This document shows positions 1 to 64,000 of a stretch of 64,000 nt of DNA, piece by piece. The notes under the pieces are model-generated. The model was not told the DNA's origin and did not search any database. It saw only the letters and a list, made by a program, of their open reading frames with translations. This DNA is from Mytilus edulis (lineage: Eukaryota). Made by a program: the position numbers and the translations under genes. The stretch's first letter is position 1. The number at the start of each line of letters is the position of its first letter. The stretch is taken from the NCBI RefSeq assembly GCF_963676685.1, contig NC_092345.1, positions 57,536,001-57,600,000 of the forward strand. The letters run 5' to 3'.

Positions 1-1050
1 ACAACACAAGTCACATATGGCTAAAAACAACAGTATACAAAACGTAAGTCACACATGGCTAAAAACAACAGTATACACAACATAAGTCACACATTGAAAA
101 AAAACCAGTATACACAACACAAGTCACACATTGCTAAAAACAACAGTATACACAACACAAGTCACACATGGCTAAAAACAACAGTATACACAACACAAGT
201 AACACATTGCTAAAAACAACAGTATACACAACATAAGTCACACATGGCTAAAAACAACAGTATACACAACACAAGTAACACATTGCTAAAAACAACAGTA
301 TAAACAGCACAAGTCACACATTGCTAAAAACAACAGTATACAAAACATAGGTCACACATGGCTAAAAACAACAGTATACACAACACAAGTCAAATATGGC
401 TAAAAACAACAGTATACAAAACATAAGTCACACATGGCTAAAAACAACAGTATACACAACATAAGTCACACAGTGAAAAAAAAACCCAGTATACACAACA
501 CAAGTCACACATGGCTAAAAACAACAGTATACAAGACATAAGTCACACATGGCGAAAAACAACAGTATACACAACACAAGTCACACATGGCTAAAAACAA
601 CAGTATACACAACACAAGTAACACATTGCTAAAAACAACAGTATACACAACACAAGTCACACATGGCTAAAACAACAGTATACAAAACATAAGTCACACA
701 TGGCTAAAAACAACAGTATACACAACACAAGTAACACATTGCTAAAAACAACAGTATACACAACACAAGTCACACATGGCTAAAAACAACAGTATACACA
801 ACACAAGTAACACATTGCTAAAAACAACAGTATAAACAACACAAGTCACACATGGCTTAAAACAACAGTCTACAAAACATAAGTCACACATGGCTAGAAA
901 CAACAGTATACAAAACACAAGTAACACATTGCTAAAAACAACAGTATAAACAACACAAGTCACACATGGCTTAAAACAACAGTCTACAAAACATAAGTCA
1001 CACATGGCTAGAAACAACAGTATACAAAACATAAGTCACACATTGCTAAA
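1..1050. repeat. 38-bp minisatellite, about 27 copies, truncated by the window edge
   Basis: Unit ACAACACAAGTCACACATGGCTAAAAACAACAGTATAC. Confidence 0.97.
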
Positions 1051-2207
1051 AAAGCTTCCATAATTTATGGGTACCAATCCATAGCTTCTTAGTAGACAGA
1101 TAAACTGATGATGACCCCGTAGGAGTAAGTAATAAGACGTAATTTAGATTGTGATGATTCCATTGTCTTTACTAATAGTGTCCGATATATCTCTTACATC
1201 TACATTAGCTTTTTTCCGGTCAACAACTTAAACTTGTACAAGTAAATAAATCAAATCACACATAATCCATTGGCTAATTTCCTGGATAGTTTGTGTCATA
1301 TAGATTACATCTTAGAGAAATAGACAAATGTGTCAGACAATTTATGGCCACTGCTTTACAAATGATGTATTATTGATTCTATATAAAGTATGGAAAAATT
1401 ATAGGTCCATATTTTTCTGATAACCTTATGAATATCATATTTATTTGAATGTCTGATCATTACAAATTGTTAGATTTGTTTTTGAAAAACACATCTTGTT
1501 ATGATTGTTCATTGTCAGGCGAATTCTTTATGTTAGAAATCAACACTGTATGAAATATATGAAAGACAGGAGATGTGGTATAATTGCCAATAAATCAACT
1601 ATTTACCAGAGTTGTTAAAAGCAATTTTAGGTTACGGCTGGCCTTCAACAACAAGAAAAACCCAAACTGTATAGTAAAATCGGTTTATATGATTGACATG
1701 GTACTATTATTGAATTAGTTGATACTGTTTGTTGAATTTGCTAAATAAAGATTATTTTACCATAATGGCATTAATCAGAAAAATTACTTACATACTTACG
1801 CCATCTGGTTGTTTGCAATTTATTTAAAAAAAAACAACTAAATTTACAGTATAGAATCATATGTTGCAATATTTTGCAGAATTGAAGCAGTATGATGCGA
1901 GCAAGATTTTTTTTTTATATATAGGAAATTTTCTTAAACACAAATATCTGTAGTCTTATTGAACTAAGAATCATCTTGTTGTAACTTTTCTATAATCCTA
2001 AGACAAAGAGAGAAACAGATATAATGTTTCCATGTAGGAGGAGAAGCCTTATTTTATCTTCAACTTTAATATACTTGTCTTGTTGAAGTGCTTTAATAAG
2101 CCTGTCATATTTCAAGGAGATTACATATCAGTTTTTTATTTATATTTTCAGACCAATATAAATGGTGACGATTGTTGTTGAGAAGACTATAGAATGTAAA
2201 ACCCAGT

Positions 2208-2313
2208 ATGGAATATGGTATCCTAACTGGAACAGCATCTGACATTCGTCACTTCTTCCTTGTTGTCACATGCCTTGTTTCTTTATCTGCTGCACAGTAT
2301 AGCTGGAGACCAG
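2208..2313 (+). CDS. THSD7-like coding exon 1 (signal peptide)
   Basis: Acceptor tttcag ends at 2151, in-frame TAG at 2190 upstream of ATG 2208. MEYG..FFLVVTCLVSLSAAQYSWRP, phase-1 donor joins as G-EWSSC. Confidence 0.82.
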
Positions 2314-5300
2314 GTAATATTATCCATATATTCATTTACTACTTAGAAATCACAGATCTGATACATAACTACTGTAAATTCAGAAATTATTGCGTGCATT
2401 TATTATTGCGACTTTGTCATTTTAAACTTTTTTGCGATTTTAATTATTGCGATTTCGAGAAAAGTCATGCTTAATTCAGTTAAGATATTACAAAATGCGA
2501 GTTTTAATTATTGCGTTTACAACTCTTTCGCTTTATTCGCAATAATAAAAACCTCGCAATAATTTCTGAATTTACAGCTGTAAATTCAGAAATTATTGCG
2601 TTCATTTATTATTGCGATTTTGTCATTTTAAATTAAATGCGATTTTAATTATTACGATTTTGAGAAAAGTCATGCTTAATTCAGTTAAGATATTACAAAA
2701 TGCGAGTTTTAATTATTGCGTTTACAACTCTGTCGCATTATTCGCAATAATAAAAACCTCGCAATAATTTCTGAATCTACAGTATTATTTGTATCACTGT
2801 ATTGATGTACGCTGAAAGGCCTTCAACAATGAGCAATTCCATTACCAGAAAACAAGTTATAAAAGTCAAACATATCAAATTTTATACGATTCAAACAGGA
2901 GAACCATTAACAGCCTGATTCATGTACAAAACAAAAAACAAATATAATTTACAGCAACATACATTACAACAACGTAAATTACAGGCTCCTAACTTGGGAC
3001 AGGCACCTAATGAATGTGCGTTCTTAAGTGGTTGCCTTGCTCTCCCCTAAATATATTGCATTTGCATTGTATTTAGAACTTGATTAAAAGATGATTTTAA
3101 AATCAGTGCCATAATATCATGCACCGTCAGTTTTATGTGTGAGGAACATTTTGTCATTAGAAGACCTAATAATTTAAAAGGAGCTGATGGTTTATAATGT
3201 GTAAGGTATCACTGCAAGAACTGTGAACATGTTTGCTATTATTCCTTGTTGATTGATTTATAAACTAATTAGTTTACACGATTTCTCTGTCAGATATGAT
3301 AGCAGTTTAGTGATATTAATCAGGAATATCTTGAGAAAATAGAGTATATGTACAATCAGAAAATTTCAATAAGCCCTGCATTTAATGCAATTATAATCTT
3401 GTGGTATCTGTTTTTGATATGAATAGAAAAGTTACAAAAACTTACCAAATGTAGTTTATTGTGTGTTGTAGGGTTATTATAAATGTGATTATAAACAACT
3501 TAATCTATTCTTTTATTTCATTGATAATCATCAAAATTTTAATAATTAATTATTACATCTAATGTAATATGTGTTTAGTTTTTTCATGTTAGTTTTAAAT
3601 TTGAGACCAGACACCCAAACAATATTGATGCTGTATGTGGTTTATTTGTTGTATGTTATTTATTGTAAATATTTGTGTTGGAAATCTACCAAAGATTGCA
3701 CATATCTATATCCTATCTGTCTGATATGCCAGAACACTATTTACATAACAGTAACACTTTCTTCTTTTTTATTAAATTAAGGTGCCTTGATTCTGACACA
3801 GAAAGTATCTCTCTTTTTGGTTATTCATATTTAAACGGTCCTCATTTGTGTAATGACACACTCTAAGTTAAGTCTTTAAACTTAAAGTTGACTTAAAACA
3901 TGTTTTGATACTTTTGACTCCCATGAATGTGTTACCCACAGATACTCGTTTCGGTAATACATGTATCACAATCTTAAATAAGTCATTAACTTCATTTTTG
4001 GCAAAAGTTGCCATTAAACAGTTTTGCTTCAGGAATACATTACTCTGTTTGGCATTAAAGTTTGCATTTTCAAATTAGAACTTTGAATGTTACTTATGAT
4101 GATCCAGAAAAGAGCTCAGAATTCAGCAATGTTTCCTGTGTCTTTTTATTTTAAGTCTGGTTTTATCTGAATACAACTTGAAAGTGACTGGTTTATTTGT
4201 TGAAGTATAATCTCATTTTCTCTCTACATAAAGCTTGCACTCCTGTAAATTTTGAAAATGCAATTTCCCATAGGAACTCACTTTGGTGCTACTGCTGTAC
4301 GTGCCACTTTTAATATGAAGTTTTGAAAAAAAAATTATACCCTAGAACGGACAGTTGATATGCAGTACTTTTTTATTCAAAGGTCAAAACATGGTGCTGT
4401 GTGGCAATATTTCCAACTTTTATATAAAGCCCAGAACTTTCAAGAATTTTAACTTATTGTTTAATTTAGTACTACCCCTACCTTCACTTTAAGTCTTCCT
4501 CATAATTCAATTTTCCCCTCTTTCATGTGTTTTATTCTGATTACATTCCCATGCTATTTCTCTTATTTACCCTGAGACTAGACAATCATTTATGATAAGC
4601 TTGGAGAGCATTTAAACATGTAGTGGGCAAACGTTACTTTTGTTGGTACTTAACTGTCCATAGCCTGGGATCCGGCCCAATCTAGCTTCGCGTCGTAAGG
4701 GCCAGGTGGGGAACAAATACCATGTGATCGATTCAGTGCCAGTTGGCTCTGAATCTAAAGTGAGGCTGAATAAATATTCGCATAAATTTTGATGTTTGAT
4801 GTAAACCAGCACAATTGGAATCCAATTGACACCTTGGACATGTGAAATCTTAAACTTTTAACTTTCTCACCAGGCGATTGCTGATAAGAATTAACCCTTT
4901 TCTGCTTACTAATTATCATCATACTACTAATTAGATATGATAACACTATACATCAAATCATAAAGAAAAATAATTACAGTCTAATTTTTACTAATTGATG
5001 TTAAACAAGAATTGATTGGATACAGATGTAAAACAAACATTGAGGACAAAATTAGTATTAACCAATCATTGACAGGCAGTACATTGATACACGCCTGGCT
5101 ATACTGACAAGATTAGCCAGGACCCCAGGCTAAACTGTCCAGTGATTATCTCAATTAGTGAAATAACATACTCATATCAAGAAAAAGTAAAACACACAAT
5201 GAATACCAAATTCCTGATTGCATTTGTATTACATTTGTAACTAAAAGACCAAAATGCTTCTGATACTATGAAACCATATTTTATTTGATTCTATGTCAAA

Positions 5301-8300
5301 GTGTGCAGTTAATGGCAGTAAGTTCATGGTATTTTATTAAGAGATGTCATTAATTGATGATGAAATCATTCTTTTTACACCATAAAAATGGAATCTGTTC
5401 TTCTAAACACATTTTCTTGAAATGCATCCCAATAAGTTGATAATACCCTTAGTTAATGTTGCATTAGTAGGAGTGCACTATTCTGGTGTTACATAAATAT
5501 TTTTGGCTGAAAAACAAAACAGAATTGTAAAAATCTGGTATATTATTCGTACAATTGGCAGTTATAATCTCTTATTATATAAAATTACATGCTGCTGGAA
5601 TTTTATTACCAATGACAAAAGCATACTGAGTAAATGTTTCAATGAATAAAAGTAGTTGCTTCTGATTAATGACATGGATCCTCCTGTTGCTTTGAGAAAT
5701 GACGTGCACTGACGCAAATTGACTAATATCTCAAATTGATATCGCATGACATAGATGATAAACAGCTTGGAAAAAACTTTTTTTTTTGGAAACAGTGCAC
5801 AAGGTTGCAACTGATATTTTTCTTGAAATCATTTTTTTTCTACTTCTAGAGTATCCATATACTCTTACATACTCTTTTACTTCCAGAGAAATTTGTGTAA
5901 GCTACATAATAAATTCTTTTGAGGGAGGGGATATGCAGCATTGATACCTATTTAATGGTTACATTAATATCTTTTACTTTGATGTAAATCATTTTCCATT
6001 TCCATAGCTGTATTTTATGTCTTTGATGAAGATACTAAGGGTTGCAGAAATGTTCATAATATATTATAGTCTGAATATTTTTACTGTTCAGTGAGCTACA
6101 AACAGCATAATTATCATTATCACAGTTTATATTAATTGCAAATATACATACAATGACTTCAATTTACAGAACTTTTACCTTTATACTTGTTTTTTAAATG
6201 CAGGTCTTCTTATTAGTATAAAAATTTGGGACCAGTAACAGATCTAGAGTGGAAGATTTTTACCTTCTCAATGAGCACCTAATTTTTTTCTATGAAAAAT
6301 GTCAAACTATGAGTTGTTAATTTTAAATATTGTATAGTTTTGCTGTCTTTGAATTGTTTTTGTATTTTTAGCAGGTGATAGATTATAATATTTTCTTGTG
6401 TTATAACAGTAATTACACTAAATTTCTTCTGGTTTTTAATATCATATTTAAAACACATTCAAATAAGTTTACGCTACTAAAACAAAGAACAACTTAGTCT
6501 AAACTGAATAAAATCATGTCAAAATTGGAGTTACCAGAAACCAGATGTTAACTTTTGAACCATATTCAAGCAGACCTCTATATTTTGTGAGATCAATTGA
6601 ACAAAGGTCAAGGACTGTGTCAGTAATTGATAAAATTGGATAAGATTTGTTATTCTTGGTTATTTTTAAGACCCATAAAAAGTGGTTTCATCATATAACC
6701 AATCTCCTGTCATGTTGTTTTATCTCCAAATTACTAGGAGATAGCTAGGGAATGCCTTCTTTTAGAGCCTTGCACAGATTTAACTATTTGGCCAACCCTG
6801 TTAAACATATGGTTGATAATGAGGGACCAATTATTATGGTCTGACATTAAAAAAGTGCTTGGATGTGGGTTAATGATTTAGGTCATAAAATTGTGACAGT
6901 TTTATTCTACTGACATGCAGTTTTTCAGTTCTTATGTATACATTAATGCATTGGTTATTAATTAAATGAAGGGTGGGGATTGTATACATCAACAACACAA
7001 TAAAACAAGATAAGACTTCTAGAGGTCAAAATACATGCAGTGTTCAAGAGTTTAAGAGGATTAGCAGTCAAAATCCTTATACCATATCTGTGTGCTCCTT
7101 CTGTGAATGGCTGACTTGAGTCAAATAAAGGCCTAGCTATTTTTCATGATGTCCCAATAGGAACTGAAAAGAAAATTTTAAATTGGAATTGGAATTGAAC
7201 CAATGAAAATCTGAATAAAGTAGAAAATCATATATTTACTATCATAAAAATTACTGTCCAGTTCCAATTCTGGGAAGACAGCAAAAGGCCTAGAATCGGT
7301 GAAAAGACAGTATCTCATTCATACTTTATTTTATGTTCATAGATATGCCAAGTTAGAGTTAAAATTGAATTGGAAGTATGAGTGGGAGCAGAATTGTCTC
7401 TATTTTCTCAAATGAACCTTTCTAGATCGTATATCAAAAACAACAATATTTTGGCAGAGAACAGTATTCTTAATTGACTTGATGCTTATGTTTTTTTTAA
7501 TTAGTACATTTAATTTGTTACATATTAACACTGTTATTTAGTGGATTTTAGACTTAATCTATAATACGTTAAGATACTTTTATAATTTTTCAATGTCATT
7601 TACAGTTTTCCCCCCCATTATTTCTGTTTGTATAATACAAAATTAAGAGAGGGAGGCAAGTTATTTTTCAGTCCAAAGAATGATTAGCTTGATAATTTTT
7701 GTGAATGGGAACAACCTATTATCATTGTTTCTTAATCTGAAGTTATTTCTATATAACAGAGGCTTCAAAGTTGCAAAGATGGTGAATGTGTTTTTTCTCA
7801 TTGTTGAATATAATATTATATAATTGCTTATATCATCTTTTGTGGATACATGTAGTTGTTTCATTGGCAATCATGCCACATCTCCTTTAATTTCTATATT
7901 GTATCAGACTACTGTAAATTCAAAAAATTATATCAAGGTTTTTGATTATAGAAATTGTGCGACTAGCAGAGTTTTGCAATAATAAGATTTTTCACTCTGA
8001 TATCTGGTACATATATCTGTATAGAGTTTTCCCTGAAATCGCAATAATTAGCCTCACTTTTGTGTCCATTCTTAAAAAATGGCAAAAATAAATTATTGGA
8101 ATAACTTCTGAATTTACAGAACTTACAAATATTTGAGCTTTACTAAGATTCAGTTTTCAAAAAACTATTGCGGTTGTAAAATGGTTACAAAATCAGATTC
8201 AATTAGAGAGGTTAAAATATATATGCTTTATTGAATAACATTGTGATATTATTCTGACTGTGCATGATGTTTAAAGAGTATAGCTCAGACAAGAATTATA

Positions 8301-11300
8301 TAACTGTACTCTAGAGGTTTGACTGTAGACAATGTGATGGTAGTTACTATGACAGTTTTATAAGGGTTGCTAATATCATCAGCTTATACAATTAGTCTTG
8401 ATCCCCACGTCTGTTTTCGATCAAATTTCCTTAAGATATCTGTTCTTACAAGCATGGCATGGTGTCTTATGGACACATTCTTGTTTAATAAACAAAAAGA
8501 TAAACTCTAAAAGTGAAGTTATTCTAATAATGTCATACAGTACAGTCACGACATTTAGATGTATGCTTTGAATTCTTAACACTTATATGTTAGTACTCTG
8601 CTCCTGGCATGCTCAACAGTATGATCAGTACTTTGTCATGATAAAAGAAGTCATTATTATAAAATAAGCATCAATAGAATTGTTCTCCATTTCTTTTAAT
8701 TAAGTATCCTCTTAGTTTGTTATAATATTATATGAATCGTGTTACCTCAATTGCCAGCTTACCTAAGTGCTGTGGCTTTGATCTGATTAGTTCTGAATGA
8801 CACATTGTATTTATACTATTAGGAATAACCAGAGAAGAATGCTCCAACTGCAGCTGCTTTTGATCTGTCTGAAGACTTTTTCTTCTCAAGCATCTTTTAA
8901 ATTTTTGAGATTAGTGAGACATTTTCCACTAGAACTGCCTACCCTTGTGGAGCATTGGGGTTCATTAGTAGTTATTTGAAAGGGTTTTTGTTCTTATTTA
9001 TTTTAAGTTATCCAAGTTGAAAATTTTCGTCACATTTTTCTCAGGAACTGCATTACAAGGATTTCTGAAATTTGGTTTCAGGGTTTATATAAGTCAGTTA
9101 TACCGTGTAATGTGCTTCCACATTCATCACTCAACAACTTCCTGTTTACCGAACACTTACATTATTTTACTGACATGACATCCAAGTTGAAAATTTTAAG
9201 TCACATTTTTCTCACAAACTACATTAATTTGGTTTCGGGGATTTATAAAAATCAGATATACCTTGTGATTCGTTTTCAGATTCATCATGTAACAACTTCC
9301 TGTTTACTGTTAAGTATTTGGGTGGGGGTATCATCAGTGAGCAGTATATAGCTCACAGTTTCACTTGTTTTCTCTGTTGATGGGTTACCAGTTGTCACAT
9401 ATTTCAAGGCTTTTAATATTCACTTAGTCTAGCATAGTGACCAAAAACCTTTTTTTTTATAATTTACAGGTGAATGGAGCTCATGTGATGCAAGTGAATG
9501 TGGCCTTAATGGAAAACAAGATCGATATGTCAGTTGTATGTTCCAAGATCGAAATGGACAACTCAGTTATGCTGAAGAAGAAAACTGTCGGTATTTACCA
9601 CGTCCCATTTCACAACAAATGTGTAACAAAAAATGCACAGATCAATATCAGGTCACTTGGGCAGCAGACACATGGGGTCGGTGTCAGCTTTTACCGAATG
9701 TTAAAACATGTGCCCGTGGAATGGGCATTAGATATCGTAATGTCACCTGTGTTATCAAATCGGATGGCAAGCTGCAGGATGATAGCATTTGTGCAGGATA
9801 TGAAACAAAGCCTGCTACAAGCGAAAGCTGTGATTTGCAATGTAAACAAGACTGTATTGTGACCCCATATGGTCCTTGGTCAAGCTGTGATAAGTGTGAA
9901 AAAATTGCACAGACTCGAACTAGGATAGTAGTCATTCCAGATGATCATGGTGGAAAGGATTGTCCGCCATTTTCAGAAATTAAACCCTGTAATAATTGTT
10001 CAAATGTATATTATATTTATTTAGGACGATGGTCACCCTGTCATACCATGGACATTCCTGAAAATTTTCCCACACATTCATTAATAGGTCGTGAAGAACG
10101 TAGAGTTAGCTGTATTGATTCCATTGGTGCTACCGTTCCATATACGTAAGTTTATTTCTCAGTATGTTCAAATTTGCATTATCTTTCCAAAGCACCTGAG
10201 TCTGTTTCAAATGAATCTGCTTTAATTTAACATTGCATGATTATCTAACACTACCACAAATAGAACCAGAGAAATATAATTGTACACACTGATAGTCATG
10301 ATAACAAACTTAGTTTAATAAGGCTTGCATCTGGGAGCAGATGTAGAAAAATCGTTCTGCTCTCCGAGATGAAACTTGGCATAAACCGCTACTAGCAAGT
10401 GTGTTGCATACACAAAAGAAACCCTACAGATAAAGTTGCGTTCTCTTATTTTAAATACCTTGGAGTTCTTGGCTTGATTATTCACTAATACTTTAGGAAA
10501 ACCATATGTTGATGATCATGGTAAGAATGTTAGATGATTTTAGACACCTCTGTGCATATACATTTACATTGAAAAGGCCTAATTACATCACAATTGACTT
10601 ATTTCCATGCTATGTGGTCTCTGTGAACACTCCAATCACTATACTGTAGTTTTATTTGTCATTTCCAAAAACTGAGGAATCAAAATGATGGTCTAATCAT
10701 ATATCATTGCAACTATCAAGCAGAAAAGTCCAGAACTAAAATAAATACTGAACCCATAATTCAGTAAGTATGGTATAATAATATCAAAAATTACAAATAG
10801 TAAAACAATATAGCCAACAGAGAATTAAGTTCATATTAAGAACAAATGCTGTTGTAAAAACTCCACCTCCCCACCCCTCAAAAAAACGTTGAGTTTATTA
10901 ATTTTATTGCATGAATAGTACAGTTAAAGGTGTATTTGATGTATATTGAACAAGTGTGATACAAACTTTTGTTATATAGGAGCTGTGGGAAATTTGACTC
11001 GGTTTAACCAATCAAACATTCTATTTTACAGAAGATGTAAAGAACACATAAATCTTCAAGGTCAAATCATAACTGATAGACAGTCATGCATCATTCCCCA
11101 AGATTGTGAAATTTCCGAGTGGTCCCCATGGCAGTTGGTCAATAGCAGTTGTCTGTTGGAGTCTGGATGGACTAAACCTGGACTTATGAAGCGAGAACGA
11201 TCAGTGAGAAAATTACCTCGAGGACTTGGAGCTTCTTGTCCACCATTAGTAGAGACCACAGCAGTTCATGGAACATCTGATAAATCAAGATACTGTCCAA

Positions 11301-14300
11301 GGTATGTCTATAACATCATATCTGCAACCAGTTACAACAGGAATTCAGTAATGCCTTAGTGCATATGCTATCCTGTCATCCAGATCTGTTATATGTCCTT
11401 AGATACATCATAACTTGAGTTCAAAACATGTTTGAGTCTTTAACTGACCTTGATCAAACTTTCTATTGTTTTGACTCTTGACATTGAATCTCTAGATCAG
11501 TGTTGAGGGTAAAAATTGTAACATTTAACAGATAATCAAAGCTAAAAAAAAGAAATACATAAAAAGTACAAAACAAATTACAGTGCAATGAGCACTTCTG
11601 CAGATTGTTGAAGACCTTTTAGTCAGTATCTAATTGAAAAACCCGTATTACAGTGTTGTTCCTTGGCTGCATTGCTGTTTGCAAGTATTTCAGGAACTTG
11701 TCTCATATTCAACTTATAGTATAATACCTTTCATTCAACAGATTCAAACTTAAATTTGTTATGGTGAATTGTCCAATATGTGCAAATGATAATACTCGCC
11801 TTACATTAATGTAAGAAGCCAGTCATATAAATAAGATCATTTATACTAAAAGGAATACTTCGTTCAGATATACGAACTATATTTGCAGTTTTAAAATTTG
11901 TTTCAATAAATTTTATGATTGGTTTATTTGGTTCACAATTTGATGTTTTAAAGTTAATTTAAAAAGACACTTCATCATTTTCTTGGTTAAATATTTGTAC
12001 TTTTATTTTGTTATTACATGTAGAATGATATATACCATCAGGTAAAATGTCCAATTGATTTGTTTGACAACTTAACATGACTGATATAATTTAAGTTCTA
12101 TTTTCCTTAGTAGGTTCTAGTCAGCAGTGGTTTCATTTGTTGTGGTCTATTTTGTTACTGAAAATTTTCTGAAAAATTAATTACTGTTCAGCTAACTTGA
12201 ACTAGCATAGTGTAGATTAATATTGCATGAGACGGAAAACAGAAGAACTCGTTAAGCAGTAAGGGGTACATCTTTGAAATCCTAACATTAGTTACGGGAG
12301 ACTGTTTGCTAATGATACAAGAATTCATGCATCTTTAATCAATGCATTCCTGTGTAGGACATAGACAGATTTTTTATGCTGCACTTAACACTTTAAACAA
12401 AAATTTCCTTTGATACGAACATTTGACATATTGTGACATAGATATCCTATTAGTTTTGATCTTTCTAATTACTGAATGTTTTTGTAGAAGATGTTTATGT
12501 TGAGTTATAAGGTACTTAACAGCTACCAGTATTTAATGAAATATGTAAATTTTAGAATAATTTAACCATGAAAAAATCTTTCATATTATTTTTACTTTTA
12601 ATGTTACATAACAAGGAATTAATATACTTAAAACAGCCTCTATTAATATATTGTTTGATATATTTTTAATCAAATTTATTTGTATATTACCAAAAAACCA
12701 TATTTAAAATGGTGGGATAAATGATAATTTGAAAGTATAGCTAGCAACTAAATAACACTATCAATAAACATACAAAGCTGTAGCCTACCTTTAACATTAA
12801 AATTACTTTATTTTGATCTAATGAAGAGTTTTTTACTAGATGAACTGGAGAACCGAATTGTCTTGTTGGGTATTGGTGAATTTCTAACTTTGGTACTCCC
12901 TCTTACTTAACCTTAACAGCAATAGTTCTTGTCTGTTGAGTTATGTCATGTCAAATGTTGAATGTATATAACTATTTAAATCAATGAAAGATAGAATTGT
13001 CAAACCTGCTATAAGGTCTTCTCTCTACTCAGTTGGCCTTATTCCTGCCTACTTTAGAAATGCCTTAGGATTTTCAACCTAAATTCAACAAATATCTTAA
13101 TTATAAGCTTGAGGTCAGTTTTGTCTCATCTGATAAATTAAGTGACCTGTAGGAACATTGAAAGATTACAATATTTTTATTTTTTTTCTCAGAAATAAGT
13201 GGTTGACATCAAGTTGGAGTAAGTGTCTCTCTGTAAATGGAGGGTTACAGTGTACAACAGGGATGCAGCACAGAAAAGCTATATGTGTGGAGGAAAATGG
13301 TAAAAATAATAGAAATATTGAGGACACATGTCCTATAAACTCTTTGAAAAGGGAAAGAAATGTGATTGGCATTTCTGTTTGATACTATTAAACCTTATTA
13401 TTCAAATTAAGGAGAAGGTATTACATGAGGTATTATTTGGCCAATGAAATACCAAAAGTAAGGTAAATTCTTCAATGATTGGCATATTTGTGTTACAGTT
13501 AAACATACATGTATAAGGTTTTTAAAATCTGGACACGGAAGTAAATGTTTGTTGTAAAGTCACTGTGAAGCCATAACTTGTGGCCTATTATCTTGTTGTA
13601 AAATGTTGTTTTTGGATAGGGAGTTAGCTCAAATCTAAGATCTTAAAACTAGGATTTTTTGCAGTTTAGCATTTAAACAGTTCTACAGTAGTCCTCTATT
13701 GGAACTGTGTCAAAAATCATATACTAAATATATACCATGACAATATTGGTATCTGGTACATAACCTTGACCCAGTAACTATACAATAAACAATGTGTTAA
13801 AGAAGATCCACAAACAAATCAGTTAATTTTACTGCAAGTTCAGTTCTTCATAGCATGGCCATTAATTATTCTAAACTGTCCCTGATCAAGGATAAATTTG
13901 AGGAATTTGAAGCTGCTAATTATGTTTGCCTGAAGAAAGGGGGTGTTGTATCAAGTACACATTTTGTTCTGTGTTATTGCAGGTTTATAGATCTAAGTGT
14001 TTTGCAGATAATTGCCCATCATTTACAAGTATTTCCATATGAATCTTTGATAATTCCTAAACCTTATTTCTCTAGGGCTTTTTTTAGGTATTGCTCATCT
14101 GATTAATGCTTTGCTACAATTCATTTATAACATATGAACTGCAGGGCTACATAGATATCATTGAACCCTGGAATTACCAATTTAAATTGATTCTTTTTTA
14201 TGGATCTGTCCTTGGATATCACCTGCTTCCTTCCTTCTAAATCTTCCAATAATTAAGAAATAATTCATGGGGGCTTGAATATATCGTTATTTTACCACGG

Positions 14301-17300
14301 GTTGGCCCTTTATGACAAATATTTTACCCTGAGCGATAGCGAGGGCTAAAATATCGGCATAAAGGGACAACCCGTGGTAAAATTTAAATATATTCAAGCC
14401 CCCATGAATTATTTCGATTCTGATAAGACAAATATAGCAATTGTTTTGGTTCAAAGTGCACTAGATGGAGGCAAATATTTGCCGTTCCCATAAATTAACC
14501 CATTTTAAGATTGGCGGTAAAGAACGGAGCAAACAGATTTAGTGACATGCTCAAACTATTTACAATAATATATTTAGATAGATTTGGATGAATTTTAATG
14601 ATAATTTACTTATATATCTTCTATGTATATAAAAAAGGGCTTATACCACATTTTAGTATTGTTTGTTTACGTTTCATTCTGGTGATGATTTTCGGTATCA
14701 GAAGCGTGTATTTTCCCGAAAAATGCTTAAACTATTACGTTATCATTCTATGACGTCGTGTACTCCATCCATAAACAATCATATGACGTGGAAGTACAAT
14801 CAGAACAGCCCAACCAATATATTCATATTTTACCACGGGTGTGTACTCAAAGCGTTTGAAGGACGTCATGTTAGAATTAAGAAATAATTCATGGGGGCTT
14901 GAATATATCGTGATTTTACCACGGGTTGGCCCTTTATGACAAATATTTTACCCCTGAGCGATAGCGAGAGGTAAAATATCGGCATAAAGGGACAACCCGT
15001 GGTAAAATCTAGATATATTCAAGCCCCCATGAATTATTTCGATTCTGATAGGACACATACGGCAATTCTTTTGGATCGAAGCACTCTAGGTGTAGGCAAA
15101 TATTTGCCGTTCCCATAAATAAACGCACTAATAAACTAGTGTAAAAGAACGGAGCAAACTGCATTATTGACATGTTTAAACTATTTAAAATAATGTATTT
15201 AGACAGTTTTGGATCAATTTGAATGATAATTTATTTATATGTCTTATATGATGTACAATAAAGGGCTTTTGCCACATTTTAGCATCATTTGTGTATGTTT
15301 CCTTGTGATGATTTTCGGATTCACAAGCGTGTATTTTCCCGTAAAATGCTTACATTCTAACGTCATTGTTCTATGACGTCGGGTATCTCATTCATAAAAA
15401 AGCATATGACGTGGGAGTACAATCGGAACAGCACTGGCAATATATTCATATTTTACCACGGGCGTGTACTCAAAGCGTTTGAAGGACGTCATGTTAGAAT
15501 AAAATATTTGTCGTCACAACAAAGGCAATGTTAAGAAAGCTAAGGATTAGGAATGTGACCTTTTATGTCGATATCAATTTTTGGTATATTCCTCTCCTAT
15601 GTTATCAGCAGGTTCTAAGAGAGCGTTATTTATGTTTTATTTTTTAAACTTTTAAAATATATAAAAAAGAAGATGTGGTATAATTGCCAATGAGACAACT
15701 CTCCACAAGAGACCAAAATGACACAGAAATTAACAACTATAGGTCACTGTACGGCCTTCAACAATGAAGTAAGACTGTTTTGACATATACATTTTTATGT
15801 GGATATTATGAGTTCATGAAAGAAATTATTGAAGTTTTTGATAGCCAGAATTTTGTGGTACATGTATTAAATTTATTTTTGAAAAATTAGCCAAGAGTTG
15901 AAAAAGCTTATATGTTCTTTTTATTAATCTTATTATTTTAACGTTATTTTTTATCAAATTTATTTTGTTGTTATTAAAAGAAGTTTTTATGAGTTTGTAA
16001 TGGAAAGGATAAAATTTGCCGCAAAGTACACATAGCTCCATTGCAGTTAATGAAATGCAGCCCCTATTTTAATATATAAATGTATAAATAAAGAAATCCA
16101 TTACTGTTTAATTGTATATTGTATTATAGAGAGTGGTGACCAGAAACCAGTTGATGATTCTTTGTGTACCAGTCCTCGTCCAACCATATCACAGTTGTGT
16201 TCAGCAGACTGTGACTGGGATTGTACAGTGTCATTATGGTCACAGTGGAGTGACTGTACTGTGACTGAATGTGAAGCATATGCAAGGAAGAGAAGGAACA
16301 ATCAGAAAACAGGTGTGTTTTTCATGTGTCAGATATGAACTGAAGTGTGCAGAGTTTGTTGAAGCTACTGGAAATTAAAACTGACTAAGGTAGCAAATAC
16401 TTATAATAGAGAATCTCCATAAGGCCAAAATATTCAAGTCAATCTTCGAATAATATTACAAAAAGAACATTACATTTACAAGTTACTTTATAAGGAATGT
16501 GATTTTTATAGGAACAAAAAGAAAGATGAATGTTTGCAGTCAGAGATTTTTCATGGCGGTATAACTTTCTCACATAAGTCGATTTTGTTGTGTTTTCCAT
16601 GTAGTACTTTCCTATCAATATTGCATTCAATATTTTTGACAGTTTCACTATATAAAGCGTCTTATTACATCATACTAATTTGCAAAAGGTGAAATGATTG
16701 AATAAGAGAAAATTACAACAAGCCAAAAAACTGTGCAAGAAGTAATTGGATTACTTCAGAAATAAATCTTGTTTTTGTACAGACCGGAATCTCTCATAAT
16801 TATGATGAAGAAGGTTAGGTTTGTAATTTTACAAAATTGCACTGTGACCCAGTGGACAAGGTCAGACAGATATATTGAATAAGATAATAATTCCATAGTA
16901 ATCTTTAATCTAATGAGACTTCTGTCTGCCACATGTGTCATGGAAATTATCCAAGATGATAATTGGGATGGTCCGCTTAGTTGTGAATTAATTTGCCTAA
17001 TCATGAAAGTACCAGTAGCAAAAGTGTCGCCAATCATTACATTAGAAATGAAAATATGATTTTTTTCCTTTGGAGGATGGGGTCGAAGGGGTCCTGATCC
17101 GGTAATCCTTAAAAACATGAAATCCAGAGGTCCCAAATTTAAAGAAATTTAAATCCCGACATCCCGAAATTCGAAAAAAGAATTCCTGGATCCGAAAGGA
17201 TCAATGTCGAAATCCCGAGCTTAAAACCCCACGATCCCGGATTCCAAATCATTGTTTAAAATGAAAGTAGGTCAAATATTGTGTTTCTTCAATAGTTTTG

Positions 17301-20300
17301 GCAAAGCTAAAATTATCAATGAAGTTTTGGCAAAACTCAAATTATCAATGTAGTTTACTCAAGCACATTTTAAGGTTGGATAGTCTTTACACCACTGCCT
17401 GTTTTACTCCACTCTTTTCATGATTACAGAACAACATACCGGTATATAGCTATATTGATATGTACACATATTTATAATTCAAATTTAATGTCATATGTTC
17501 TTGTTCAACACACAGAATGCATATAAACTTCTGTTAAATTGCTGATATTTATAATAACTGACTTATTTTTCACTTTCCATTGCATGTTAACATTGGTTTT
17601 TATTGCTTTCGTACAATGTAAGAAAATTTAAATCTCAAAAATGTCTTGTTTCTGTTTTGTTAATGGAATTCATTCTGAACTATGATACATCAAGGAAAAA
17701 TAAAGTTATGAAATCTCTGGTGGCCTTGAAATAAATATGTATATACTGCAGCTGTGCTATTTGAGCAGTCAAATTGCATTGACCGTATATTCATATGTGA
17801 TATACAGTCACTGACCGTATATCACCTTGTTTATGACGTTGACAATGTGTTTCCGTAGAGTTTTATTTATGAAGTCAATAAAACATACAGGTTCGCGGAA
17901 ATTTATCGTCGTCCGCTTCAAATTAAGAAATGATGTTTTTACCCAAAATACTTCATTTAGAACAGTTTTAAGAGTTGTAGTATATAAAGAATAACCGTAC
18001 ATTGTCTCGAAATATCAATGTTATTTGTACTCGGCTCGAAACAGGTAGAAATGCTCGGCATAGCCTTGCTTTCTACCTGTTTCTAAGCCTTGTACAAATA
18101 ACATTGATATTTCAAGACAATGTATGGTTATTCTATATTTATATAGCAGAGCATATGTATTGTATTAGAGAATCTAAGTACGAAATTGAATGCAACTAAG
18201 CTCTATTATCTGCTATGATATGGGTTGTTAAATTATATAATGATGAGAAAATTACAGACAATTTTATGATATTAGTAATGAAGGGACACTTTAGTCAATG
18301 AGAAGGCTTAAAATAAATAAATTGGTCTGACCCACTTGTAACTGTAATTGATGACAAAAAATACAAGTATGCTTCAATAGGTAGCATCTGATTAGGTATG
18401 TACCAAACTACCAATATAAATTTATTGTAGCACAGTTTGATGAGGTACTGAAATAAGAAATACAATTAGAAAACTAAGATTATTTAACTGTTTTCTGTGA
18501 CCCTTTGTTTTTGTTTCTCCTGTGACATATTTGTCACTAAATAAGACAAATAGTTACTTATCTAGAGGCAGCTTCTACACCATTTGCTCTTTGTCTATAG
18601 CATAATATTTCATCATTTTGAAGATAGTTATCAAGCCGAAGCCCGCCTCCGGGTGCAAGATTGTTTTGCTGTGACCCAATGGTGGCCTTGCATTGTTTTT
18701 CTGCTGTTTGGTTGGGTTGTTGGCTCTTTGACACATTCCCCATTTTGATCTGCTATTTTGTAACACCTTTACCTAGCTAGATGAAAATTGAAGTATTGAA
18801 ATATGTAAAAGTCAAAGTAGACTAAGGTAATACGTTAATAAGACTGCAAGCCAGTGACACCACTGACCAAAAGAAACCATTTTCATACTAGAGAATTATG
18901 TCTGATATTTTTTTATTTTGAATTTCATATGAAATTTTTTTGTGTATGGGAAGGTTGGAAAATTATTATGATAAATAAAATTAGCAAGGAATGTTCTTCA
19001 AATCCATTTTGTGTTGAAAAGAATTGAATTATATGGGATTTCAGAATTATATTTAAGCAACCATATAATTTTCCCTTAGCAGTATAAATATTAAGCTACA
19101 AATAATAATTTGTTTCATGTTTTGAAATGCATGTCGGTCTGACATGGCAATAATACTATATAATTATAATAGGTCTAAAGAAAGCTTAGTCAATTACAAA
19201 TATGACATACAAACAAACCAGATTCAATTATATTTCCTATTAACTTAGAGCCTTAGGATTCCCAGCAGAATAATTAGCAGAATATTTCAGGATTTATAAA
19301 TAATTGACTTATATCTTCCTTGTGTGCTATTTATGATGTTTAATATTTATATCCTTATTATTTATGTCTATTGTACAGCAGCCTGAGCGCCGTGGCAAAT
19401 GTACTTTACTGGATTATTGCTTCTTTTGTGTTTACATTTTTTAATAGGTTCTAATCCTTTCGATTTAAGTTAAACCTCAATTAACTTACAAAGTAACATG
19501 TTTCTATAATAACATTATAAATCTCAGTATTTGTAATAACAGGGCAGCGATTTAGAACAAGAGAGGTACTAACACGGCCAGGAACAAATGGAGAACAATG
19601 TCCCCACCTTAGTGAAACCCAAAACTGTGATCCAGAACCTTGCTATTTTTGGAACACATCATCTGGTCCCTGCAGTTTGTCCAAGTTTAGATATGGTGAA
19701 AGTGAAACTTGTGGTGTTGGTATTAAACAGAGAACCGCAACATGTGTTGATAAGAAAGGGGTAGGTAGTACACACATCTGAGCATAACAGTTGTTTGGTT
19801 GATGTTTCATTGAAGTTGAAGTAAAACTAAAGTTTTGTTGTTTGTAATTTACATTAGGAAAGGTTTTCCATTCTACTTTTACAAAATGTTTAAACATCAG
19901 TTAAATTTTTTTTTTTTTTTTTTTTTTTATCTTATTTGATAATACAGTTAAATCCCCTAAATTTTCTGTAAAGCTTCCTGAAATAGGGCATGCTTTTGAT
20001 GGAGCTTTTAAGGTTTGCAAGAAAAGGGACCCAATGGGATTGTGTTCTCTTCTGCCATGCGAGATATCTGCATCCTGATTCTATTCAAATAGAGTCATCA
20101 TTAGATAAACTTATGGTGACAATGTGACATTGGATTTGTTATTTAGGGTTAAAGCTGCTAAAACTCCTTAAATGTTCCTGAAATAGGGCATGCTTATTAT
20201 TACAACCCCTCAACACACACTCTGTTTATATTTAAGAATGATTTGATATATGGTCTGGAACTTTTCAATGGTGAATTGTTACATAAAAATTTAAAATTTC

Positions 20301-23300
20301 AGATCTGCAAGCTAGGCAGTCCCATTTTTTTTTCAATACTTAGAAGTTTTATTTAATCCACTGAGCATGTCTACCCAATGAGTAGGGTATACTTTTTAAT
20401 TTTATTAGAGAAATATACATAATCCAATTTGCCAAGAAAACATGTTTTTGTCTACAATGATAACAAGTTATTGTTTTTATATCAGAAAGTTCCATCTGAT
20501 ATTCTTCAGAACTCAATTTCTTTAACATTAACCAGCCCACTGAGACGTCTAACTCATCATCTTGATGAATGATCTAATTGTCAATTATATCCAAAAATAC
20601 ACTTCAATGACAAATTAATTAAATTCCTTCATTTTCTTCATTTTATAAAGTACATTTTGTTTTATGCTGCTGATATCCCTTGTTTAAAACAATAAGTAAA
20701 TTTGGAAGAAAAAAGTTTAAAAAAACAGAAGAAGTAAAAGTGCAATCCAAAACATTGAGTTCACATAATTTGATAAACCTGTTTGTGTGCACTGTTGTAA
20801 GTTGTTTGCACATGAACAAGATGTGACTTTAATTTGTATAATATGAATATTGGACATAATCTTAAGTTTTGAGGCTAGTATAAAATTTTATTGAGTTTTT
20901 AAACCATTAAAGTGGTGCATAACGTGAATCATCAGTCTTTGTTTAATCGATAACCATCTTTGTGTTAAATATTAAAATATGAAGGTCAAAATTATGATGT
21001 GACCAAAATCAAAAAAGAGTAAAGTTTCAGATTGACTGCAGGGTAGTTATAAATTAGATATATTTCAGTTTTTGGTTATATAAGGTTGCTATTTGATTCA
21101 GTGTAAAGGAATTACATGTAAAGAATATCTTCAATTCAATGTGATCACCATTAAATATATACTTTCTATGTTATGTCTGTATCATTGTCTAATGCACAAG
21201 AGATATCTATATTTGTGGCTGTTCTGCTATCTGAAATTATGGTGGACTAAAAATACATTTATAATCCTTCACTATACTCATTGATAAGCTTTTCTAAAAA
21301 TGAATATTTCTGTATATAAAACATTAATAAATAATAGAAGCTGTATTTTGAATGATTCTGACAGTAATTTTAAAACTGCTTTTTAAATGTCACTAAAATC
21401 ATCAATGTTAAATCATATCAGATTTCACATTTGTCATAGCAATAAAATGACAGTTTTAGTCTCAATAGACTCTTAAATTTGTTCATTGAGTCGTAATTGC
21501 ACAGAGCTAATGAAATGTGAATTTTGATGGCTTTAAACTATTTCAAAGAGAATAAGATGCATGTTAATAATCTCTAATTAAGTCAGATTATGGTTGTATT
21601 GCTGTGTGTACATGCTTCTCTCTAAACTATGACTGCCATGGTATTTTTTTTTCCTAATGTTTTAAGTTCATTTGTCCTATTTATAAGTGAAAACTTTTGC
21701 ATTGTTTACATGAAATTGTTTGTGATTAGCTTTAAGTTTATGGGGAACTGCTAGTTTTATGTAAATGATCTTTGATGTGCAGTTGTCATAATTAACATTT
21801 GCACATCTCATTTCTATGAAGATGATTTGGCACAAACCTTTTTTCTGGCCTTGTAACTACAATAGTTTTTGATTACTTTAGTTTAAGATGAACACTTATG
21901 GTAATCCAATGCTAATCGGTATGCAGTTGTATTAGCATTTGCATGTCTCATTTCCATGTAGACTGTATCATGGTCCATTAACTTTGAAACTTATGCTTTG
22001 TTTATATGTTAAAGTTTTTGTTTTGAAACTTGTGCTTTGTTTATATGTTAAAGTTTTTGTTGAGGTCAGTTTAAAAGGAACCACTAATGATGAGTCAATG
22101 GTTTTGATATGTTGTTGTTTTAGCATTGGCATTCCTCATTTTCACATAGGATATTTGGCCCTGCAGGACAGTCATGGTCCATTGACTTTGAATATTTTGC
22201 AAAGTTTACATGTCAAATTATTGTTGCTTTAATTTCAACATTTGCACCGTAGACTAAAAAATTACACAGAGACATATTTCTGTGTCAACAGTTTATAATT
22301 ATCCTTTCCCAAACCTTAACTGAGATTTTTCTCAGCTGAATTGTAAGTTATGACTTTTTGTAAGTGATTAATTTTTTATGATATAATAATTGAAGTCTGG
22401 CTTGCTTCTGATTTAGATTGATCAGTGATGTCATTATTGTATTAAATAATTTTGTAGTTATGATGGAAGAAGAAAAAGAAAGATGCATGTGGCCCCTGGC
22501 GTGTATGTATATAGATTGAAATCTTTTTGCTTGCAAATCTACAAAAACAAAGTTAGTAATATGTAAACTAATGCACTTTTTGTTATCAGATGAGAGTGAG
22601 TGATGACTTATGCTCGTCATGGGAAACCAGACCAGAGGCCCAAGTGTTATGTGAGATTCCTTGTCGCTATGACTGTGTAACATCAGAATGGGGCGAATGG
22701 TCAGAATGTCCAGACATCTGTGAGACTGAACAAGATGTTTCCTACAGACCAAACATGAGATCAAGACAAAAAACAATCCTGGCTCGCCATGGACCAGGTA
22801 ATTCTTAATGAAATCTATTGCCTAAGAGTATGGCTACCTAATTAAAATATTTCTTATCATTATGGTTAATCCTAAAATATTGGAAAATACTTACTCTTTG
22901 GACGTGCAAGTATTTGGGTGACTTAAAAATCAGATATTTAATGAGACTTCAAGGAAAAAGGGAAGAGATATACAATTATTCAGGTCCTTTAAATATACAT
23001 TTTTAACAACACATTTTTGTTACTAGAACAGTTGCACCAAAACCTGATAAAAGAAATTTTCTGATGTAAATTTTAGGGGGCACAGAATGTCCAGGTGAAC
23101 GAGAACTGATAGAAAATAAACCATGTCCTACTGTCATAGAATGTGCTGTATTTATATGGCATGCAGACCCATGGGGAAGTTGTGAACTGGAGGATAGAAA
23201 CAGAAAATGTGGTCGTGGAAGGCAGACTAGGGGTGTACACTGTTATAATCGCAACAATCAACTTGTACAGGATGAAAAGTAAGGATATATACACAAACAT

Positions 23301-26300
23301 TTTCTGTTTTTTGAACTTGTAGTGTAAAGTAATGTTTAGTAGACATTGTGGTTTGTACCTATTGTTTAGGATTTAGAAATATTAAATATCAGCCACGAGT
23401 CACAGTATCTTTTAGTTCAGTGACAGAAGCAAACATGATAAACATGAAATATTCTTATTGTGTACAAATGATGCATGGTTATCTATTTATTAGGTTGTAT
23501 GAGTGGGGTTTTTTTTATTGAAAAAAAAAAGGATTCTCTTTTGTTCTTTCTAACAGTAAGAAATGTAAAAAATGGATTTTATGTATTAAATCATGTTACA
23601 AAATCCTTGTATGCACTTATGAAATAAGTCAAAGGAACAGCACATTTAAAAAAGTTAGGCAGAATGATATTTTCTTGTCTTAAAGATTGTTTATGAAATT
23701 ATTTTCTTGTCTCACAGATTTTTATTGAATAACTTTCATGTATTAGTAAAGGTACATTTTTAAATTACAGGTGTACACAGTCAGTCAAACCTGAGAGAAC
23801 CAGAGTTTGTATGATACCATGTCCAAGGGACTGTACTCTTACTGCATGGTCTGACTGGTCTAGTTGTTCAGCTTCTTGTTTTATTAGTAAGTTTTGTTAG
23901 TCATAGGAACATGATTATTAAGGATTTCTCAAACTATAAAATTAAGAATTGGAATTGGATTAAAATTTTTTTGTAAAAAAAATATATATATACTTCTGTT
24001 CTCGTACTTAAAAGGGTTACATGATCAAAGCTTTTACAACCTTATAAGAGTTCAAAAAAAAAAAAGAAGTATTAGAATCATTTCTTACAATTTGATTTTT
24101 ATGCTATAAGATAAGAGATACCAGTTATATTTAATGTTTACATTTTCCAATGCATAGTTGTGATGTTATCATAGAAAGCATATATTGTCTTGAATGTTAG
24201 GACATTACATTAGGAAATAAAATTAAATTTTTGAATGCCCGGCAATTTTTTGGGAGGGGGAGGAGGGGTCCTGATCCTGAAATCCCCGACTTAAAAACAT
24301 GAAATCCCAAGGTCCCAAATTTAAATAGATTTTAATCTGACATCCCGAATTTCAAAAAACAGAATTCCTGGATCCCAAAAGGGTCAATCCCGAAATCCCG
24401 AGCTTAAAAACACCCGATTCAGAGTCCTGATAAAGGTCCTATTCCCCCTCTTTTGTAAGCCAACCAATATTACAGATTCTTTTGAAAAAACATGTATTGT
24501 AATTATAAATACATTCTTTTATAAGTCTTCAAAATGTATATTAGCCTTAAAAATGAAAACAAAACGTGTTTAACCCTTTCCTCCATGGATTTTTTTTTTA
24601 GCATACTTGATTTGCATAGGATTTTTTTCATCAAAAAAAATTAATAAGGTTTAAAGTGTTAATGCATTGTGAAAACAAATATTTCAATGAATTTGAAGTC
24701 AGATATTCTCATGAATCTCCTTTTTATATTGCATACAATTTTTTTTAAATCTGATGCAGGCGTTTTGGAGTCAAAGCCTTTCAACTGAGGTACTACACAG
24801 GCGTCAAAAGGCGTCATTATGGAGTAAAGGGGGTGGCGTCAAAAGGTGTCATTATGGAGGAAAGGGTTAAGGGTAATAAAGTTAAGAAATTTATACAAAT
24901 GGTCACCTATATTGGAATCTATATATCTACATTCATATACTGGTACCAGCAATTCTATTTTCAAGTAATTGTTTTCTTTTACAGATAAAGACAACATTCC
25001 TACTAGGGCTCGGCAGCGATTTATTCTTCAGGAACCTGACAATGGTGGTGCTCCATGTCCAGAGGTATTACAAGAGGTGAAGCAGTGTATAGAATTACCC
25101 CTCTGTCACCAGTTCCAATGGAAAATCTCAAACTGGAGTGTCTGCATACTAGCTCCAACCATTTACAACTGTGGAAAAGGGCTCAGAGCTAGAGGTAAGA
25201 TAGGACAAACAGCCTTAAGATATAAGAAGATGTGGTATATGTGCCAATGAGAAAACTTTCCATCCATCACAATTTTATAAAAGTAAACAATTATAGGTAA
25301 GTACTGTCTTCATTACTGAGCCTTGGTTTGTTTATATTCCTTTGCGAAATAATATTAGAAAACACATACTGTAATTTTAGAAATTATTGCATACATTTAT
25401 TATTACAATTTCAACACGACAAACCAAAATGTGAGAAATGTTGTTGTTATTTAAGGAAAAGTTGCATACAAATATATGTGTCTGATTTCTGAGTGCAGAA
25501 TCTTATTGTTCTAATATTCACCTAGTCCTGGAAAAAGTGATAATTAAAACTTTGCAATCATTTCTAAATTTACAGTATCGATTTTCATATCAGCAAATTA
25601 CTTTTATTATGGAATAAAATTTAGATGGATTTCCAAGATAATTAAAACCCTGAATTTTACTACCCAATAAAATGAACACTTTCCATTAATTTTGTATCGG
25701 AAAACTATGAATTCATAAAACAGTGAATCATGAAATTTAAATAAATGAATTTATGCTTTAGACTTGACATAGATCAAATCTTGGTGCTAATAGGCTAAAC
25801 AATATTTTGCTTTTGTTCTATTTAGCTTTTTGTAGCTAGATGTAACCATCTGTATCATTGTGATGGTTCAACAGTAGAGATAAGGTATACATTAGTAACC
25901 TTTCATCACAAAACATCAATTATTTATTTGTGCTTTAGCTTTTTCCATAATGGAATTTATAATGAGTTATTTCCCTTGTAGACATTGCATGTATGGCTCA
26001 AAATGGAACAGATCATCCAATAGAAGACTGTCTGAAATTCCTTGGTCCAATGCCTCCTATTGCTGAACCATGTTATATGACATGTGACAGGCAATGTCTG
26101 TTTACTGATTGGTCAGAATGGAGCCACTGTATTCAGGGGTGTAGCGGTCATCAGTTCAGATCAAGGGAATTGAAAGGTAAATTTACAGGTTACTTATACC
26201 CCATGCAATTAGCATGCATTGTGAATGGTTATGGCTTTGTTTTTTCACTTTCAAAACCTTTAAAAGGTTCAATAATCAGAAAAACTTGATGCCCTACATT

Positions 26301-29300
26301 CTAATACAATCCATGCATTCTTGTTGGAAAATGACGCTTTCAGCGACATATTTCCGATACTAGTGAACTGAACTTCCATTACATTTCTCTGCCTACCGCG
26401 CTTGGTTCGTATTTACTTTCCATTACATTTCTCCGTCTACCGTGCTTGGTTTCGTATTTACTATTTTACATACAAACTGGAATTTGTGTAGTAATCAACC
26501 GGAACCAGTTTACATACCTCCAGTCCTTCTTATTACCAAAAAGATCGAAGTGTACCAACCAATGTTAAGATATTCATAAATCTATTTTTATAACTTTATT
26601 GATTATGTGAAGTAAAACTAAAAAATTGTTAAAACATTAAAGATATATAATTAATCGGGGAAAACTTGATAGTCTTTTCTTTTTACAAACAACTGCCTTT
26701 TTTTATAAGAAAATATAAAGTGTCTGTGTTGGTCAACTTTCTACTGGTTATAAGACAGATCGAAGTACCGGAAATCAGACTCAATCTTTGTTTACAAAGT
26801 TACAACAGTAGAGTCTGTAACATACTGTATCTGTATGACATGTGAATAAATTGTCGATATTGATGCTGGCTTTAATACAACGGTTTTATTGGCGGGGCGG
26901 GAGAACAGATTTGAAGCTCTCTACATTTGATGCGTGCACAACAGTGTCGTCTAGCTGATTCGGCGCGATAACCGTCTTACGGAATTCTAGTCAAATCCTG
27001 AGGTCAAATCTGCACTTGGTTAAATTGGCACCTGGCCAATTCGGCACCCGGTATAGTCAAATCGGCATCTAGTCAAATTGGCACCTGGTTAAATCGGCAC
27101 TTAAAAAAGTCAATTCAGCACCCATGTTAGATTTGTTTAATATATATTTTTAACAGTATTTTAAGCAAAAACAGTAAAAATGAGGAATGGGTTGTCCAGA
27201 AATTTTACAGTATTTACCCAAGAAGAGGTAGATAAGGAAGGGGTTGGCCAGATTATTAACCTAATTTTATCATGTTTATTCACATTTTTAAGAGTTGAAT
27301 TATTTATATATATTATTGGATGCCTAATTGACTTAAAATAGGTGCCGATTTGACTAGATGTAGATTTAACCTGGTGCCGATTTGACTTTTTTTATGGGTG
27401 CCGATTTGACTTGTACCCTATTATTAAGGCCCTAAAGTGAGTTTGAATATTGTACGGTGTTTTACTTGGCGGAATGTCAATACACTCACAGTAAGAGTTA
27501 TTCTTTACTTGCTTTTCCACAATAATTGTTTTGTGGTATTCTTTGAATTTCTCGGCAGTTATGGTTTTCTTCCGACATGCTTTTAAGAGGAATTCGTCTG
27601 GTTCAATAGCGTGAATCAGCCCCTCAACTTCTTTGTACATAAATACTAACTTTGGATTCAACCCCTTGTTCGTCATTGTCTAGAGATCTTGTTGTAGTTC
27701 CAGTTTGGCAAGCATTTTGGAGACTTATCCATCCTCTTTCGACTTGTAATCTCTGATGATAAATTTTGCCGTTTGACATGTTTATTTTTGTTACCAGGTA
27801 GGGGTCGCATACGATGGCTCCATATTAAATTACGAGATCAATTCCTAAAGGTTTAGTTCATTATCCAATCTGACACAAATTTCAATAACTGGAATGCCAC
27901 CCAAGTTGAATATATGGTGACCCACTATAACAGCATAATTACTTGGAATTGTGTTTAATACCATGATGGCATAAACTTAAATGGAGACAAAATTTAACAT
28001 GAAAGATTGTGGATTAGTGTAAAATAAAACTTACTATGATATATGGTTAAAGAATGAATATCAAATTATATGGGTCATGGGCAGAGTTGTTAAAGGGACC
28101 ACACTGATGTGAAATAAAGAAAATCAAAGGAGTATCCAGGGCTTCCAAAACGGTCATATATTCCGTTCATTTGTATAATGTCGGTAAAAGTCCGGCTGGG
28201 CAAAGCATGAAACGGTCATATACTTTTTATTTTTCAAGGCTTTTTCGGTCATTTTTACATAATTCACGATCTTTTTGACCCAACCTTTTGCCTTTAACAT
28301 CAACACGTTTCCGGTCATAAATGTGACATGATGATTAATTACTATCAAAACAACACCTACTTCAATACTTTCTAATTTAATCAAGGCTAATTAGAAGTTG
28401 GACAGCTGAAATCTACCTGTTCAGGTGACAGGTGAACTATGATCAGTACCGGACATCGTATAAATTGATCGGTTTAATCACAAATATTTTCTTACATTTC
28501 AGCGGTTTGTATCTAATTGATTTCGTTCTAAAGATTAAAATTATTAGAAATTAGTTTATCAAAATGATTTGATGAAAAATTTTAAGGTTTTAAATAAAAA
28601 ATCGTCAGAACTATGTCGTATGAACTAGAACACGTGTGCGCATGTGCACAGGTGGAAATTTAATAATGCATCCTACAGTTCTTCAAAAATGCTAAAATTA
28701 TCAATGATACCTGTATCTAACGTTCAATTCAAGTATTTTGTTGAAGAAATAACGTGGAAAGAGCTTCTTCTCTCAGTCGTGCTTTGTAAAAATACACTGA
28801 TTTTACGTATCCGTTTATGGTCCATGTTTTACCATTGTCAAGTCAACATCCGGTTGAAAACGAAAGTAGTTTTTGACAATGTCATTTTGCACAAATAAAA
28901 AGTCTATGGCAGATATGAGCACGCTGATGTGCACACTTTGAATGATGCACTGCCAATTTAACAGTAACATCCTAACATCAAATTCATATCATATCAAAGT
29001 AAAGTTTAAAATCGTTTTTTTTTTAATGTAATGTCAATCATTGGAAATGGCCATCTGATTACCATAATTGCCTTTTGTGACTAAGTCTTAAGGGATTAAA
29101 ATCGGGGTCAGATATAAAATGTCCGGCTGGCTCAAATATTTTTTGGAAGCCCTGGGAGTATCCCTATTTGTCTAATCTTCAATGTGAAATAAAACAAGTA
29201 TAACAATATTGTGTAAATCTACAGAAATAAAATTTGCTTTAAGTAACAGAAATAACTACATTTGTGTATGTCATTAGTAACTTATTAAATGAGTATGTGG

Positions 29301-29780
29301 GTAATTAGTCCTATAACAAATGACCTCAGGAGCATTATTTACTATTTTTATTTACTGTTCTGATAATTTTGTTTTACTATCAATGTGTCACACTTCGCAT
29401 TCAAAATTTAAAAAAAATGAAAATATCAGTATAAAAACATTAAAAATTGAATAAGAATGCGAATTCATATGTTATAGGACTAGTGGGGTATAAGAGCTTA
29501 TTACAACAGGCTCTTCATAATCATTTGGTTTGAAATGATACTAGTAGTCTGTATTCTTTATTTAGAAAAGTGTAATTGCAAGAAAAAAAAATACACATTA
29601 CTTAGAATACTTTAGATCATTCAAGTAGTCTTTTATTTAGTACGTACAAAAGAACAACCAGTAGCCATTGGATATTGTAGATCATATAAATAGTCTTGAC
29701 CTATTTATGAGTACAAAAGAACAGCTAGTAATCATTGGATATTGTATATCATTCCAGTATTCTTGACCTATTTATCTGTA

Positions 29781-29813
<33 letters not shown>

Positions 29814-32800
29814 AGACTGTAGTCATTGGATACTGTAAATCATTCAGGTAGTCTTGACCTATTTATTTGTACAAAAAAAAAAAAAAAAAAAAAAAAAAAC
29901 CCAGCCAGTAGTCATTGGATACTGTAGATCATTTAGGTAGTCTTGACTCTTGACCTATTCATTTGTATTAAAAAAAAAACCAGTCAGTTGTCATCTTCAC
30001 TTCACACACTCATCTACAAATATCAATTATATACTTACGAGACATGTTGCAATGTTCAACTTATTACGGTATGTGGAAATCAAGACTTGCATGAAAAATA
30101 TCCCAATATTAGAGGCAATGGCGTCATTTTTCCTCAGAGCTTTCAGCTCTTTGATTAATTTTTACCCTTGAATGAATATATATCTATTCTTAGTCAAAGA
30201 TTTTGGTATCTTATAAAATGTCAGAATATTAATTTTTTTAATATTAGATAATTTATTGGGTCAAATGTATTTCTGATTTTTTTTTATGATTAAAGGTTAT
30301 TCCTGTTATCAATTATTATGTTGTTCTTTTAAAAGGTGGTCAAGGGGTACCAGATCAATGCCATAACAACAATTTGTATCCAACTTACCAAAAACGACCT
30401 TGTCAACTATGTGAGTCATTAAAACCTACATCAATGGGTGAATGGTCAGACTGTATCCTAGAACCAGTCAGACATGACTATATAACCAATCAACCAGAAC
30501 TGACTAGCAGTAGAGGAAAGAGGACTCGTAACACAACCTCACTTGATATGGGATACATTTGTGGAACAGGAAAAAGAATTAAAGTAGTGGCCTGTAGTAA
30601 CCAAGGATTAGGGATAGAGTCAGCAGACAAATGTAATGGAGCAGGTAACTGTCTCTTATATTTCTATCAATACTTGTAAGCTTAGCTGTACGGGCTTTCT
30701 TTGTGTTACCACAGTTAAATTTTAGGAAAATGATATAGAAAATTAATAGATTTACGTTGACTGAAGTCTAAAGCTGCAACCATCATATATGTTGAATGAA
30801 GAACACGATACAAAAGTCCTATTTTACCTAACCCCTTGAAAATACAACTGCTATAAGATTGAAGATTGTGCTTAAATTTAACTCTACCTTTCTTACAGGT
30901 TATGAAGAAGAGGTATGTTTAATACCATGTCCAGTAGATTGTGAGATGTCTGATTGGACGACTTGGAGCGAATGTCCTGCTAAATGTGGTGCTGGTGTAC
31001 AAACAAGATATCGTAGTATCCGTAGACTTCCATCAGCAGGAGGCAGACAATGTCCATCACTTGGTGCTTCAAGCAAGGTTACTCTTTGTTTGTGTTTGTT
31101 TCATCTGCTCCAATTGTGTTTATTAAAAAATAAAGATACATAATTGCTATAGGCTACACTCAGATGAAAAGTTTTATTAACAACTTTAATCATCTTCTTT
31201 TGCAGTTTTCAGATTTATAGGAACTCTTCAAAGTCTTGTAATGTTGAGTTTTATTAAATACTTAATAGAGAGTCAAAAAACAAAAAAAATATTTATGTAC
31301 AAATTTCGTTCTGTATCAGTCAAGTATAAATACTAGCTTTATCCTTTCAAGGAACATACTATTTTTTTATTTTTATTTTAGGAAGTACAAACAAGGCTTT
31401 GTCATCCTGAGTGTGTACGATATGTATGGAAAACAAAAGCTTGGGGTACTTGTATTCCTCATAATCAACAGATCTGTGGTAATGGAACTCAGACAAGACA
31501 TGTTAGGTAGGTATTAAAATAGTTTACCACAATCCTTTCTTATGTTATTCAATACACTGTTTATTTCATGTGCTTGATAACCTTTTTATTCTGGTGATTA
31601 TAACAAGTTCAGGAAAATCTCAACATGCCTTACATTTTAAGCATTCTGACTTGCCATTGATCAAGACTTCTTAATGATAGAATAGAAAGACTGGACATCA
31701 CTTTTAAGTTCTACTTCTGTACAATGTACTTTATGTTATGCCATCATGTATTTAATTTCCGATAATAAATTCTTTTCATTTCTTTAGGAAATTAATATGC
31801 ATTTAAGTATGAATAATCAACTTGGTCATTATGGTCAAGGTGCTTTTGATTAATTGAGAATTCTTACTCTGGGTCCATGAATGCAAGTTCTGACCAAAAG
31901 GAAAGAAGCTGTTCATCAGTCAATTGAATGCATTTATCTCTGAATTTATTTTTATACGACTGAAAAATTGAAAAATTTTTGGTCATATATTGGTATCACG
32001 TTGGCGTCAGCGTCGTCGTCGTCCGAATACTTTTGGTTTTCGCACTTTAACTTTTGTTTAAGTGAATAGAAATCTATGAAATTTAAACAATAGGTTTATG
32101 ACCACAAAAGGAAGGTTGGGATTGATTTTGGAAGTTTTGGTCCCAACAGTTTAGGAATTAGGGGCCATAAAGGGCCCAAATAAGCATTTTCTTGGTTTTC
32201 GCACTATTACTTTAGTTTAAGTAAATAGAAATCTATGAAATTTTGACACAAGGTTTATGACCACAAAAGGAAGGTTGGGATTGATTTTGGGAGTTTTGAT
32301 TCCAACTGTTTAGGAATTAGGGGCCAAAAAAGGGCCAAATAAGCATTATTCTTGGTTTTCGCACAATAACTTTAGTATAAGTAAATAAAAATCAGTGAAA
32401 TTTAAATACAAGGTTTATGAACACAAAAGGAAGGTTGGTATTGATTTTGGGAGTTAAGATCCCAACAGTTTAGGAATTAGGGGCCAAAAAGGGACCCAAA
32501 TAAGCATTTTTCTTAGTTTTCGCACCATAACTTTAGTATAATTAAATAGAAATCTATGAAATTTAAACACAAGGTTTATGACCATAAAAGGAAGTTTGGG
32601 ATTGATTTTGGGAGTTTTGGTCCCTACAGTTTAGGAATAAGGGCCCAAAGGGTCCAAAATTAAACTTTGTTTGATTTCATCAAAAAATTAATAATTGAGG
32701 TTCTTTGATATATGCTGAATCTAAGTGTGTATGTAGATTCTTAATTTTTTGGTCCCGTCTTCAAATTGGTCTACATTAAGGTCCAAAGGGTCCAAAATTA

Positions 32801-35800
32801 AACTTAGTTTGATTTTAACAAAAATTGAATCATTGGGGTTCTTTGATATGCTGAATCTAAAAATGTACTTAGATTTTTTATTATTGGCCCAGTTTTCAAG
32901 TTGGTTCAAATTGGGGTCCAAAATTAATCTTTGTTTGATTTCATCAAAAATTGAATAATTGGTGTTCTTTGATATGCCAAATCTAACTGTGTATGTAGAT
33001 TCTAAATTTTTGGTCCCGTTTTCAAATTGGTCTACATTAAAGTCCAAAGGGTCCAAAATTAAACTAAGATTGATTTTAACAAAAATTGAATTTTTGGGCT
33101 TCTTTGATATGCTGAATCTAAACATGTACTTAGATTTTTGATAATGGGCCCAGTTTTCAAGTTGGTCCAAATCAGGATCCAAAATTATTATATTAAGTAT
33201 TGTGCAAGAAATTTTCAATTACACAGTATTGAGCAATAGCAAGAAATCATCAATTGCACAGTATTGTACAATAGTAAGAAATTTTCGATTGCACAGTATT
33301 GTGCAATAGCAAGAAATATTCAATTGCACAGTATTGTGCAATAGCAAGTATTTTCAATTGCACGGTATTGCGCAATAGCAAGAAATATTTAATTGCACAA
33401 TATTGTGCAATAGCAATAAATTTTCAATTGGAGTTATCTTTCTTTGTCCAGAATAGTAGTTGAATCAACTTAAATCATTGTTTTATACAATATACAATGT
33501 ATTCACTTTTACTACCAACGGATAAATTAAAACTGTCTTTACCATTCAGTGATAACAAGCACTTTTTTACATTTTAATATTTTATGAATTTAAAAGAGTA
33601 GTTATTGTTGCAAACTCCATTAGAAATTTGAATTGAGATCCTTTTTGGAATAAGGGCAAGGGGGATGTGAAAAAAAAATTTGGGGGAGGGGGGGTGTTTT
33701 CAATTTTTCTCATTTCAGATTTCATAAATAAAAAGAAAATTTCTTAAACATTTTTTTGAGAGGATTAATATTCAACAGCATAGTGAATTGCTCAAAGGCA
33801 AAAAACGAATTTTAAGTTTATTAGACCACATTCATTCTGTGTCAGAAACCTATGCTGTGTCAACTATTTAATCACAATCCAAATTTAGAGCTGAATCCAG
33901 CTTGAATGTTGTGTCCATACTTGCCCCAACCGTTCAGGGTTCAACCTCTGCGGTCGTATAAAGCTGCACCCTGCAGAGCATCTGGTTCAATTTTGCAAAT
34001 GCTGCATTGAAATGAAACAATACATTTTTGTAAATTTTGACTATGCATTAAATCTAAGAAAGCAATTTGAAAGTAGTCTTTTGAAATGGATTTCTGTTGA
34101 TGATAATTATCTTAGTGATGTTTTCAACCTGTAAATCAAATTAAATGTATTAAAGAAAAAGTCAGAACACTAAATCTTGTCATTGAACTTTAAAAGGAAA
34201 CAATTGTTTTTTCATGTCAGAGACTAATCAAGTTTTTGAATTATGCAAACATATTTAAATGTTTCACTTTTGTGATTGGCAATGGAAAAAAAATATATCA
34301 GAAGTAAAATGAAATGGATGGCTGGGTAACTTGAAAATGCACAATTTTTTGTATTTTTTGTTTGTTGGGTATTTTTTTGTTGTTGTTGTTGTTGGGGGGG
34401 GGGGGGGGGGGGGGATAGGGTCATCGGTTTTTATTTTGATTTGGGTTATTATGAGCTGGTGATGGAAAATGATGTATACTTGTTTCAGCAGTGTCCAATA
34501 ATGATTCGAAAACCTAAATTTACAAAGTATTATAAATTTTATGTGATTTATATAAAACTTTATTCCTTTATGACCATTAGATGTTATGCTGTGAATAGAC
34601 ATGGATTTACAACAAGTGCAGCCTCTGATGATGTGTGTGTAAATCAACGTCCTCCAAAAATGCAGCATTGTTATTTATATTGTTTGTCAGATTGTGTGGT
34701 CAGTGTTTGGACAGCATGGACTTCATGTAGCAAGGTAATCTTATTTTTTTTCTAAGGTTTAAACTGTTTGGTTCATTGATGAGAAAGTTTGACCCATCAC
34801 TTACTGTACATTGTGCAAGAAAGAAGATAGTTTTTAAATCATTGATCATACAGTTATTGGTTTGGTAGGAACTGGCTTTAATACAAATTGATTATAAAGT
34901 CCATCAATGTTTTGAAACTTTTGCATCAGAGTCATATTGTTTCTGGAAAATATCAATGTTTTTCAACTGCATCATTTGTATCTTTATGAGACATCTGATG
35001 TTTGAGAAAAATGAATAATAGAAGTATATCATTCCTTCATCAAACCCTCATTAGAACAAGAATATATGATGACAGAAATTACAAGTAATAGACATCGCAA
35101 ATGTCCTTGTAAAATATTTCTTGTGAAGAAACATCAGAAAAAAATAATTAGTATTTAGAAATGTACAGTATTAAGGCTTATCATATGAGTGTCATGTAAA
35201 ATTTTTTATGTTGTAAAAGATTATATTTGGTACAAGAATATGCCTTCCTGGTGACACCTTATTGTGAAGACTAAATTAGCTTTTATCTTTATTTTATAGC
35301 CCTGTAATCATAATGATAGACAAGTGAGGACAAGAGAAGTTTTACGTTACCTGAATTACAACAACTGTCCGGAGGTTCGTGAAACAAAACCCTGCATCAA
35401 AAATGACAATTGTATTGAGTACTATTGGGAATGGTCATCCTGGACGACTTGTTTAATAAACAATGGTATGGACAACTGTGGAGTAGGACATAAAGAAAGA
35501 TATTTAATCTGCAAGAACCACTTTGGCCACACTGTGGATAGTGAATTCTGTGAAGTGGTAAGTGTATAGTTGACAACAGTAACTGCATCAAATAGTTTTC
35601 TCAATTGTTTTATATTTTTCATGTCACAGCCTTTTATTACCGACTATACAGTATTGGTTATATCTATTGTTGACAATATGGTTGCATAAAATTGCTTTAA
35701 CATCCACTTAAATAATAATTGAAGATTGTTATACCCACATTAAGAAAAAATAACACACATTTTTTATGGTATTTTGTCTCAGCTTTATATAGTGATAGAA

Positions 35801-38800
35801 ATTGTAAAACATCTGACTCTATTTCTGGTTGAATACAGTATAGTTACCGGTAATTGCTTACATTTACTTCATTTGAAATCTGGTGGATAATCATCTTTTT
35901 GGCAATCATTTCACATCTTGTTTTTCTACTGTATATATATTATTGCAGGATGCAGATCCAGTTTCCGAGCCATCTGTTGTGTCTTGTGAAGAAGTCTGTG
36001 ATGTTGATTGTCTAGTGTCTGACTGGTCAACATGGTCATCCTGCAGCAAAACATGTGGCCTAGGTAATTTATTCAATATAAATTAAAACACATTTTCACT
36101 AATAATGATATGATACAAATTTTGACACTATATACTCTAGAAATAGAATTTTGTTTCAAGGCAAAGAAATTTCATTTAAATATGTAGAAATATTGAAGTT
36201 TCATGGAAAAAGAATATATCCAAGATGATTTTATTTTTAATTGTAATTATTAGGAGTCAGTCAAAGGGAGAGAACTATTGTGGAACAGTTCAGCAGAAAT
36301 GGAAGACCATGCCCAGATATTCTTAAGCAGAAGAAACCATGTTTCCAACAAGGCTGCTACTCTTGGACTGTCTCTGTCTGGTCAAACTGTACATCCCAGG
36401 TAAGATTTGTAAGCGTTATCCTGCATCATCAATTCTGTATTACATTTTTACCCTACATATAGTTCTCTCTTATATACTTTACACTAAAATTATATGACGA
36501 TGACAATAGTGACCTTTTCCTTCTGAAAAAAGTTCTCGACATTGTACAAAATTTGTATTAAATGAAGACATGTTTACAGCCACTCAAGTTTAAAGATTCT
36601 AAGAAATACAAGTTGATATATCAATTGAAAAAATAGAATAAAAGATGTTAAAGAAAGAAATACTACTCAGCTTGCAAATAAGGCCATGTTAGTTATAGTT
36701 GTCACTTTGCAACTGTTGCCCATCCATTAATTGACTTTTTTATCATCTACTCTAAATTTTATTGCTAATTTTAACCAGTGTATCAGATAGAGTAAATGGT
36801 AGAGAGGCTGATTCTTCTTTAGCTAATCAATAAAAGATTGCTGATATTAAATTCATTTTTCTATTTTCTAGCAGCTGAAAAATTTCAAGTAATAAGTTTT
36901 TGGTTTAAATCACCATCAATGAAATTTACAAAACTTATTAGTATATATAAGAGGGTAGTAATGCCCTTTACCGTCAGGCGTCAAACGGCCATTTTTGGCT
37001 ATTGTTAGCATCAAATTGATTTAAGTTTTACTGTGAATCGTCAAAATATCCTTATCCTGATTTGTCAGAGGTCTTAAATATATCATTACCATATTTTTGG
37101 AAAAAAATTAATGTGATTCTGATCATTCATCAAAATCATTCGATTTTTTATCGTCTAAAAGAAAGTGCATATTTTATCGTCATGCACCAAAAATTACCAT
37201 TAACGTCATTTTGAAAGAATTTTTACCGTTATTTGTCATAAAGGTACACCCATTCCCACCCTCATATTATTCATCAAGTCAAATTTTTTTTATTGTGATG
37301 ACAAGAGTTTTGTATTTGTTTTTTTCTATTTTAGTTTGGAATATGTGGACATGGGATACAGAAGAGAAATATATCTTGTATGAGTGAAGATGGTATTGCC
37401 TTAGCCCCAACCAAGTGTTCACCAGACCTTCATATACTCATTATGCAGGTGAGTAATGTTATCCAAGTTCTGTGGATTTTACAACTAATTTAGATAGTAA
37501 TGATGTACACATTTTATATAAGCTCATGTGCTAACTTTTGTAAAACACAAAATCATATATCCATGAAAAATATTTTTTTTCTTAATTCAAGATTATTTGT
37601 AACAATGAAAATAAGTGACTACACTAAATTACTGGAGTCCTCGACCAATCTTTCTAAAACAAAGATTTTATTATAACATTGTATCACTAATTCCAAAAAC
37701 TATTAACTGTGAAGAATATACATATAAATTCTATCATGGCATCTAGTGAGTTAGGATACTTCTCAATGTAAGACAGTTAAATTCTAAAATTTAGAACACA
37801 ATGCTTGGTAAATAATTTTTATAATGAAACTTTTTATCTCACTGCAATAGTCTTCTAAATGAGAATTAATATTAGCAACATGTCTATATTGTCTCATAGG
37901 CAATTTTACTAGAGGTCCATGGAAAGATATTTAAGGATGTTTGGTACTTTGTTTCAGAATAAAAAGCTTTTTTAAAGACTAATAAATGGATAGAATATAG
38001 CTAATGGAAATCAAAAGCAAAAATTAATGAAAGAACATGCTCTTGTTTTTGAGATATAAGCCATTGAAAATTTGGTGGGAAATGGTTTTCTCTATACATT
38101 TCATACTTTTAACATGGATTCTTTTTTTTATTTTTTGAAGACTGAGAGACCATGTACAGTACCGTGCCCTGGGGAATGTGTACTAACAGAATGGACTGAA
38201 TGGAATAGATGTTACTTGTCAAGGGAGGACTTCAGAACAGGTAAGTATTTCAATATCCTTTCATTCTGTGTTTTGAAATATTTGAGGCTTAATGCTATTG
38301 ACCCCCTCAAGAGAGAAACTGGTGTAAAAGAAGCTGCTTGGAATATTTCAAAGGAGAGAGACCAGTAAGATTATAGATAAAATTGGATTAGTTAAGGATG
38401 TTTGCTGCTCAGTTTCAAAATAAATAACTTTCCATAAAACTAGTAAATATTGATAGGGGATTAATTGAGGAATCAAAAGCCAAAACAATATAGGGGTCAC
38501 TGTGCTTATTTTCAAGATATTAGCCATTGGAATTTTGGCGAGAAAATGTTCTCTGTTGATTTTTAATAGCTTTATCATTGACCAGTTAAAGTTCTCAAAA
38601 ACTATTAATAAATAAATAAGATTTTATAAGACTTTTACAAATGGCTTATGATTATACATGTAAAAGATTTATTAAAAGAAAAATGGGAGTTCATGGGCAA
38701 AAAAATTTTAAGGCATTCAAATGGATAAAACCAGAGGATTTGGAAAATCTGACAAAAATTTCAAAACATGACAAGCAAACATCTTTAAAAATTAATCTTT

Positions 38801-41800
38801 CTTGAGGGTTATCTTTTAGAGAATGCGCTTTACTGCAATTCATTATTCATATGCAGATATCATGCAGTGGACTTTTGCTGAACAGTGGTAATACATTTCA
38901 AGAGATAGCACAGTGCAGTATAAGCATATGAGTACTAACATTATAATAATAGATAACTGTACCTGACCTAGACTACAATTATCATAAATAAGTTATCCAA
39001 CAAATCTGAGGACATACTCTTTTGGTTCTCTACTTCTTACAAAAGTCTCATTTGTTACTAGAAAATATAAAATTTAACCTTTTCTTCACCTCTACTTCAT
39101 TTCATCAAATTAACATATATTCAATTGGCACATGCAATAAGAGATCAAAGCAAAAAATGAATTTATACACAATGCCTATTACCACAAAATACAGATCTAG
39201 CTTGAATTCTGGTTGACCACAAAATACAGATCAAGTTTGAATTCTGGGTGCACCCCTTAAACCGTTCTAGAGTTATGCCCCTTCACAAATGAAAAAATTG
39301 CTGAATTTTTGTTTCTGTTCTTTAACTTTAGTCTGCCTCAACCAAACGCTATGAAACTTATACAAAATGCTTATTACCACAAAATACAGATCAAGTTTGA
39401 ATTGTGGGGTAATGACTAAATTTTCTAGAGTTGTGCCCCTTTACAACTGTTTTACACAATACTTATCACAACAAAACACAGACCAAGTACGAATTTTGGT
39501 AGTGTCACTTTTACTGTTCTACAGTTGTTTCCCTTTATAACTTTATATGATATGCAAGCAGGACATCATCTGTGTCCCATAAACACATTCCCAATTTATA
39601 TCATATTTGATAAAATTATAATATACTGTAAGAACTAGCCATTTCATGTAAAATCTCTCTCTCTCTCTAACTCACACTCTTTCTCCATTTTATTTTGATA
39701 CAGAAGGATTTTTACTTAATTTTAATTAAAAGTATGTTATATATTTGTTTTTCAGAGAGTTATAGGAGTCTAGGAGTTCAGAGTAGATCTAGAGCTGTGT
39801 TAGCATATCCTAAATTAAAGAATACACCTTGTCCAGACAAGTTGTGGGAAAAACGCCATTGTGTTGCTGAAGAAGGAATGTACTTTGAGTGGAGAACAAC
39901 TCCATGGAGTGTCGACCAACATAGAACTGTTTGGTGTGCAAGATCTGATGGACTTGTAGTCATAGGTATTAAATGTTTAATGCCAAAGGAAAAAGGAATT
40001 TTAGGGTTTCGAGGTTCTGAGTCTTTGTGTGTATTTGTTTAACCTACGGTAGTTTTATTAACTAGAGGAGTATTTTTTTACAATAATTGTATAAAATACA
40101 CATATTTTTATTGGATTGTTTTTGTCATAATCACTGAGCCTAAGCTAGAAATAAGTATATTTTATTGAAGTTGATATATAAATGAAACAACATGTCTTTT
40201 ATAATTTTTAAGTAAATATTTGCTTTTTCTCAATGTTATCTTCACAGTTGCTATATGTAGAAAGTCTGTAACATTATTTGTGAAAGTACAGAACTATGTA
40301 AATTTATCATATTACCTTTGATAACTATTATCATTTTAGGTGGATGTGATATTGAGAGACGTCCCTCAACCAACTTGAGATGTGAACCAGTTTGTCCAGT
40401 ACAAAGTCATTGTAACGATACAGATATCTGCATATGCCATGAAGGTTATGTAGCACAAACTAACTACAGAGGTATTCTTCAGGCCTGTTTAGAAGCTAAT
40501 GTTACTGTGGAAAAAGATGCTCAAGAAACAGGTCAAAGTAGGTTATTACTTTGTAAAAAAAACAACAAAATGTTAAGGATTTAGTTACGTTCTTCCAACT
40601 AACTTAATTGATATGCTTATTTCAATTTTGACCAATATTTTGAAATAAAGAATAAACCTCTCAATAAATATGTTATCTACTGTCAGGTGTAGGAATTATA
40701 TTTGAATTTATCCCATTTCTTTTATATACCAATATAATTCTATTCTGATCACTAGAAAATCTTTTGATTTTTCATACTGGGAATTAGACCTCATATCTGG
40801 TACACAGCAACCCAAAACAACTAAAAAAAACATATAGAGGTTGACTTAATTTCTTTAAAAAAAAGATGGGTCACTTTACAATATGTAACTCCTATATGTC
40901 TTAAAAAAAAGAATTAATTAATAGAGACTATCAGAGATCTGTCATCTACCCATAATTCTCCAAGTGACATTAAAGCACAAGAAACATTCACTGCCACCTG
41001 CCTTGATACATTTACATAATAAATTGACATGATAGAGCTCGGTATCTGAGATCTACCTGCATTCTCAGCCAACTGGTACATATTCATTTCATATACATTA
41101 ATGTCAGGAGTAACATTTTAGAATTTTATTAAATTTATTTGTTGGTTTTTAGAAAAAGAAGAGACCAGTATATGGATGTATGCAGTTTTAGCTGCTGGAA
41201 CTGTCTTTATTATATTTGTGGCTCTAGCTTTCTATAACATGAGGTAATTGTATTTTACTTTTCAGTGAAAGTATTTTGTTAAAAGAGATGTTCTTTTATA
41301 TAAATGTTAGATGTTTAGATGTGTTAACTCTTTGTACTAAAATTGTAATGCAAGGCAGAAAAGTTTATCTCTTCTTGATAAAGAGTAAAAAAAAAACTTC
41401 GAACCAAGACTTTTAAGTAACAGTATTAGTTTTATCTGCCTGTCTGTATGACACTTTTGTGATGCACAAGGCTTCTCAAGATAAATATTTTGGAAGTAGA
41501 TGTCATGATTAGTAAAAGTAAAACTGCAGTCTTTATATCATGTATATGAGGTTGATATGTAATAATGGAACCAGCGGAAATAGATAAATATAGTTCATAC
41601 AACATCACATTGACTTTGTGTAATTGCTACAATTGTTATTAATTAATCTACTGCAGCCTTGTCAAATGGTCATAAATGCCTTATGTATATTTAGATCTAT
41701 ATTAAATGAGGTTTTATATCATTGTTCAGGCTGCTTTTACAACCTTTAATAGGATTTTTTAAGTATCAAGTAATCAAACATTGAGAGAAATTTCGGGATA

Positions 41801-44216
41801 CTTTTTATTTTGATTATGTACATTGACGTTTTGGAATTTGGGTCAAGTCCCTTGCATTGCACAGAGAGATAACGTTAAATGTTTATTATGTTGAATATTT
41901 ATTTGTTTATTGTTGTAACTCACAAAACGCACTTTAGCCATATTATACAGTTTCATTTTCAGCTAGTTAATCTTATGTTACACAGATACATGTCAGTATA
42001 TCACATTCTTGTATACATTTGCCACACAAAGTTTAGAGGGCAGTATTTTGTTGTACCTGTCTGTCCTTGTATTTGTCAATCTTCCTTTTGTAAACTGAAG
42101 GGGTACCTGATTTGTCTATTCAGCAATTTTCCATCTACAAAGATAGTTTTTGTCAAATACTGGAAATGTGCAATTTGTCAGGATGAATTTTTGCGAACTG
42201 ATCAAAAAAATTAAAAATAGATTTACTTAAAGTTAAATATACCAACTAATAATTTGCATAGCACAAAAGTATCAGGATTTTAACTGTTAAGAATCATTTA
42301 CAGAGGGTAGCAGTTGAAATTAAAACTTACCATGTTATACATGATTGCTATTGCTTTTATATATGTAGCAAACTATCTGCTCAACTGTAATCTATAATTT
42401 CCATACTGGGGCAGTATTGATATCTTAGTAAACACTGGATACATGAAGATGGCAAACTACGTAGTAATGTTCATTCGTTAAAAATCAATAGTGAAAGTTT
42501 TGTATAGGCCAAACAATATGATACTGTTCACTCCTTAAAATTCAATGCTTAATATCTTTGGAGGGGCATACTCTTATCTAGATTAAGACTAAAATGTTAA
42601 AAAAATATTCTGTTTATATTGTAAAATTGTTGTAAACTGTAGTAAAACAGGTATTTATACCAAGAACATCTCAAAAATTGTCAAAGGAATGAAGAAATCT
42701 TAAATAGAAGCAATATTGAAAGAAATTGAGAATTCATTGACGGGAAATTTTTATGGATGACTTGAAATGTTCTAAGGAAAAAATACTTGCTTTACTTTTT
42801 TTTATAATTTTAGTTAAATTTATTTTTCTCACGTTTTTATGTTTATCTTTTCTGCACAGCGAACACTTTCGTTCAGGCCCTCGTCCTCGAGAGGCTGAAG
42901 ATGAAGAAGCTGCAGAGAAACTGAAAACTGGGACTATAGAAAGTAGACGAGAAAATGGGGTAGAGAGAGAACATTGTCCAAATGTAAACACCCATCTTTC
43001 TGCTCCCACACCAACCAATACTAATTACCTGTATGAAAATAGCACAACTAATGCGTTATGGGTGAGGGCATCTTCCAAAAGTGTTCGCAGTCGTGTAGTT
43101 AGAAAGTTTTATTCTATGTTGTATTTTTGTGGGTGTAGTAAGCATGTGCATGAAACGGATTGCAAGGAAACATATACTGCTTATGTAGATAACAATGTAG
43201 ATAATGGTTCATTCATACGTGTCCCTGAAGTTGACTATAGTGATAAACCTACAATAAGCAATGGAAGTTCTGTTGATATTGAATTAACAGAACTACCTAA
43301 GAAATTTACAGGTAACGGGTCAGATTCTGCTATATCTGTTCAAAATAGTTCTAATGACAGTGGCAGAACAATTGAGTCTTATACTTCAGCTGCTCCTACT
43401 TCAAATAAACGTTTAAAAAATAAAAATTCCTTTGACAAACAAAGGTCATTTGATAGTTACACTATTGCTGAATGTGATGGTCAAGAGACAGAAGATGGAA
43501 ATAATATTATCCAATTTGTACAGTTAGAGCATGTACCTACAAACTCAGAGATATACTCACCTAAATCTGCACTCTCCAATGATTCCAAAACAAACTTTTT
43601 TAGTTTTGGAGGAGAATCAGACATTAATGACACAGAGGATGATTGTCAACAATGTCTATTCCTAGACAGTGGAAGTGGGCTCTTCTCTGTACACCATACT
43701 GACTCAGATCAAGAAAGCAGACGACCATCTGTTCATAAAAGTGAATCTGATCTCAGTTTAGTTAGTGAAATGAACAACTTGTCAAAGTTGCTTTTTTCTA
43801 AGCAGTATAATTCAGAAGACTCAGATTCAAAAGACTATAATGATGAAGTTATACAGGAAGAAAAGCCGTTACTGGCCAAAAAGCCAAAGCTTCAAAGACA
43901 AACTAAAATAAGTGGCAGTGATGAAAGTCAAAACAAACAAAGGTTGTTGGGTAACCTTGATGAAACTGATGAAGGTCGTATATCAGAAATCAATTTAAAT
44001 GACTTGGATATAAATGAAAATGAATCTGAAGCAAGAAATAAAAAAGGAAATAGATCAAAAAGTGAAGGTCAAAGTGATAACTTTGGGAGAAATGATGTAA
44101 GTGCATTATCTCTTGAAGGACGAACTGATTCATATGATACCTTTAAAGATTTGATAAGTCATAAATGCATCAATGGGCGCAAGAAGAATAAATTATCTAA
44201 GAATACAACAGTGTAG
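2208..44216 (+). CDS. THSD7A: Thrombospondin type-1 domain-containing protein 7 (THSD7A/B)-like single-pass membrane protein, 24 coding exons, about 1948 aa
   Basis: join(2208-2313,9470-10145,11032-11301,13193-13299,16130-16312,19543-19760,22590-22797,23077-23278,23771-23886,24985-25194,25982-26176,30336-30644,30899-31077,31382-31506,34581-34734,35300-35557,35949-36063,36254-36399,37335-37448,38141-38240,39756-39965,40340-40537,41153-41243,42860-44216) = 5847 nt, with GT-AG introns and matching phases. Signal peptide, then many alternating TSP1 repeats (WxxWxxC..CG.G.Q.R and DCxxSxWSxWSxC..R.R..GG..CP), the membrane-proximal 'VQSRSRAV..VWCARSDG..GGC..CIC' region typical of THSD7, and a TM helix. 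Invertebrate gene, so A versus B cannot be assigned. Confidence 0.9.
2372..2782. mobile_element. Head-to-tail dimer of a ~205-bp TA-flanked MITE (Tc1/mariner-type)
   Basis: Each unit (2372-2577, 2578-2782) has TIRs CTGTAAATTCAGAAATTATTGCG / CGCAATAATTTCTGAATTTACAG. TA lies outside both ends of the dimer. Confidence 0.85.
4661..5132. mobile_element. 472-bp non-autonomous DNA transposon with 13-bp TIR and 9-bp TSD
   Basis: TIR TAGCCTGGGATCC / GGACCCCAGGCTA (1 mismatch); AACTGTCCA at 4652-4660 and 5133-5141. Confidence 0.88.
7912..8119. mobile_element. Diverged copy of the CTGTAAATTC MITE family
   Basis: tactgtaaattcaaaa ... ttctgaatttacag. Confidence 0.7.
9010..9370 (+). mobile_element. Helentron/HINE-like 3' fragment
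   Basis: Two ~170-bp internal repeats (ccaagttgaaaatttt..cacatttttctc) and a 3' hairpin GTGAGC-agtata-GCTCAC before a TT site. Confidence 0.6.
9470..10145 (+). CDS. THSD7-like exon 2 (TSP1 repeats)
   Basis: ttacag|GT GAA TGG AGC ... TAT AC|gtaag; includes ORF 9538-10149. Confidence 0.92.
11032..11301 (+). CDS. THSD7-like exon 3
   Basis: RCKEH..DCEISEWSPW..YCP; ag/gt boundaries, phase 2-2. Confidence 0.9.
13193..13299 (+). CDS. THSD7-like exon 4
   Basis: NKWLTSSWSKC..CTTGMQHRKAICVEEN; phase 2-1. Confidence 0.88.
14251..15500. repeat. Tandem dimer of a ~624-bp element, each unit carrying a ~160-bp hairpin
   Basis: Units start at 14251 and 14875. Arms gaaataattcatgggggcttgaatatat..ttttaccacgggttg / caacccgtggtaaaa..atatattcaagcccccatgaattatttc surround gagcgatagcgag. 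Confidence 0.9.
15661..15768 (-). mobile_element. Solo 3'-terminal fragment of the Penelope-like family
   Basis: Near-identical to 57543-57650. Confidence 0.8.
16130..16312 (+). CDS. THSD7-like exon 5
   Basis: SGDQKPVDDSLC..DCTVSLWSQWSDC..ARKRRNNQKT; + frame absent from the ORF track; phase 1-1. Confidence 0.9.
17078..17245. repeat. Dispersed repeat rich in aatcccga motifs (copy 1)
   Basis: Similar to 24262-24450. Confidence 0.75.
17797..18134. mobile_element. Hairpin-type non-autonomous element (29-bp palindrome plus ~147-bp hairpin)
   Basis: gtgatatacagtcactgaccgtatatcac at 17797-17825; imperfect inverted repeat 17988-18134 centred on gctcggcatagccttgc. Confidence 0.7.
19543..19760 (+). 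CDS. THSD7-like exon 6
   Basis: QRFRTREVLTRPGTNGEQCPHL..CGVGIKQRTATCVDKKG; phase 1-0. Confidence 0.9.
22590..22797 (+). CDS. THSD7-like exon 7
   Basis: MRVSDDLC..DCVTSEWGEWSEC; phase 0-1. Confidence 0.9.
23077..23278 (+). CDS. THSD7-like exon 8
   Basis: GTECPGERE..WHADPWGSC..CGRGRQTRGVHC; phase 1-2. Confidence 0.9.
23771..23886 (+). CDS. THSD7-like exon 9
   Basis: CTQSVKP..PCPRDCTLTAWSDWSSCSASC; phase 2-1. Confidence 0.9.
24262..24450. repeat. Dispersed repeat rich in aatcccga motifs (copy 2)
   Basis: ggggtcctgatcc..ttaaaaacatgaaatccc..aatcccgagcttaaaa shared with 17078-17245. Confidence 0.75.
24574..24866. mobile_element. piggyBac-type MITE
   Basis: TTAA-CCCTTTCCTCCAT ... ATGGAGGAAAGGG-TTAA (13-bp perfect TIR, TTAA TSD). 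Confidence 0.88.
24985..25194 (+). CDS. THSD7-like exon 10
   Basis: RARQRFILQEPDNGGAPCP..CGKGLRAR; phase 1-1. Confidence 0.9.
25369..25575. mobile_element. Diverged copy of the CTGTAAATTC MITE family
   Basis: ta-ctgtaattttagaaattattgc ... tttctaaatttacag-ta. Confidence 0.7.
25982..26176 (+). CDS. THSD7-like exon 11
   Basis: IACMAQNG..CLFTDWSEWSHC; phase 1-1. Confidence 0.9.
26988..27418. mobile_element. Foldback-like element with inverted arrays of ~16-bp repeats
   Basis: About 7 copies of gtcaaatcggcacc-like units on the left and inverted ggtgccgatttgac units on the right. Confidence 0.75.
28137..29154. mobile_element. 1018-bp non-autonomous hAT-type element
   Basis: Perfect 14-bp TIR CAGGGCTTCCAAAA / TTTTGGAAGCCCTG; 8-bp TSD GGAGTATC at 28129-28136 and 29155-29162. 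Confidence 0.92.
29625..29995. repeat. Tandem repeat of about 5 units (~67-bp core with a variable A-tract)
   Basis: gtagtcttgacctatttat..gtac(A)n..cagtagtcattggatactgtagatcatt. Confidence 0.85.
30336..30644 (+). CDS. THSD7-like exon 12
   Basis: GQGVPDQC..GEWSDCIL..CGTGKRIKVVAC; phase 1-1. Confidence 0.9.
30899..31077 (+). CDS. THSD7-like exon 13
   Basis: YEEEVCLIPCPVDCEMSDWTTWSEC; phase 1-0. Confidence 0.9.
31382..31506 (+). CDS. THSD7-like exon 14
   Basis: EVQTRLC..YVWKTKAWGTC..CGNGTQTRHV; phase 0-2. Confidence 0.9.
31949..33987 (+). mobile_element. Helentron/HINE-like non-autonomous element carrying internal satellite arrays
   Basis: 5' tttatacgac and 3' gtcgtataaa subterminal inverted repeats, a (gtc)n microsatellite near the 5' end, about 4 x 160-bp, ~130/265-bp and ~35-bp tandem arrays, a 3' GC-rich hairpin and T-rich flanks. 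Confidence 0.82.
34581..34734 (+). CDS. THSD7-like exon 15
   Basis: CYAVN..SDCVVSVWTAWTSCSK; phase 2-0. Confidence 0.9.
35300..35557 (+). CDS. THSD7-like exon 16
   Basis: PCNHNDRQVRTRE..WEWSSWTTC..CGVGHKER; phase 0-0. Confidence 0.9.
35949..36063 (+). CDS. THSD7-like exon 17
   Basis: DADP..DCLVSDWSTWSSCSKTCGL; phase 0-1. Confidence 0.9.
36254..36399 (+). CDS. THSD7-like exon 18
   Basis: VSQRERTIV..NGRPCP..CYSWTVSVWSNC; phase 1-0. Confidence 0.9.
36951..37263. mobile_element. Probable MITE (gaggg...ccctc termini, ttttaccgtca subrepeats)
   Basis: gagggtagtaatg ... cattcccaccctc; degenerate. Confidence 0.45.
37335..37448 (+). CDS. THSD7-like exon 19
   Basis: FGICGHGIQKRNISCMSEDG; phase 0-0. 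Confidence 0.88.
38141..38240 (+). CDS. THSD7-like exon 20
   Basis: TERPCTVPCPGECVLTEWTEWNRC; phase 0-1. Confidence 0.9.
38396..38784. mobile_element. TTAA-flanked MITE (Kolobok-like termini)
   Basis: TTAA-GGATGTTTGCT ... AGCAAACATCT-TTAA. Confidence 0.7.
39150..39600 (+). mobile_element. Helentron-like 3' fragment with internal repeats
   Basis: Repeated accacaaaatacagatcaagtttgaatt..ttctagagttatgcccct; terminal hairpin tgtgtcccataaacaca. Confidence 0.55.
39756..39965 (+). CDS. THSD7-like exon 21
   Basis: GVQSRSRAV..RTVWCARSDGLVVI; phase 1-1. Confidence 0.9.
40340..40537 (+). CDS. THSD7-like exon 22 (membrane-proximal Cys-rich, EGF-like)
   Basis: GCDIERRP..CEPVC..HCNDTDICICHEGY. The donor could instead follow 40531 (same phase). 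Confidence 0.85.
41153..41243 (+). CDS. THSD7-like exon 23 (transmembrane helix)
   Basis: KEETSIWMYAVLAAGTVFIIFVALAFYNM; phase 1-2. Confidence 0.9.
42860..44216 (+). CDS. THSD7-like terminal exon 24 (long Ser/Asp/Glu/Asn-rich cytoplasmic tail)
   Basis: Polypyrimidine tract plus cacag acceptor, phase 2 joins the TM exon; open to TAG at 44216 (ORF 42753-44216). Confidence 0.8.
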
Positions 44217-46619
44217 GACATTTAGTTCACATGAGAAAATTTGTATGCAGATACTTGAATTGTAAAATAAGTTATATACTATCATTTTCATAGTATGTTG
44301 ACTCACAGACTTTTTATAAATTCATTCATTAAACTCATTTTCCATTTTGTAAAAATTCATTCATCAAACTTCAATTTTACATGAGCATTTCATGGTTTGT
44401 TTAATGGTATTTTCATGAAATTTCAAGCAAATGTGCAGAAATGATAATGATTATGATTTATACTTTCCATTTTGAACAATTATTGTCATTTCTAAACAAA
44501 ATACTTTATCAGGTTGAACCTAAATAGCATGTATTTTACAAAATACTAATGTTCTTGAAAAAAACAGCATTAGAAAGGTGTATGTAATATATTAGATAAT
44601 TATATATTTTATAGATACATAGATGACCGTTAATGTTTGCATGTTAGTAAATGTTTGCATGAAATGTCTAATATATATAAATTTGTTTTATTTGAAAAAG
44701 CCAGTCTTTTATTTCCATCTTATAAAATAAGTTATCAAAGTTTTTAAAAGTGCAAAATGAAGTTTTTATGTTTTTATAAGTTGAGAATATTTTAATTACT
44801 TATTATTTAGAAGATCCACGTTCATTTTGGTTTTTGGTTGTAACATAATATGAACATGGCAATCCCATTTTATCATTTGAAATCAATTGCCCAGTGTGTC
44901 ATTTCTGTTTGGAAAGGGTGTTGGACTATTGGCAATCTATTGAATTGAATTGAATGAATCTTTACTGCATTAGCAACAACATTGCTTTAGCAATCATTCC
45001 ATATACTTAAATAGCAAAGTAAAGTCTAATATACACAAACAAAACTGGGTTATTGCACTTTTATATTTTGATTACTTGAACTGGCACATTATTTATCACT
45101 TATATTTTGTTTATGAATGCAATCAGTTATTGTTTACATTTATTTTTTTGTTTATGTTTACATCGCATTTGTAATTACCATATAATATATGCATTGAAAT
45201 AAGCATTATATGTTTGTTGAATATTTCATGTGGTAGAATAAATTAACATGCATTTTGTGGTATGGATATTTTTTTATTAGTCTTTTTTTCCATAGTGTTT
45301 ACAGTCAAGACAGATGTTTGTAAAAAAATCTTTTCAGTTTAATATTTTCACCCTTTTAAACAAGATCTGATCAAGATTTGTTATAGTAGTCTTACATTTA
45401 AGTTGGAAATGTATTTCAGTAAATCTTGGCAACCTGAATGGGGCAGAGGTTTTTTGGTGACAATTGTATCTTCACAATTCTTGTTCATACAATAATAGTG
45501 TTCACCACATCCTCAGGATTAATAACTTTGAGACCCTTTACAAATGCATTTTATGGTGATAAGGGGGCAAATATTTCCTTCGGAAATTAATTTTTGTCTT
45601 TATCTGTTGACCACTTGACAAATTGTTACCAAATAGCATACAATTGTCTCTAATCAAATCTCATTTTGTTTTAAAGGGATGAAAAACATGCTGCATAATC
45701 TAAGATTCTGAATTGCCAATTTCAAATATATTCACTCTGAAACTCGATGGGAAATCTTTGAAATTTACAGTTGTCAGTTTATTTTCAATCTAGGAGTTTA
45801 AATGTCCATTTGGTATCTTTGCCACTCTTTATAACAGGATTGCTGATTTGAAGACCTTGAAAAAACACTCCTTATTTAATTTAAATTTGGTAACAAACTT
45901 ATGTTGGTAGAAATATGTTGAGCAATAACTATGTTGAGCAATAAATTGGTAATTTCTAGTGCTGTCATTGGTAGCTAATTACTTCATTAAAACCATAAAT
46001 GACATCATGTCATTCATAGTTTTGCTAGAAATAGTACCATTGCACTCATGTAGGAAATCTATCTTGAGTGCAGAGAAATAAATCCCAGCAACAGAAATGT
46101 ATTAACATTTATAAAGACCTCTAGTTTTATTTGTATTTATAATTAATTATTGTTTGCTGTGCATCCAGAGCCAAATATTTAATTTATATATTTACAATTA
46201 AAACAAATTAACAACAATCCAAAAGGTAGGTTCTTTATTATAGGTTGACAGGGGTTATATACTATAGAATTGAACATTTAAACTTTTTATTTTACTTTTC
46301 GACAAAACTTATATCTATGGTGCTGGTGCTCTCTATCAATTTAAATAAAAGCTGCTTGAAATTAACTATTTTTTCCCAGCAATTGGAAAAGTGATACCAA
46401 TGTCATATTCAAATTGGGTCATCTAACTTAGTAATCCTCAATTTAACAAAGGCATTTTTCACACCAGTTCTAAATGTAAACACCCAAAAATGATAGTATT
46501 CTAGTTTTTAATTTTAAGTCTGGTTGCAGAACCAAATAACTTCAATGCATAGATAAATAGGTCAACTGTCTGAGAAGTTGTGCATTAAGATAACAAGTAA
46601 GTGACAAAAAAATCTGAAA

Positions 46620-48400
46620 TTAACCAATTTGTATCACTGCTATAGTGGTCTGTGTTGGTGTTGGAGAACAGTTAAAGTTGTCACCATTTAAAATTTGTCC
46701 ATCATAACTACAGTATGTGGAATAACACCAGTTCCCTGACTGACCATGACTTATTTCTTGTCCAGGACTATATTGATGTCCATTGAAGAAGCAGTAACCA
46801 ATAGGTCCACCAAGAGTTGTTGTAGTTGTTGTTGACCTAGGGCAGTCTGGCTCATATAAAGTTGTTACTGTTCCCTTATGGTTGCAAACCAATGCATATT
46901 TGCAACCATCCACTGTAACACCACTCTTTATTGTTGATCCTTCAAGGTATGCTGTTCCTTTGTATAGGCATTTTGGAGCTGGTTTGGGTGTTGGAAGTTC
47001 TCTGGTTATCAATGGAAGCCCTGAAACATTCATATTAATGAAAATAAGTTATATCATTTATATTTATGAACCCAACTTTTATCCAAAAATAGCATTGGAA
47101 ACTTCAACTTGAAAAGAAAAAAAGATCAGCATAGTATATGCATATACATTTCGAGCTTGTCAATTTTTTTATTGTTTTATGTGATCTTTAGATTCCTTGT
47201 TTTTTTTTATTATATAGTATAATATACACATATAGTTGGGTGTAGGTGACTGAGTGACACAGTGCAGACAATGCTGTCTCCATATCCCAATTGACCGTAG
47301 ATGGATTTGGCTATTATATAAGATCCTTGTTGATTATATAACTCTTCAACTGTTTAGATTCTTATTAATCCTTGGCTTTCAAATATTTGGTTTTGAACAT
47401 TCCTGATGAAGGCAAATCAACAAAAGAAGATCGAACGCATGACATTTATAAGTTTGTTTTCAACTATTTACAGCATGATTCCTTCCAATATGATTGCTGT
47501 GAAAATAAACAAGAATTTTTTAAGAAAAAAACAAAATCTAAAATAATTGATGTTCCGTCAAAAAACAATACACATTACAGAAAATTTTGTAAGTTATTTT
47601 CATGCATTTACTGGAGCCTGTTAATTGTACCAAGATCTTTCCTGAATCGCATACAAAAAAAATGTGACCGGTGCATCCATACACCTCCTTTGGATGTTGA
47701 AGCCATCTGCATTTTAAAACAGATTGATAACAAAAGTTTAAGGAACACTTACAGGCTTAAGCCTAGACGCTGAAGTCGGTGATTGAATACAATTATTGTT
47801 TTGGGCTACAATAAGATATCCTTTATACAGTTTAGTTTTGAGAAAAATTGACAAATAATTATCGAAGACCAATTTTTCTACCGATTCGAGATTTTTTTTT
47901 TAGAAAATTTAAATATTTTGTGTCACCTGTGATTTACACACCTATTTAATTTTATCTTTTTTTTTATGGCTATTTTATATTTTATGTTAGAGCTTTACAT
48001 TTAGAGACATTAATTGCCGAAATGCACATCCGGTGCAGAAAATCCGTTAATCTGGGAACACTATATCTAATGTCAATATGTATGTTCCGGCATTAATATT
48101 ATTGCAATATACTTTATATGCATGTACGCATCAAAATACAGATTAGTGAAAAGCATGATATTTACTATATTAAATTTTGTTTTGTTTAAACAATATGTCT
48201 AAAAAATAGAAATACATTTTACCACAGCTGGTACTCCCAGACGATATTAGGAAATAACGAACAAAGACATGTTGTTTTCTTTAATTATCAAGTCTTTTTA
48301 TTTTCAATGAATAATTTTACTTACCGTTTGTTTCTATTAACAATATCAAAAGACTGATGGAGGCTTTGCAAAAAGTGAATCCTAAACAAATTGAAGCCAT
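46620..48400 (-). CDS. Small secreted Cys-module/Thr-rich protein (158 aa, 2 exons; two VWC/FN1-like 4-Cys modules)
   Basis: complement(join(46620-47020,48325-48400)). Exon 1 MASICLGFTFCKASISLLILLIETNG ends at a GTAAGT donor (phase 1). Acceptor tttcag leads to LPLITRE.. with modules CLYKGTAY..GCKYALVC..C and CFFNGHQYSPG..WCYSTYC..NFNC separated by a poly-Thr linker. Confidence 0.85.
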
Positions 48401-48473
48401 ACTTTAGAACACAGAACTTAGTTACCTTGATAAGTAATGACGCAAAACTAGTGATAAGAATGGAGATAAATAA

Positions 48474-48479
48474 TTTATA
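48474..48479 (-). promoter_or_regulatory. Candidate TATA box of the small secreted protein gene
   Basis: TATAAA on - about 75 nt upstream of ATG 48400. Weak evidence in AT-rich DNA. Confidence 0.3.
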
Positions 48480-51400
48480 AAATGTCGGCAATGATTTTGG
48501 ATTTTCCCTTTAAAATATATCATCGATGTTAGCTTTGTTTTGACAATACTGTTTAAGTTTTCATACATTTTCCCTGGGAATATTGTTGTATTGAGCCTGC
48601 CTTTAAATACCCATGTTCAAAAGGACTCGGTTTTGTCAGTCATACAAAGTACTTTTATACACAGCCATTGCACTTATCTTAGTAAATATTATTTTGCATT
48701 ACCATGACAATTTCCAAAATACAATTGGGTTTGTACCAGTATAGTATTACGATCATCGAGCAAATCGTCAATGCAAATGGATTTAGAAAACAGTTTCATG
48801 TGGATGAAAATGATTACTTTTTCAACAGTGTAAATCAACTCTTGGTTTTGGATCCCAATTAAAATTGCACAACTGACCGAAACAAACAACGTCATCACGG
48901 GTGGTGTGTAGTGAAATACCGAAATCCGAGGAAAATTCAAAACGGAAAGTCCCATATCAAATTAATGGCAAAATCAAAAGCTCAAACACACGAAACGAAC
49001 GTATAACAGCTGCCATATTCCTGACTTGTGAGTTTTCTTGACCCTTAGCAGGTCATTTGATACCATTAAACAAATCTTAGGTGGAATTACTTTCCCGAAT
49101 TCAAGACAATATGGCATATGTTATTTAGGGTACCATAAAAAAGATCAAATTGGAAAAATTAGGGCTGCCGAGAAGGTATGCACAGGCCGCCTGCAATTCC
49201 CTGCTAATGAATATAATCAGACCTAAGGGTCACATGTATGAGAAATGTAAATAGAAATATTTTCAAGTCGCTTCAATGAAGGGAACACATTTGGTTCCAC
49301 CGCTGTGAGTGTCCATTTGAATGTCCAAATGAAGTATGTTACAAAATATGTCACAGTGTTAGTGGTCAGACAGACGATTTTTCTGTATTTCATCCGACTT
49401 TCACAGATTTTATTTTAAAAGAGTAATTTTTATTTAAAAAAAAATAAAATAACAATTCGAAGCTCTTGGTTATGAATTTGTGTGGGAAAAATAATCGAAG
49501 ATAGCAAAGAAAACATTCTGTTAAATAGTTTTTGAATGTAACACAAAATATTGATTAGGCACTTCATGAAAATTATGAGTAACCCAAATAACGTTGTATT
49601 TCAAAACTGATAAATAATAACTATATCTGATGCAGTCGTTGGTAGGTACAACATGTTTACATGTACCATGTGGAACAACACATCTCGTCAAAAATAAGAA
49701 GTGTTAAAAGCATTCCTAACATTGATCGTCGCTTGTTACAAGTGGTGTAGATATATAAAACTGCACACAAGTTTTATTTCTATCGAATGCTCAGTTATGA
49801 CTGTGAGTTGTACCTAGGAGCCAGTAACGCTAAGCTTTAATTTTGTACAACTATTTTTCTCGAAATCAACTCAGGTCAACTAAACCTAATTCCGACAAAC
49901 TTGCGGTTCAAATGAAACACCTTCATCCTTTTTATTGACTTTCCATTTTTAAAAAAGAAATTTGAAAGAGACAATCAAACTCGCAAGTCAAAAACAATCG
50001 GATAACGTCGTTGCAAAACAGACACACAACAACACGACGAAAAGACAACAACAATACACAACACACACCATGAAAATGAAGCCTTTAGTATGACTTTGGG
50101 TATTTTAAGGCAGACTTTTTACACATATAAGACTGAGCAACACAAACTCCACCCAAAACCGGGAGTGGTTTCAGGTGCTATGTTAAAGACGAAAAATTGA
50201 TGTTGGTCCATGCAACTATTGTGATAAAGGTAGTCTTGGATTTGACAATGACACAACCACCAAACGATACAGCGAGTCATCATTCAGTCTTCCAAAATAT
50301 AAAGCTATAAAATGTCCCGATTCTGAACAGTTGTGAATATGTTTAACGGTCACTACCAGTATCCGTTCTTGTACATTTTCTGTACTGTTTTGAGAGCCCT
50401 AGTCTTTTGTGCAAATAAATTAGTTTTATTTTATAAAATATTCTTTATTTCAGTCGGAACTTACGGAAGGAGAGAGCTAAGTCTAAACGAATGGTAGTAA
50501 AACGGTCAGGATCGCTTGATTCTTTAGGGGATAATAGATCAAGTAAGGACCAAAATGGCCATGTTTCCGGTGACAAACTCGTGACAACTACATACATTGA
50601 TTCGGATTTTGAAAAAGGTTCAATGTTCACAGGGAAACAAAGTGTTATATAATACACAAGCACACATTATAATATGATATAATTTCAAGTAAAGTGAAAA
50701 AGTATGACAATACTATATCTTTTCAACTTAACATGAATAACTTTACTGCGGGGCAGCATGATAGTTTTGTTGGAGTCTTCAAAATGATGATTTACTGTAA
50801 TTTGATGTGATTTTGTGACATGATTTATAACATATGAAAAATTAACTTTTACATGTAATTTTGTACTAGTTTTAAGAAAAAACTTATACATCTGAACATT
50901 TTCAAGTGTTCATGAAACAACTACAACTCTGTCATAATTGATAAGTCATCAGTGTGCGTTTCCGCTGAAAAGAGTGAACAGTTATAATAATATTCGCCTG
51001 GGATCCTGGCTCACACTCCACAGACGTGTGATACGTTTCACTCATTGTGTATCATTAAAAAGAAGTGTTATCACAAATTTATTTATTTAGATTAAAACAT
51101 TTCTATTTGTTTCATTAAGTATATTTTATTTATATTGAATAATTGGAAATGTTATACGACTATTTTGAATTTAAATATAATGTATATATCTTTATTATGA
51201 ATATTTGATTGTAACTCATTTCCCCATTTGTAAAAAGAATTGCATTTTACCACAAAAGTCATCTTTACAATAACATATGAATAATTGTAAAAGGTGATCA
51301 CTTATCATGATTCAAATCTTGCATTTATTACATTATTTGTTATTCATAAGTTTTGTTCATTGACTGTTTACACATTTTTTGGAACTGTTTGTATTTACAA

Positions 51401-54400
51401 AGTAAACCTTCGAAAATATATAGTTGCTATACATTTTTACTCAATATATATCTCATTTATCTCAACAGTCCAACTTATCACGAGAAGTTGTATTTCTATG
51501 TCGAATGAACTGAAATAATAAGCATACACTGTTTTGTCCAGAAGGTTAATTGTGTAAACTTTGAATTTAGCTTTAATTAATTTTTAAAAATATGCACAGG
51601 AAATGTTGTCAGACGAAATTTGATATTGGAAATATTCGCTCCTTCAATAATAGTCAGCGTTAATCGGTTAGAAGGTCAATACATAAAAAAAAAGTAAAAC
51701 AAATTATATGCACATTTTTATGTACATTAATACGTTTAAAGTTTTTGGAAGGTGTGGAAAAAAGAACGATTAACTTGCTGAATGCTACGGTAGTGTCTAC
51801 TTCTAAACGTTGTAATTTAATAATGTGATTTCTTAATTGCACTCCAGCATTGGGAATATGTCTTTTTTATGCTTCTTTTCTCTAGATCTGAAGGTTTTCC
51901 ATATTTAAATCATATGATACTTTAAAATTAGCCCACCTAATTGAAAAGAGGTATAACTTGTACGAAGACTTTTAACAGAAAATTCTTTAATTTATCAAAG
52001 TCTATTGAATTATTGTCTTCCTGTTTTCTATATATATGCTGTGAAATTAACCATGACATTTCCGCCGGTAGTCGTCCAAAGCTAGTTCAAAGGTTAGATC
52101 AGGGACGGCAGAATAAGTAAACAAACGTGGAAGAAATACAGAACTAACAAATTGGGAAAGAAATCTCTAAAAAAATACCAAATAAACTAGTATGATAAGT
52201 TTTTTTTTTACAAATGGAATCACACGAAGAAGAAAAAGCATCTAAACATCCCTCTATCAATTCATTTGTCTCTCACAATCTCCATGTTTTTGTCACAATC
52301 TGCTTTGATTGTTTATCAAGGTAATCTACGACAAAAAAACACAGAAAGTAAATAAGCATCAAAAGTTTTCCCAAAATAATCATCGAATGCAATTTATTTC
52401 AATGGTTATGCGTTATAGATTCGAAGTAAATGTGAAATAAAGTGCACAGATGACTTGGAATAGTATATGCATGCATTGGTTTAATAATGTGAATTTTCCT
52501 TAACATTATAACATCAGAAACCTGTGTTACATGACTAAAATTTACACATATAATTTAATACTATACACTTGAATTTTTTATCTGGAAAACGTTTACTTAT
52601 TTTTTTCATGGATAATAGTTTGTAGAGTTTATTTTATATATTAAACCATGTAACCATGAAAATTTGACATTGACCTAGAAAATTTGTTTTGACGTCATGT
52701 AGGGTGCATTACTATTACAATTGGGCGTAAAAAACAACACATTTACGCAAAGCTTTAATTATGTTTGTGCTCAATCATTACAAAGGTTGATATAGTTAAA
52801 ATTGATGAAATATCAAGATATGAATATGAATTAATTATATCAATGTATATCTGTTTTTCTTTTCTTTCTTTCTAATTTCTGCATATAACTGCCAATTTGT
52901 TAAGTCTTTTTAACTTGATATATGTTGTTTTTTTGAATTTTTTAGATAATTTCAAGAGTAACAAAATGGATTAATACGATGAATAAATTTGTCCCGGCCA
53001 TTGGAAGATCGTATAGCCTTTTTTGATTATAAGGATGCATAAAACAATGTTTACTCTTATATATGGAAATTAAAGGATAGTGAATGGAAAATGTAGTTTA
53101 TAAAGCATTTATTGGAATTGTAATCGAAAATATGAAAAATATTTAACATTAGATCTCTTTTTTGTACGTATATATCCTAACTTGTCGATTTTTTCCCTTT
53201 TTTACCTGTAAAGATACGCGCAAATTCAAAAACAAATCTTGTTTGCTCTTTGTGAGAAATAAATACTTACCAAATGCGCGCACAAGTGTAATGTGCTTGT
53301 CTTTTAAAGGTTGCATTCTAAAGAATACTGTATTCACAATGTAATGTGTAATTTTATATATTATCAGTAATGGCATTTATTGTATGTATAAATTGAAAAT
53401 GGATGAATATATTTTTCATTTTTATTTATTGTTCATCGTTATCATGTATTATAAATTATCATCAAACCATTCTCAAAATAATTCATTGTTTTGTTATAAA
53501 AAAATTATCATCAATAGTTTCTATTTGTTCTTTTAACTTATTTTAGAGATAATTGAAGATATTTGAACAACTTAAATATAAAAAATACAGAACTCCGAGG
53601 AAAATTCAAAACAAAAAGTCCATAATCAAATGGCAAAACCAAAAGCTCAAACACATAGAACGTATGGATAACATCTGTCATATTCCGAGCTTGGAACAAT
53701 CATGTTCTTATGTAGAAGATGGGGGTTTCAACATGGTTTTATAGCGAGAAATAAATTATTATTCTGGAGTAGAAATCATACTCGACGAGATGGTCGTCAT
53801 ACTTGTTGTAGTTTGTCTTTTCAGTCTGTGTTTAAATTCGCATCGAATATGCTGCGACGTCTCGCCTAATTTTTGAATATGAGCAAACATTTTTTCTCTA
53901 TTGTTTTTAGACATGGATAACATAAGATTACAAAGATGCAGAATGGATTTAATTGATTTAAAAAAAACAGAGCACGTATCACCAGTAATAAAAAAACATT
54001 GTCGTTTTACTATGGAAGTGGACGAAATAATGAGATATCGGACGCATACCACCATCCTTACAATGAAATTGTTCTCTGATATTTTCCTGGGTAAAATTTC
54101 CTCTGTTAAGTGAGGAAAATTCTTGATATTTTAAAGCATTTGTTGAATGGTTTGATAAAATTTCCTTTTTGAAGAACGCGCGTGGATGGTGGTTAATGAA
54201 TATATTGAATAAAACTATCCAATTTGGGATTACTGAAACGGATGTGACAGATGTATAGGTGTTGAGGAACAGCTAAAATAAATTGGCCCTGTTTGAAATT
54301 TGCCACCATATCCACAATAAGTTAAGTAACACCAATTTCCAGATTTTCTTGCCCAGGACTGCCTTGTTTTTCATTGTAGTTATGATATTCAAGACGAGGT

Positions 54401-55047
54401 CTAATAGTTTGTGGAGAAGTTATTGCATACTTCGGTTCATGTGAAGTATTAATTGTTCCAATTGGGTTACAAACTAACCTACGTTCATCTGGCCCGATTC
54501 TTCTATGAATTGTAGCCATTGGATTATAATGCTTTCCTTCAAACGGACGCAAATGTTTTGGAGTTTCAAAAGTTTGTGACGTAGTTGTTAGACAGTTCGA
54601 TATATATAAATTAGCAAACTACCGTAAACCTGTATCCTTGTCAACTTTCCATGAGGAAGTTGAATCAAATGAATGATCACTCGACTCGTATATTATTTAG
54701 AGGTCATTATTAATATTTGCATTTTAGGCTTTTAACTGGATAACTGAAATAGATTTGGAAACTGAACTTGGAAAAATAAATATAGGTTTTATTACATCAT
54801 AAGATCCAATGTTACCGATTCAGACTCTTCGTGCGACCCTTGATCATTCACGATAGAGGAGTTTTTAGAAAATTGTAGATCAGCTCTTTTTTTCTGTCTT
54901 TTTTACTTGCATAGAAAAGAACGACGAAAATCTTTCATCTTTATACATGATACCTATATTCACAAAAATCCTTAAACATTTCGATAAAAAGCCGGGTCGT
55001 CAATTGCAAGGTGTTCAACTAGACATCTTTCTAAAGTGATACCCACC

Positions 55048-56088
55048 ATTATATGTCCCATCTAGGGGCAGTATGGTTTTTCGGTCTGTGTGTCCGGTCG
55101 TTGGTCCGTTCGTTTGATCGTCTGTCCCACTTCAGGTTAAAGTTTTTGGTCAAGCTAGTGTTTGATCAAATTGAAGTCCAATCAACTTGAAACTTAATAA
55201 AATTGAGAATGGAAATGGGGAATGTGCCAAAGAGACAACAACCCGACCATAGAGCAGACAACAGCAGAAGGTCACCAACAGGTCTTCAATACAACGAGAA
55301 ATTCTCGCACCCGGAGGCGTCCTTCAGCTGGCCCCTAAACAAATATATACTGGTTCAGTGATAATGAACACCATACTAAACTCCAAATTGTACACAAGAA
55401 ACTAAAAGTTAAAATAATACAAGACTAACAAAGGCCAGAGGCTCCTGACTTGGGACAGGCGCAAAAATGCGGCGGGGTTAAACATGTTTGTGAGATCTCA
55501 ACCCTCCCCTATACCTCTAGCCAATGAAAAATAAACGCATAACAATACGTACATTAAAATTCAGTTCAAGAGAAGTCCGAGTCTGATGTCAGAAGATGTA
55601 ACCAAAGAAAATAAACAAAATGACAATAATACATAAATAACACCAGACTACTAGCAGTTAACTGACATGCCAGCTCCGGACCTCAATTAAACTGATTGAA
55701 AAATTATGTCTTCATCATATGAATATCAGGCATAATCCTCCCCGTGAGGGGTTTAGTATCATACCATCATAACATATATGAGAAGAACATAACCCGTGTC
55801 ATGCCAACAAATGGTTTATTAATAATAAATGTGTTTAGTTCCGATGCAAAGACCCTATAAGTGAATCAATATTAACGCCAAAATATGCAATCTTTAATGA
55901 CCTGACAACAGTATCGTAACTATATCCCTTCTTAATAAGTCTATTTAAAGGTTTTGTTAGCTTCTTAGTTTACATGCTCCCCATGTTTTGATCTTTCTAA
56001 TTTTAATCATCCCAATATCATGGTCCACTGAACATAGAAATTGATAGTGCGAGTTGGGCATCCTTGAACTAGTGACATTCTTCTTCTT
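55048..56088 (+). mobile_element. Helentron-like element interrupted by a second insertion
   Basis: 5' gtcc/gttc microsatellite-like tract; 5' half ends gaaactta (55196) and resumes gtttacatg (55968). Confidence 0.6.
55197..55967 (-). mobile_element. Penelope-related 3'-end fragment inserted with a CTTA duplication
   Basis: Shares aggctcctgacttgggacaggc..ggcggggttaaacatgtt..caaccctcccct with the PLE tail at 57800-57885. An inverted partial copy lies at about 18620-18750. Confidence 0.65.
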
Positions 56089-57258
56089 ATACTTAAATAG
56101 ATGGCTTCCAGATAAATTGGGATAACGTTTTTTTTTTAAATTTCAATCAGAGGTAGCAAAACTCATCAATGATCCTCGATTCAGAAGAGCTGGCTTACCT
56201 TAATCAAATACAGAGTTAAAAACCGTTATTTACCGAAAAAATAATGAAGTTGATCCAAATACGACAAAGGCAATCTATATATGCGGTAGAAAAACCTTAG
56301 TGATATGAATGTTTGAACATTTGGCATCAACCAAGTGGTTATTGACACTCGGCAAAGGTACCAGGTCCCCAATTACTGGACATCACAAAAGTACCCGTAA
56401 AATTTTGACGTAATAGAAAATATCTGACGCCACAATGGATAAGTGATATTTGTATGACGTCAAATGTCCACACTGGACAGATTTCCAAATAGCGATTAGC
56501 TAGGTGTAATTAAAAGATGTACAATCTTTACGATTAGCATTAAACAAAAGTTTTGATTGTGTACGCTTTACACGTACCCATACTAAATTTTTGAGTTGAC
56601 CCATCGTCTCATTAAATGGAACTTTTTCTGTAAAGTGGTACTTGTTCATTCCTTATTTTATTGTATGCTAAATCATTTGTGAAAACCACTTTGATTATAT
56701 CAACAAAATCATCAACGGCTGGAATTGTTTTATGCACCACAAAATTCCAATGGTTATAAATGTGCACCCTCCTTGAAGATTTTTGTATTCATGTGAAGCA
56801 GAATTCAATTCTCAAAGACAATTAGAACAAAATTCTTGCAAAGTTCTTTGATTTCCGTTTCTGATATATTGATCATGTCCTGTCACTCAATTACCCATAT
56901 TTCAGTGCTTGAATCTCGTAACTAGCAAATTTATGATAAAGGATACTTTGGAAATAAGAAGGTTCTTATTTTGAACTTCCTTGATAACGATATAGATTTA
57001 GGAACAAGAATCCATTACAAACGTAATTATTTCAACTTCCCAATTGACAGCACATTTTCCCAAGCAGTAACCTACAGTTTGCCCAATCTTATGGTGTTCA
57101 CATGTTTCACCAAATACGCTACGCTTGTGCATCTTCACCTTGAACTGACTTCATAAACAAAGATGAACTGCTTACACAAGAATTAAACCAAGTAATATGA
57201 GGACGAACGACTGAAATGGACACTATTAAATGGTCAAATCAGAATTTGTTGACCAATA

Positions 57259-57519
57259 GTTATCAAAGGTACCAGGATTATAATTTAATACGCCAGACGC
57301 GCGTTTCGTTTACATAAGACTCATCAGTGACGCTCAGATCAAAATAGTTGTAAAGCCAAACGAGTACAAAGTTGAAGAGCATTTAGGATCCAAAATTCTA
57401 AAATGTTTTGCAAAAAAAACGGCAATGGTAATCTATTCCTGGGTGCGGACTACTGGGCTGGTAATACCTTCGGGGACGAATAGTCCACCAGCAGTGGCAT
57501 CGACCCAGTTGTGTAAATA
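57259..57519 (-). mobile_element. 261-bp non-coding retrozyme-like insert flanked by an AATA duplication
   Basis: AATA at 57255-57258 and 57516-57519. Removing the insert restores GAC CAA TAC GAT GTA (DQYDV) of the host RT remnant. Contains a hammerhead motif. Confidence 0.75.
57290..57333 (-). ncRNA. Minimal type I hammerhead ribozyme
   Basis: Minus strand GCGUCA-CUGAUGA-GUCUUAUGUAAAC-GAAA-CGCGCG-UC/UGGCGU: intact core, stem I GCGUCA:UGGCGU, short stem III with palindromic GCGC loop, and one mismatch in stem II. Confidence 0.8.
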
Positions 57520-57542
57520 CGATGTACCTGTAGCAACTCTCT

Positions 57543-59150
57543 ATAAAAAAGAAGATGTGGTATGATTGCCAATGAGACAACTATCCACAAAAGACCAAAA
57601 TGACACAGACATTAACAACTATAGGTCACCGTACGGCCTTCAACAATGAGCAAAGCCCATACCGCATAGTCAGCTATATGAGGCCCCGATAATACAATGT
57701 AAAACAATTCAAACGACAAAACTAACAGCCTTATTTATGCAAAAAAATGAACGAAAAACAAATATGTAACACATAAACAAACGACAACCACTGAATATAC
57801 AGGCTCCTGTTTTGGGACAGGCACATACATAAATAATGTGGCGGGGTTAAACATGTTAGCGGGATCCCAACCCTCCCCCTAACCTGGGACAGTGGTATAA
57901 CAGTACAACATAAAAACGAACTATAAAAATCAGTTGAAAAAGGCTTAACTCATCAGATGGACAAAAATATAAGTGGACGTGGCCGGGTACTTATACATCC
58001 CGACACAAAAAGACACAATGAACAGATCTGAGAGTACTCGCAGTTATCTGACAGCTAGTTCAAAGCCACTAACAACTAATAAAAAAATCATGCATCTAAG
58101 ACTAAACTATCAATCCGTACAACATCCAATGGATTTAGTGTAAAGACATCATAAACAGCCAGAGAAAAAACATGACCTTGTGCAATGCCAAGTTACAGGT
58201 ATCGACAGATTGTAGATCCATGAATATGTATATATATAACATACTAGTAAAATTTAGTTAGCTTTTAATCTACTGATAACAAAATCAATATTTATTCCAA
58301 TAAAAACAATATTCAATGATCTTATTACGGTGTTGAATAGGTAACCTTTTAGAATAAGTTTTTTTAAAGGAGCGACAAGTTTACATGGATCATTTCTAAA
58401 TTTCCGGGTACGGTTAACAACATTTCCGTAAAAATGAGGATGTGCTATCCCGTTTGAAATAAGTTTTCTACAGGTACATCCAAACTTCAAAACCAAATCT
58501 TTATATCTATGGAAAAATTTAGTAAAGGTTTTCAGTAATTTATGGTAACGATATCCCTGGTTTAATAATTTACCAAATATACATAGGTTGCGATCGTTAA
58601 AATCAAAAACGTCACAACAGACACGGGCATAGCGAACAAGTTGTGAAATATAAACACCGTAAGATGGTACCAAAGGAACATCACCATCTAAAAATGGAAA
58701 ATTAACAATAGGGAACGAAAAATCGTCTCTTTTGTCGTAAATTTTAGTGTGGAGTTTCCCATTTAAAACCGAAATATCTAAATCCAGGAAAGGACAGTTA
58801 TTACCGAATAAATTTGATTTATTTAAAGTAAGTTCCTTGGGGTAAATTTCAGCAGTATATTGAGAAAATTCTTGATTATTTAACGAAAAAATATCATCAA
58901 GATAACGCTAAGTGTTGTTGAATTTATCAATTAAATGCAATTTCGACGGGTCTTTACTGAGTTTAGTCATAAACTGTGATTCGTAACAGTACAAAAACAA
59001 GTCTACTATTAAAGGGGCACAATTAGTGCCCATGGGGATATCTACAACCTGTTGATAAACTTTGTTGCCGAAACGTACATAAATATTATCAAGAAGAAAA
59101 TTAACAGCTTCAATCATCTCATCACACCTCCAGTAAGTATATCTGCCGAC
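57543..59150 (-). mobile_element. Penelope-like retroelement copy (RT remnant plus about 710-nt 3' region)
   Basis: RT remnant followed by a non-coding tail. Its terminus (aaaagaagatgtggtatgattgccaatgagacaact on +) recurs as solo fragments near 1560, 15661 and 25222. Confidence 0.8.
58254..59150 (-). pseudogene. 5'-truncated Penelope-like reverse transcriptase (RT at the ORF C-terminus, Naiad-like), one in-frame stop
   Basis: ORFs 58908-59117 and 58254-58673 share a frame: IPMGTNCAPLIVDLFL..NNT*RYLDD..FLDLDI..KIYDKRDDFSFPIVNFPFL..SYGVYISQLVRYAR. TAG at 58908-58910. No GIY-YIG follows the RT. Confidence 0.88.
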
Positions 59151-61663
59151 TTATTTTGCAATCTATCTTGGAATACCAGAATCGCCTGAACGGGGATTCA
59201 CATGGTGGTTTTTACATGCATTTTCGGACATGTTTACCTAATCGACAAACCAGGTGTTCCCCATTGTTCGTTTGTTACCTTGTGTAACTAGTGTAAATTG
59301 TAGGGATCTCAAACGTTTTTTCTCCAATGCTATTGCACGAATAAAAGAACTTAGTTTGTATGTCTTCTAACATTTATTAGGAGTTTTTGAATATCCACAT
59401 CTGATAATCAACACCTCTCCTAAGAAAGACGTCTACAGTTAATATGGTTTTAATTGGTGATAAAAACACATATTGTACAATGAATTGGAAAGGGTCTCAT
59501 AGAGCGTTTGGTATACCCCAAAAATATAACTTTGTTTGTTACATTAGGACCCATATGTATGTGACTTCGGTTTTCCAGTACAATAAACGAAAATCCACTC
59601 CTTCATTTGTTATGGATATTCCAAAATAACATAGATCATATTATGGGATTGGTAAACGCCCGTAATATACTGAATTGGGTGTTTCAATAGTATTGTTTCC
59701 GTAATTGCTCTTGATTATTTTAATGGCATAAATATTAAGCATACATTTTGATTGATGATATCGATCTTTATATTAAATTAAATTTTACATTTAAATATTG
59801 AACATAACAAAATAACAAGCTAATATACAGACTAAGTAACAATTATAGGCTTTTAGTGATATTTAAAACAAATTCGATTTACCAGAATAAATGCTTCTAG
59901 AATGTATGCTTAATTTTGATGTTGATTGAATTCTCACGTTTAGAACAATTCGAGCGATGAACACTTTGTTTTTGTAGCTATTGATGTTTGACTGAGTCAT
60001 GGACTAATTTATAGTGAGTTTTCTGTTTATCACCAATGAACAATCAAAACCTATTGAAAACGCGTAAAACAGAAAGGGGGTTGAATAGTTCAGTCCGTGA
60101 TAAATATCAAAACTGCGTCTTGAATATTAACTTGACTGCTAAAATTCTATACAAATATGATTAAGAAAAACTTTTGATCGAATTTAAGATTTCAATGAAC
60201 GTTACATGCGTATATCTGATTAAATTATGTTTAATATCATAAATTACTTGAACACATTGTACTGTATTCCTCCTTACACGAATTTGGGTTTGAAGTTTGG
60301 CAATACTTGTAGATAGTTTTATTAAAACAGGATACACTATCTCATACTACAGAAAGGTTGTTTATGAAGTCCGTACTAGTATACATTTAGAAACGATACA
60401 TGTTAACTCATTTATGATTTGAATAAACCTGTTCTAAATGGATACCAAGTCAATAGTTACTGTAGATAGATCTTTTGAATATTGGTTTTACTCATATTTC
60501 GGTAATGCACGAGTTCATTATTTTCCTCACATTGATAATGACGTCTTTATAATAAATCTGTTGAATGTGTACTGATTAATACTTTAGAATGGGGATTTTT
60601 TTTAATTAACCTCTAGCGGTTTTAAACTGGTTTCCAGTAATTGCAAGTACCCTTGGATCAATATTTTGTGTATTTTGCCTTGTGGATAGTATTTTTGTCA
60701 TTTCATGTTTCAAGCCTTTTCCAACTGATTTTTAAAGTTAATGGCATATGTTGTACCGTTAAACTTTGAGCGCTCATGATCTTTTTTAAGGCCAACAACA
60801 TTATATATATGTCTTTCCTAGGTAGAAGCATGTTATGAAGTGGTTGCTGTCCATCATATTTGTTTTCGTTTATTGTTTATCATTGTTTTATAAGTCGGGC
60901 TGCTTTTTGTTTTGAATTGATTCAAATTTCTTGTCAGTACATTTTATAGCTGACTATACGGTATGGTTGTGCTCATTGACGAAGGCTGTTAGGGGACTTA
61001 TCTATACTTAAAATCACGTTATTTAGATACTTTAGAAAATTATCTCATTCATTCATTCATAGCATTAACGTTCAAAATATGAAAATATTCAGTACATTCA
61101 GTACATTCTGTTTTATATTCATAATTTTTAAACAACGTTATATTCGTTATCCCACATATAAATATATATTAACCGATATCTGTGTTTCCCGTCAATGAAT
61201 GCGCGCAAATGATAAAAAAACATTATGTGCATTAGTAAAAGGGAATAAATCCCGAAACGCCCGCAAACATAATGTGCCCATTCATTCGTTCGAGGTAACG
61301 CACGATAAACATGCATGTGTACGACTTATGGCATTATACAACCTGCGAAGATGTGATTAGAAGGAAGCTGATTATAACAATTATGAAGTCTTTGTCATAT
61401 ATTTGAATTTCGATGTGACATACTATGTTGTACTGAGTTTCATCTCATTACTAATCTAAATGGAATGCATCGCTTTAGATAAAGAAAATATGTGAATTCA
61501 TTTATTTTTAGTGAATAGCAATTTTCGTGGATTGAAGAGAAGATGCATTTTCGTGAACATTTGATTTCAATGTTTTGCAACAATCTGTATGCAAGCCTCC
61601 AGAAAACTTATTTAGAAATAATATTTAAATTCGCCTGTTCGCATGAAATCCACAGCATCATGT

Positions 61664-62845
61664 TTATTTCACAATAACATAAATCAAGTAGGCTATAAGC
61701 AATGCGATGAGAAGTATATATGAAATTATCATAAATAAAATGTCAAGAGTGTTTACAATGTGTTTTACAGTCAATTTCTGTTTCTTTTCCGGGTATTCCT
61801 CCTCCGTATCTACATCTTCACTAGAATAAAATACACAACAACAACATGACACAAATCGTACAAGATACGAATTGATTGACTCTATATTATCTACATTGTA
61901 ATAATATACAGTCATAATAACACCGATAACAATCACACCACTGAGTACCATTATGAGAATCATAACGAAGAGCAAGAGACACATTGGATTTGACGAAGCT
62001 GGGAGAGAGCTTGCAACTATCGTTAGAAATATAGCATATGATAACAAAATTGTCATTCCAAGTGAGACTCGCTCACCAGAGTCAACCGGAAGTAGAAACA
62101 CTAATGGGTTCATTAACGCAAACAAGATAGTAGGAACAATAATAACTACAATATAATAAACCGGTTGTCGTTTAATTGACAGTTCGAAAATAATTTCAGT
62201 GATGACGTCTTTATATCTGATATATTGTCGATTACTTGTTATATCCCAATTAGAATTTTGAGTGAAGTATGTCATTATGGTGGCGTCACCCATTGGTACA
62301 TACATGGTGTCAGTAACCTCTACACCCCACATGGCAAATACGAATTCACATGTTTGAGAATCAAATGGGAATTTCAACATATTCGAAGGACATTTTGCTT
62401 TGAATATTCCCCCAGGTGTCCAACTTACGTTTCCATTGTATTGCAGAATAGCATAGAATTGTGAATCGTCTCCAATAGGTTTTAACTCATCAACACCGTT
62501 TTCTAAATAAACATAAGGTACCCATATATCGTTTGTCGTTATTGTGATGTGTTCTTTATTTCCATATATCTTAGGGTCCCATGTAAGCCTTCTATCATTC
62601 CAGACGAAGTTGATTGCTGCTGTGAGAGAAATCGTCTCCTCCGTCTCATGAAATGAATTCATGACCAGCGGTGCTACCACAAAATTTATCTCAAGCGGCA
62701 GCGACTGATTCCATGCAGGTATTACTTCCTTCTGGTATGAATCTGTTAAGTTGTTATAAAGATTTGCAATATCATGAACAGTTTGACATTCTACGTCCAT
62801 TGAAACGACAATTAGGCACACGACATAAAGGAAAATACAACACAT
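61664..62845 (-). CDS. Intronless nicotinic acetylcholine receptor-like (Cys-loop ligand-gated ion channel) subunit, non-alpha type, 393 aa
   Basis: Signal peptide, WNDRRLTWDP, IWVP, Cys loop CPSNMLKFPFDSQTC (C-x13-C), pre-M1 KRQP, M2 'SGERVSLGMTILLSYAIFL' and four TM segments in one uninterrupted ORF. Confidence 0.95.
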   Translation of the reverse strand: MCCIFLYVVCLIVVSMDVECQTVHDIANLYNNLTDSYQKEVIPAWNQSLPLEINFVVAPLVMNSFHETEETISLTAAINFVWNDRRLTWDPKIYGNKEHITITTNDIWVPYVYLENGVDELKPIGDDSQFYAILQYNGNVSWTPGGIFKAKCPSNMLKFPFDSQTCEFVFAMWGVEVTDTMYVPMGDATIMTYFTQNSNWDITSNRQYIRYKDVITEIIFELSIKRQPVYYIVVIIVPTILFALMNPLVFLLPVDSGERVSLGMTILLSYAIFLTIVASSLPASSNPMCLLLFVMILIMVLSGVIVIGVIMTVYYYNVDNIESINSYLVRFVSCCCCVFYSSEDVDTEEEYPEKKQKLTVKHIVNTLDILFMIISYILLIALLIAYLIYVIVK

Positions 62846-63537
62846 GATGAACGAGATACTTTTGGGTAAAAACGGTAGACTAAAATTGAATTCACAGAAT
62901 AGAAAACTGTTTCCGGTTAACTTCCTTTATATTAGAATGAGTTTTAATAATTCGATCAAAAATAGTGTAGTAATCATCCATTCGTTGGTTAAAATTATGA
63001 TGTAAGATATGATTTTTATTTTTCTGAAATTCCTAGGTTTAATAATCCAGTCAAAATTAGTATAAAAAGTACCGACTCGTTGGTTAAAATTATTATTTAA
63101 TCATATTAGTTTTATTGTTGAGAAGTTCCTAGATCAAATTACAATGTATGAATGGTGAGCGGCCTTCTAAATTCATATTAACAAAACATAATCGTTCTAA
63201 CCCTGTAAATTGAACGCGGTTTGATGAATTACTTGATCTTATTATTGGGTTAAATTGTACTGTGTACCTAAATAGAAGGTTGAGTGAACAAATACAAATG
63301 AAGAGATAAAGTTAGTTATTTGAAAACTAAAAGAAATAGAGCACTTTATTAAATCCACTTTGTTTTGATGTTTTAAGAGAGAATGTGTGTATTTGTTCAC
63401 CTATTCAAACATAAAGGAAAAAATCAACGTTATGGAAAGAGAATAACCCAAAATATTTCTTTTCGTTTGAATTTGGGATTTCTCCTGTTTTAAATATAGT
63501 TGAATATATTTAAAACTGGTTATAGAAGTTGTGAATA

Positions 63538-63760
63538 AAGACAGCAGTAGTATACCGCTGTAAAAAAAGTCATAAATCGATTGAGAGATAACAAATCCGG
63601 GCTATAAACATAAACAGAGGGAAACACATAAATTATGATAGGAAAACAACGGAATAACAGAAACAGAAGTGCTACAACAAAAGAAATATCAATGGAACAT
63701 ACATTAAAACGAACTATAAGACAACACTGTAATGTTTCTGACTTGGTACAGGAACAGGTT
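63538..63760. repeat. Probable dispersed-repeat remnant
   Basis: acagcagtagtataccgctg..ctgacttggtacaggaac resembles the PLE-tail motif ctgacttgggacaggc seen elsewhere in the window. Confidence 0.4.
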
Positions 63761-64000
63761 GATAGCATTTTTAGTTTAGATATATTGGTTATATATAGTG
63801 CATCATAAGTCTATTTGCCTGTCTGAATCATTACGTGAATTCTCAATGTAGATCATAAAGTATATATTCAGGTTGCATTCAATAAACTTTTTATTCATTC
63901 ATTCATGCATTTATATATGCACGTGGTATCCTTTGGCGATAGAAAGGGTTGGGCTCCGTTATATCATAAAAAGAATATCAAGCATATGAATCATATCGAT

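Follow-up and report, generated by a model that had tools for sequence, protein, structure and literature searches.

Four complementary segments lie within 58 nt on the minus strand of the window (the whole 64,000-nt stretch of Mytilus edulis DNA that was analysed), at positions 57452-57509. Which of these segments pair in the RNA, and what might the resulting fold do? A sequence-only reading had proposed an H-type pseudoknot, and had listed a reverse transcriptase (RT) recruitment signal, a nuclease-blocking knot and an unclassified ribozyme as possible roles. All four complementarities are present as written there. The accompanying claim that four such stems are improbable by chance holds for the set as a whole, as just 1 of 3000 dinucleotide shuffles gave the topology and none did so at the observed score, using a four-stem descriptor that was written after the sequence had been seen. 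It does not hold for the crossing pair (GCUGGU:ACCAGC) alone, which is common, with 247 of 3000 shuffles reaching its score. The folding energy of the segment corresponds to a z-score of -2.62 against shuffles, and 2 of 200 shuffles were as good. A search of Rfam, suggested earlier as a check, gave no match on the fold at E values up to 10 in the window or up to 1 at three further genomic loci (L004, L493 and L578); the sole Rfam match in and around the segment is the neighbouring hammerhead. The features discussed below are as follows, with stem counts taken from an alignment of seven sequences.

57452-57509, minus strand: bulged RNA rod, also present at the 5' end of Naiad elements; predicted to be a likely RT-binding or start-site signal
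57503-57509, minus strand: outer stem P1, 5' strand, 7 bp, partner 57452-57458; 49/49 cells paired, double-sided change in 4/7 pairs
57496-57501, minus strand: stem P2, 5' strand, 6 bp, partner 57463-57468; 42/42 cells paired, double-sided change in 3/6 pairs
57485-57494, minus strand: near-invariant core, 5' side, CUGCUGGUGG; short bulged pairing steps with 57469-57475 are predicted
57474-57486, minus strand: terminal hairpin GGAC/GUCC with a variable, family-specific loop; the most variable part in RNA reads
57469-57475, minus strand: near-invariant core, 3' side, CCCCGAG in most copies; last base changed in the window copy
57459-57462, minus strand: 4-nt internal-loop strand ACCA, read earlier as the crossing partner; variable across Naiads
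57255-57519, minus strand: retrozyme monomer of family A with a 95-nt internal deletion at ~57443, by which most of a UUCG hairpin 3' of the rod is lost
57290-57333, minus strand: type I hammerhead ribozyme, predicted cut after 57296; 30.6 bits, below the gathering score of 34
57255-57295, minus strand: tail of the retrozyme monomer; the insertion end at 57255 is 7 nt before the rod in circular register, the modal end of the family
57541-59123, minus strand: separate, 5'-truncated and broken Naiad-type copy of family N4 (RT/thumb and 3' UTR), given for context

A conserved segment within a mussel retrozyme

The repeat that hosts the segment is 350-365 bp long, occurs both dispersed and in tandem, and carries a type I hammerhead in each unit, which fits the known mussel non-LTR retrozyme as described in the available text of PMC7229834. 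Metazoan non-LTR retrozymes are recognised by short tandem units that each hold a type I hammerhead; the family shows these, and the window copy is a single deleted unit of it. This copy is damaged and probably inactive. One stem II pair of its hammerhead is lost, and the last base of its core is changed, as the same base often is in other copies. The short distance between fold and hammerhead, read earlier as a fold about 120 nt upstream of the ribozyme, is an artefact of the 95-nt deletion that follows the fold; where repeat units are intact, 39-54 nt separate the preceding hammerhead cut site from the start of the fold further downstream. The RT fragment that had been placed in the same cassette belongs to the separate Naiad-type copy, with about 20 nt of other DNA between the two.

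In the 1.37-Gb genome, the fold pattern occurs at least 7,836 times, whereas the control pattern gave 0 matches. A second, nearly palindromic pattern gave 10,548 matches, which lie mostly on the other strand and include some copies twice. We distinguish three retrozyme families, A, B and C, with a divergence of ~25-50% in the body and an identity of 86-91% in the segment. One representative copy of A and one of B agree at 53/58 positions of the fold, 34/46 of the hammerhead and 107/196 of the body. A UUCG hairpin lies directly 3' of the rod (L004 1570-1590 (+), with equivalents in family B), and paired changes between A and B can be seen in it by eye; this hairpin is not found in Naiads.

Could the segment be a neutral relic, inherited from a Naiad and without function in retrozymes? 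Most genomic copies, the one in the window included, do bear scattered changes that appear unselected. However, the segment is the best-kept part of the unit, ahead of the hammerhead in the comparison of A and B, and it sets the same end register as it does in Naiads (see below). We regard a relic as largely refuted and give it almost no weight. Taken together, the comparisons of sequence indicate that the segment is a real, structured, strongly conserved and selected RNA element.

Wider searches brought little additional diversity. Only 1 of 119 matches in metagenome contigs is a real retrozyme copy, and it adds no divergence; the hammerhead pattern had 0 matches in genome_contigs and viral_contigs, and a loose pattern had 52 in viral contigs, with the full fold in none among the 51 listed. 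A strongly decayed copy of the rod at L211 1272-1353 (-) scores 28.3 bits with a covariance model and probably belongs to an old retrozyme. Elsewhere in the window, tandem arrays occupy positions 1-1052 and 32033-33430 (38-bp period; 126-261-bp and 35-bp periods).

The rod at the 5' end of Naiad elements

Potential helpers were sought with a GIY-YIG search, which returned many autonomous Penelope-like elements (PLEs) that were then sorted by endonuclease position. An element with an N-terminal GIY-YIG domain carries a diverged copy of the fold between its tandem junction and its ATG. The rod is present in 18 of 30 loci of this family, N1 (counting loci with an N-terminal GIY-YIG match), as well as in families N2 and N3, and lies 10-17 nt before the ATG. 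The N1-N3 proteins are 56-64% identical, and N3 is the nearest to the retrozymes in the rod itself (51/59). Their frames of ~1000 aa comprise an N-terminal GIY-YIG domain, a CxC motif, a DKA motif and a C-terminal RT, in agreement with the definition of Naiads in the available text of PMC8557442. Full-length copies are preceded by a tandem junction or pseudo-LTR, 5' truncation is also seen, and the 5' end of N1 matches that of the Mytilus Naiads published in the same source. A covariance model from which N1 was left out detects the N1 rod (23.8 bits, E 5e-4) and gives no hit among the C-terminal-endonuclease PLEs whose 5' regions were examined. Those Neptune-like elements were rejected as partners, as their junctions lack the fold; a likeness to the rod in family P3 was set aside as well, since the covariance model did not confirm it. 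No autonomous element with a retrozyme-type 3' side was found among the 100 matches listed of 840.

Three looser families of selenoprotein type, N4-N6, carry in the corresponding position a hairpin of similar build, whose core is related. Their homology is weaker, resting on motif, fold and position, because the covariance model did not detect the N6 junction. The N6 protein is 38-41% identical to that of N3, and in N5 and N6 the reading frame starts some hundreds of bases after the rod.

Two of these families also have in-frame TGA codons. The N5 3' piece in the window (55131-56000 (-)) has an Rfam SECIS match at 55716-55780 (37.1 bits), ~60 nt past the stop, and the full copies L577-L579 have in-frame TGA codons, four of them at cysteine-like positions; N5 is likely a selenoprotein Naiad in mussel. 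N6 (L547, L548, L556) has 5 in-frame TGA codons at conserved cysteine positions. In the N6 copy L547 no SECIS reached the Rfam gathering score, and a SECIS-like stretch past the stop was noted by eye.

Collecting homologues across species, as had been advised, showed the same core in coral, bivalve, hemichordate and fish Naiads. The exact core 8-mer occurs 22 times in the consensus file of PMC8557442, and 14 of these occurrences are at the start of a Naiad, from 3 coral, 7 bivalve (one header not displayed), 3 hemichordate families and 1 fish family. At least 14 of the 54 Naiad families listed in that supplement, spanning four phyla, open with the same core, and 40 of the 54 have no exact core match near the start in this exact-match search. 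One published clam family has a core of the N4-N6 type, and one hemichordate family resembles N1 in carrying a hairpin insertion at the same linker. We also see that the 5' side of the core, CUGCUGGUGG, shows no variation in 7/7 aligned sequences, nor in the bivalve, hemichordate and fish consensuses inspected.

Several other repeats were observed alongside. TA-repeat-targeting PLEs with a C-terminal endonuclease (L405 3050-3200 (+), L406 3560-3700 (+) and L211 3540-3700 (+)) have two alternative 3' ends ~90 nt apart, and have in common a short hairpin motif past the first end, possibly an RT signal of their own. In a 440-bp repeat that sits in TA repeats (L411 596-1180 (+), L416 5224 (+) and L379), a hammerhead-like core adjoins a tRNA-like segment. 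A further hammerhead repeat (L404 1104 (+), L409 1194 (-) and L418 7378 (-)) has a ribozyme like that of family B and no rod in the stretches inspected; it ends in TA repeats, as Neptune-type PLEs do, and may use another helper. At loci L402 and L403, intact PLEs have two reading frames that overlap, as well as a conserved hairpin that follows the junction and precedes the first ATG.

Covariation supports nested stems

The earlier reading had named covariation in both crossing stems as a check on the pseudoknot. In the alignment of seven in-genome sequences, P2 does covary, as does P1, with double-sided changes in three and four of their pairs, respectively, and every cell paired. The proposed crossing stem GCUGGU:ACCAGC is pairable in 40/42 cells, with double-sided change in 0/6 pairs. 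Its 5' strand does not vary at all, and the last two bases of its 3' strand co-vary with the outer stem. The outer stem, taken earlier to be 5 bp long, has 7 bp, with pairs 6 and 7 claiming two bases that had been assigned to the crossing stem.

Family N1 was placed in the seven-sequence alignment by anchors and was left out of a six-row alignment, as MAFFT misplaced its inserted hairpin. In this six-row alignment, the rod model has 6 pairs with double-sided change, a number equalled in 0/500 shuffles, and the knot model has 5, none of which is in the crossing helix. Overall scores do not separate the two models, and the per-helix counts alone do so. RNAalifold returned the rod with a covariation term of -2.52, and single-sequence folding independently yields the same rod for every family. 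Retrozyme copies alone (165 matches; 213 copies) gave no informative covariation in the long stems. P1 and P2 are established by covariation, and the pairing of the core is predicted only, its register having no covariation support because the core is invariant.

Published elements were then compared by eye, using 10 non-coral Naiad families and treating two Mytilus entries as one. Broken pairs number 4/70 in P1 and 4/60 in P2, as against 19/60 in the crossing stem. The crossing stem is intact (6/6) in one of the ten families and has some pairs broken in the other nine, with oyster-type families losing 3-4 of 6. In one hemichordate family, a G-C pair of the core is broken.

A pseudoknot that pairs GCUGGU with ACCAGC across P2, be it the working fold or one of the states of a switch, would account for a 6-bp complementarity that is perfect in three retrozyme families. 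The high share of pairable cells, in which three pairs are changed by wobble, and the one published family that can pair in full are also consistent with it. However, an equal crossing pair arises readily in the shuffles described above, double-sided changes are lacking and the final 3' bases follow the outer stem instead. The stem is also frequently broken in the published families, appears by eye to be absent in N4-N6, and has its middle pair broken in a recurrent variant of retrozyme C. We consider a pseudoknot very unlikely to be the working fold or a switch state. Because the crossing stem is broken in published families and in the retrozyme C variant, it is not a conserved feature, and comparison of the sequences suggests that the fold is most likely a nested, bulged hairpin or rod with a near-invariant core. 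In retrozymes, a knot may possibly form transiently.

With the pseudoknot unsupported, two of the roles suggested for it lose their support as well, namely a nuclease-blocking knot and a counterpart to the pseudoknot of telomerase RNA. Telomerase RNA has a conserved pseudoknot beside a short, repeatedly copied template; here, there is no conserved knot and whole units are copied. A working likeness to telomerase RNA, in which a structure 3' or 5' of the template fixes the start, is possible. The earlier view that the topology is unlike that of HDV-like ribozymes is borne out. HDV-like ribozymes form a double pseudoknot with P1.1, P4 and a catalytic C in J4/2; here, the proposed crossing strand directly abuts P2, and the crossing stem lacks conservation. 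We rejected a reading of the plus strand as an antisense hammerhead or HDV-like ribozyme, since both the G-U pairs and the direction of the reads favour the hammerhead-sense strand.

Insertion ends lie at a constant offset from the rod

Insertion ends were counted by one method across 421 loci, requiring an intact tail and de-duplicating ends by flank. In nine families (three retrozyme and six Naiad), 302 of 349 ends are found 3-10 nt upstream of the outer stem, and the modes are at -5 to -8. For tandem arrays of retrozymes, the 3' ends fall within the 12 nt before the rod in 77/100 cases for family A and 17/21 for family B, whereas 5' ends do so in 2/101 and 3/22 cases and are otherwise scattered. 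Ends for family C were taken from the nine-family count, as the C reference of the A/B comparison had private changes. The distance from hammerhead cut to fold is 47, 39 and 54 nt in the three retrozyme families, and because this distance differs, the insertion end tracks the fold and not the ribozyme. The constant offset also holds in Naiads, which lack a hammerhead, and the nine tails differ while their offset to the rod does not. A cis-acting RT-recruitment RNA would be expected to keep one structure, in autonomous and non-autonomous elements alike, at a set distance from the insertion end, and the rod does so.

In three raw RNA runs, all from one study, the reads extend over the complete unit, and head-to-tail joins are found in 754, 780 and 1818 reads, which fits either circles or tandem transcripts. 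The loose ends of RNA reads fall at the same place, just before the fold. Read ends as such show no pile-up, a result that is neutral as to cleavage, because cut sites do not show in fragmented libraries. Hammerhead-sense reads over the fold are in 5-8-fold excess in two of the three runs, assuming the usual stranded library, and the commonest read variants (among the 40 listed of 45) affect the linker and the terminal loop. For mussel retrozyme RNA, circles have been demonstrated and shown to accumulate stably, according to the available text of PMC7229834.

A proposed start signal for Naiad reverse transcription

We consider it probable that the rod is bound by the Naiad protein, with RT starting 5-9 nt upstream, and that mussel retrozymes, which carry the rod, are copied into the genome by Naiad enzymes. 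The RT-recruitment signal that had been put forward as one option is thus probably correct, for a Penelope-like RT, as the rod is shared with autonomous Naiads and has a fixed offset to insertion ends; binding itself is predicted. The element comes after the tandem junction in autonomous Naiads and after the tail in retrozymes, and in both groups the genomic copies stop immediately short of it. According to the literature, the hammerhead cleaves tandem retrozyme transcripts, and the products are ligated into abundant circles. In the proposed mechanism, a Naiad protein may then grip the invariant core, while its GIY-YIG domain would nick AT-rich DNA and the nick would prime cDNA synthesis inside the RNA, 5' of the hairpin. 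The hairpin would be copied only once the enzyme rounds the circle or enters the next tandem unit, which would yield arrays whose 3' end is fixed while their 5' ends are random. In tandem Naiad transcripts, the signal would be that of the next unit; in a retrozyme circle it would always be present, and several rounds could be possible.

The segment might instead serve expression, as an internal DNA promoter motif or as a signal for translation or stability within the 5' UTR of Naiads, with the fixed end arising from a tail motif or from endonuclease homing. Its position so close to the ATG in N1-N3 would suit a translation signal, but in N5-N6 the frame lies much further downstream, and retrozymes keep the rod without having a reading frame. 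Retrozymes are strongly transcribed and the invariant 10-mer could be a DNA motif, but the stems covary, with G-U interchange on the sense strand. An end set by the tail is hard to match with nine different tails that nevertheless keep a constant offset to the rod. We therefore hold an expression role to be unlikely.

Cleavage would be another way to fix the end. The rod could be a self-cleaving ribozyme or RNA-processing signal, cut a few bases upstream in place of the hammerhead that Naiads lack, with copying from a free RNA 3' end. This agrees with the fixed insertion end, with internal-loop bases that are invariant, as in catalytic cores, and with the absence of canonical hammerheads from Naiads as described in the available text of PMC8557442. 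However, many-unit arrays whose 5' ends are random require read-through of the template at this site, which argues against cleavage there. There is also no match to a ribozyme in Rfam, and the circles accumulate stably, with hammerhead cleavage alone reported in the available text of PMC7229834. We find this reading highly improbable. The same low credence goes to its boldest form, in which the catalytic core would be the ribozyme thought missing from Naiads, a new class with a range from corals to fish; acting by itself or together with the Naiad protein, it would cut 5-9 nt upstream and so make the copy start. On the sequence evidence, the unclassified ribozyme offered as an early option is unlikely. 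A start signal bound by the Naiad protein remains our preferred explanation.

Comparison with known systems

Retrozymes, Naiads and internal initiation were known already. What is new here is that the knot was tested and rejected, that the offset is the same across nine families and that the motif occurs in four phyla. In the literature searched, which lay mostly outside subscription journals, neither the structure nor the pairing of retrozymes with Naiads is described; with no Rfam match either, the early suggestion of an undescribed element stands.

These data bear on which enzyme copies animal retrozyme circles into the genome; in mussels, Naiads are indicated by the shared signal, and this clade has no hammerhead of its own. 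They also provide a candidate for the RNA recognised by a Penelope-like RT, in the form of a 58-nt, covariation-supported motif that is found in four phyla and lies 3' of the putative start. A prediction is that shifting the hairpin would shift the start, which could give a minimal template for a compact RT-endonuclease. The rod may also serve to mark where a Naiad truly begins at its 5' side, and to recognise non-autonomous Naiad parasites.

LINE/SINE pairs share 3' stem-loops, and R2 has a structured 3' UTR; in such systems, a cis RNA structure common to an autonomous element and its parasite recruits the RT. Those structures lie 5' of the start and are copied first, whereas the rod is 3' of the putative start, and no insertion has it at its end. 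PLE RTs and telomerase have a common ancestry, and a rod layout that is unlike LINE or R2 tails bears on that ancestry.

The mussel non-LTR retrozymes described by Cervera and de la Pena (2020, PMC7229834), who proposed PLEs as helpers, are like ours in their 350-365-bp tandem units, type I hammerhead, high copy number and abundant RNA. In contrast to the present analysis, the available text of that paper gives no helper clade, fixed insertion end or shared RNA signal. The Naiad PLEs of Craig et al. (2021, PMC8557442) resemble N1-N3 in the N-terminal GIY-YIG domain, the CxC and DKA motifs and a junction without a hammerhead. No conserved 5' RNA structure or hammerhead-bearing non-autonomous partner is described in the available text, although the structure is visible in the consensus file. 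Li, Clavereau and Pollet (2026, 10.64898/2026.07.22.740005) report, in the part of their work available, a resemblance of retrozymes to the terminal repeats of PLEs, whose enzymes the retrozymes likely borrow. Their study concerns vertebrates and hammerhead-bearing PLEs, whereas here a short structure is held in common with a hammerhead-free clade.

The Anolis Poseidon PLE (Frangieh et al. 2024, PMC11167929) starts inside the RNA at +111-118 and needs RNA to +172. It is like the present case in having an internal RT start and in requiring ~55-60 nt beyond that start, which is the size and the side of the rod. It differs in belonging to another clade and in having two starts in an AC-rich stem-loop within the ORF, with no conserved binding fold described in the available text of that paper; in mussel retrozymes and Naiads, there is instead a single putative start zone just outside a covarying rod.

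Follow-up and report, generated by a model that had tools for sequence, protein, structure and literature searches.

Introduction

The closest described system is the retrozyme of the mussel Mytilus galloprovincialis, for which Cervera & de la Peña 2020 (PMC7229834) reported ~5000 hammerheads of type I falling into two similar families, repeats of 350-390 bp, cleavage at ~0.1 per min and abundant circles, together with a construct, DRtz_Mg353, and clones MN642551-MN642576; some of the mussel circles are predicted there to block the ribozyme. In vertebrates, Li, Clavereau & Pollet 2026 (10.64898/2026.07.22.740005) regard the solo monomers found beside arrays as offspring unable to transpose, and propose that retrozymes originate from, and are mobilised by, Penelope-like elements (PLEs). 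PLEs can themselves carry hammerheads, in terminal repeats (pLTRs) with a minimal motif (min-HHR) and a tail (PMC4209133; Anolis Poseidon, PMC11167929). The term 'minimal' is reserved in PMC4209133 for these PLE motifs, which have a bulged base after A9, a helix II of 7-8 bp and a helix I of 4-5 bp, the usual metazoan type I design being termed 'canonical'. A PLE reverse transcriptase (RT) starts at fixed internal sites on uncleaved RNA and nicks at ATT in AT-rich DNA, and the purified Anolis enzyme primes without target homology (PMC11167929). One clade of PLEs, the Naiads (Craig et al. 2021, PMC8557442), is marked by a diagnostic DKA motif upstream of the RT and is described as being without canonical hammerheads.

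We analysed a window of 64,000 nucleotides of Mytilus edulis DNA containing an insert that is, with a probability that we put at about 0.85, a defective solo copy of a Mytilus non-LTR retrozyme, a non-coding retroelement of 353-355 bp whose proposed cycle and integration are set out in the Discussion. The family resembles the M. galloprovincialis retrozyme in host genus, unit length (353-355 bp, compared with 350-390 bp and Mg353) and type I hammerhead, and likewise in its GC content of less than 45%, tandem arrangement, high copy number, two related forms and abundant RNA; unlike that system, the insert is a solo unit, 96 bp shorter and with a broken pair in helix II. Because host, size and ribozyme type agree, the family is very probably the published mussel retrozyme, matched on these properties rather than on sequence: strings of the unit's motifs gave no match in the full texts or in the PMC8557442 supplement, and none is printed in the available text of 10.1101/721605 or PMC7761336. 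The initial annotation assigned the insert to the right class and missed that a retrozyme of this size has been described and tested in this genus (PMC7229834).

Results

A hammerhead ribozyme on the minus strand of the insert

A hammerhead had been annotated at 57290-57333 on the minus strand, and a search with the Rfam Hammerhead_1 model (RF00163), together with the pairing, recovered a type I hammerhead there at 30.6 bits (E = 3.2 × 10−4 in 14 kb, E = 1.4 × 10−3 in the 64-kb window), a score under the gathering score of 34. All five Hammerhead_1 matches in the family loci L001-L004 likewise fall under this threshold (25.3-33.3 bits), intact family copies reaching 33.0-33.3 bits. The features that define RF00163 are present: the core CUGANGA / GAAA / NUH, three helices and an open helix I. 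The helices measure 6 bp (I), 4 bp (II) and 2 bp (III, closed by a palindromic loop). C17 lies at 57296, exactly where the initial annotation had placed the cleavage, and the predicted cut thus falls between 57296 and 57295 on the minus strand. The stem III segment ACGCGCGU is self-complementary on direct reading, again as claimed, making an 8-bp duplex possible in a dimer. Among six copies, picked by a pattern spanning the ribozyme, helix changes comprised no two-sided change, one one-sided change and two breaks in 72 cells. No further known ribozyme in the insert was matched by Rfam.

Type I was thus correctly called, and 'minimal' was not: with 6 bp in helix I, 4 bp in helix II, A9 not followed by a bulge and loop 3 palindromic, the sequence departs from the PLE min-HHR in each respect and places the ribozyme with the canonical metazoan type I.

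The insert as an internally deleted unit

The 261-bp cassette had been taken as the unit itself. Alignment to the unit of L002, a tandem array of the family, together with the joint seen in reads, showed that the whole insertion (57255-57519, minus strand) consists of an internally deleted retrozyme unit at 57255-57515 and a 4-nt overlap, AATA, at 57516-57519. In the global alignment with the 355-bp L002 unit, 231 of 259 aligned bases were identical (89%, a divergence of ~11%), with a 2-bp insertion and a 96-bp deletion whose junction lies at 57442/57443; the true unit is therefore 353-355 bp long and the insert lacks 96 bp of it. The insert has no tandem partner, being one unit only, and no close second copy in the window. 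As in vertebrates, the family has dispersed monomers beside arrays; in contrast to the vertebrate solo retrozymes, described from a sample that included no mollusc, the insert at 261/355 bp (74%) falls below the length rule of at least 80% of the consensus. Since it also lacks the two consecutive hammerhead units by which Li et al. 2026 define an active retrozyme, we file it as a defective derivative, neither an active retrozyme nor a full-length monomer.

The insert was described as non-coding, and this held: the longest ATG open reading frames (ORFs) in the insert or the unit encode 29-34 aa, and a circular reading of the unit gives none longer than 34 aa either. GC content is 38% in the unit and 41% in the insert copy, compared with ~32% in the window. 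We rejected a 93-codon stop-free frame at 57284-57565 as a gene, as it has no Pfam match and crosses three unrelated elements, and likewise rejected an unusually stable fold of the whole-unit circle (z of −1.0 and −1.3 for L002, ~0 for the insert copy).

The window also contains an old, degraded copy of the same family at 56134-56322, oriented as the insert, with an 11-bp gap through its hammerhead and a score of 109; none of 270 control stretches scored above 59. Separately, self-comparison of the window revealed tandem arrays at 1-1052 (~38 and 76 bp), 14251-15503 (~624 bp, with inverted parts) and 32033-33430 (complex, 130-320 bp), in which a hammerhead search gave no match.

Family copies, abundance and transcription

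Copies of the family were collected at four loci in metagenome contigs (L001-L004), with one more true copy, L005, from genome contigs; pattern scans of viral contigs yielded no family copy, and two scans of genome contigs were likewise empty. L006 and L008 were rejected as chance 20-25-bp matches with no further likeness, and both are left out of all counts together with L007, which repeats L005. L002 holds ~2.4 head-to-tail units with a period of 353-355 bp and two hammerhead matches, at 294-337 and, with a core change, at 649-692, and no ORF lies between its units. Several properties that characterise retrozymes are found in this family: tandem repetition of hammerhead-bearing units in the range of 150-450 bp (L002), absence of coding capacity, GC content below 45-50%, and high copy number combined with transcription. 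Two related forms exist, in that L001 departs from L002-L005 around the ribozyme: at 1358-1546 it shows a divergent second form with the same hammerhead core and other flanks, which may correspond to the second of the mussel families in PMC7229834. The mussel-type fragment in L005 (1 to ~780) sits at the AT-rich end of a contig from a cyanobacterial bin, where it adjoins bacterial sequence rich in GC, and this contig is probably chimeric or contaminated with stray animal DNA.

Abundance and junctions were evaluated in four of the 24 runs listed, two of DNA contigs (X1, X4) and two of RNA reads (X21, X24), the RNA runs being sampled at 6% (X21) and 18% (X24) and bearing organism code H, as against code A for the best DNA source. 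On a 601-bp stretch we counted 24,463 (X1) and 31,562 (X4) contig records, those of the neighbouring Naiad repeat among them. Contig depth, which measures abundance and not copy number, reached ~10^4-10^6 over most of the insert compared with <10 on the left flank, 2-4 orders above the flanks, and dropped to only a few hundred at 57415-57435, the most diverged part of the insert copy. RNA depth at the ribozyme was ~3,200 reads in X21 and ~2,000 in X24. The head-to-tail joint from 57515 to 57255 ('goes back 261') occurred in 15 contigs of X1 and 16 of X4, and in 629 reads of X21 (~142 starts) and 142 reads of X24, RNA evidence that fits circles or multimers equally. First mates at the joint were distributed 519 plus to 110 minus in X21 and symmetrically in X24; the X21 bias suggests RNA of the hammerhead strand, as in most stranded libraries. 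Ends of RNA reads did not accumulate at the cut site or elsewhere. The family is an abundant, tandem-repeated and transcribed mussel repeat, and its high copy number, tandem arrays and junction-spanning RNA reads bear out the annotation of the insert as a single retrozyme monomer, here a solo copy of the metazoan non-LTR kind.

The ends of the copy

The AATA on either side of the insert had been interpreted as a target-site duplication. Both junctions between units of L002 read GTGTA-AATA-GTTATC, and four letters at the joint from 57515 to 57255 fit either side. As AATA is the element's own junction sequence, duplication and microhomology are indistinguishable here; with the tandem junctions carrying AATA, and the target's reading frame restored only by an empty site AAATA, the interpretation as a duplication was not upheld.

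Past the predicted cut, the copy carries a 3' extension of 37-41 nt (57255-57295, minus strand), the end of which is the family's usual 3' end as judged from dispersed copies and loose contig ends. All four dispersed copies of the L002-L005 form (the insert, L003, L004 and L005; the divergent L001 is excluded from this count) stop within ~5 nt of 57255, and the sequences flanking them are AT-rich and unrelated. Loose contig ends before 57255 numbered 317 in X1 and 281 in X4, with an agreement of 0.4, and part of them may be tandem junctions. A 3' end lying 37-41 nt past the cut implies that the template was not the cleaved linear monomer. The 5' ends vary, falling at about unit position 237 in L002 and ~71 in L005, while the insert spans exactly one turn, a single case that does not establish a mechanistic one-turn end. 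No empty allele of the insertion site was found among 15 of the 279 joints listed.

Fixed 3' ends combined with variable 5' ends resemble the PLE tail and internal initiation of PMC11167929, and the family shares with the hammerhead-bearing PLE pLTRs a hammerhead near the 3' end, a fixed internal 3' end, an AT-rich target, variable 5' truncation and a dimer design. Unlike the pLTRs, the insert has no ORF and its hammerhead combines a 4-bp helix II, without the A9 bulge, with a 6-bp helix I. Moreover, both ends of the insert overlap the target whereas the Anolis enzyme needs no target homology, and such priming argues against a role for microhomology at the 3' end. The passages of PMC7229834 consulted describe neither a fixed 3' end nor junction microhomology nor an opposite-strand motif for the mussel retrozyme.

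The target and its neighbours

The insert lies in an old, frameshifted Penelope-like (Naiad-like) RT remnant on the plus strand, which extends from motif C into the thumb (56865-57254) and was located with tblastn and assigned only by a weak match to an HMM of 119 homologues, at E = 1.2 × 10−6 to 4.1 × 10−6 in a 12-sequence database. A protein search with this degraded remnant gave no match, nor did Pfam on the RT pieces. By its profile score the remnant continues on the right for nine codons (57515-57541, plus strand), until it is cut again by the 3' end of a second, minus-strand element that ends at 57542, with a step in depth at 57541/57542. The right-flank peptide KYDVPVATL scores 9.0 bits, equalled by 22 of 127,946 9-mers of the window and by nine of 682 9-mers starting with AAATA; minus its first two residues, its score is reached by 2.6% of 9-mers. 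An empty site AAATA gives 9.0 bits and an empty site AATA −8.0 bits. On these nine codons, continuity of the reading frame across the insert is only modestly supported, which favours, but does not prove, AAATA as the empty site, further frameshifts lying nearby in the remnant. To this extent the insert does interrupt an RT remnant, as first proposed.

The element to the right (57542-59150, minus strand) is a 5'-truncated, Naiad-type neighbour that is not part of the retrozyme. Its RT (58254-59150), with one stop and then a 3' UTR, is 80% identical to P0003, a protein whose cluster includes M. edulis and M. californianus members, by which a mussel origin of the window is most likely. A young, strongly 5'-truncated Naiad-type copy lies at 55208-55966 (minus strand), its last 43 codons 97.7% identical to P0009. 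Twelve of 162 homologues of the minus-strand RT reach the DKA motif and carry it, the window copies ending before the motif; by these relationships both minus-strand RTs would be classed as Naiad-type. The target remnant and its two neighbours thus have Naiad-like RTs, but the insert is not part of the Naiads. Since Naiads are described as lacking canonical hammerheads, the adjacent RTs do not name the mobiliser, and the initial proposal of mobilisation in trans by PLE RTs like the flanking ones found no support. Landing in a dead RT gene is incidental.

Other features of the window include old Naiad-type fragments at 60235-61001, in opposite orientation to 57542-59150, and short 3'-end fragments at 15660-15767 and 18634-18745. 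A hammerhead half-core, CUGAUGAG, occurs in a Naiad 3' UTR at 57956 (minus strand), with no GAAA within 30 nt; such half-cores in Naiads are mentioned in PMC8557442. An uninterrupted, apparently intronless frame of 420 codons at 61664-62926 (minus strand) has the domains of a Cys-loop ligand-gated ion channel (Pfam ligand-binding domain, E = 8 × 10−37; transmembrane domain, E = 3.5 × 10−12).

Two divergent copies of Naiad type carry SECIS elements in their 3' UTRs, homologously placed at 55716-55780 and 58100-58160 (both minus strand), with Rfam scores of 37.1 bits (gathering score 35) and 20.7 bits. In the sections of PMC8557442 consulted, the only species listed with SECIS Naiads are two clams and two spiders, and that paper was the only work found in a literature search on SECIS Naiads of Mytilus. 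Among 94 homologues without DKA but with YWxPKxHK, 85 begin <50 residues ahead of YWxPKxHK, and those 85 starts fall downstream of the cysteine encoded as UGA in SECIS Naiads. A locus search for a SECIS-bearing Naiad gave no match. These features would fit selenoprotein Naiads in mussels.

Folding and activity of the insert copy

In helix II, a near-private change at 57310 (minus strand) breaks the C10.3-G11.3 pair of the insert copy and leaves one C.A mismatch. The pairing base at this position makes up 421,366 of 424,821 of the depth in X1 (99%) and 1,144,400 of 1,168,337 in X4 (98%), and in RNA 3,114 of 3,192 reads in X21 (98%) and 1,723 of 1,855 in X24 (93%). Fold energies, which are predictions without tertiary contacts or Mg2+, separated the copies. 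For L003, L004 and L002b the dimer-active fold is itself the cofold minimum (−29.5 kcal/mol), and for L002a and L001 it lies ~5 kcal/mol over the minimum, while for the insert copy it reaches −16.7 vs a minimum of −24.5 kcal/mol. As a monomer, the insert's active fold has +0.7 vs −9.0 kcal/mol, and that of L003/L004 −5.7 vs −9.2 kcal/mol. The active form of the insert thus lies 8-10 kcal/mol over the minimum, and in circle folds it costs 13.7 kcal/mol, compared with 7.4 kcal/mol for the L002 units. With the pairing base in most of the family's coverage and the active fold this far up, the helix II mismatch probably weakens the insert ribozyme, as the initial annotation had suspected. Because 96 bp are lost, divergence is ~11%, the helix II pair is gone and there is no tandem partner, the insert copy would most likely be inert.

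A hammerhead-like motif of opposite polarity

The 5' domain of the unit (57448-57512, minus strand) is GC-rich and structured as judged by folding z, which for L002 547-617 is −2.99 on one strand and −3.48 on the other and for the insert copy −1.61, and it contains a segment complementary to the hammerhead core. On the plus strand of the domain, at 57458-57485, lies a hammerhead-like motif of opposite polarity, recognised by its core match in L002 and further decayed in the insert. The family form in L002 reads CUGGUGA-N13-GAAAC-GUC, its 13-nt spacer equal to that of the working ribozyme; three changes separate it from a textbook core with a helix II of 5 bp. Eleven of the 13 core positions agree, a score equalled four times in 2000 when the remainder of the unit was shuffled and once in 2000 for the domain, with a pattern chosen post hoc, after the motif was seen; a local alignment test of the motif was not significant (446/2000). 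Pairing of this segment with the hammerhead as the ground state was rejected, at −68.1 and −63.6 kcal/mol vs minima of −75.8 and −67.9 kcal/mol. The main text of PMC7229834 contains none of the words 'antisense', 'polarity' or 'opposite', and no mussel case of ambisense or both-polarity retrozymes appeared among the literature matches listed. We treat this putative plus-strand motif as a lead and not as a result.

Discussion

We read the insert as one damaged, ordinary copy of an abundant and already described mussel element. Its origin could be accounted for as follows. Tandem arrays would be transcribed mainly on the hammerhead strand, as the strand bias of the reads suggests, and the hammerheads are predicted to cut the multimer, best as a dimer via the 8-bp palindromic helix III. 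A host ligase would then close the monomers into circles, a step shown for the mussel retrozyme (PMC7229834). A borrowed Penelope-like RT/endonuclease, presumed here as the enzyme, would nick AT-rich DNA and begin cDNA synthesis internally, at the fixed end that is observed ~40 nt past the cut. In the insert, exactly one unit would have been copied, with a stop where the junction AAATA met the target AAATA, producing an apparent duplication.

Three other histories have to be weighed against this solo-copy reading. Tandem arrays such as L002 exist and tandem repeats collapse easily, so that the insert might instead be what recombination or assembly left when a longer tandem insertion collapsed to a single unit, its matching ends being a by-product; one X1 contig (57100-57281, no differences) backs the left junction, and no piece covering the whole stretch is among those listed. 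Such a collapse would nonetheless have kept the original 5' end, which must then still fall on a unit boundary as those of L002 (~237) and L005 (~71) do not, and a copy with a deletion and private changes is unlike the consensus of many units, making this history improbable in our judgement. The position of the hammerhead near the 3' end, the extension of 37-41 nt and the fixed 3' and variable 5' ends are all PLE traits, and among the 57 retrozyme families of Xenopus, 24 have matches to known transposons, 21 of 22 such being PLEs, at their termini (10.64898/2026.07.22.740005). These points would suit a detached pLTR of an autonomous, hammerhead-bearing mussel PLE, left by a 5'-truncated insertion. 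That origin is nevertheless hard to reconcile with the ~2.4 head-to-tail units of L002 and no intervening ORF, with the 629 X21 reads that pass from the end of one unit to the start of the next, vs a depth of ~936 in the last bin, and with a ribozyme that is canonical and not a PLE min-HHR; we consider it quite improbable for the insert, and pLTR ancestry of the family is possible.

We give still less credence to an insert that remains active, its deletion leaving a compact, circle-forming variant of 261 nt. In favour of this, the insert keeps every core nucleotide, helix I and the palindrome, and PMC7229834 reports self-cleavage at ~0.1 per min for a genomic repeat cloned from mussel, along with cloned circles of differing size. 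Against these stand a single hammerhead, which frees no monomer, an active fold 13.7 kcal/mol over the circle minimum vs 7.4 for the L002 units, an RNA depth of 0 (at most 0.1) on the left flank, and 965 X21 reads (organism code H, 6% of the run) that follow the L002 type from 57415 onwards and reach the first letters of the segment deleted here.

Within the preferred reading, a bolder version of the solo copy's history is conceivable, and we hold it to be unlikely: the mussel retrozyme would derive from a viroid-like circle with hammerheads of both polarities, the plus-strand motif surviving as a switch that pairs with the core, and the insert would record PLE-type internal priming on a circle, ended after one turn by junction microhomology. 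If this were true, solo copies would be a genomic read-out of how an animal retrozyme integrates.

The locus itself carries little weight, one mussel genome holding ~5000 such hammerheads (PMC7229834) and this copy being damaged; the SECIS elements in two mussel Naiad-type families may outweigh the retrozyme copy in value. What the insert offers is a data point on the enzyme that mobilises animal retrozymes and on the template that it copies. Exact one-turn copies at AAATA targets, were they common, would be genomic evidence for circle-templated integration.
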